A stretch of DNA of 64,000 nucleotides from Podarcis muralis (Eukaryota), in NCBI RefSeq assembly GCF_964188315.1, contig NC_135666.1:15438001-15502000 (forward strand), in the 5' to 3' direction. Made by a program: the position numbers and the translations under genes. Position 1 is the stretch's first letter. Every line of letters starts with the position of its first letter. The notes beneath the pieces are model-generated. The model was not told the origin of the DNA. It worked only from the letters and a program-made list of their open reading frames with translations, and made no database searches. This document shows positions 1 through 64,000 of this stretch, one piece after another.

Positions 1-45
1 CAGACCTCCGGAATGAATTAAGTTCGTAACCGGAGGTACCACTTG
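1..45 (+). mobile_element. End of a related Tigger-like MITE cut by the window edge
   Basis: GACCTCCGGAATGAATTAAGTTCGTAACCGGAGGTACCACT resembles the right end of 12349-12590. Confidence 0.75.
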
Positions 46-1508
46 TAATGTGAAGGATGTGTTTAAGATCTCTGCCAGGTGCTTTAAATCGAAAATAAGG
101 GTTTCTAATGTGAAAATGAGCTATTTATAATTGAAACAATGGTCCTGGAAATGTGGCTGTTTAATTAGAATGATCGCAGGCTTACCGAACTGTGCTACAG
201 GTTACTTTTCTCCCACTTATACCGTACAAAGACATAAAGCAGAGAAGTTTATTCCAAAACAAGTGTACATTCTAGGAAATGCCGTGTTTACATTCCCATT
301 CAGCCAAACCAAGTTAAGCTTTATGTGTGAAAATGCCTTTATCCTGTACATATGAATTATAGCTTATCCAGCTCAGTCACAACCACTTACATTTTCCAGA
401 TTATTTTCTAACCACCACTGTGCTACCTAAAGCAGGTCTGAAAATTTACTCAGCTTACCAATCCTTGCTTTTTGCCAAACTTCAACTTGGGAGGGTTAGT
501 AGAGGTGCAAAGTAAGCTTGCAACTGCACATTAGAAAGCATATTTTGAAAAGCTTCTCATAATTAGCAGCAGAAATAGAGATATTTAGTTGAGAATTACT
601 GTATGGCAGATTGAAGATTTGCTTGGCTTGTTGGTGGTATTTATTTAAATCCAGCAGCTTTAGATTTCTGTTGTGTGATAAGACACTTTCAGGAGTGCCC
701 TTTAAATGAGAGCTGAAGGATAGCAGAGGGTTAATCAACTTTGCCAACCTGGTTCCCTCCAGATGTTTTGGACTACAACTCCCATCAGCTCCAGCCAGCA
801 TGACTGGAGGTCAAAGGATGGGATAACACAAGAAGCATGGAACCACCCATCAAATACAGAAGCTCAGAGGAGCAAACACACACAAAAATTAAGAAGAGGA
901 AGAAGAAGAATTCAGGGAACTTCACAAAAAGGTTTGTTTACATATAACAGCTGTTAACGGCAGACCCAGGAAATGTGACATGAATGGAAGCTGCTCCCAG
1001 AAGACAGTCATGTTGCAAAGATGAAAAGAAAGCTCTTACAGAAAGGCCATCAATATTAAAAAGGAAAGTGTTGCATGTAAAAGGCCTCAGGTTCAATCCA
1101 TTGTATCTCCAGTTAAAAGGACCTCCTGGGAAGCCTCTGTCTGGGACCTTGAAGAACTGCTGCCAATCACTGGAGGAGATGGTACCATTAAGTTTATATC
1201 CTTTACAGCCACTTTGGCCAACTAAGCATTTCACAAATAGCATTTACATCTTAAAACATTTTTTTAAAAAAACAGTACTGAAATACAAAAAGAACAGTCC
1301 TCATCACCAGGAACTGCTATCAGGAAAAAAATCCATTGCTTCATACCTTGTGGTATGAATCGCATGTGACACAAACGCCTTAAGTGTCACCTCTTACTTG
1401 CCTAAAAAGGCCCATGAGAGCCGCTTCATCACTTTTGATCATCTTTTTCCAGCTCTACAATAACTTTTTTGAGCTGAGGGCAGCCAGAAGTGTCCAATTT
1501 ACCACCTA

Positions 1509-1853
1509 GGTAAAGGTAAAGGGACCCCTGACCACTAGGTCCAGTCGTGGCCGACTCTGGGGTTGCGGCGCTCATCTCGCTTCATTGGCCGAGGGAGCCG
1601 GCATACAGCTTCTGGGTCATGCAGCCAGCATGACTAAGCCGCTTCTGGCGAACCAGAGCAGCGCACGGAAACTCCATTTACCTTCCTGCCAGAGCGGTAC
1701 CTATTTATCTACTTGCACTTTGACGTGCTTTCGAACTGCTAGGTTGGCAGGAGCAGGGACTGAGCAATGGGAGCTCACCCCGTCACGGGGATTCGAACTG
1801 CTGACCTTCTGATCGGCAAGTTCTAGGCTCCGTGGTTTAACCCACAGCTCCAC
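1509..1853 (-). mobile_element. Sauria SINE (Squam1/POM-type)
   Basis: Shows the typical (ACCTTT)n tail and B-box-like GGTTCGAATCC head in reverse. 15-bp TSD CCAATTTACCACCTA at 1494-1508 / 1854-1868. Confidence 0.92.
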
Positions 1854-2454
1854 CCAATTTACCACCTACTGCAAATAGTTACCAAAACATGCAGCTGGAC
1901 TGGTGTGCCATCAAGTGTTAGAAATGCAGGTGTTTAAGCAAGGCTCCAAATGGCACCTTAAACCTGGGTTATGGCCACCACAATGGAATGTCTATTTGCC
2001 AGGGAAATCAACAAGATGACCTTTGGGATCCGTTCCAACACTACAATTCTCAACACTACTTTCCAGCCGCAATGTGGCTACTAGTTGTTTGAAAGCCCCC
2101 TCCCCTTGTTTACAAACGGATTGGAACCTGACAGTCTTCAACTTCACATGCCAATAAATATCGCAAAATATATGTAACAGAACAAATGTTCCAGTATTAT
2201 GACAAACATCTGTCCCTTTGTTTACTGAAATAAACCTCTCTACACACCTCAGTTAAGCTGACATTAATTTTGATTGAAGTGCTCTGTAGTGCCAGTGGTG
2301 CTATTCTAATGCTCCGGTGCAATGATAATGTTGTCATGTACAATGCTGTCGAAATAAATAACAACAGTAATAACTTGTAATTATTTATATAGCCTGATGA
2401 ATATACATGGCGCTTTACATACTAACACAGGATAGAACAGAGAGAAAGGAGCAG

Positions 2455-2539
2455 GAAGAAGAAGAAGAAGAAGAAGAAGAAGAAGAAGAAGAGGAGGAGG
2501 AGGAGGAGGAGGAGGAGGAGGAGGAGGAGGGGGGGGGGG
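2455..2539. repeat. Compound polypurine (GAA)n(GAG)n(G)n tract
   Basis: Seen directly; it produces spurious poly-E and poly-P ORFs. Confidence 0.95.
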
Positions 2540-4405
2540 ATAGAAAGGGGTTTCCAGGTTATGAATGTGAGCAAATGCACTCAGGGTTTTGAAAATCACA
2601 ACAGGAAGCATATACTGGAAATTTTCAAATACAGGCCCTTGCAAACCTATCAGAATCTTCCTGGACAACAGTCACTTTTATTACGTCAATTCAAAATGCT
2701 ACCCAGGGTATTTTAGCTGCACTACTGAGGCTCTGCTAGGCAAAAAGAGATCAGAGTGCAAGCCAAACTACTTACCAAGATTACATACGGAGTCCAACTT
2801 TGGATATTGGGGATTAATGAATTTGTGGGAAGAACAAACAGCTCCCCTCTCCTCTGTAAAGTGCTTCCAACACAGGTATTTATGCATGTTCAATATGTGT
2901 GCTACCATGTATACATGTATGGCGCCGAACCCAGAAATGACCCAGAAACATCATAAGGATGTCACTAAAATGTCACTAAAAGGGCAGAACTGGGGGGGAG
3001 GGACAGGGGGGAATGGGGAATTTTCAGGCTTTTTCAATTCTATGAAATTTCACTGCTGTGGGCAGTGCCTCGGAACGTAACCTCCGCGTAAAGAGAGGGC
3101 GTGTGAGAGGTGGGCATTGGAGATGGGGGTATTCTGCATCTGACCCACAAGTTGGCTCTGGTTCCCCATCCAGTGCTAGGTATTTAGCAACGTTAAATAT
3201 TCCTAGGTACAGGGAGGACATTTTCAATGGTTGAGAGCTTTGCCATCAGCAGTTACGAAAGGTTACTAGGGCTGCTTTGGCACGTGGAAGAATATAAATT
3301 CAACAAACAAACAAGTTTGTCCCTGCAAAAGCAACTCAGTCAAAACATTAGCCTACTCTCTCCTGTACTGTCAATTAAATTGTGTTACAATATCCTACTG
3401 TATCTCCCCAGTACTTTCTCTACACTTGGGGAGTTCAGATTACTGGTAACTCTATGTTGATTTTAATGGATTCCAACTCTACAGCTATCAAAAGCAGGTT
3501 AAAATTACAAAAGGGAATAGAAGTTCCAAGTCACAATTGTCTGTATTTTTAACTATTTCTGATTGTTTATGAAATTCGGTAAGGCACAATTTATGTACAT
3601 CTATATTGTCCTTCCTTCCTTCCTTTGCTATAATCATTTTGAAAACGGTATTTGACGTTTATGGTCCATAGACCAAATAAACTGAAATTAATCTGATTTG
3701 TGATGTCAGCACATGTTTCTACACTCCCAAACTCTAAGATGCACTTGTTCTTTTTGTCTGTTATTTTGCAGTAACCTTCATTTGGAAAGTAAGGTTGCAG
3801 CTGGCCCCTTGGAGATGCTAATTTAAGTAAGGAATGCAGTCCAAAATGTATGCATGTGATTTTGCCCCATCCCACGCCCCAAACATGTACGTCTATCGAG
3901 ATGATGACATGACACAAGTGGACAGAGAAATTAACATTTTACATAATACAGTGTACTCTACTATACCCATTTCACAATTCAATTGTTACTACAAATTTCA
4001 CAAGAGAAACTGGGTTAAAAAAAAATGTTTCTCATTTCTACCTAAGAGGTGAATTGAACTGAATATCTGCTCTTCTGGATTGTTAATTGCTAGATGCAAT
4101 GGTTTATTACTTTGGCTCTGGAATTCCCCCCCCCCCTTTTGTTAATACTGGCTTTAATTTTATTTTAACGTAATGTTGGTTTTTGAATGTTAATTTTTTA
4201 TTATATTTTTATGCTTGCATGTTCTTGGTCAGGAAAGGCAGCTTATAAATATTTAAATAAATAAAAAATGTATTTAACAGCCGAGGGACATTCATGCAAA
4301 CTGTCCCTCAGGAACAATGTTTCACACGGCTTTCTGCTCATCCTAAGGCATACAGTAGATTGATAGTCAGTCCTATGCAAGTCAGAAGGAAGACAGCCTG
4401 AATTC

Positions 4406-4692
4406 AAGAAGAAGAAGAAGAAGAAGAAGAAGAAGAAGAGGAGGAGGAGGAGGAGTTTGGATTTGATATCCCGCCTTTCACTCCCTTTAAGGAGTCTCAA
4501 AGCGGCTAACATTCTCCTTTCCCTTCCTCCCCCACAACAAACACTCTGTGAGGTGAGTGGGGCTGAGAGACTTCAGAGAAGTGTGACTGGTCCAAGGTCA
4601 CCCAGCAGCTGCATGTGGAGGAACGGAGACGCGAACCCGGTTCACCAGATTACGAGACTACCGCTCTTAACCACCACACCACACTGGCTCTC
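4406..4692 (-). mobile_element. MIR/Ther1-derived SINE (Squam3-like) with (CTC)n(TTC)n tail
   Basis: Reverse complement of the element at 48490-48813: tRNA head, MIR-like core GGTGACCTTGG.CCAGTCAC and triplet tail. Confidence 0.88.
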
Positions 4693-4749
4693 AATAGGCC
4701 TTACTCCCATAGGATTACAACCAGAGAATGAAAAGCAATCCACAACTGG

Positions 4750-5920
4750 GGCTGAGCTGCTGGATCAGACCAAAGGCCTACACAGAACTGTCATCTTGTT
4801 TGCCTTAAGACATGACAGCAATAGCTCACTCTCTTGCTTCTGTCCCCTACTGATATTCAGGAGGATGTTTCCTCTGATCCTAGAGGCAACACAACAATCA
4901 TGTCTTATTAGCCATTGATAGATTTAACATCCATGAATTGGTCTTCTCCCCTTTTTAAAGCCAAACAAGATGGCGGCTGTCACTACATCTTGTGGGAGCA
5001 AATTCACTGCACGGAGAAATAATTTCTTTTGTCTGTCCTGAATTTCCCACTATTCAGCGACATTGGGAGACCGCAGGAGAAACTCCTCCCTACCCACTTT
5101 CCTCACACCATGCAGAAATTTGTACACCTCTATCAAGTTTTCCCTTTTCTAAACTAGAATCATAGAATCATAGAATCATAGAGTTGGAAGAGACCACAAG
5201 GGCCATCGAGTCCAACCCCCTGCCAAGCAGGAAACACCATCAGAGCACTCCTGACATATGGTTGTCAAGCCTCTGCTTAAAGACCTCCAAAGAAGGAGAC
5301 TCCACCACACTCCTTGGCAGCAAATTCCACTGTCGAACAGCTCTTACTGTCAGGAAGTTCTTCCTAATGTTTAGGTGGAATCTTCTTTCTTGTAGTTTGG
5401 ATCCATTGCTCCGTGTCCGCTTCTCTAGAGCAGCAGAAAACAGCCTTTCTCCCTCCTCTATGTGACATCCTTTTATATATTTGAACATGGCTATCATATC
5501 ACCCCTTAAACTCCTCTTCTCCAGGCTAAACATGCCCAGCTCCCTTAGCCGTTCCTCATAAGGCATCATTTCCAGGCCTTTGACCATTTTGGTTGCCCTC
5601 CTCTGGACACGCCCCAAGCAAAGTAAACCTTCCTCAGAGGGAAGGGCCCTTGACCATTTGGGTCGCTCCTTTCAGGACTTTTTGTAGCTCTGTCCCATCC
5701 TTTCCGAGGTTCTGGCAACCAGAACTATAAGCGGTATTCCAAGTAAGGTCACACCATGGACGCTTATAAAGGCATTGTGATATTGTCAGTTTTATTTTCA
5801 ATCCATCTCCTAATGATCACCCAGCATGGGTTCTTCTTTCCACAGCTGCCACGCCACAGGCTGATGTTTTAATTGAGTTATCTCCACCATGACCCCAAAT
5901 ATCTATTTCCTGCTCACCCA
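4750..5920 (-). mobile_element. Older degraded CR1-like element interrupted by the young CR1 at 5155-5612
   Basis: CR1-like motifs lie on both sides of the young copy (GCTGCTGGATCAGACC..., AGCCATTGATAG, GGTATTCCAAGTAAGGTCACACC, CCCAGCATG). Confidence 0.55.
5155..5612 (-). mobile_element. Young CR1 LINE 3' fragment
   Basis: Minus-strand frame [14 protein letters not shown]...[13 protein letters not shown]...[22 protein letters not shown] is the CR1 ORF2 C-terminus. Ends in (TTCTATGA)n repeats. Confidence 0.95.
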
Positions 5921-8460
5921 CATATCTAAAGGAGTAATGCAGCCTTTTTAGGAACACACAGGAAACTTTCTCACTTAGTCCCATATCATTCTGAAGAGCA
6001 ACTCTGATTGAAAGTAGGAAATCTGGGCCTCCTGTTTTTAAGCGATCAACAGGAAGCAGATAAAGATATTCTGCTGGAGGAAACCTGACAGAAGCAGTGA
6101 ATTGCAAGGATTTGAAAGTGGATGGAGGAATCATTACTGCTTGGCTTTTCTGTTTAATCACTCAGTCAGTTTTCATTGAAAGATGCTTCCATTTTGGCAA
6201 AGGCTTTTCCCACAAGGGAGATACTGAAAAAACACTGAGGTTTGGAGGACCACCAGCCATCAGTCTTCACTCTATATTCGCAAAACTCTCTCAATTTTCT
6301 CTACTTGGAGGGCAGCTTTAAAGTGCGGTTCTTTGCAGGGTGTGTGTTTGTGTGCCCACGCTGGATCATACGGATGCCACGTTTTCACTGGCACTTTTTC
6401 TACGTGCTTAGTGCCAGAAAACAACAGGAACGTCACCTTATCTTTAAGAGTCCGTTCATCGTCAATCAGAGTTTCATTTTAAGCTGCTTTTGTTCATTCC
6501 AAAAGGTGCTGCCCCACTTGCACCTCCAAACAAGCTAAAGAATTCACATTAACTCCTCCTTTGAGAATAGACCCTGCCATGGCCAGTTCTGTATCCCAGC
6601 TATCATCTTTTCAGCAGATCCCCACGTAGATCCTTCCAACTGTATGGCCCCTTTTCTACTGTGGTACATCCTCTCTGCAATTTGCTCTCCAGGGAAGGTC
6701 ATCGTCTCGGTTAGCACTAGATAATGACCATACATTTCAGTACCTGAGGCAAAGCTTCCCCTGCCACCCCCATGATGGGGGTTGGGAGACTCTGCAAGGG
6801 CTGCTCCCGCCTCCCTGTCATGTTATGGGGAGAAAGCTTTGGACAGCTTCTCCAAGCCTCACTACTCTTCTGGGCTGGGGGAAGCTCCCTTCCCGCCCAG
6901 TGGCGAAGCTGGGCAGGGAGACCTCCCCTCTCGCTAACTCAGCAAGAAGAGACTCATTACACAGAGCTTTGCCACTGGTCCCACCAGTGGGGAAGACCAG
7001 CAACAAAGCTGGGCAGTGGAATACTCTACCGCTGCTGCAGCCTCCCTTACCTGGGGTGCCACCGCTTCCATTCCACTGCCTGCGGCAGCTTCTTCACCCT
7101 GCATATTCTAGTTGGGCAAAAACATTTGGGGTGCAAGGAAGAGCCAGTGGTGACTGTGGCCTAGAGAGAGTTATGAGGGCCATAGGGAAGGCATTTGAAT
7201 GTGGGCCACAGTTAATTTGTTTCTTCCTTCAATTTCATGTTCCAGAAAAGCAGGGTTAGAAGCCCTCCTGGAAGAAGTTCCCAACAAACATCAAAATCTA
7301 TTGGGGGGGGGGGGAACCATTCATTTCCACACACACATACCATTTTTTAAAATGTGCAGCAACGTAGCAAGACTAGACACAGGTCATTGACAAAAGGAAA
7401 CATGAAAGTCACCTCAGTCTGTGCTAAAGCTGGAAGGTGAATAATTCCCTATAAAAACACTGGCAGTGAGCATGAAATGGAATCTGCCCTGTTATCAAGT
7501 ATGCTCACTTAGCAGTTCCTTCGCTCCTCACAAAGGCAGTCCAAATCTGTTGTTCAAAGAAAACCCTGCCTGACAGCTAAACTGTGCTGTCATTCTAAGC
7601 AAACTGACAACTTAAGGTTGAAATAATGGAGAAAAGCAGAAGATGAGACAGTGCTTTCCACTTCATTCTGTTTTATAATATTTATCTATTTGTACATTTA
7701 CACTGAACTTGATGAAGGATTTTTTCCACACACACAAAAACCACGGTGGGATTATGATAAACAATATTTTGTAGTGCCTCGATTTCCCCCTTCACCCCAG
7801 GCACTTTTAAGATGCAACACACCTACCTCAAAACATGTAGACCCTAGTGATGCAGTTCAGAGAAAAACTTTGTTGCTTGATTTTGCATAATATATAAATT
7901 GGCCCTAAGGCAAGCTAATGAAAAGAAAGAACAACTTCTGACATGCTCCAATTGCACCCATGCTCCAATGTTCATCTATGGAGTTTTGTGAGGATCAATC
8001 ATGCATATCCACACCAAGGTTTACCCAGGGCCTGTAATATTCTTAGCACAAATGCTCTTTGGGTAAATTTCGGTATGTAAATGATTTGGTCTCCTACAAG
8101 GTGGTCAATACTATGAACTCTCTTATGAAGCCCTGCTCCTTGAATTCATAAAGACAAATATGTTTGTGGTTATTATAACTGGTGGGAAATACCAAAACAG
8201 ATTTTCCTGCAAGTTCCTACTTAATGTTAGAACATGGACTTCTCCTGAAAAGAGAAGACTTCTCTTTTTAATAGGACTTCTCCTATTAAACTGATGCCAT
8301 ATTTGAACCGGGAGTTAATTTCTCTGCCATTGTTTTCATTAGTGCCTATCTTCAGCCTCTTAGCCAATTACCAAAGATTGGATAGTAGTAATTAAGTGGC
8401 CATGCTCAGAAAAAAGAGAACTTTAAAAAGCACTGAATAAAAACAGAAGTGAAAGAACAA

Positions 8461-8700
8461 ACTACAATGTGGAACTTAAAATAAGAAGGAGCGATACCGA
8501 ACTGGGTGCAAGGATTGGTGTTGCATGCTACCAAATTGTATCTGCATTGGATTCGATTTTATATAGGCAATTGCTGTTTTCGTTAATAGTTTTATATGTA
8601 ATTTGTGTGTGGGGGGGGGGAGAGTTTCTAATACTTTATTTTGAAGTTAAAATAATCCAGTAAGAAATATGAAATAAATAAAAAATAAGAGAAAAAAGTG
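8461..8700 (+). mobile_element. Probable degraded L1 3' end with A-rich tail
   Basis: T-rich UTR-like stretch, then AAATAAATAAAAAATAAGAGAAAAAAG. Peptide similarity is weak. Confidence 0.35.
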
Positions 8701-9006
8701 CAAAAAACCCCACAGCCATTACTTAGTACACTCTCAAGAGACTAGAGTGAATTAAGATACTACAACAAAAATGACCTAATACAGAATAAATACATAACAA
8801 ATGTTATGAACACCAAATAAAGGCATGTTTCATCAGAACTTGCCATCCCTGTGATTGAGCTATCACATTACAGTAATAACAAATATAGCTACAAAATGGG
8901 AGACAAAATCCATAGGTTTAGCTGCACTTTGAAATATCCTTAATTTGTAAGTTAGTTTCTCAGAATAAACATTACTTTATTGAAACAATTATTTAAAGAA
9001 ACTTCA

Positions 9007-9151
9007 TGGATAGCTCACTTGGTTAGAGCATGGTGCTGGTAACATGAAGGTTGCAGGTTCGATCCTCGTATAGGACAGCTGCATATTCCTGCATTGGAGG
9101 GGGATGGACTAGATGGTCCTCAGGGTCCCTTCCAACTCTAGAATTCTATGA
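9007..9151 (+). mobile_element. tRNA-derived SINE with a CR1-type tail (Squam2-like)
   Basis: A-box TAGCTCACTTGGTTAGAGC and B-box GGTTCGATCC. The 3' ~60 nt resembles the CR1 3' UTR and ends TTCTATGA. Confidence 0.85.
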
Positions 9152-9420
9152 AAAACCTGAGGACCTTGCCTTAGCACATGTTAAAACATTAGGCATTCCC
9201 CTAGTTACCACTGTCAAAATGTGTCACTGTAAAGGGGGGAAAGGGCCATTTCTACCATCTCAAGATATCAATGGCTGCATATACACCATACATTGAAGTA
9301 CATTACTTCCCCCAAAGAATCCTGGAAACAGTAGTTTGTTAAGGGTGCTGGGAGTTGTAGTTATGTGAGTGGTAAACTACAGTTCCCAGATCTCTTTGAG
9401 GCCCGTCTTATGCTTTAAAT

Positions 9421-9718
9421 CAGGGGTCAGCAAACTTTTTCAGAAGGCCGGTCAACTGTCCTTCAGAGCTTGTGGGGGGTCGGACTATGGGGGGGGGGGG
9501 GGAGAGATGAACGAATTCCTATGCCCCACAAATAACCCAGAGATGCATTTTAAATAAAAGCACACATTCTACTCATGTAAAAACACCAGGCAGGCCCCAC
9601 AAATAACCCAGAGATGCATTTCAAATAAAAGGACACTTTCTACTCATGTAAAAACACACTGGATTAAGAAAGCGGTTGGGCCACATCCGGCCCCCGGGCC
9701 TTAGTTTGCCTACCCATG
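9421..9718 (+). mobile_element. hAT non-autonomous element with an internal tandem duplication
   Basis: TIRs CAGGGGTCAGCAAACT / AGTTTGCCTACCCATG. 8-bp TSD CTTTAAAT / CCTTAAAT. Confidence 0.85.
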
Positions 9719-10562
9719 CCTTAAATGTATGGCGCTTGTGTAGCAGGAAATTTGTGTTACATTTCAAAAATGCTTTATATTGGGGGGGGGGGAGAGGTAC
9801 TTATAATATTTGTACTGATAAGAAGGAGGCAAATCTGCCAGAGAAATCCTTTCTTACAAAATGTTCAGAGCCACAATGCCACCCGTGTTTCTTAATTCAG
9901 AATGCCGTGACACAGAACTACAACCAGCAAGTAGAAAGAGGCATGCCAGTGCTGTTGAATGACTTATCTTTTAAAAAACCGAATGGATTATCATGGTTAC
10001 GCTGTAATGATGAGGCAAACAAAAGAAATTTCATTTCCCATCAAGCAATATTCTCATATGCATTTGCTTCAGTGACTTTAAATAAGGGATTTGTTTTATT
10101 TGCTGATTGATTAAGTTGTTAAATCACGAATGTTTTTTTGTCTTCCCATGTAATTATATCTGGAGATTCCAAGCATTATCAGTCTCTTTCGGATTTGTAC
10201 AGCATGACTTACTTGCTTCCAGCACGTTGCAAAAAAACTCACGGGGGTTGGGGGGGTGCATTTGTTTATAAAGTGCATTTATTTCTATACCCCGCCCTTT
10301 CTCTAAGACAGGAGTGCAGGGTGGCTTACAATCAGAAGATGCAATATAGAACAGAAGGTTAAAAATATATACAATAAAAAACTGGCTAAAATAATAATTT
10401 AAAAAATACATTAAACACAAATTTGGGTGGCAGAAAAGACAGCCATACCAGTTTCCTCACTGCTATGATGCAACAACCATGTCCGAGGGGGCAGTCATAC
10501 GTGTCTTTTCCACACCTAAACTGCTCTCCTTTTCTAATGTTAGGGTGTGAGCTGTTCATAAA

Positions 10563-10790
10563 CAGAATCATAGAATCCCCCCTGATGGGACCCTGAGAGT
10601 CATCTAGTCCAACCCCCCTGGAATGCAGGAATCTCAGTTAAAGCACCCATGACAGATGCCCATCCAACCTCTGCTTTAAAACCTCCAAGGAAGGAGAGTC
10701 CACAACTTCCTGAGGGAGACTCTTCTGCCTGATGTTTTTCCTGATGTTCAGTCGCAATCTCCTTTCTTGTAACTTGAAGCCATTGGTTGG
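10563..10790 (-). mobile_element. CR1 3' fragment
   Basis: AGAATCATAGAATC tail. The minus frame reads NGFKLQERRLRLNIRK...EVVDSPSLEVLKQRLDGHLS. Confidence 0.85.
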
Positions 10791-12348
10791 CGAAGCATTA
10801 GAAATGTTCCCATCGGTATCAATGGAAATCATCGACTCATTATGAGAACGCACTGTGTTTGGATGGCGGGAATTGTGGGGATTTATATGCCACTTTGCAA
10901 TAGTGGGCAATGCCCAAAGGGGCCACATCAGCAGCGTCCAAATAGCAGCTTGGGATTTTGGGGTTTCTCACCATGCTAGATGCTTTACACCTCGCTCCCT
11001 TATCACTGCTAGGGAGATACTGGTGAGTATCAATGAAAGATCTGCCTCCTCTTAGAGGAATTTGCAGGGTCTTCCCAGTCACTCAGCCTGTTCCCAACTA
11101 CTAATATGCAAGCAACATTTTCAGTCTTTAGCCTTTATAATTTCCCTGTATGGATTACTTCCGACGCTTGGAAGATGTTCATGCCTCATTATATAGCCCC
11201 CCTTCACTTGAAACACGCTTTTGATATGAAGCGTGTTTGTTGATGAAAAAAGGAAAAGACACCTTTAGAACCGGCTAATCATATTTAGAACAATCCTAAA
11301 CATATTGACTTAGAAGTAAATCCCATTGAAGGGGAAAGCCGTAGAGAGAGGGGGGTTCTTATTGTCAACATATAGGACAAGCATGACTCTGACAAGGAGA
11401 GGAAGACTGGATTTTTGCATAGCATTGCAAGAGAGCGTTGTCTAGGAGGGCAAAGCAGATAAGAGGCCGAAAGGACGCACAGAATGCACCGGGGCCATGT
11501 GTACGTCTCGCTTCCCAGTAGGCAGGCTGCTCAAAGCACAATGGGCTGCTTCACATACAATACAGAAGGGGCCATTGTCTCTCCCATATTACCATGTCGA
11601 TGGAACATTCCTCTGCAAGACACAGATGCCTCAGCAACAAAACTGCAGCTTTTATCAAAGCCGAACATCTTCTGACCATGCGCTTGAGTGCAAACCGACT
11701 GGCATGCACTTCCTTGAGTTAAAACTGGGATTAGAAATAGCCTCTGAATGTGTCATACTGCGCATTTACCCCACCAAAAGAGAAAGGCATTTCTAAGTGT
11801 TAGTCAGAGACACAGTCGCAGTAAAGGCTGTTCACTCTAAAAAAAGGGTTCCGGTTCTTATTTTGGGGCTCTTTCTGCAGACGTCTGGTGTGGCTTTTGT
11901 TATTTTGGAATGCTATTCAGTTTATCAGTGCAGACGACAGAAAGTTAAAAGGGTCTTTCAGGCTTTTAACGCAGGTGGGTGTGTTCATTTTAAATAAAAT
12001 TTAAGCAATGTACTAGAGAGCCTTTTGTTTCATTAACTGCATGGGCCTTCCTAGCATACTCCAAGTGGAGGGGGTTTCATGCAAAGGTGACCTCAAGCTT
12101 TTACGGCATGCTTTGTCCTAGGATCCCAAACCGTGAGTTGGGGAATTAATGAGACACCTTCATGGGAAACAGTGGTTGTGGTCACAAACACAGGGATTCT
12201 GGGAGTAATTCGCTGCTTGAAACCAGGCCAACAGCAGGGGAAATGTCTCCTGTCAGAGCCAGAGTAGGAACTTTGCGAGCAACAACTGCTGCTTGAACTG
12301 CTCAATTGCTCTCTTCAATACAAATCCTAGGGCAGGCAGATGGACATA

Positions 12349-12590
12349 CAGTGGCACCTCGGGTTACATACGCTTCAGGTTACATACGCTTCAGGTTACA
12401 GACTCCACTAACCCAGAAATAGTGCTTCAGGTTAAGAACTTTGCTTCAGGATAAGAACAGAAATCGTGCTCCGGTGGCGCGGCAGCAGCAGGAGGCCCCA
12501 TTAGCTAAAGTGGTGCTTCAGGTTAAGAACAGTTTCAAGTTAAGTACGGACCTCCGGAACGAATTAAGTACTTAACCCGAGGTACCACTG
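12349..12590 (+). mobile_element. Tc1/mariner (Tigger/pogo-like) MITE
   Basis: TIRs CAGTGG(C/T)ACCTCGGGTTA with a TA on both sides. Internal CTTCAGGTTA(A)G/C repeats. Confidence 0.9.
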
Positions 12591-26791: not shown

Positions 26792-26857
26792 GTTGTTGTT
26801 GTTTAGTCGTTTAGTCGTGTCCGACTCTTCGTGACCCCATGGACCAGAGCACGCCAG
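26792..26857 (-). mobile_element. 66-bp extreme 3' end of Bov-B inserted at the end of a (TG)n tract
   Basis: Reverse complement of the Bov-B tail (CTGGCGTGCTCTGGTCCATGGGGTCACGAAGAGTCGGACACGACTAAAC...). GTGTGTGTATCT is duplicated on both sides. Confidence 0.85.
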
Positions 26858-28095
26858 GTGTGTGTATCTAGAGACCCCTGAAGATAATCACTGGGTTTAA
26901 ACATTACAAACCTGTACATCCCTGTTCATTTACAACACTTCTGTAGTCTCTTGCAGGTTTCAGGTGTCAATTGCCATGCCAGGTTGCGACCAGCCTAGAT
27001 GAAGAGGCCCTGCACTGCTACCATTTTGCCAGAGCAATGGTGGTAGCCATCAACTCTTACAACAGATACTTCTGCTCTGTGTTCCCTCACTTCTGCCCTG
27101 GGCACGCTAGATGCTTCTTGTCAAATACAACAGGGTATACTTCTCCTGACATGGGAAGGGAGAAGAACTAGTTTCTCCAGTCTCTGCAGATTCTGCATAA
27201 CCTTTCTAGAGACACAGTAAAGGCAGGTGAGAGCCTCATTTTAAAACAAATCCAGTAGCTCTGGGATGCCTATAATGAGTTCACTACACTGTATGTCAGC
27301 TGGCTGTCCAACTAGATGCAGACACTGCATAAAACTATTCATATTAACATATATTTCTAGAAGCTTGAACTCTTGGAACATGTTGATAGCGGCTGATGGG
27401 ATTCAAAACAACAAGAAAGTGTATGAATCTCAACCTCAGGAGGGGAATACACAAGCAAGGATGGTGTTGGCAGAAGTCTGAGAGAAAGGGACACCTAAGA
27501 AGAGGTGGAAAAAGAGAAGGGTTGTGTATAGATGAGCGATAGATCAGGAAGCATTCACTAGAATCAACAATGGAAGGTCCCGGTTGTTTGTTTGTTTGCT
27601 CTCCACACATTTCCACACTTTTCTCTGCAATTGCAAAAGCTATGACCCTAAATACATATAAAAATCTTCAGATGCAAAATTCTGTACCAGTTTCTGACCT
27701 TATAGCAACAGTTCTATCTGTGCACTGCTACCCCTGGCATAAGCACCATTCGACTCAGGCTTATCTCACAGTAAAAAAAAGACTTTAGGGGTTGAACCAT
27801 TGTGTTAGACAACAGTGCTCAACCCTGACCACTTTTCTTACTGAGATTAAGCAGTTGTAAGGTCCCAATATAGAGTATGGACTTCTGCTGGTTTTCTACT
27901 GGGGCTTAAAAAACAAAACAAACCCCACTCCCTGCTGGCTGTATTTTGCTTCCAAAATTGCTGCTTACTGCAAATAATCTGAATCAGGAGCCCATTCTGG
28001 ATCAGGGTCCACTGCAGTTTTTTCTCCAAAATACAAACCGCCAAATAAAGTATGTTTGCTTTAACATGTGGCTATCATTGAATGTAATTTGGTTA

Positions 28096-28415
28096 TCTGG
28101 CTTGGACTGCAAGAAGATCAAACTTCTCCATTCTCAAGGAAATCAGCTCTGAGTGCTCACTGGAAGGACAGATCATGAAGCTGAGGCTCCAATACTTTGG
28201 CCACCTCATGAGAAGAGAAGACTCCCTGGAAAAGACCCTGATGCTGGGAAAGATTGAGGGCACAAGGAGAAGGGGACAACAGAAGACGAGATGGTTGGAC
28301 ACTGTTCTTGAAGCTACGAACATGAGTTTGACCAAACTGTGGGAGGCAGTGGAAGACAGGAGTGCCTGGCATGCTCTGGTCCACGGGGTCACGAAGAGTC
28401 AGACATGACTAAACA
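28096..28415 (+). mobile_element. Bov-B (RTE-clade LINE) 3' fragment
   Basis: Encodes KLRLQYFGHLMRREDSLEKTLMLGKIEGTRRRG..RWLD, the typical Bov-B ORF C-terminus, followed by the GGGTCACGAAGAGTC..GACTAAACA tail. Confidence 0.9.
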
Positions 28416-28436
28416 AGCTATGTACCAGTAACTGGA

Positions 28437-28845
28437 GGGACGTGGGTGCCGCTGTGGTCTAAACCACTGAGCCTCTTGGACTTTCCGATTAGAAGGTCGG
28501 CGGTTCAAATCCCCGCAATGGGGTGAGCTCCCATTGCTCAGTCCCAGCTCCTTTCAACCTAGCAGTTCGAAAGCACACCAAAAAGTGCAAGTAGATAAAT
28601 AGGTACTGTTGTGACAGGAAGGTAAACAATGTTCCCGTGCTGATATAAGATATAACAGTGCACTGCTCTGGTTTTGGTGTTCTGCTGCGCCAGAAGCGGC
28701 TTAGTCATGCTGGCCACATGACCCAGAAAAACTGTCTAAGGACAAACGCCGGCTCCCTCAACCTGTAAAGCAAGATGAGCGCTGCAACCCCAGAGTCGTC
28801 CACAACCGGACTTAATTGTCAGGGGTCCTTTACCTTTTTACCTTT
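28437..28845 (+). mobile_element. Sauria SINE, more diverged, with small internal insertions
   Basis: Head GGGACGTGGGTGCCGCTGTGG and tail TTTACCTTTTTACCTTT. Flanks share AGCTATGTA (28416-28424 / 28846-28854). Confidence 0.88.
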
Positions 28846-30208
28846 AGCTATGTAACTAATTCTGAACTTCTAGACTTCCTTTTTGTCCCTACCTGCTCTT
28901 TCCTGCCTTTCTTTTCAGCCATCTCTTAATGGCTAGGCTTGCCCAGTAGAGAGATGGGATGAATTGGGGGCAATGAGTGCATACATAATTTTGCAAGCTT
29001 TAAGAGTCTGTCAAGCCCTCCAGTACTGTGGCAATTTCTTACTGAGCAGCAAGCTATCATGCCTGACAGTTGTTGCAGAATTAAAGCAGCACTGCTAAAT
29101 GGGAAAAAGATATATATATATGTTCTGCTTGATAGTTAACACAGAAAGCCGCCACCAAAAAAACTACAGTACAGTTGGTGCATTCATCAGCGTGAAGGAA
29201 ATATTGCACCTTTAGGATCTTTTCTCTCATGCAAACACACAAGTGTGTTACTCTATGAAAACCTGAAGGGAGCTATCACTGCCCCTTTAGAGAAACATTC
29301 ATTATTCTACAGTAGTCTACTCACATGCTCATGTTATTCCAGAAATATTGCAGTTGCAAGTCAACCACTGATTCTCTTTTTAATCTTTCTTTTTTCCTTA
29401 AGGGAACATTTACCATCTCCATTGACTGATTAAGGGATATTTTGAACTGCCAGCCTTAATTGAAAATGCCACTAAATATAGAAACTCATTTTTAAGTATA
29501 TAGCTTTTAAAGGACAACATGGGCAGCCCAATCTGCAGCCTACTTAAACTGAATTATTTGCATTTGAACAGGCTTAATTAACAGGTTCAATTCCAGTGAT
29601 TTCAACAGGACAAAGTGACCTTAAATCAAATATTTTTTTAAGCAGAACTGTAAGTTGCCACACCAAACACAAATATCTGAATGTCACGGCCAAGTAAGAC
29701 TTGCAATTGGAAGGAAAGGGCTGTGTAAATGTGTGACAATATTGTAATGGTAACAGGTAAAGAATGACAACTGATTTGACAAAGGACCACACAAATAAAA
29801 CAAATTACAAGCTGTTCTGCTTTGCTATTAATAACAGAACAAACAATTCAGATTTATGTAACAGAGCATCACAAGAAAGCCCAGTGTATGTCAGTGATAA
29901 AGGTACTAAAGCAAACTCTGGCAAAACCACAGCGCTGTGGAGATAGTTCTAAATGTTTATTGTACATGATGAGTTTCAACCATGCCAACACATCTTTGGA
30001 CATCAGGATGAGCATGTTTCCTGTAATCTACCAGATTAATTTTAAGCCTAAATCATTTAAAGTGTGTGTGTGTTTTTAATTACTTTATTGTGTTTTCAAC
30101 AGCATATTCTTGAGTGTTCAAGTTAAAACAAACAAAACAGGCTTCCAGTCTTGTGAGATCTGCAAACTCTACTGGACAGATGAACGTGCTGGGTGCACAT
30201 TTTACCTC

Positions 30209-30244
<36 letters not shown>

Positions 30245-33200
30245 CAATATAGCGTTCAATAAGGTAATTGAGACAACTTTAGCAGCAAGGAGGACTGTGA
30301 GAATTTGTTGTAAGGATACCTATTGCATGCCTCTAGAATTTCACTGGAAGAGATAGCAAAGACGCTAGGGAAAATCCTGGAAGATCATAATGTACTCACG
30401 AGCCCAGAAAGAAGTAAGGTTATATCCCAAGATCATAGGGTTGTGGAAAGTCTGATGATAGCTTATTCATACTTCCTACTCTTAGAAACAGCCCTTTGGT
30501 ACAGATTCAGTTGGCAAGTATCTTCATAGGGCGCTAACCAAGGTTTCTGACTTTTAACTAGTCAGCATATCTAGGGATGTGGATTTGGCCTCTTCCTGCA
30601 TGAGGAAGCTTGCCAGCCACATTATCTTTGTGAAAGCTCTCTTATTTTTTGCTGACAGCACTCAGTATGGTACAAGGGAGACCTTGCTCCCTTATGAAGA
30701 AGGAAGACACATAACGGACAGAAGAAGAGGGAGAGGAAAATTGCCAAAAATCAAGCGGCACACAATGATCTAATAAATCCAAAAAACAACAACAAATTAA
30801 TCTCTAGAGGGAGGCTGAGAAGATGCAATTCCAACAGCACCGTGCAAGCAAAGAACTGATTATGCACTCAGAACTTTATAGATAATGACTACCAGTGACT
30901 ATCACTGAGCTACAGACCTTCTTCCCCTGTCGACTGAGAAATAAGTCCAGTGAGTCCAGTAGAACTTACTCCTACATAAATGGGTATGGGATTTCAACTA
31001 AAACATTTCAAACCAATAAAAAGAAGCTGGTATAGGAACATGCCTTCCCCTCAAAAATTTGTTTGAGGCATCTTGCAAAATACATTTTTTTTATTTATGC
31101 TGGTTAGCTGACTGGGGGAGATATTTTGTCATTCTCATGGTACTGTGGTGTAAACCTGATTTATTGTGGTAGCTTGATTTTTTCAGATGGTTTGATTTTA
31201 TTGCGTGCCATATATTTTTATGTTGTACCCTGCCTTGGAATTGATTTTAAATGAAGAGTGGGTTATAAATTACCTAAATAAATGAAAAGGTTTTCAAATG
31301 AATCCTATACATGGATTGCTTGGGAGCAAGACTTTCTGAACTCGTATCTGAAGAAGTGTGCATGCACACAAAAGCTCATACCAATAACAAACTTAGTTGG
31401 TCTCTAAGGTGCTACTGGAAGGAATGTTTTTATTTTGTTTCTGAACTTGATATGACATTTCCATTGTATCCAATACTAGACTTGGATATGAGCAGGCCCA
31501 CTGAAATTAAAGGACACGAGTAACTTGGGTAGGCACATTAATTTCAGTGGGTCTACTATGAGTAACACTTTGATACAACCCAATGTATTGATGAAGCCAC
31601 TTGAGGCATGCAGAACTCTTTCTTTCCAGAGCCTTTCAGTGGTTGTAAAGTGCCAATACACTTTTTAAAGAGATTCTCTCAGGGCTTTGATAATCTTACA
31701 AATACACTTCTAAAACTCCACAAGCATTCCTATCATTGGCTGCAAGACACACCGTACATTTAAATCACATGCCCCCAAAATAGTCTTGGAAACTGTAGTT
31801 TGCTAAGGGCATTGGGAATTGTACAGTTCCCATGAACCTTGTAGGGGGAGAAGTTTTAAATATATGGTGTGCATCCAGCAATTACCTCCAAACTATCCCA
31901 GAAAACAAGATGATGAATCCTGTAAACTGTTACCTCAGGGCTGAAAAGCTTGAGACTCATAAATATTCAAAGAACAGCTGGCTTGGGGACTTACATCAAA
32001 CCTCAAGAAGCTTGATTCAGCCACACAAGCGTCATACTTCAGTGTCAATGGAAGTGCTTGCAGACTTATGGAAGCACCAAATAAACCTACTAGAAAAAAG
32101 GCAAGCATATTTTCAAAGAGATGAGGAACTTGGCCATCAACTTGTATGTACTCTGGTGCTTCTACTTTTAATCACTTTATTTTCTTACATGTCCACCCCA
32201 CCTCTCTTCCAGCATGGAAATCTGCCACGGTACCCAATTCTCATGGTTGTATAGAAACTTGTCGCTATTGATTCAGAGAGTGAAGAGCATTGGCATGTAG
32301 ATGTGGATATCCATAAATATCCATAAAGCCATTATGTTTCTTAATCCAGCCCTGCGTTGGACTTCTTCCTTTATCAGTGTCTCAGAACAAGTCAAATGAC
32401 CAGCTCAACAGGCAGCCAACTAATGTTAGGTTTAGTACATTTCTCATGAATGCAGAACATGCAAACTATATCTGGCCATCCAGTTTATATTTTTATGATG
32501 GCTGAACAGAGTTGCTCTCTCTCTCTCTCTTGCCTCTTATAAATATCAGTGAACATGAGAGTACATGGAAGGAAGCCCTACTGAAATCAGTGAGCATGAC
32601 TTCCATGGGATGTGATTGCAGAATCACACTTTCCTAGAAGATCATACTTCCACTGCTGTACTTTAAGCAAAGCTTTTACACATCTCTCCCGTTCTCAAAA
32701 TAGACCAGAAACACCTCCAGTGAAGTTTACAGCAGTGTCATAAAATTAAGCCTCAGTGCTTACCTTGAGACGTGTCATTTAGAGTGCACAACACATTTTC
32801 ACCTTCTCTGAGAGATTAGGCTAGCTTACACACAGGGGACATGGATAGGTTGCCTGATAAGCTTTTGGAGGCCCTTGTCTGGATGCAGCTCAGCTTCCAG
32901 CTCACATTAAAGAAAATAACCGAATCGGAAATCTTGAATTCCATCCGTGGGGCCTTTAAAGAGGAACATTATCAGCCGGCTTAAACTCTGCCATTTAGAA
33001 ACACACACTACGTCTCTTTTTCAAATCAAGGGTTAAAAACCTGGGCCTGTAACATGACAAAATAAAATCGCATCCACTATTTGTGCATTACTTGTCTATC
33101 CTGGTGTCCCTTTGGAAAACTCTTAAGTCAATGTTTCATCCATCCTTCAACCACGCTGAGGCCTACTTATCTTTTGCAAGGTAACAGCATCATGTGCCTG

Positions 33201-33589
33201 CATAACATTATTCAGATTACTGATAGTCATTCAACGTGTAGTACTTATTACCGATGGGAAACAACAATGTCTGAAGTGCTTTACTCTTTTTATTTGTGTT
33301 CTTCCTTTCCTCCAGTAACCTTGCAACATAACTACTGTTCCCATTTTGTCCATCTATGGGTAGGCATAGTATGAACTAACTGTTGAAACTCTCTGCCTAC
33401 CTTACCTTGCCTCCCTTCACCCACTCCAGACCTTCATTAATTGCGTTGATGCTACAATCAACTTCACACACAAACACACTGCATTTTCTTTCTTCCCCCC
33501 TCCCAAAAAAAAATCAGTATCCCAGGATAACAACACTGAACTACAGCCCCCTGCTCCAACCAGCTACTTTGCAAGGCTAGCATAATCTC

Positions 33590-33815
33590 AGAGCATAAGA
33601 AGAGGCTAGATGAGGCCAATGGCCCACCTAGTCCAGCATTCTGCTCTCACAGGGGCCACCCAGATGCCTTTGGGAAACTTGCACATGGGACTGGAGCGCA
33701 CGACCACTCTCCCCTCCTGTGGTTTCCAGCAGCTAGAATGCAGAGACAATTCTGCCTCCAGCTGTGGAGGGACAGCATAGCCAACCTGGCTAGTACCTCT
33801 TGATTGACCCCATGA
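33590..33815 (-). mobile_element. Old CR1-like 3' end
   Basis: CATAAGAAGAG..GGCCAATGGCCCACCTAGTCCAGCATTCTG..CCAGATGCC motif, related to 17998-18270. Confidence 0.55.
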
Positions 33816-35515
33816 ACTCAAAGTCACAACCTCGCCCCCAAGTACAGGTACAATAATTTTCGGTGTTGCATCCATTGTCTCCACAGCACAAAAGCCTTTT
33901 GTAAGAACCAACAAAAAGGTTCCTTCTCTAGAGAGTAGACTGGGGTAGCCAACATGCTCCCTGCCAGATGTTGTGGACTACAACTCCCATCATCCCTTAC
34001 CCCCTGGCTATGCTGGCTAGGAGTTGTAGTCCAAATCATTTGGAGAGCATTGCACCTGCTATACCTGTTCCAGGCAATGGGGCATGTCATTCTAGCCTTG
34101 TCTGTGTCTTAATTGGTTAGATTTGCTTTCCTAGATGTCAGCCATTGCTATGACTTCATCTGTTGACTAAAATGATAACACAAAGATGGGAGGGAGGATA
34201 TAGTCTCACAAAACAAATGAGAAAATCCCAGGTTCACTCCCTGGCATCCCTAGGTAGGGCTGGGAATCTGAATATTATCTCTCATGTCCCCCCCCTCCAC
34301 GGAACACTTGTGAATCACACTCAACAGAAGCAGCGAAAAGCGCATCATTCCATAGGTAGAGTTTGACGGACCTTGATCACGCCTCACGCCATATGTGCCA
34401 AACATGCCAGTTCCATCTGCAGTCAACACACCCATTACACAAGGTGCCTGCACAAACTTAGGAAAAGGTCTGGCTGAACAAAGTGGCATGCCTCTAACAA
34501 TGATAATGATAACCCACATTGGCCCTGGCATCTAAAAACCTAGTTCCTGTGCTACACAATGTACTCCACGCAACCTAGGATGCACACCATTTGCAGGTGA
34601 AACATGTCTTCTGTGTTTTATGGCGGAGCTGCTTGCTACTCATGCGGGGTGCATGGTCAACAACATATGGCCCAGTGAAACCCAAGTGTGATTTGGTTCT
34701 AGTAACTTCAAGGCGGCTAAGCTGACCTAAGTACATGTACGCTGCTGGTTGTGAATCAGGCCGTTTGCTAGTGAATTGATTCGTTGCAGGGGGCGGTTTA
34801 TTGGCTTGTTCTTATTATGCATTTTGTGTTCTTTAGTTTTATGTTTCTATGCTGTGAACCGCCCTGAGATCTTCGGATGAAGGGCAGCATACAAGTTTAA
34901 CAAATAAATAAATGAACAGGAATACATACATGGAGAGACTCCATCAGGCAAGGCCTCCTTCCACCCGCCTTGCTCTACCCTCTGCTTCTCAATGTGTATT
35001 GTAATGTTTTATGTACTGTGGCTTGCTGTTGTTTTATTGATTATAGTTTAGATATTATTGTAACTGTTGAGTGGATTTCTGTTTAACGTTTATATGTTGA
35101 TATTATTATTTTATACTATTCTAATGATTGCTGAATGTTACTTTTTTGATAGAAGTTGCCTATTTTAAAGTTCTGTTTTATTATCACATTTTTGTATTGC
35201 GTTAGATTGTTATAAGATGTACATTTTTTGTTTCTTCAGCTTGTAAACCGCCTTGAGTATTGTAAGATAGAGAGGCGGTATACAAATTAAAAATTATGAT
35301 GATGATGATGATGAAGCAAGGTCAAACGACACAACACAGATTCTACGCATACCGAGTCCTTAATTCATGAAAACGATACCCCATAACTGTTGTAAAGGAG
35401 GAGTTTAGAACCTTTTTCAGCCCAAGGGCTGCATGCCCACAGAAGCAACATCCCAGGGCCCACATACCAGTGGTTAAAAGTGGGGAGAGCAATGGGTGCG
35501 ACTCTTGTATTTGTA

Positions 35516-35861
35516 AGGTAAAGGTAAAGGGACACCTGACCATTAGGTCCAGTCGTGACCGACTCTGGGGTTGCGGCGCTCATCTCACTTTATTGGCCGA
35601 GGGAGCCGGCGTACAGCTTCCGGGTCATGTGGGCAGCATGAATAAGCAACTTCTGGTGAACCAGAGAAGCGCACGGAAACGCCGTTTATCTTCCCGCCGG
35701 AGCGGTACCTATTTATCTACTTGCACTTTGAGGTGCTTTCGAACTGCTAGGTTGGCAGGAGCAGGGAGCGAGCAACGGGAGCTCACCCCATCACAGGGAT
35801 TCGAACCGCTGACCTTCTGATCTGCAAGTTCTAGGCTCTGTAGTTTAACCCACAGTGCCAC
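35516..35861 (-). mobile_element. Sauria SINE
   Basis: Same consensus as the other copies. 12-bp TSD CTTGTATTTGTA / CTTGCATTTGTA (35504-35515 / 35862-35873). Confidence 0.92.
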
Positions 35862-38851
35862 CTTGCATTTGTACCAGGCACTAAAGTCTAACCACACAAA
35901 AGCCAGGGGTTTTGACACACCTCCTCATTCAGGCTATGAAGAGACATTATCACAATTCAAAGACACATTCCAGGCAAACAAAAGCACTCAAACAGTGTGA
36001 TGCAGGCTCAGTGGCAGGTGCAGAGGGGCAGGTCAGACAGAGAAACCTACAATTCCCCACCCCTGCTATATTAAGTATACGCTTAGGCTGAAATCCTCAA
36101 CACAATTATTAGGGATCAAGTCCTATTGAATGCAACTGAATATACTTATGGGTAAACATGTTTAGGATCATGCTGCACCTAACAGCTTTCTAGCAGCATA
36201 GTACCTATGTTTACTCAAAAGTAATTCCATCTGAATTCAAAGCAGTTTACTCTCAAGTACGGTGAGTTTGGGGTTGTTGCCTTAGTGCTTGTATAAATAT
36301 TATTTCACGAAGTGGTAACAGTTGTTGCTATTTTTCCAGAGAAAGATGAATTGGCACGCCTATGATTAAAATGATACTATGCTGGTGAAACAGTGTAGCA
36401 AGTTTTAGAGTCGCTCAAGAAAAAACCTTTAATAGGGCAGGTACTTCAGCTCGAAAGATCTAACAATCACATCCGTTCCCACGTTTTGGATAGTCTTCCT
36501 CAAAGGGGACTTTTAGGCAAACACGCTTGCACATATGAAATCTACTCAAGTTCCCCTTTAATCTGCAAAGGATATGTGCAGTCTTAAAACTGCAATGACA
36601 CGCCCTGCAGTAATGTGTCAAGATTTAAGCTATATTAGCCATGCTGGTATAAAGTGACTTTTCCCAGGTGCTCAACACTTCCAATGACTTTAGAGATCAG
36701 TGGAAGAAGCAGATACTTAGTCCTCTTACAAACAACAACTGCCTGACCTATGCTTGTTTCTACTCTGAATAAGTGAGTGTGAGGCCTTGCGGCCCAATCC
36801 CATGGCTGTTTACAATTCTACATCCAAATTACTTCAAAGGGATTTGCTTACAAGAAATTTTGCATAGGATTGCTTCAGACATTAAATTCACTGGAAGCAT
36901 TTGCCTTTACACCACTTTATCAAAGCAAAGCCACTCCATATGATATAATTCCACAACTCATAAATGAATGGCAGATTCACTGTAGATTTTCAGTATTGGC
37001 TGGATAATCAATTTCTTTAAAATAATCCAAACTACAGTAATCAAATTTGTTAGTCTGCATATGAAATCAAAAGAATATATATATGTGTATATGTGTGTGT
37101 GCTGACTAATTTCACAGCAGCATCAAACACTCTGAAATAAGCATACTTCCGCTGAAATCTTGTGTATGTTTACTGACCTGGGAGTAAGCCCTATTTAGCA
37201 TAGTAGGCCTTACTCCTGAGCAAGCAAGCAAGCATAAGACTGCACAACCACATCAAGAATGAACTTGATCCATCTATGTGTCTGAGTTGCTAATCACATC
37301 CCACTTAGTCAATATACATTGGAGGCGAGTTCCACACATTGGCCATCTGTTCTCTGCCTCAGAATTTTCAACCTGCACTTTTATTATTTTTGAGGAATTC
37401 TGCACTGGATCTACAAGTCTGATGCGTTAAATGTGTGCTGAAACGTTACCACTATTAACAGCATGCTTCTGTACATTGACACAGTCTTCTGTGCATAAGG
37501 GTGGTACATTCAACATACTGTAGCAATCTTCCAGCCTCTCCCTGTTAGCTTAGAAAATGCCAAATCGATGTGCAGAAAGCTTGAATAAGTCAATATTGCT
37601 TTAACCCTTGCTACAGTTGAGGTTTTTGCAGAACTGGCAAAAGGCACCGTCAGGATAAAGGCATGTAAAGAAGGCTAGCAACCCCAGCGATTTGGTCCTC
37701 GAGTCCTCTCCTCCCTCAGAAAGTGTTAAAAGAAAAATACAATGTCAACACCAGCTCCTCCCTGCTGATGGAAATGGTCTGAGTGCAGTTTTACTTTCTG
37801 GCTAGAAGCCCTCATAAAACCGTTACACACACAGAGGGGACGATGACTGGGAATGGAAGAAGAGAAAACACATTCCACGTTTTGAACTATTCCAGTCCCC
37901 AATTCGGGACATACTGGGGACCCCACCCCCTTGTATTTCAACCATTTTTTCTAATAACCTTCAAAAAATAAAAAGAGCAGCCTTTTTCAAAAACAAAACA
38001 CCATATTCACCAAGAGTTAACAGTATTCCTTTCTCAGGCACTTGAATAGCCAGCAGGAGAGACGTATTCTGACTTATGCCTGAGAAATATGGAACCACAT
38101 GAAATCTTACTGGAAATGTGTGTGGTTTCTGAATGCACACATTCCAAGTCGGCAACAAATGCAGGGGTTCCAAAACGTATACCTAAAATGCCATCCCTTT
38201 TCAGTATTTATTATCTATCCAAAGAATAAGAAAACAACCCTAGGAAAATTGCATAATGCCCTTTGTAAACTTCCTGGAGTGTCAGAATGGACCAAACTGT
38301 AGAACAATTGCACTCTCTTCAATAAAAACCAAGAAAATTAAATTATGCAAAAGCCTAAAAACAAAACGAAAAGCCCCTCTGTTACTCAGTTTCAGAAATA
38401 AGCAAAATAATCTGTTGGTAAAAACAAGTAATAAAGGAACACTTATTATTCATATCTGAAACTTGATTAAATAGCGAATCTCACGCATGGGCTTTGCATT
38501 ATGTCACTGGATGCGTTCAAATAGCATTTGCACCAACATATACGGTAGGTGGGGGAAGGTGTTTTTGTCCTTTTCTTTTTTAGTAAAACTGTATTCTCTT
38601 GGCAGGCTGAGAGAGTCCTTGCAAGCCCAGCCCTAAAGATTTTTCCATCCTCCGTAATAAAGCATGCAAGCAACATTGGAGCGGCAGATCTTCCTGCCAA
38701 AAAAGCCTCATTCCTCTATCTCTCCCAGCACTGTGGCAGGAAGAATAGCAGAATAGCGAGAAAGGAAAGGAGGAGATGGGCGGTGTGTGTTTTTATATCA
38801 CCAGCCGAACACAACCTATATATTTATACACAGCCAGCCCAAATGGTACCA

Positions 38852-38892
38852 GAGGAGGAGGAGGAGGAGGAGGAGGAGAAGGAGAAGAAGAC
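38852..38892. repeat. (GAG)n purine tract
   Basis: Seen directly. Confidence 0.85.
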
Positions 38893-39469
38893 AACAGGCG
38901 CCATCAAGAATCAATGGGCTCTTCCCCACACCCTCAGCAAAATGACATTAATAACCAGTTTCCTAAGAAACTAAAAAAGCAGGAGAAATAAACGTAGCAA
39001 TCTCTTTCTCATCCTCCCTCCCCTTTTTGGGCCAAAAGCTTCAAGGAGAAAGAAGGGGGGAGGTGGAGGAATCTCAGCAGGGATTTTTTTCACACACACA
39101 CACACGTACACCATTTCTTAGGCTATGTCACACACATACGAGGAGAAACTGACACCCACAGGAAACAATTACAACATGCCACATCCACACACACACACAC
39201 AAGGGATGGCGAGACGAGCTGGAGGCGAAAGGTTACACACTGCAGAGGGGACAAATCAACCTTCCAGAGATCATTTCAGATGCCGCCAGTTGCTCGCTCG
39301 CTCACGCTCCCACACACACACACACACACCACACTCCTAACCTTGCACACCCCACCCTACCTTCCCTCCCTCCTCAGATCTCCTCCCCCCCCCCAACACC
39401 ACCTTCAATTCCCCAGAGGAAGGGATGTTTCCCTCTCCACCTACATCCTCCCAGCACTTCGGATGCTGA

Positions 39470-40520
39470 GGCTCAGCTGTGCACGGGGGAGGCACCGCGG
39501 AAGGCGAGGGAGAAATGGCTTTTTTAAAAAAACAACAACCCACAATGTGCATTATTTTATTTTTTTGGTGCCCTTACCTTCCGATAATTCCAGCTCCAGC
39601 TCAGCCAGGCGGGCTCTCACTTCCAGCGGCAGAGGGAGGCTCTCCAGGCTGCGATCCGCCATACTCGATCCAAGGAGATCTCCTCTGGCTCTCGGCTGTG
39701 GCTCCTTCTCCTCCTTTCTCTCCCCTCGCGCTGCTGCGCGGATGTGGGTCTGGCTCTTTGTTTGCAATACACACCGAGAGAGAGAGGGACACACGCACAC
39801 ACAACACACGCAATCGAGGAGGAGGACGACGACTTGCTGGGGGGGGGGGCGGCGGAATGGAAAGGGAGGGCGGCAAATTAAAAACAAAAGCACCCAACCC
39901 TCCCCCCCGCGCGCTGGGGTGGCGGCGTCGGGGGCCCCGGGTCCTCTCCGGAGGTCTCAGCGGCGCATAAAGCGAGGAATCCACGCAGAGCCCAGCCCAG
40001 CTCAGCTCAGCTCAGGCAGGGATGAGGTGGAGGGAACGCAGAGATTTCCCCTCTCCTCCCTCGCCGCCTGCTGCTGCTGCCTTCAGTGGAGCCCCGCCAT
40101 GGCTGCTGTTGCTGCTGCTGCCGCCTCCTCCTCCTCTTCTTCTCCTTCCTCCTCCTCCTCCTCTTTCCCCCTCGCAATCCTTTCGCATGGAGCTGAGCGG
40201 GCCCGCTGCAAGCTCGCCACAGACTCACGCACAGCGCGCCAGGGCGCAGAGCTCTCTCTCCCGCTCGCCTCCCTCGCTCGCTCGCTCGCTCCACCCCGGC
40301 CGCTGCTGCTGCTGCTGCTGCGGCTGCTTTTTTCGGCGGCGGCGGCTGGAAACTGCGGAGCCGCTGCCGAAAGCCGCCGCTTCTGCTTCTGTCACCCGCG
40401 CACGTGACCCGCCTGGGCGCAGCTGTCCCCTAGAGGGAGCGCGGGAGCACCGAGCCCCTCCAGGGAAGCCCGCGCGCGCCGGCTGGCAGCTTCTTCCCGC
40501 GCGCGCCGCGGGGTCGGTTC
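39470..40520. promoter_or_regulatory. DIP2C: CpG island / DIP2C promoter and 5' UTR
   Basis: Abrupt GC and CpG enrichment (CGCGCGCG, GGCGGCGGCGG, (CTCG)n, (CTG)n) around the first coding exon, with an E-box CACGTGAC at 40401-40408. The TSS position cannot be determined from sequence. Confidence 0.85.
39578..39662 (-). CDS. DIP2C: Disco-interacting protein 2 homolog C, first coding exon (85 nt, phase-1 intron follows)
   Basis: The minus strand reads AGT-ATG-GCG (A at -3, G at +4) and translates as MADRSLESLPLPLEVRARLAELELELSE+G. This matches my recall of the vertebrate DIP2C N-terminus (MADRSLEGMALPLEVRARLAELELELSEG, start of the DMAP1-binding domain). The exon ends at a consensus donor GAAG|GTAAGG (GT at 39577-39576) and lies in a CpG island. 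Confidence 0.95.
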
Positions 40521-40569
40521 TTGTGAGGGCAGAGGGAGCGGGTGGAGAAGGAACAAACAACAACAACGA

Positions 40570-40642
40570 TTCCTCCTCACCACTATGAGCTGAATAAAGA
40601 GCATGAAATCCAAAAAACCAAAAAAAAAAAAAAAAAAAAAAA
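40570..40642 (+). mobile_element. 43-nt fragment of the same LTR family followed by a poly(A) tail (retrocopy-like)
   Basis: 40570-40612 matches 47928-47970 at 42/43 nt and includes AATAAA (40593-40598). It is followed by AAAAACC plus A23 instead of the LTR U5 sequence. Confidence 0.8.
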
Positions 40643-41213
40643 CCCACAACAGAAAAAGCCTTTAATATATATATTAGGGCAACTCCTAGGGCAGCAAGGT
40701 CCCTTCAGCCTCCCCCAATAAAATGTTTTTTATTCAATAAAATATGTTTTGTTCAACTTGGCATCCCTGGGCATAGGAGGTTCTTTCGGGCCCCCGAGGC
40801 AGCAGAAGTGGCTCGCATCCTCCTTCGGGGCAATAAAAATTCAAAATACGGTACTTTATTTTCTGCCTGTGCTAAATCAAATTTAAAAAACCCACTAGTG
40901 AGGTGTGTCACATCAGGGATAAGACCTGGTCTCATTAAAGGCCAGCAAGTGGTCAGTTATTTATTATATCCATCCAATTATTTAATAGTTTCTCGTATTT
41001 TTTCACCAAAAAGGTTGCCACTTAGGTATTATACCTTTCAAGCATCAAAATGTCTCTATAGAAATAATCAACAACACACACACACGACACAGGATCCACA
41101 GAACAGCCAGTCAAGTTCCACTCACACAGTGGGGCTTTTCCTGCCTTCCCAATGTATCCCCTGGTCCATATGTCTTCCCTGAAAAGTCACTGAGAGCATC
41201 CTCCAGAACAGAC

Positions 41214-41280
<67 letters not shown>

Positions 41281-41281
41281 T
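41214..41281. repeat. (ATT)n microsatellite
   Basis: Seen directly. Confidence 0.95.
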
Positions 41282-42040
41282 CAATTTATACACTAGGGTG
41301 GGGACATGAAACTTGAAGGAGGAATCTGCAAATAACAGAGAATATTCCTATTCTTACACAAAAGGAGTTGCCTTTTATGTACACGAGGATCTCTCTGGAT
41401 CCTGTCCTAATACTGCAGCACAAACCATTAAAATAAAATCAGCTGCTTAACCAGTTTTAATCCCGTTCTAAATTTCCTCCCAAGGGAACCATGCTCATGC
41501 TAAAGAGAAAGGCCTTCATTATCCAGTGGAAAACATTTGGGGTTTTTTAGCCCAGGGGCCACATTCCCTTCTGGGCAACCTTCTGGGGGCCACATGCCAG
41601 TAGCAGGTGAGGCCAGAGGCAAAAGTGGGTGGAGCTGCAGGTGTGACTCTTTGCATAATAAGCTGCAGTCCTACACAAAAGCCCACATGCCATCGAGTCA
41701 AGCAAGAAGCATTAACAGTTCCATTCTAGCCGGGGGGGGGGGGCAGACTCAAGGAGGGTGCAGAGCAGGGACAAGGAATGGGGTGTGGCCTAGGAAGAGC
41801 CTCAAGTGCCAGATAGTGAAGACTGAAGGGCCACATTTGGCCCTTGGATGTCAGGTTCCCCATCTTTACAGTGAGGCTCCTTCAACAAGGGCTTCCGTAA
41901 GGAGGCTCTCAAGCAAGTCAACGTGGTGCATTTCAGGCAATGGGAAGACCAAAAGCAAGGCTGCTCCAGAAGATTTTAGGGCACATATGGGAGGAGGCAC
42001 CCGATACATTCCTTCTCATGTGTAAGGCCCAGACCATTTA

Positions 42041-42368
42041 CCATACTTTCCCGTGTATAAGACTAGACCCCCCCCTTAAAAATCATGCTAAAAAGTGGGG
42101 GTCATCTTATACATGGGTAGTGCAAAGGGGGAACGTTTGATTGGTTGCTGCCGTGGCTGTCAGTCGCTATTGTGCATGTTGTTGGTTAATGTGTCAATGG
42201 GTGGTGTTGATTGGCCAATGCTGTGGCAGTTGGGCGGGCGATTGGCAGCTTCTGCTGGAGAGGGCAATCCTTCCCCAAAAAAGCTCAAAAACTTTTTGCC
42301 ATCTCCCCTCATTTTCTGAAATTCCAGTCCCCCAAAATAGGGGGCGTCTTATAGGCGGAAAAGTACGG
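42041..42368. mobile_element. Mariner/pogo-type non-autonomous element
   Basis: Imperfect ~23-bp TIRs CCATACTTTCCCGTGTATAAGAC / GTCTTATAGGCGGAAAAGTACGG. The left flank is TA and the right is TG. Confidence 0.75.
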
Positions 42369-42411
42369 TGTTACTTGAAACATTTAGAAAGCAGCCATTT
42401 TAATTGTGCTG

Positions 42412-42568
42412 NNNNNNNNNNNNNNNNNNNNNNNNNNNNNNNNNNNNNNNNNNNNNNNNNNNNNNNNNNNNNNNNNNNNNNNNNNNNNNNNNNNNNNNNN
42501 NNNNNNNNNNNNNNNNNNNNNNNNNNNNNNNNNNNNNNNNNNNNNNNNNNNNNNNNNNNNNNNNNNNN
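42412..42568. other. Assembly gap (157 N)
   Basis: Run of N. Confidence 0.99.
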
Positions 42569-43512
42569 TTTTCTTGCACCCACTCAACCCATCTTTTGTG
42601 TGTGTTTGTTTGTTTCATGTTGTGAAGAGCAGTGCAAACCCTTGTCCACCACTCCCCATGACTCACACATACTGCCCTACAATCTTGTGGACGTTGTATA
42701 TCGGCTGCAGATTAGCTACCAATGCACCATCAAAAACTTGGTTGTTGACATATGACTAGCTTACCTAAAAGACTGGCTTCCCATGTGTATATCTGTTAAA
42801 TCACTGAGATCAGCTTGGGAGGTTGTGGCAGTGCCATGCTACAGATCATCATATGGTGGGGACTCAGAAGAAAGGCATTTTATCCTGCTGCCTCTGTATT
42901 TTGAAATACGCTTTCCTTTGCAATGTGAGAAGCACCTTCAGTCATATGTTTTAAGACATATTCTGAAAACATACTTTTCTTCTCAGGCTTTCCCTGATAG
43001 TTAACGTTGGGCCCTGTACCTTTGTATCTTACGATGCTGCATCCTATTTTTGGAATTTATGGTTCTGGTTGTTTTTTTCTTAGTAGCTTTATACTGATTT
43101 TTTTTGTGTGTATATCTGAATCTGTTGTACATCATGTTGATTTAAAAAAAAATTAAGCAATTTAGAAATGCTGTTAAATAAACAAATAAATCATTTTGGT
43201 GTGCTATTTTTATTATTTTGCCTGTGTGCTCCCTTGCTGTGCAACCAGCTCAATTGCTATTATTGTTGTTGTTTTAATTTGCAGAACATTATCCTAATAC
43301 TGTAGGCCTAACATAACTCTCTCCATCCATTAAGGTGTGCACACTCATGTCAACTTTCACCTCCTTTTAAACAGGTTTTTCAGGTTTCTGTACTATTAAA
43401 AAAATACACACAAAAAAACTTAAAAACCTGTTTGACCAGAGCTGGCAGTGGAACAAAATAAATGTCTGTACATTATGGGAAAGCAAGTCCTCCTACAAAC
43501 CATATTACACAA

Positions 43513-43514
<2 letters not shown>

Positions 43515-43550
<36 letters not shown>
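43515..43550. repeat. (GA)n microsatellite
   Basis: Seen directly. Confidence 0.95.
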
Positions 43551-43552
<2 letters not shown>

Positions 43553-43984
43553 ACCTATTGGCTGGTCCCACCTTGAGATACACTGCACTATGATCTCAGC
43601 TGTGAACTTGTAGGGTTTCAAGTAACACCTGCAATACATAACATCTGAAAGCTAGTGCAACCACTCTTCTTTATAATCCTCAACAGGATACTGGGTGAGA
43701 TGTAGAAGCAACAGGATAACAAACAGTGCAGAATTTGTGGAAAAAGGCAAAATATTCAGGAAAGGCCAGGGATTGACTATAGGAGTCATTTCCTACACAA
43801 ACACAGCTACAGGCCACAACTATGGTGAAAATCATAGGGTGGGATTCAAGGAACTGCGTGCCAAGCTCCGTACACCCAAAGGTAGGGGGCGGTTTTGGGG
43901 CTTGAATCGCAGCTCTCCGTGCTAAATTGCAAACATATAGACTGACAACCACGAAGAAAAAGGCTGAAGGGTGTACTGGAAAGA

Positions 43985-44305
43985 AGTTACTGTAGAAAAG
44001 GGCTGTGGTGATCTTTGTTTTCGTGTGTGAGTGGGGTGGGTGGGTGTTTTTGAATCAGGTTAGCCATATTGATTTGAATGCTGTTGGTAGATTCTTGTCG
44101 TTGTCTTGTTGGGCTGTGTATGTGATAAAAGGGAGCCATACCGGGGTGAAGGCATCTTCTTCTATTTGTCCCCATGTCAGTTTCAGTTTATTGGTTAATT
44201 TTTCTAGTAGGGCTGTTTCCCATACTATTTGGTACCATTGGTCCATGCTTACTCCTGACAGGTCTCTCCAGTGTCTGGTTATGATGTTTCTGGTTGCAGA
44301 GAGGT
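43985..44305 (-). mobile_element. L1/Tx1 ORF2 C-terminal end plus start of the 3' UTR
   Basis: LSATRNIITRHWRDLSGVSMDQWYQIVWETALLEKLT..DAFTPVWLPFITY fits the non-mammalian L1 ORF2 terminal pattern (L.AAr..I...W......W...i.....lEkl....F...W.pf). Confidence 0.75.
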
Positions 44306-47300
44306 AGGAAGGGGCTGTTGAGGAGGCAGCAGATCTAGCCTCCAAGGAGCGTGCTACAGCTGTCACGGCCACGGTGGTAGCAGCAGAGGTTGATGCATCC
44401 CTCGGAGACCAGGACTGCTGTCCCTGTGGATCCTGCTGCACGAGGCAGACACCTTGCCTCATGAGTGGGCCGGCCCTGACAACTCACATGACACAAACAC
44501 ACACACCATTTGCCTTTCATCACTGGGGCTGATGGGAGTCCAACTACATCTGATGGGTCACAGGTTCCTTGCTTTAGCCAAATGACTCTCTTTGCACGTA
44601 GATATTGTCTACCGTCAACGACAAGGTTCTAATCAAAACCTAGAGAGAGAACCAAATCTTCACGTTGACATAACAAGGCAAAAACATCAATAGCACTTAC
44701 TCCCATGTCTGCTCTCAAATTAGAGGCAGATATGTGAAGAATGTCAGGCACTGTTCAGCACATGTATGTCTGACTTTTGTTATGATGTCAGTGACTTATG
44801 GGTGTGCTCCCATGAGCAAAACAACAGCAGCCATATGGATTTATTTATGGCTGCACTTCAGACAGTAAGCATGGGAATAAGGCTTGGGGCTATAAAAAGA
44901 AATGCTGTATATAGGGGTTCAGACAACAGCATCCATGGGATAAGATATACACATATCTTGTTCAAAATGTCTCCGCAAGGCAGCTCCTTCCTTATCTCTT
45001 TATCTTTTTTTAAGGGGGAAATTTTGAATACAATGTAAATGCAGGTAATGACCCTTTACATATTTGCCGGATTACAATTTAAGGATGCTTAGCTCTTAAG
45101 TGTTCCTTATCTTCAAAGGGTTTCACACAATAATTAGTCTTCACACCACTCTGGAAACTGTTATTATCTCTGTGCTTTGGAAGCTGGAGGCTTCAAGGAT
45201 GCAAAAGGCTTGATGGTGTTCTCAGGGCCTCCAAAGCAAACCAGCGAGTGTTTTGTAAAATGGTGCCTCCAGCTTTTAGAAGAGGCACGTACCTAAAAGG
45301 GCAGGCTCAAATGAAATTTTAAAAAGCTCTCACTGTGTTTACTGGAACCTAACACTCAAAGCCAGTGGCCAGGATCCAAAGATCTACTTGTGCATGCTGA
45401 TATGGAATTTAAAAACTCCTATTTTCTTTGCATAGCTACCTACACTGTCTAGTGCACATCATACGAGAAACTGCTTTTCTGAAACTACTGCAGTTTCAAA
45501 GTCCGATTGCCATGTGTCATGGGAAGAAGGACCTGCTGTTTGCGAAGCATAAGCCCAAAGCGCCTCACATGAAACAGTTAAACAATACTGGATCTTAGCA
45601 ACCGTATTTTACCACTAAAAAGGGCCAGGTATCATTACAGCTGCAATAAAAAACAAAAGCACACTGAGAGTAAAGTACAGAGGTTAGCCAAATACACCCT
45701 GCCACAATTTGGGCATGTGTTAGTGGAGGATTAATGTCTGAATTACTTTCTGATACTCAGGTTATAAAGGTGTGCCATCTCTTTTAGGATTGCTCTCCAT
45801 TCATTGCTTTCACCTGCTTGGTAAGCTTTTCTGTTACGGTCCAAGCATTTTGTATCCAAACAGACAACCGCAGATTATCTACTGTAAACCTTTCCCATTT
45901 TGAGCACTCAGTTGTCAAGTTGCAACCAGGAGAAATGTAATCAGTGCTTTATGTAGGTTTTTGTTGTTATTGTCACATAATCTATATTTGAGCAATGGTC
46001 TCTCCTTTTTTAAAAAAGAAAGAAAGACAGAAAGTGCCTGGTGATTAATGCCCTTTGACCCCACTTCAAAGTGGTCTAGTAGGATCCTGTCCTCAGCAGC
46101 CTCAGGTATAAACAGGATTTTAATGTCTAACCTCCTTGTTTTGTTTGCAGGCCAAAATAGTTACACTCTGGCTTACCACCCCCATGATATTCCTTTCTCG
46201 TGCGTTCCAAGGCCAGAGCCATCTGTTTAGTTAGGTCCATTACTTTTAATAGGATGGCAACAACATATATAACCACCAAGGGCAATGGAAAGTCTGTTTC
46301 CACTGAACTGGCACTGCATAGGTGATAACAGAACAGAACAAGAGGCTCTCTTCCACAGACAGAGTCAGCACGGTTGCATAAGCACAGAGTAAAACCAAGT
46401 TTCAGTTAAGACCATAACTAAAAGGGTGCTGGAATAGTCTCCAAGGTTTCTGCGTGGGCACACAGATCCCCGTCCAAAAAGGCCCCCTTGGCACACGCAA
46501 GGACCGTGTGTATCCACACTGCGCCTGAAATTCCAGCACTCCACACCGTACGACAAACCATTCAGAGGGATTCCAAGCGCAGCTTGTTATCTGGGCTTCT
46601 GTTTGGAAAATAAATGAATCAAAGAAAGGCCCTCTGCATGCGGAGGGCTAACCATGCAGCTCTCTGGATGATGTCCCAAATCTGAAATAGTATATGGTGT
46701 GTTTAGGAGCCTCATAGTAGCCTAGGAGTGATTAACTCAGGTGGGGTGCTTTGTAATGCAAAGCATTCTTGACAGGAGTGAATCGTCCCTGTGGAGTCAT
46801 AATGGCTATTATCGTCTCTATCAAAACAGAGTTGTGTATAAGGGGCCCGTGGATACTTGTTATTTCCATGGCTACCCCAGAGAAGGAAATACACCAACCT
46901 GTAAGAGATCTGTGTTTTCCTTGGACCAGGTCCTTGCACTGCGCAGTAAGAAGCTCCAGTTGGCCAAATGGATGACTGTCCCAGACAGCCCCCTGCTGGA
47001 AAAAAACAAACCACACCATCTACAGCTGCCGGATTTTTTAAATCCTTTAATCTTCCCTCCTGATGATGACGGGTGTCAGCGGCATATTTGCACCACATGC
47101 TTAAAGTGTCTTAATTGTCGTTATTTCATTCCTTGGGAACTGTAGTTCCATGAAGAAGGGGGGACAGAGGAGATGGTTAATTGGGTGCTATATAAATGCC
47201 ATAAATAAACATAAAATGAGAAACTTCAGCATCCTCACCAAACTACAAATCCTGCTGCTGCTGCTACTAGCAGGTTTGAAAGAAATGCTTAAATAAATAA

Positions 47301-47695
47301 AATGATAAAAATATGCCATCTCAAGAAGAAAGAGAGAAATGAACACTGGTAATTTCAAGCAGAGAGAAGTAAACAAGAATCATACGAGCAGACCATCCAT
47401 GCAAATCCTCCTCTGCCCCCCCCCCCCCAATACCCATATTCAATGTAGCAGGGAGAAATTCCAGTATTTTTGACGGAAGGAAAGTCATGAAAACATAACT
47501 GGCATTAACCCACTGCAAGCTTATTGGGTAGGTACGCCCCGTGACAATATACTTGTGACTGCATGTGTGCACGCATGCACACATACATATCAAGACCTGT
47601 GACTGCTAACAGAATTGCTTTAAAAGTCAGCAAAAAACTAAATAACATTGAAGGAGAAAGCCCAGCTCTGAGATAGTCACATCCACCAAGGTATC

Positions 47696-47993
47696 TGTTA
47701 TGTACTGAGTTGAATAGGATCCAAAATGCAGCAGTCTGATTGGTCCTAGAACAATAGGATTCAGAATGCAGCAGTCTGATTGGTCCACAGGAGCCACCCA
47801 ATCCAGCTCCAGGTGGAAGTGAATCCGCAACCTGATTGGCCTACAGGAGAATTCCGGAATTAGCCAATCACGTGGGGCCCATTGTGTAAATAATGTATAT
47901 AAAGCAGACATTCTGGGGGAACTTCCCTTCCTCCTCACTACTATGAGCTGAATAAAGAGCATGAAATCCACTGTCGACTCCGAGTATATTTCA
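47696..47993 (+). mobile_element. Solo LTR (298 bp; Gypsy/ERV-type retrotransposon)
   Basis: Starts TGTTA and ends TTTCA, with a perfect 5-bp TSD GTATC (47691-47695 / 47994-47998). It carries several CCAAT/ATTGG boxes, a tandem-duplicated U3 unit, CACGTG at 47869-47874, TATATAAA at 47896 and AATAAA at 47951. Confidence 0.9.
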
Positions 47994-48304
47994 GTATCAT
48001 TTATAAAATGTGAGTAATACCAATAGGTTGCCTTCTTAGAAAACAGACAGAAATGCAATAACATGTTATTGATTGAGCGCTTCATATGTTGAATTATGAT
48101 TATGCCGCTGTGGTTAATGGTTCCAGTCTTTCCATTTTAAACTGTCTTAGTAGTGTTTTAATTAGTTTATGCTGTTATTTTTGTTCAGCATCTTTAATAC
48201 ATTCCTACAGAACAAAACAGCCGATACATTAGTAGTCATATGTTTGATGCCAGTGTAGATGGCATCCTATAATGCAGGAAGCTCTGTTATATTCGTACCA
48301 CGTG

Positions 48305-48471
48305 CCCCATCTATGTAGCTCAGCATTGATACTGCGCTGACAGGCAGCCATTCATTGGGGTTTCAGACAGTGGCCTCAACTGGTCCTAGTTAGAGATGCC
48401 ATGACGTTCTGAACCCTGCGACCTTCTGCATGCAAGCAGGTGCCTTACCTCTAAGCTAAAACCCTTTTCCC
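48305..48471 (-). mobile_element. Same older tRNA-derived SINE family, degraded
   Basis: GAACCCTGCGACCTTCTGCATGCAAGCAGGTGC..AGCTAAAACCCTTTTCCC reverse head. Confidence 0.6.
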
Positions 48472-48489
48472 TAATGCGCGAGTTGCCCA

Positions 48490-48813
48490 GAGCCAGTGTG
48501 GTGTAGTGGTTAAGAGCGGTAGTCTCGTAATCTGGGGAACCGGGTTCGCTTCCCCGCTCCTCCACATGCAGCTGCTGGGTGACCTTGGGCCAGTCACACT
48601 TCTCTGAAGTCTCTCAGCCCCACTCACCTCACAGAGTGTTTGTTGTGGGGGAGGAAGGGAAGGAGAATGTTAGCCACTTTGAGACTCCGTTGGGTAGTGA
48701 TAAAGCGGGATATCAAATCCAAACTCCTCCTCCTCCTCCTCCTCCTCCTCCTCCTCCTCCTCCTCCTCCTCCTCCTCTTCTTCTTCTTCTTCTTCTTCTT
48801 CTTCTTCTTCTTC
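48490..48813 (+). mobile_element. MIR/Ther1-derived SINE (Squam3-like) with long (CTC)n(TTC)n tail
   Basis: GAGCCAGTGTGGTGTAGTGGTTAAGAGC head, B-box-like GGGTTCGC, MIR-like core and triplet tail. Confidence 0.88.
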
Positions 48814-49552
48814 TCTGGCGCCATGAAAAATAAAGCTCCGCTAGAGAGCTTTATAAGAGCCGGGATTTACAGTATCATCATTGGAACAGAGTAAAAGGGA
48901 ACGGCAATGCATAAAAAGGCTGATCGTTTCATCATAGTTGACACTTCTCCACCCTCACGCTTTGAACTCGCTTTGTGACTCCTCTGCCAGTTCTTTTTTT
49001 CCCCCTCTCAGCTCCTCAGTTTGCATTTCGATTGACCTATTCAATGACCTTTGGAACCGTCTGCAGAAAATTGGGGGAAACGGCACTTACGGATGCTTCT
49101 TAAGAGTGCATTGTTGAGTTATTGGATATTTTATATGTGATTTTAATCCCTGAAGGATGCATCAAATAGATAGCATTTCCTATCACTTATTCGGATGAAA
49201 TTTGCACTAGGAAGGCTGGTAATGTCAATTCCAGAGGCTCCTAGGTGCTGGAGGGGGAGGAGGGGTGCTTTATTGTTGGTTTTGTCGCAGAGCCTCTGAT
49301 TTCATCTCTGTCCTTGCAGAGACATGCCTCTTCTGTTAGGAAGGGTGGGTTTGGGGACGAGGCACTGGTGACTGCTCATGCAGCCACTATAACTTTGAAG
49401 CACACCTGAAGCACAATGCTCCCCACCCATCCCAAGACTTCTAGGCACTGTCGTTTGTTAAGGGTTGCTGGGAATCACAACTCTGAGAGGAGTAAACTAC
49501 CGTGCCCAGAATTCTTTGTGGGAATTAATGTAATTTAAAGGTATAGTGTGAA

Positions 49553-49908
49553 GGGACGTGGGTGGTGCTGTGGGTTAAACTACAGAGCCTAGGACTTGCC
49601 GATCAGAAGGTCGGCGGTTCAAATCCCCACGACGGGGTGAGCTCCCGTTGCTCAGTCCCTGCTCCTGCCAACCTAGCAGTTCGAAAGCACGTCAAAAGTG
49701 CAAGTAGATAAATAGGTACCGCTTCGGCGGGAAGGTAAACGGCGTTTCCGTGCGCTGCTCTGATTCGCCAGAAGTGGCTTAGCTATGCTGGCCACATGAC
49801 TCGGAAGCTGTACGCCGGCTCCCTCGGCCAATAAAGGGAGATGAGCGCCGCAACTACAGAGTCGGTCACGACTGGACCTGATGGTCAGGGATCCCTTTAC
49901 CTTTACCT
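49553..49908 (+). mobile_element. Sauria SINE
   Basis: Full head to (ACCTTT)n tail. 17-bp TSD TTTAAAGGTATAGTGTG (49534-49550 / 49909-49925). Confidence 0.93.
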
Positions 49909-50608
49909 TTTAAAGGTATAGTGTGTGCGCACAACCTTAGGCACGCAGTTGGTATTTGCTGACCTCCGTTTGCATCGGCCAATAAGGCACCCTAACCAGG
50001 CATGTGTACAAAAAGCACAAATGTGCTTTTCTACTGCGTTACCTCTAAAGCAGAGCTTTCCAAGCTGTGTGTCGCGACACGTTAGTGTGTCAGCTGCAGT
50101 GTGTAGGTGTGTGGGGGTTGGTTTGAGCTCTGGTCTGCTAGCAAAACCAAATTACTATGTCGCAAAATGATGCGTGTCTAAAAAGTGTGTCCCCAACATG
50201 AAAAGTTTGGAAACCTCTGCTGTAACCTAATCAGGTTATGCCAAACACTTAGGGATCAGGTCAGCTTAGGGTTCTAATGGGAGAAACTTCATGCCTAGAA
50301 GCAGGTGCCGTCACCCAGGTGTGCTGCCCTCTCTCTCCTCCCAGCCGAGGCCTCGTCTCCCTCTTCCAGCAGCGCTTCGGATCCCGAAATGGAGCCAGAG
50401 AACTTCAGGGCTGGGGGGCAGATTTGGCACAGGCATCTCCTGACTGCGAACCCTGGTCCTTCCCAATTCATTCAAAAGTGCCAGATCTTTTTGCGCTTCC
50501 CAATTAAATAAAAAGCAAGTTGCCTTTTTTTGTACGCCGTTGCCAAGACAGGTGCTTCTTCTCTCTGCCGCTAGCGCCTCTGGTTGCCGTTGGGTCAAGC
50601 CGGTTTGT

Positions 50609-50709
50609 GCTTTTAATGACTGATGTTTTAATGTATTTTTAATCTCCTGTTGGAAGCCGCCCAGAGTGGCTGGGGAAATTCAGCCCAATGGGCAGGATAT
50701 AAGTAATAA

Positions 50710-50761
<52 letters not shown>

Positions 50762-50771
50762 GTATTATTAC
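50609..50771 (+). mobile_element. L2 3' UTR end with (ATT)n tail
   Basis: GGAAGCCGCCCAGAGTGGCTGGGGAAA..ATGGGCAGGATATAAGTAATAAATTATTATT. Confidence 0.8.
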
Positions 50772-51682
50772 TAGAAGCACCACCCCTAAGCACATGAGCA
50801 CTCATTGGTATAACGTTAGGTTAGGGTCCTCCAATAGATATCTGCACATCATGCTCTATTTGCATTCTGCATACCTTTGCACTTGCTACTTGCGGCAGGG
50901 GACTGGAATCCTAACAGCTGGAGGACTTGAATTCTCTCTTCCTCAGGCCTCCAGCAATTTTTAATCCCCTCCCACATGAGCCCTCCTCAAAAATTTGGCT
51001 TTAAACACACACACACCAATTCCATATATAAAAAATTTTTTTAATGATATTTCTTTATATAAAAGCAGTGCTTCTTTTTCTTAAAAAAATGTTTAAGCTT
51101 CCAGTCAGAATTCTCAACAAGTGTTTTCCATAGTGTTTTTCCCTATTTTCCCTAACATAATGTCACAATGTATGGTTGCATGTTTTGTTTAAACTAAAGC
51201 AAAAGCTCTGGAGAACTGTGATTTAAACAAAACTTGATATATTCCCTAGTTCATCTTGCTTTCTTCTTACTCTTGCAAAAAACTCAACCCTCCCCTGCAA
51301 TTTTTCCCTTTAACTGACTAAACTTTGTTCTTTATGACATTGTCTCTTGCTGTACACCTGTATTGAAGCTACTGCATGGAACTGTACTAAAAGCTGGTAG
51401 TCTTTTTAAATTAATAAAAATTGTGCTCTAATGAAAAAAAATGTTTAGGCGTACTTTCATTTTGACTCAAGAAAATCACCATTTTATAGTTCAAATCAGG
51501 AAAAATAAATACAGTAAATGGAGAAAAGTACAAAGATTCACAAAATGTTTGGGGTATGCGTACCTCAGCGTACCCCCAGAAGAAAAGCACTGTATAAAAG
51601 CGATTCCATATGTATTAATTCCAAATTCAGTACACATTCAGACTGTCTTCAAACGCAAACCCGCTTATAACACATTACAGTA

Positions 51683-52224
51683 CTGCGTGATGGAATAATG
51701 GGTGATATGCCAGAGGAATTAGTGAGGTTGGGGTTGGAGACAGTTCACCTATTTCTGCTTTCCATGATTTAAGCATGGTCTGTGTTAACCTGTTTAGTGT
51801 TGTGGGAATTTTCCTTAGTTTGCTTGGGAAGAATGTGTATGCTATTGTGCAGGTATTTTCAATTGTGTCCCTCTCCAGGTGTACCCATTGTTTTGCCTCA
51901 TCTTCTATATACGGGATTATGTGGTGTACTTGGTTGGCGATGTAATATGCGTCTATGTTGGGGAGTCCCCATCCTCCCTCTAAGGAGGGGAGGTGCAGGT
52001 ATTTGGGGCTTATTTTTGGTTTTTTGTGGAAGAGAAATATCGCCACCTGTCCCTACCCCCACTCACCATGCCCTCCCTCCACCTCTTTCCCCCTTTTCCT
52101 CCTAATGTAACACTAATGTCTCAACAAATGAAGGTGATATGTAGAAAATGTAACTTGGAAAAAGAGGCATTGCACATATTTTTATAAACCCAGAAATCTT
52201 TAATAAAAAATATGTTAAAATAAA
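51683..52224. mobile_element. L1/Tx1-clade insertion with an inverted 5' part (ORF2 fragment on minus; 3'UTR-like sequence and A-rich tail on plus)
   Basis: The minus frame FLFHKKPKISPKYLHLPSLEGGWGLPNIDAYYIA..WVHLE is the L1 post-RT motif (FxW..KPRI..L..p..GG.glP.l..Yy.A). The 16-bp flanking duplication is ATAACACAT(T/C)ACAGTA at 51667-51682 / 52225-52240. Confidence 0.78.
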
Positions 52225-52258
52225 ATAACACATCACAGTAATCCAGCCTTGCGTGATA

Positions 52259-52547
52259 CAGTGGTGCCTCGCAAGATGAAATTAATCCGTTCCGCGAGTC
52301 TCTTCGTCTTGCGGTTTTTTCGTCTTGCGAAGCACGGCTATTAGCGGCTTAGCGGCTATTAGCGGCTATTAACGGCTTAGCGGCTTTAAGAAAAAGGAAA
52401 CAAACTCGCAAGAACTCACAAGACGTTTCGTCTTGCGAAGCAAGCCCATAGGGAAATTCGTCTTGCGGAACGACTCAAAAAACGGAAAACCCTTTCGTCT
52501 AGCGAGTTTTTCGTCTTGCGAGGCATTCGTCTTGCGGGGCACCACTG
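52259..52547. mobile_element. Second Tigger-like MITE family
   Basis: TIRs CAGTGGTGCC(T/C)CGCAAG with TA TSDs. Internal CGTCTTGCG and TAGCGGCT repeats. Confidence 0.9.
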
Positions 52548-53050
52548 TAATGTGGTAGACAGGTTGTTGAAGTAAGACTCCCTTATCAAATAAAAAAACA
52601 GTACCTTTTGTTCACGATATTTATTTATTTTATTTGAAATAAAAGACCTGATCTTATCTGGATTCACTTCCCAGAAATAATAAAACAAGAATGCTTGGGA
52701 TGAGTTAAAATGTATTCTTGGGTTTTTTTGTTTTAAGTGGACTTGAAACTGCAGACACGGCACTTGAACATTATGAGAAATCTAAATTCAAAGGGCAGAT
52801 TGTCATGGTGCACCTCGAGAACAAACTGACATTTAAAGATGCTTCAGAAATGCTGGGGCTTGGAGTTCTTAACTTTCTAGGATGCATGTCACATTTTTTT
52901 TTCTATTCAGAGCTTTTATAAAGGTCTGAAGCACATTCTGGTTTCTCAATTCTAAGCCGTGGCATTTTAGGGCCAAGCGAAATAGCCACGCTTAGCCTCA
53001 TGTTTGCCCAGTTCATATAGGACAGGGTTGGGAGACATCTACATATACAA

Positions 53051-53622
53051 CGCTGTGGCTCTGTGGTGAAGCCTCTGCTTTGTATGCAGAAGGTCCTAGG
53101 TTCAGTCCCCAGCATCTCCAGGTAGGGATGGGAATTTCCATGGCCTGAAGCCTTGGAGAATCACTGCCATTAAGTATAGGGACAATGCTGAGCTAGATGG
53201 GCCAGTAAAAGGTAAAGGTAAAGGTACCCCTGACCGTTAGGTCCAGTCGTGACCGACTCTGGGGTTGCACGCTCATCTCCCTCTGTAGCCCGAGGGAGCT
53301 GGCGTTTGTCCACAGACAGCTTCCGGGTCATGTGGCCAGCATGACTAAGCCGCTTCTGGCGAACCAGAGCAGTGCACGGAAACGATGTTTACCTTCCTGC
53401 CGGAGTGGTACCTATTTATCTACTTGCAGTTTGACGTGCTTTCGAACTGCTAGGTTGGCAGGAGCAGGGACCGAGCAACGGGAGCTCACCCCATCACAGG
53501 GATTTGGACCGCCGACCTTCTGATCGGCAAGTCCTAGGCTCTGTGGTTTAACCCACAGCGCCACCCGCGTCCCTGATGGGCCAGTAGTCTGACTCAATAG
53601 AGGGCCATTTCCTATGTTCCTA
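53051..53622 (+). mobile_element. Older tRNA-derived SINE ending TTCCTATGTTCCTA (split by the Sauria SINE)
   Basis: tRNA-like head (CTGCTTTGTATGCAGAAGGTCCTAGGTTCAGTCCCCAGCATCTCCAG). The body resumes after the TSD at 53575. Confidence 0.75.
53208..53574 (-). mobile_element. Sauria SINE nested in an older tRNA-derived SINE
   Basis: 12-bp TSD GATGGGCCAGTA (53196-53207 / 53575-53586). Confidence 0.93.
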
Positions 53623-53771
53623 TAGACTTCCAGGTGTTGCAGCACGACAGCTCTCATCACCCTTGACCATTAACCATGCTTTCGGGGACCAATGGGAAAA
53701 CCAACACCTGGAGGGTCACAGGTTTCCTACCTGTATTTAGGTCTGAAATAGTTTTTACGTATGCTTTTCTT

Positions 53772-54178
53772 CCTGAGGGCCTTCTGGCAGTTCCCTCACT
53801 GCGAGAAGTGAAATTACAGGGAACCAGGCAGAGGATCTTCTCAGTAGTGGCACCCACCCTGCATAGCTGTCAACCTTTCCCTCTTCTTGAGAGGAATCCT
53901 ATTCAGAATAAGGGTATTTCCCTTAAAAAAAGGGAAACATTGACAGCTATGACCCTGTGGTACATCCTCCTGTCAGATGTCAAGGAAATAAAGAACTACA
54001 CAACTTTTAGAAGATATCTGAAGACAGCCCTGTATAAGGATTTTCTCTTTTTTTCTTTTTTTAATGTCTGATGTTTTGCTGTGTTTATATATGTCGCTGG
54101 AAGCCACCCAGAATGACTGGGACAACCGAGTCAGATGGACAGCATATAAATAATAAAATCATCACCACCATCATCATT
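53772..54178 (+). mobile_element. L2 3' fragment (interrupted by the MITE at 53862)
   Basis: Homologous to 62281-62650, with an (ATC)n-like tail. Confidence 0.85.
53862..53951. mobile_element. Short CATAGCTGTCAA-TIR MITE nested in an L2 fragment
   Basis: 12-bp TIR match. ACCCTG is duplicated at the flanks, and the L2 sequence resumes on the other side. Confidence 0.8.
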
Positions 54179-56019
54179 GAATCACTTTGGGAAGCTTATT
54201 GGAATGAATTCATAAGTGAAAAACAAAAATCAAATAAATCCATCCTCTGGGGACTGTGTACTAGCAGTGGGCGTGGCCCAAATGAAAGTGGGTATGGCCA
54301 AAATTGGGTACTGCCCATTCTCCCACTCTCTGCATTCATTCTCTCATACAGCACACACAAATATGCACACGCAGATAGGCAGGTGCCCAGTACTCATGGT
54401 ACACACAATATATGTAAAGCACTCTGCTACCACTTTAATGACTGTGTCTTTCCCCAAAGAATCCTGGGAATTGTGGTTTGTTTTCCCCAAAGAGTGCACA
54501 CGGTTGTCCGTCTCCTCACAACAACCCCGTGAGCTAGGTTCAGCTGAGAGACTATGGCTGGCCCAAGGCCACCCTGTGATCTTAATGGCTGAGTTGAGCA
54601 TTGAACCCTGGTCTCCCAGGCCTTACACACTGGTCCTCATGATGTTTGCAAACTTTATACTGCATTTTCAAATGCTATACTGGTGTATCATACGGGTATA
54701 CTTGCCAGGTAGGGAAGTTCCAATTGATACAAGTGCCAGACCCAGGCTTGACCCATGCAATGTGGGTCAAACTTCTCTTTTTAACACAAACCAACCCATC
54801 AGTATGACACAGCAGCTTAAAGAAAGCTGGTTATTACTATATTGTTATCCATTCACCAGTACCGGCATACACAGAATGCGATTATCTTTGTAGATAAGGT
54901 TTGTGGAGCACTAACCTAAATCTGGATACTTACCGTTTGTGGCTTCTTATCAAGAAACAGGAGAGGGGCCTCTTGTAGTGTAGACAAAATAAATAAATAA
55001 AGCCCATTTGAAGACAATTGTCTGATATTACCTGCACGTGGCACCTGATGGGTGAAGGTGGGAAAGAAACATGGAAGCAGCACAGAGACTTAACACACAG
55101 CAGACACATGCACACAAACTACAGCAAGTGCAGATTTATTCTTTTCAAGTAATCTGAGGTAAAATTCATCCAACCTCATTTATATTGTGTGGGGAATAGT
55201 ATTACAGGGCAGTCGAGCACTTTACTTGAAAAGCCAGCATTAAAGATTAACAGTAACTTGTTTTCTAATGCCACAGTTCTAAATCTGAGGACAAGGTGTC
55301 ACCTGCAAATTTGATCAGCATCCCCCTCAATATCTTTATCCAAGTCGTTTGTTACTTGTCGCTTTCCAGAACGATTAGGAGCCATTAGTGAGCCCTCTTT
55401 GGGTTCAGTCAGTCAACCAGCTACAAATCCACCTAACAGTTACCTCGTCCAGCCCACATTTTATCAGCTTCTCCACAATAATTTTGTGAAAAGCCTTATT
55501 GAAATCAAGAAACACCACACCTACAGGATTCCCCATATCCACCAAGCTTGTAACTCTCTCTCTCTATAAAAAGAAAATAGATTTGTCTGGCAAGGCTGTT
55601 GTTGTGAGACTACCCCCTGTCTTTGCTCACAAGAGCCCTGAGTGGCTGAGGGGGAAAAAAGCCAGCCCAAGGTCATCCAGGATTTGAACACAAGCCGAGT
55701 CCCAGGGCAAATCTTCTCTGTTCACTATACTGTGCCATAAACCAAGGCTATCACCTTGCTTGTGAGCTTCTCAGAGGCACCTTGCTGGCTGCTGCTAGCA
55801 ACAAAATACCTGGCTGGAGAAACCACTCCTGACCTAGTAAGGCAATTTTTATGTTCCTGAGTTGACCTTCCTCTTCAGTTTCAACCACATTACCTTATCT
55901 GTTTCTTTCATTTGCAAAACCCTTCTCTCTCTCTGGAAGATCTGGCATTTATTTTACATAAGATTTCTTTTTCCTCTCAGGTTACTATGGCTGGAATCCA
56001 AAAAGTTATTCTGGGTACA

Positions 56020-56258
56020 CATGGGCGTCCATGACGGGGGGGGGGCAGTTATTTCCCCCACCCCTGTAGAAACCACGACCCCCAGGTTCTCAACTTTAAT
56101 TTTAAAAAGAAATTGTAAGTTTGGAGCACTGGCTGAACCTGAAATAGGAGGCAAAAATGTGCAGGCACTATTCTTAAAAAAAACAATTGGTTCTCCATTT
56201 TCAGTGGTTTTTTTATTTTGAACCTCCCCTGCTGGAAAAGTTCCTGTAGATTCCCATG
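56020..56258. mobile_element. Degraded hAT-like MITE
   Basis: CATGGG...CCCATG ends. Flanks TGGGTACA / TGGACACA (6/8 match). Confidence 0.55.
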
Positions 56259-56399
56259 TGGACACACCTAGTGTTTTTTTTTAAATCCCTTCTCTGCTTT
56301 TAAACATTGGACTCCAATGTCATATTACTACCGCTGTCCATTGAGAAATGTAAGAGCAGTTTGCAAGTTTAAAATGCAACAATGGAAACAATAAAACAA

Positions 56400-56640
56400 A
56401 GCTTGGTTAAAACCAGACATTAATAAAAACACACATAGCAAAACAGCCATAAAGCATCTACAATCATTTGGTTTTTAGCTGTCTGCAGAAAGCCAGCCAG
56501 GAGGAAGCAGGGCAAACCTCCCTTGCAAATTGGAAGGAGATTCCATAGTATCGGGGCTGCAACAGAGAAGTCCCTGCTCCTTGTGGAGATCCGCCTAGCC
56601 TCTCTATAGGAAAGAATCTGGGACCGCTTCAACAGATTTT
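56400..56640 (-). mobile_element. Degraded L2 3' fragment
   Basis: The minus frame reads TRSRDFSVAAPILWNLLP. Confidence 0.6.
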
Positions 56641-57247
56641 AAGTACCAGGGAGGCTGATACACATTTCATAGTGTGGGCTGAGTTTAGCAAATCTAGTAA
56701 AATTATAGTCACTATCGTCTATGAGGGAAAGTCATCTGAGAAGGCCAATGCACACACTGTGGAAACATATACAATTATAAACATTGTGCAAATATACATA
56801 AAGTACATATAAATAACCTATTAAGGTATTGCAAAGATGGGTACAGATGATTCATCCCCTTTTGATTCTCACCTAGTGGCAAGCAAACAATTATTTAAGG
56901 AATCTTGTCGAGTTCAATGGCATTAAACTAACCAGAGGTGAAGCCACACAGATTTCAGAGGCCGAGACAAATCGACAAGGAATAAATTGTCCAGCGGTCT
57001 GCTCCTGGAGTCTTGGCTGCATTCTGTGAGGAAAAGTAGTGTTAATTTCTTTTCTGTAGACCTTGATTGGATCTGAAATGTAATTTACTCCCTGTTATTA
57101 GGATTAATTGACTCACTCTTTCCCTTCAAGTCTATAAAAACTAAGCAGAGACCTGGAGATTGAAGCCTTACTTTAGTATTAGGTATCTGCGCCAAGGCAT
57201 TCAGGTTCAATTATTTACTTTGCCCTTGACACATTATTACGTTGTCT

Positions 57248-57287
<40 letters not shown>

Positions 57288-57301
57288 TCCTTCCTTCCTT
57301 T
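57248..57301. repeat. (CTTT)n(CCTT)n microsatellite
   Basis: Seen directly. Confidence 0.9.
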
Positions 57302-57640
57302 GCTAGAAACTACCAACTCCAGCCATCTAGGCAAGTATTAGATGTGTTTAACAGATACATTAATTAAAATTTCCAACCTTCCCTTCAGAGCTTGTGAAGA
57401 GATATTATCATCTTTCCTGTTCTGAAAAATTGAGTTTGCTCACCCTCCCTTGTTGACTTATGCCTGAAACTTGCTTCTGAACGCCTACACCTGAAGTTCT
57501 CAAACTGTGGTCCATGTAGATCTCTGGTGGTCTGAGTTATCCATTAAAGTTCTCTGTGAAATGTTGTGGGACCATTGAAAATATGGTCACATCTATATAC
57601 CACATGCATTCATAGAACTTTTATACCTCTTTAACAGTTA

Positions 57641-57924
57641 GGAAATCAGCCCTGAGTGCTCACTGGAAGGACAGATCGTGAAGCTGAGGCTCCAATACCT
57701 CATGAGAAGAGAAGACTCCCTGGAAAAGACCCTGATGTTGGGAAAGATTGAGGGCACAAGGAGAAGGAGACGACAGAGGATGAGATGGTTGGACAGTGTT
57801 CTTGAAGCTACCAGCATGAGTTTGACCAACTGCGGGAGGCAGTGGAAGACAGGGGTGCCTGGCGTGCTCTGGTCCATGGGGTCACGAAGAGTCGGACACG
57901 ACTAAACGACTAAACAACAACAAC
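57641..57924 (+). mobile_element. Bov-B 3' fragment
   Basis: Same C-terminal peptide, with a small deletion, and a GACTAAAC(AAC)n tail. Confidence 0.9.
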
Positions 57925-58437
57925 AGCTTCCCCCTTAAAGTCATGGGAACTGGATTCTGGGAATTGTGATACTGTGAGGAGGTCTCTCAACAAACTACAT
58001 TTCCCAGTATTATTTGGGGGGAAGTCATGACTGCTAAAGTGGTGTAAGAATGCTTTAAATGTATGGCATCAGTGTGATATATAACTGGCCCTGCACTTAT
58101 TTTATTTTTAAAAAGAGAACTCCAAGGTCATTTTGATATGGCAGTTTTACTGAACAAGACAACAAGGGTCTGTGATATAGTGTGCTGGTTTGACCGTGAT
58201 GCTAACACTGAAGGGGAAATACTAAGATTTTTGGTGGGAGAGTGTGGAAGGAAAGCTATGGGCTGGTGAGGTGAGAGTTTATGATAATGATGGGCATAAG
58301 GCCCCTTTTGTATGAGCCATAGTGTTACTGTTATTATTTCCTTATTTATGGGCTCTCAGTTTAGGGTAAGGAGGCTTACATAACCATGAAATCCAATTAT
58401 TTCTTTATTTTCACACATCCTGATCTGGCTCACACAG

Positions 58438-58573
58438 CAGTGTGGGGAACCTTCAGCGCTCCAGATGTTGCTGAACTACAATTCCCATCAGCCTCAGCAA
58501 GCATGGCCGATGGTCAGGGATGATGGAACTTGTAATTCATCAACACCTGGAGGGCCAAAGGATCCCCCACTTG
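58438..58573. mobile_element. Older related palindromic hAT MITE
   Basis: CAGTGTGGGGAACC...GGATCCCCCACTTG. Degenerate TSD TCACACAG / TCATGCAG. Confidence 0.7.
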
Positions 58574-58877
58574 TCATGCAGGGCCATATCCAATAGGGTT
58601 TCTGTGGCCCAAAGGCCTGCACTTAAGATCATGAAAAGGCAACAGAATGAAACAGAACAGTTTAACAAGAAAACCCGCATAGGCCAGTTAATTAAAAGAA
58701 AATGAATAAAATAATAAGCTGAAAACCAAATAACAAAGGCGGCATAAACCTAACTAATTTAAAATATGGAAATTTAATTTAATTTAAAATGGACGAAATG
58801 GCTTAGGAAAATACAACCAACTCAGTGCTGCTAGCAGAACGTACCTCGTACCTCAGGTGAGAGGTAGAGGCCTACAC

Positions 58878-59013
58878 CAGGCATAGGCAAACTTGGCCCT
58901 CCAGATGTTTTGGGACTACAACTCCCATCATCCCTGACCACTGATCCTGTTAGCTAGGGATGATGGGAGTTGTAGTCCCAAAACATCTGGAGGGCTGAGT
59001 TTGCCTATGCCTG
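58878..59013. mobile_element. 136-bp palindromic hAT MITE (same family)
   Basis: Near-perfect hairpin with a perfect 8-bp TSD GCCTACAC. Confidence 0.92.
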
Positions 59014-59855
59014 GCCTACACACTCTGCCTTTGAACCTTTGGAGGTCAGCACAGGGCAGCAAATATTGCACTCCTAAATACGTCAGCAGCTCTGCAAAGC
59101 AGGAGACATGGCCGGCCACCTTAGAATTCAAGGGTAGATGTGTATAGCGTTGCCCTGCTAAACATGCCCTTGGCTTCTTTTCACAGGGTTATGTCCAATG
59201 TGAGTCCTACTCAGAGCAGGTTTGTTGCAGTTAGTGGACATGACAAACCAGGGCCCATTCATTTCCATGAGTCTACTCTTTGAGGAGAACTTAGCTGGAC
59301 ACGAACCCTTAACGTACAGCTGCAGAGTGCAGTGGGAGGCACTGCATTACCTTTTTTAAAAATTAACAATTTCCTGAAGTGCCTCAGTACCTTATTCACT
59401 ACATTACCTCCGGTGCCTGGTGCTAATTTGTGATCAGCTTAACCGAAGCAATAACCAAGTTGTTTCTTTATTTATGGTCTCTTGACTTCAGAGAAGATAA
59501 ATTCCAAGATGCTATAATAATGCAATAGGTTGGGCTATTGTTCCCTACAGGCAGATGATAGAAGAAAACTCTCTGAATGCAGTTGAGTCCCAGCACTGAA
59601 GTTAACAATGGCACTTCAGAGATGACATCGAGAGAGAGTGAGAGAGGAATTGCCAAATGTTTACCTTCCAACAAACCAGTTGAGCTTAAGACATGAAAAT
59701 CCACTTATTGGTTTGGGTCCGTGTGTAGATAAGGCCACGTAGTAACAAGCCTCCTGCCATCATATATGAGAAGCACTGAAAAATATATCTCTCTCACTCT
59801 CTTCATGGCTGAGTGTGGATCTGAACCCTGGTCCCCCAGCTCATAGACTCTTATG

Positions 59856-59992
59856 CAGCCTTTCTCAACCTTGGGTCCCCAGATGTTGTTGGACTACAAC
59901 TACCATCATTGCTGAGCACTGGTCCTGCTAGCTGGGGGTGATGGAAGTTGTAGTCCAGCAACATCTGGGGACCCAAAGGTTGAGGAAGGCTG
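59856..59992. mobile_element. Related palindromic hAT MITE
   Basis: CAGCCTTTCTCAACC...GGTTGAGGAAGGCTG with a GGACTACAACT / AGTTGTAGTCC core. Confidence 0.78.
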
Positions 59993-60904
59993 CTCTGACC
60001 ACTGTGCTACATCCAGAGAGGCCCCACATGGCAGCATGGACCTGGCTGGCAGGAGCACCCTGAGGCGAGTGACTCATTGTGGGTGCTGTTTGTGCCCAAG
60101 GGCCCTCCAAAACCTGGAACCAAGAAAATATACTCCATTTTTGCTTCAGTTCCTTTAGCTCTGTTGTGATAAAGTCTACCACTGGGAATTCTTAACATCA
60201 CTTAAAAAAAAGCAAGCAAGCACTGAGAGGCTGAAAAATGGATACTTTCTCTTACTACGACAAAATGGAAGATCTCAAGAAATGACTATGAGAAGTATTC
60301 AAAAAGTCATTTAGGCCTCAACTGTATCTTAAGGAGAAGAGAAGTCTTAGCATTTCATTAGGAAACAATAAACCGAACAAGGAACACGTCAGAAAATGAA
60401 ATGAAAGCAAAACCAGGGAAGAATATGCTTCCTGAGCTCCAAGACCTCCTTGCAATGATGGCTCCTTAGAGGCAGCAAAGGCTCTTTATAAAGGTACGAA
60501 ATGCCCACTTTGGGGATTATTGGCATTTTGAACAAACACAAAGTGCTAAAAAAAGCTAGCTGGATTATCAAGGATTGTGGGTGGGAGCAGCTCCTTTTCA
60601 TTCTGTCTATTTACAAAAAAAGTTTTTAAAGGGCAAATTTTGAAGGTGGTCTTGGGGGCCGAGATAGAAATATTTGGGGGCCCTGGCAAAGAGGGCATTC
60701 AAGTCTTCATATGTGACAATCCCACAGGCTGTCAGACAGTTAACAGGGTTTAATTTACATCGAGACCTAGCAGCATGGCTACCGGTCATACAAAACACAA
60801 CGGCTTAGCAGTTGCCATCAACCGTTACCCAGATTTTGTAAATGAAATTAAATTTATAAAATAAAGTATCTAGCTGGAAAAGAGTCAGTTCTTGTGCACC
60901 AGAA

Positions 60905-61240
60905 CTTCTGGTCACCTATATGCTGAAAGCAGCTCAAGTTTTGATCACAAGAATGTGGGAAACAGACAGGACACCAACAGTCGACCATTAAACGAGAAAA
61001 ATACGTGTTATAATGAACAATATTGTAAGATAACAGTTATGGGAAGGAAGGACACAACTGACAGACCTCCAAGGGGGGAAGAAAATGGATGCCAATCTTG
61101 CTGCGCTAGAACCAAACGAAGCTGTGGATGTCTTAAGTATGATTTAATTAATTGTAAACGTTCGAATGTTTATAATAATGGATTGTGGGTGTATGGAATG
61201 AGAACACTTAAATTTAAAAAAATAGTAAAAAAAACCCTGC
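60905..61240 (+). mobile_element. Degraded L1 ORF2 C-terminus / 3' end
   Basis: A plus frame reads ELLVTYMLKAAQVLITRMWETDRTPTVDH* and fits the same L1 terminal motif with stops. An A-rich end follows. Confidence 0.5.
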
Positions 61241-62280
61241 TTCTTACATTGACTACTCTTTAGACATTACCCCCCCCCCCCCAAAAAAAAATTAAGGACC
61301 TGGGAGAATATTTAAAGAGTGGGAGGGTTTTGGAAACAAGAACTGATTTTTCAAATAAGCTCTTAATTTAAATTGGGTCTGGAAGACAGTTTTTAATGTA
61401 AGTATCATTATATTGGGCAAGTGCCATGTATAGCTTACTTTGATCTCCTGCAGAGTTTTGAGGCAGTAATTTAGCCATAATTAATTTGCCCCCTGTGTTT
61501 AACCTTACAAAATATCCAGAGCTTATTATTATTGGGAGCTTCCGCATTCTCTTAAAGTTCCCGCATTCTGAGAGAATGTCTAAAAACTGCAGCAAACTTA
61601 GAAATAAGCTTGTGCCATGCTAATGATACCCACCACTCCTTTTAATAGCAAGCACAGGTAACAGCAATGATGCCGGAACAGTGCTAATGGTAGGGATGCG
61701 GGAAAGAGGAAGATTTTCAGCCCGTTCGGGAAAAACGTGTAGTATTCAGAAGCACCAAACAAACTAATAAAAATAAAAATAAGGGGACATCTCCACCTCC
61801 AAGCAGACGAATTAAGTCTGAGCATGCTCCATAGCTGCCAGGGCTTGCATGCAAGCTGGGGGGAGAAAAACCGAAAACTGAGTGAGTGGGATGCCCTACC
61901 TGAGCTTCCTACTTATAGGTGATGCTATGGCTTGCCAGTAGGAACGCTGAATAGGAGCACACCTGTGAGGAGGTGAGGGTGCCGGAAATATTTTGTGGAA
62001 GGGCCTACAAAATGTGTTCTCTTTACTATCTGAGCCAAAGAAGGGTCTGCAGCACAGGGGCAGTTTTTCTGTTGCAACTCAACAAGCCCGGTCCAAGAAG
62101 CTACTGTAAAGGAGTCCAGCTGGAAACCCTAGGCAAACCATTCCAGACTCTGCGTGGGGGCTTTCGACTTCTCTCCTCAACTCCCAAGTTCTTTCTCATT
62201 ACTAAACTCCTTGGAAGCCTATCTAGATGCTAGAATGGAAGCCTAAGGATGAGGAGGATTTATAAACATCTGTTATAAAT

Positions 62281-62601
62281 AGGAGCGTCTCCACCCCTAT
62301 TGTTCTACCCGGACACTGAGGTCCAGTACCGAGGGCCTTCTGGCAGTTCCCTCACTGCGAGAAGCCAAGTTACAGGGAACCAGGCAGAGGGCCTTTTCGG
62401 TAGTGGCGCCCTCCCTGTGGAACGCCCTCCCACCAGATGTCAAAGAGAACAACAACTACCAGACTTTTAGAAAACATCTGAAGGCAGCCCTGTTTAGGGA
62501 AGCTTTTAATGTTTGATGTATCACAGTATTTTAATATTCTTTCGGAAGCCACCCAGAGTGGCTGGGGAGGCCCAGCCAGATGGGCGGGGTATAAATAAAA
62601 G

Positions 62602-62650
<49 letters not shown>
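62281..62650 (+). mobile_element. L2 LINE 3' fragment with (ATT)n tail
   Basis: A plus frame reads LRSSTEGLLAVPSLRE..GTRQRAFSVVAPSLWNALP..FRKHLKAALFREAFNV*. The 3' UTR GGAAGCCACCCAGAGTGGCT..GATGGGCGGGGTATAAATAA follows. Confidence 0.88.
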
Positions 62651-62651
<1 letters not shown>

Positions 62652-62744
62652 TGTTATTACCAGGGAATTATGTGGACCAGTTGTTGCATTTAAGGTATGA
62701 GACTTCTGCGTTTCCAATACTTACCTGAGCCTAAGATTCTTAGG

Positions 62745-63027
62745 TGAGTTCTCACTGAAAGGACAGATCGTGAAGCTGAGGCTCCAATACTTTGGCCACC
62801 TCATGAGAAGAGAAGACTCCCTGGAAAAGATCCTGATGTTGGGAAAGATGGAGGGCACAAGGAGAAGGGGATGGCAGAGGACGAGATGGTTGGATAGTGT
62901 TCTCGAAGCTACCAACATGAGTTTGACCAAACTGCGGGAGGCAGTGGAAGACAGGAGTGCCTGGCGTGCTCTGGTCCATGGGGTCATGAAGAGTCGGACA
63001 CGACTAAACAACTAAACAACAACAACA
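62745..63027 (+). mobile_element. Bov-B 3' fragment
   Basis: Same peptide and (AAC)n tail. 12-bp TSD AAGATTCTTAGG / AAGATTATTAGG (62733-62744 / 63028-63039). Confidence 0.9.
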
Positions 63028-63131
63028 AAGATTATTAGGAATGGTGTATGTCAGATAAAGTCCAGGATATGAGGTATTAGCTTTGACCCACATATCAGTA
63101 GCAAGAGAGAGTGACAGGCCTTCTTTCTACA

Positions 63132-63329
63132 TAGGAGCAAAGGAAACTACCTTATACTGAGTCAGACTATTGGCCCATCTAGGTTAACATTGTCTACACT
63201 GACTGGCAGTGGGTCTCCTGGGTTTCAGGCCAGCGTCTCTCCAGCCTTACCTGGAGCTGCTGGAAATTGGACCTGGGTCTTTCTGAATGCAAAGTAGTTG
63301 CTCTTCCATTGAGCTTGGGCCTTTCCCCC
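63132..63329 (-). mobile_element. Same older tRNA-derived SINE family
   Basis: Reverse-complement similarity to 53051-53622 across head, body and tail. Confidence 0.7.
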
Positions 63330-64000
63330 AAATATCCCTTCCTCCAAAATGTCAACAAGGGGGCCAAGCCTGGACTCTTCATGTGTAGTCTTTATCATTG
63401 AAGACATCTCCCCACTAAGGAGCTGATGGAACAGCAAATACAGATTGCACCTATTGCAGAATTGCTGCATTTTCTTTTTTTTTTTAGTGTTTTGCTAAGT
63501 ATAGGTCGATTTTTAAACGGATCTCTTGGGGGGGGGATATATATTACACCCCACACACGCATTATAGTATTAATTCCTCCGCTACACCATACATCGACAA
63601 GTGAATTAACGGGAGGGTGGGCACACAGCGACTTGTGAGCTACGTGGAGGGTGGCTTTCCTTTTAGACAGTGAAATAAGGACACACATGGGCAGCTAATT
63701 CTGCTGTGCCTCGTGGTGTTATGATTGCTTGGCAACAAGGGGAAATGGTATGAGAAAGTAAGAGGAGCTCAAGTGATTAAGAAGAGCGAAGAAGGAGATG
63801 ATCACATCCCCAGTTGTTTCGCCGTGGTGCTAAATTTTAAGGCACTGGATCCCTGGGGGAGGGGCTAGAAATATTTGAGAGTAGCCCAGGAAAGGGTGCT
63901 GTTTTGCCTCTTCCCAGTCTCCCCCATGCAAGTCAGTGACTCCCACTGAATTCTATGGGGCAACTATACCTGTACTGGGGTGGGGGAGACACAAAATCTA

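Follow-up and report, generated by a model that had tools for sequence, protein, structure and literature searches.

Tailed copies of a bare LTR R region in the Podarcis muralis genome, probably made by L1 from a very short RNA

A tailed LTR fragment upstream of a DIP2-family gene

The stretch of DNA analysed here, which we call the window, is 64,000 nucleotides from Podarcis muralis (NCBI RefSeq assembly GCF_964188315.1, contig NC_135666.1, positions 15,438,001 to 15,502,000 of the forward strand). On its minus strand begins a DIP2-family gene, presumably the paralogue DIP2C. Some 900 bp before its start codon, on the opposite strand and at the edge of a GC-rich stretch, sits a small insert made of the R region of an LTR and an A-tail.

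39578..39662, minus strand: first coding exon of the DIP2-family gene (DMAP_binding, PF06464, E 0.00076, below the curated cut-off)
40555..40567, plus strand: A/C-rich left flank, a candidate degenerate left target-site duplication (5 bp exact against the right side)
40568..40568, plus strand: extra G, absent from the LTR, likely a reverse-transcribed cap
40569..40612, plus strand: R region of a Ty3/Gypsy LTR, 44 nt, opening at the +1 A and closing at the CA that lies 14 nt past AATAAA (40593-40598)
40613..40642, plus strand: A-tail, A5-CC-A23, replacing U5 (read from the sequence and from a contig join in DNA run X1)
40640..40650, plus strand: candidate right target-site duplication, the last 5 bp exact (read from the sequence)

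The initial annotation of this DNA matched 43 nt of the insert, 40570-40612, to a solo LTR some way downstream, 47928-47970, at 42 of 43 positions. That match holds, with AATAAA at 40593 and 47951. The length does not: the insert is 44 nt and begins one base earlier, at A40569, because 52 of the 58 family copies sampled show C at -1 followed by A at +1, the nearby solo LTR carrying a private C at +1. Neither U3 nor U5 has left a remnant at the insert (alignment scores 5 and 2), and among 106 distinct R matches at the loci examined the two are missing together only here and at a second locus, L148, to which we come below. The insert lacks a promoter and was likely dead on arrival.

Just upstream of R stands a G that no LTR copy accounts for. 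None of the 58 sampled copies has G at -1, so G40568 is not LTR-encoded, and it is likely the signature of a reverse-transcribed cap; passages in two papers put the extra G at 5' junctions of full-length L1 insertions down to the cap (PMC11702581; PMC2912911). The target site is harder to read. We agree with the earlier judgement that the window copy has no clean duplication: what there is looks degenerate, with 5 bp exact (40563-40567 / 40646-40650), and its looser likeness is equalled by 3 of 20 control A-run ends and so is not above controls.

The insert is present in DNA other than the assembly's own. Four DNA runs, each from a different study, all yield a contig that extends from 40349 to 40591-40598, inside the insert, so the 5' junction has the read support whose lack would have told against the original reading. 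The join of the insert into its A-tail was also seen in one run (X1), which is possibly the assembly's source. The idea that the insert is an assembly artefact, or else what erosion left of an LTR next to a microsatellite, draws what plausibility it has from the low-complexity flanks and from the fact that no single contig in those runs covers the whole stretch; against it stand the repeated 5' junction, on which the artefact is rejected, the loss of U3 and U5, and a clean duplication at the second locus. We regard this account as largely refuted and the least probable of those considered here. No join skipping the insert is listed in the four runs, all under the same species label; the insert is likely fixed in the species, with the caveat that contigs show presence, not absence. 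Nearby, a contig from run X6 has 235 extra letters at 40873, 230 bp from the insert, likely a polymorphic insertion, and a run of N lies at 42412-42568, 1.8 kb away.

Does the insert do anything to its neighbour? Its AATAAA is the first on its strand past the GC-rich stretch, and the next 250 bp contain three more, so any part in ending antisense RNA would be redundant. Any role at the DIP2-family gene is putative.

The donor LTR family and where its RNA begins

The nearby solo LTR shows the layout of the family from which the insert derives.

47696..47993, plus strand: solo LTR of the donor family, 298 bp, TG...CA, with a 5-bp duplication (47691-47695 / 47994-47998)
47896..47903, plus strand: TATA box, its first T 31 nt before +1 (read from the sequence)
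47927..47927, plus strand: transcription start position of the family, A in most copies and C here (from tagged loose read ends and a step in plus-strand depth)
47951..47970, plus strand: AATAAA and the inferred cleavage region (the ends of three tailed copies lie 11-14 nt past the hexamer)

The motif at 47896 is TATATAAA; in 39 of 58 sampled copies it stands 31 nt from +1, and in 13 the exact motif is missing. Within 10-30 nt of AATAAA the LTR has a single CA. This particular solo LTR can be rejected as the specific donor: it is identical to the insert at 42 of 44 positions, differing at two bases of which one is +1, and the insert's 44-mer has 922 exact matches in the genome. A 31-mer from the 3' part of the insert matches at 1,663 places.

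The family itself is a conventional one, with TG...CA LTRs, 5-bp duplications, a primer-binding site and a polypurine tract all found. There are 52 LTR-primer-site junctions in the genome, and of six stretches fetched at such junctions five have a pair of LTRs separated by about 4.5 kb, together with a polypurine tract, and 5-bp duplications are seen at four. In the one open frame scanned, from one of the six elements, the order is protease, reverse transcriptase, RNase H and integrase, as in Ty3/Gypsy, with the protease match below the curated cut-off; that frame gave no match to an env domain, and a gag-like frame had no Pfam match. The primer-binding site presumably matches tRNA-Ser, and we take the donor to belong to the Mag-like clade. 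Most sampled copies are solo LTRs: of the 44 whose two ends were both assigned, 31 sit within exact 5-bp duplications and a single one carries a primer site. R comes in two versions, distinguished by the final two bases. Among the 12 LTRs sampled that bear a primer site, 10 have a version unlike the window copy's and 1 has the window copy's R exactly, and the window copy's version looks to reside mostly in solo LTRs. Two odd copies may be recorded. One (L063:178-1127) is an internally deleted element in which the LTR, primer site and gag-like start are joined straight to the end of U5, within a 5-bp duplication. The other, at L089, is an LTR broken at the same CA and fused to unrelated sequence, with U3 kept and no tail; the exon just after the break is, we presume, ferlin-like.

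Where does transcription of these LTRs begin? Four RNA runs were mapped to the LTR, with 6-12% of each run read; X21 and X22 are single-cell runs, X23 and X24 bulk. Loose read ends gather at 47928 (22 in X21, 17 in X22), and across 47920-47947 plus-strand depth in both single-cell runs climbs from 16-18 to 49-50 with no rise on the minus strand. The loose letters in X21 read as the Smart-seq3 tag, with 8 bases, four G and then the +1 A, at a consensus agreement of 0.57; in X22 agreement is 0.52 and the tag is not clear. The part of the Smart-seq3 description relevant here has the template-switch oligo ending in three G (10.1101/817924), and an unencoded extra G marks capped starts, according to a passage in PMC4534009; the X21 tag has one G more than the oligo carries. 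Strand invasion is an unlikely source of the tagged reads, given the pyrimidines upstream of +1. The context of 47927 is a pyrimidine-A initiator, and the base is homologous to the first base of the insert. The initial annotation had placed the cap site near 47928; the RNA start maps to 47927, and the insert begins at the mapped start site because the tagged reads start at the homologous LTR base.

The other end of R is less directly seen. Most reads from +1 run on through U5, the depth in X21 being 48 at 47939, 38 at 47970 and 35 at 47981; some enter the primer-binding site and others arrive from the polypurine tract, so full-length elements are transcribed. An R-only RNA was seen in none of the four RNA runs, from libraries that would likely lose RNA so short, and no poly(A) loose end at 47970 appears among the rows listed. 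In the bulk runs the depth of one strand halves near 47962-47963, 7-8 nt before the CA, and not at 47970. The support for the 3' end of the insert as an RNA end comes from DNA copies. In X22 the majority letters of the loose ends at 47993, the right end of the LTR, contain the template-switch tag in reverse complement; antisense transcription may start at this edge, or the signal may be an artefact.

Other tailed copies in the genome

Strict tail patterns found the window copy alone and a looser pattern added two loci, so the copy count is a lower bound. Three tailed loci are known as a result: two R-only copies, no plain truncated copy of the element's RNA, and one structure of another kind. 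The number of R-only loci is at least two from tail and start patterns over 1.52 Gb, in which diverged copies may be missed.

The second R-only copy (L148:1507-1550, minus strand; G000:C13 near 34171391) comes from the other subfamily and is the cleaner of the two. Its layout begins with TT and a 16-bp duplication; then come one extra base, an R of 44 nt starting on the same +1 A and a tail of 12 nt composed of A and C, after which the duplication is repeated perfectly. The extra base is A in the assembly. It appears to vary between samples, since a contig from run X6 that includes the 30-nt flank of L148 can be aligned to the window starting at 40567, implying C-G there, and on this sequence evidence G is probably ancestral and the assembly's A a product of CpG decay. 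The R-only structure arose twice independently, from two subfamilies.

The third locus (L144/L149, minus strand; G000:C9 near 57343695) has about 800 nt of an L1 3' end with its own tail, then LTR positions 68-272 and A7, the whole inside a 16-bp duplication. Its L1 part matches human ORF2p (E 6e-4), and the L1 tail fragment has no Pfam match. It reads as an L1 3' transduction ended by the poly(A) signal of this LTR. Part of the window, 44001-44308, matches the L1 3' end of L149 at 92%. Measured from AATAAA, the tails at the three loci start at 11, 14 and 14 nt. A distance of 11-14 nt is at the short edge of the usual cleavage range.

These loci bear on the idea that both R-only copies are 5'-truncated retrocopies of longer transcripts ending in the LTR, their breaks falling on +1 by chance. 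The LTR signal does end longer transcripts, as at L144/L149, and the last bases of L148's duplication resemble the end of U3. Yet the initial annotation's worry, that other poly(A)-tailed copies would have random 5' ends, is not borne out: both of the U3-less tailed copies start on the RNA-mapped base, each with one extra base, for which a rough estimate of chance is ~1e-4 to 1e-5 if breaks spread over 80-250 positions. We consider coincidence of this kind highly improbable.

Most other candidates from the pattern searches turned out to be something else. Of 23 starts with G before R, 22 were whole LTRs with an altered -1 base or a small deletion; two of three R ends without a following U5 were deleted or broken LTRs that retain U3; and of five starts preceded by a non-U3 pattern, four were whole LTRs, this last pattern being one that could not catch L148. 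Contigs join long unrelated upstream sequence to the R start at 40568 (X6; X1 record 3), and similar ones join at 40557 (X1 record 2 and X3 record 18, window 40557-40604). The two loci at which they hint are possibly further R-only copies, or diverged LTRs.

Probable copying by L1, and rival accounts

L1 machinery acting in trans has left other traces in this genome, in copies of U6 RNA. Of 48 U6 matches 30 loci were examined, and 8 of the 30 have exact 13-19 bp duplications; the copies mostly have A-rich tails, some mixed with C like the tails described here. One continues into an L1 ORF2-like frame (E 1.6e-77); in three of five frames following U6 copies there was no Pfam match, and one (L130) gave a weak GIY-YIG match. 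Across L114-L143 there are many U6 retrocopies with tails and duplications, some of them fused to L1-like or other repeats. The U6 retrocopies and the U6-L1 chimera tell us that copying of short RNAs in trans by L1-clade machinery operates in this genome.

We think it probable that the window insert and L148 are processed pseudogenes, made by L1, of a capped and polyadenylated R-only RNA. One of the family's LTRs, probably from among its many solo copies, would fire from its TATA promoter in the germ line; its RNA would be cleaved 14 nt after AATAAA, merely 44 nt from the cap; and L1 ORF2p, priming on the tail at an A-rich nick, would copy the RNA up to the cap and add a C opposite it. As befits processed pseudogenes, an A-tail follows the poly(A) signal, the copies' ends match RNA ends and the promoter is absent, and L1-clade machinery is at hand in trans. 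For the 7-20 bp duplication at a TT/AAAA-like site, L148 offers its 16 bp after TT and the window copy its 5 exact bp, not above controls. The original proposal, a LINE-made retrocopy running from the cap site to the poly(A) site of one LTR, thus gains from the mapped start, the junction and the second copy. Its free R-only RNA is a different matter, inferred and not observed, since full-length RNA, copied with a template jump, would give an insert of the same form.

That template jump is the main rival. Priming at the tail of a full-length element RNA, whose two ends are redundant, L1 would copy the 3' R, jump to the identical 5' R and run off the cap, which gives G, R and a tail with no tiny RNA at all. 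Full-length elements are there to be copied, as the LTR-primer-site junctions attest, and they are transcribed; the R end of L148's subfamily is the one carried by 10 of the 12 sampled primer-site-bearing LTRs; and the U6-L1 chimeras suggest that templates are switched in this genome. However, unjumped, 5'-truncated U3-R-tail copies should then outnumber the jumped ones, and none was found bar an L1 transduction. Nor does the window copy fit well, its R version looking mostly solo and occurring exactly in just one primer-site LTR. On balance we find the jump unlikely.

A further route starts from cDNA of the Gypsy element. Its minus-strand strong-stop product, consisting of a cap-derived G, R and U5, might be captured where an existing A-rich tract had broken, with trimming back to the CA. 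Capture of this kind is a feature of yeast Ty1, and our literature search on it found no paper. The route accounts for the start at +1 and the extra G, and the window copy is flanked by A/C-rich sequence on both sides with no clean duplication. It is nonetheless very unlikely: both R-only copies lose all of U5 at an equal distance from AATAAA and carry tails, L148 has its perfect duplication, and long A-runs are rare, with no A or T run of at least 15 in 250,365 sampled control bases.

Among known systems the closest kind is the HERV-W processed pseudogene, an LTR-element RNA copied by L1 that starts and ends at R and carries a poly(A) tail, at a TT/AAAA site with a 5-15 bp duplication, as the cited passages describe it (PMC5016936). 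Those pseudogenes keep R-U5, the internal region and U3-R; here there is a single 44-nt R, from a Ty3/Gypsy donor without an env domain. The R-only form is real and recurrent, and probably an L1 pseudogene of the HERV-W kind cut down to R; we found no R-only retrocopy in the open-access literature that was searched, most subscription papers lying outside it. Full-length L1 and SVA insertions share the extra 5' G, the tail and a duplication of ~15 bp in the sections we draw on (PMC11702581; PMC2912911), and they differ in copying their own RNA, where the template here would be a 44-nt LTR RNA in trans. The Lama2 dy-Pas allele, in which, according to part of PMC6466679, an L1 3' transduction terminates within an IAP LTR, matches L144/L149 and not the two R-only copies.

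For the RNA itself the nearest likeness is foamy virus, in which, by the account consulted, a short RNA starts and is polyadenylated within the 5' LTR when suppression is incomplete, that suppression being governed by a splice donor and U1 snRNP (PMC3694450). The foamy virus transcripts were shown as RNA in cells, whereas our evidence is germ-line DNA copies. In one donor-family element, a simple pattern for splice donors has no match over the initial 730 bases counted from R. Occlusion of the poly(A) signal by a hairpin is unsupported, for R folds weakly over it (-4.2 kcal/mol, a figure without a shuffle control). Closeness to a promoter is usually thought to block 3' processing. The genomic evidence, twice independently, suggests that a Pol II RNA can likely receive both cap and poly(A) tail within 44 bases in a vertebrate germ line and that L1 likely copies so short an RNA right to its cap, and the R-only copies are a natural test case for 3' processing close to a promoter.

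How far this extends is a matter on which we are tentative. Solo LTRs with a very short R may be complete germ-line transcription units making capped, polyadenylated 44-nt RNAs that L1 fixes repeatedly as R-only pseudogenes, a class so far overlooked, whose members across vertebrates are likely annotated by mistake as LTR scraps; we put this at a little short of an even chance. If it is true, each copy records the start site, cap and poly(A) site of its family at base resolution, and a screen for G, LTR piece, A-tail and duplication may map the U3/R/U5 borders of any LTR family from DNA. With so few copies the impact is limited, and any function is putative.

The initial annotation also spoke of an LTR-derived, SINE-like mini-RNA. 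The retrocopy stands, and the copies are like SINEs in being short, tailed and LINE-dependent. "SINE-like" itself we would drop, as there are two or three promoterless copies, with no amplification and no copy-of-copy lineage. The TATA-bearing U3 is absent, leaving no internal promoter, and ARAGORN found no tRNA gene in the window; two R-only loci from patterns over 1.52 Gb do not make an amplified family. ARAGORN did call a tmRNA at 48472-49069, over a repeat and a microsatellite, which is almost surely spurious.

RTE/Bov-B was considered as the mobiliser on account of the (CAA)n flank, following part of PMC6007223, and was set aside, L148's TT-preceded 16-bp duplication fitting L1. The window also holds three related repeat fragments (28137-28432, 57640-57925 and 62732-63027), two of which end in (CAA)n. 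All three are, we assume, RTE/Bov-B-like.
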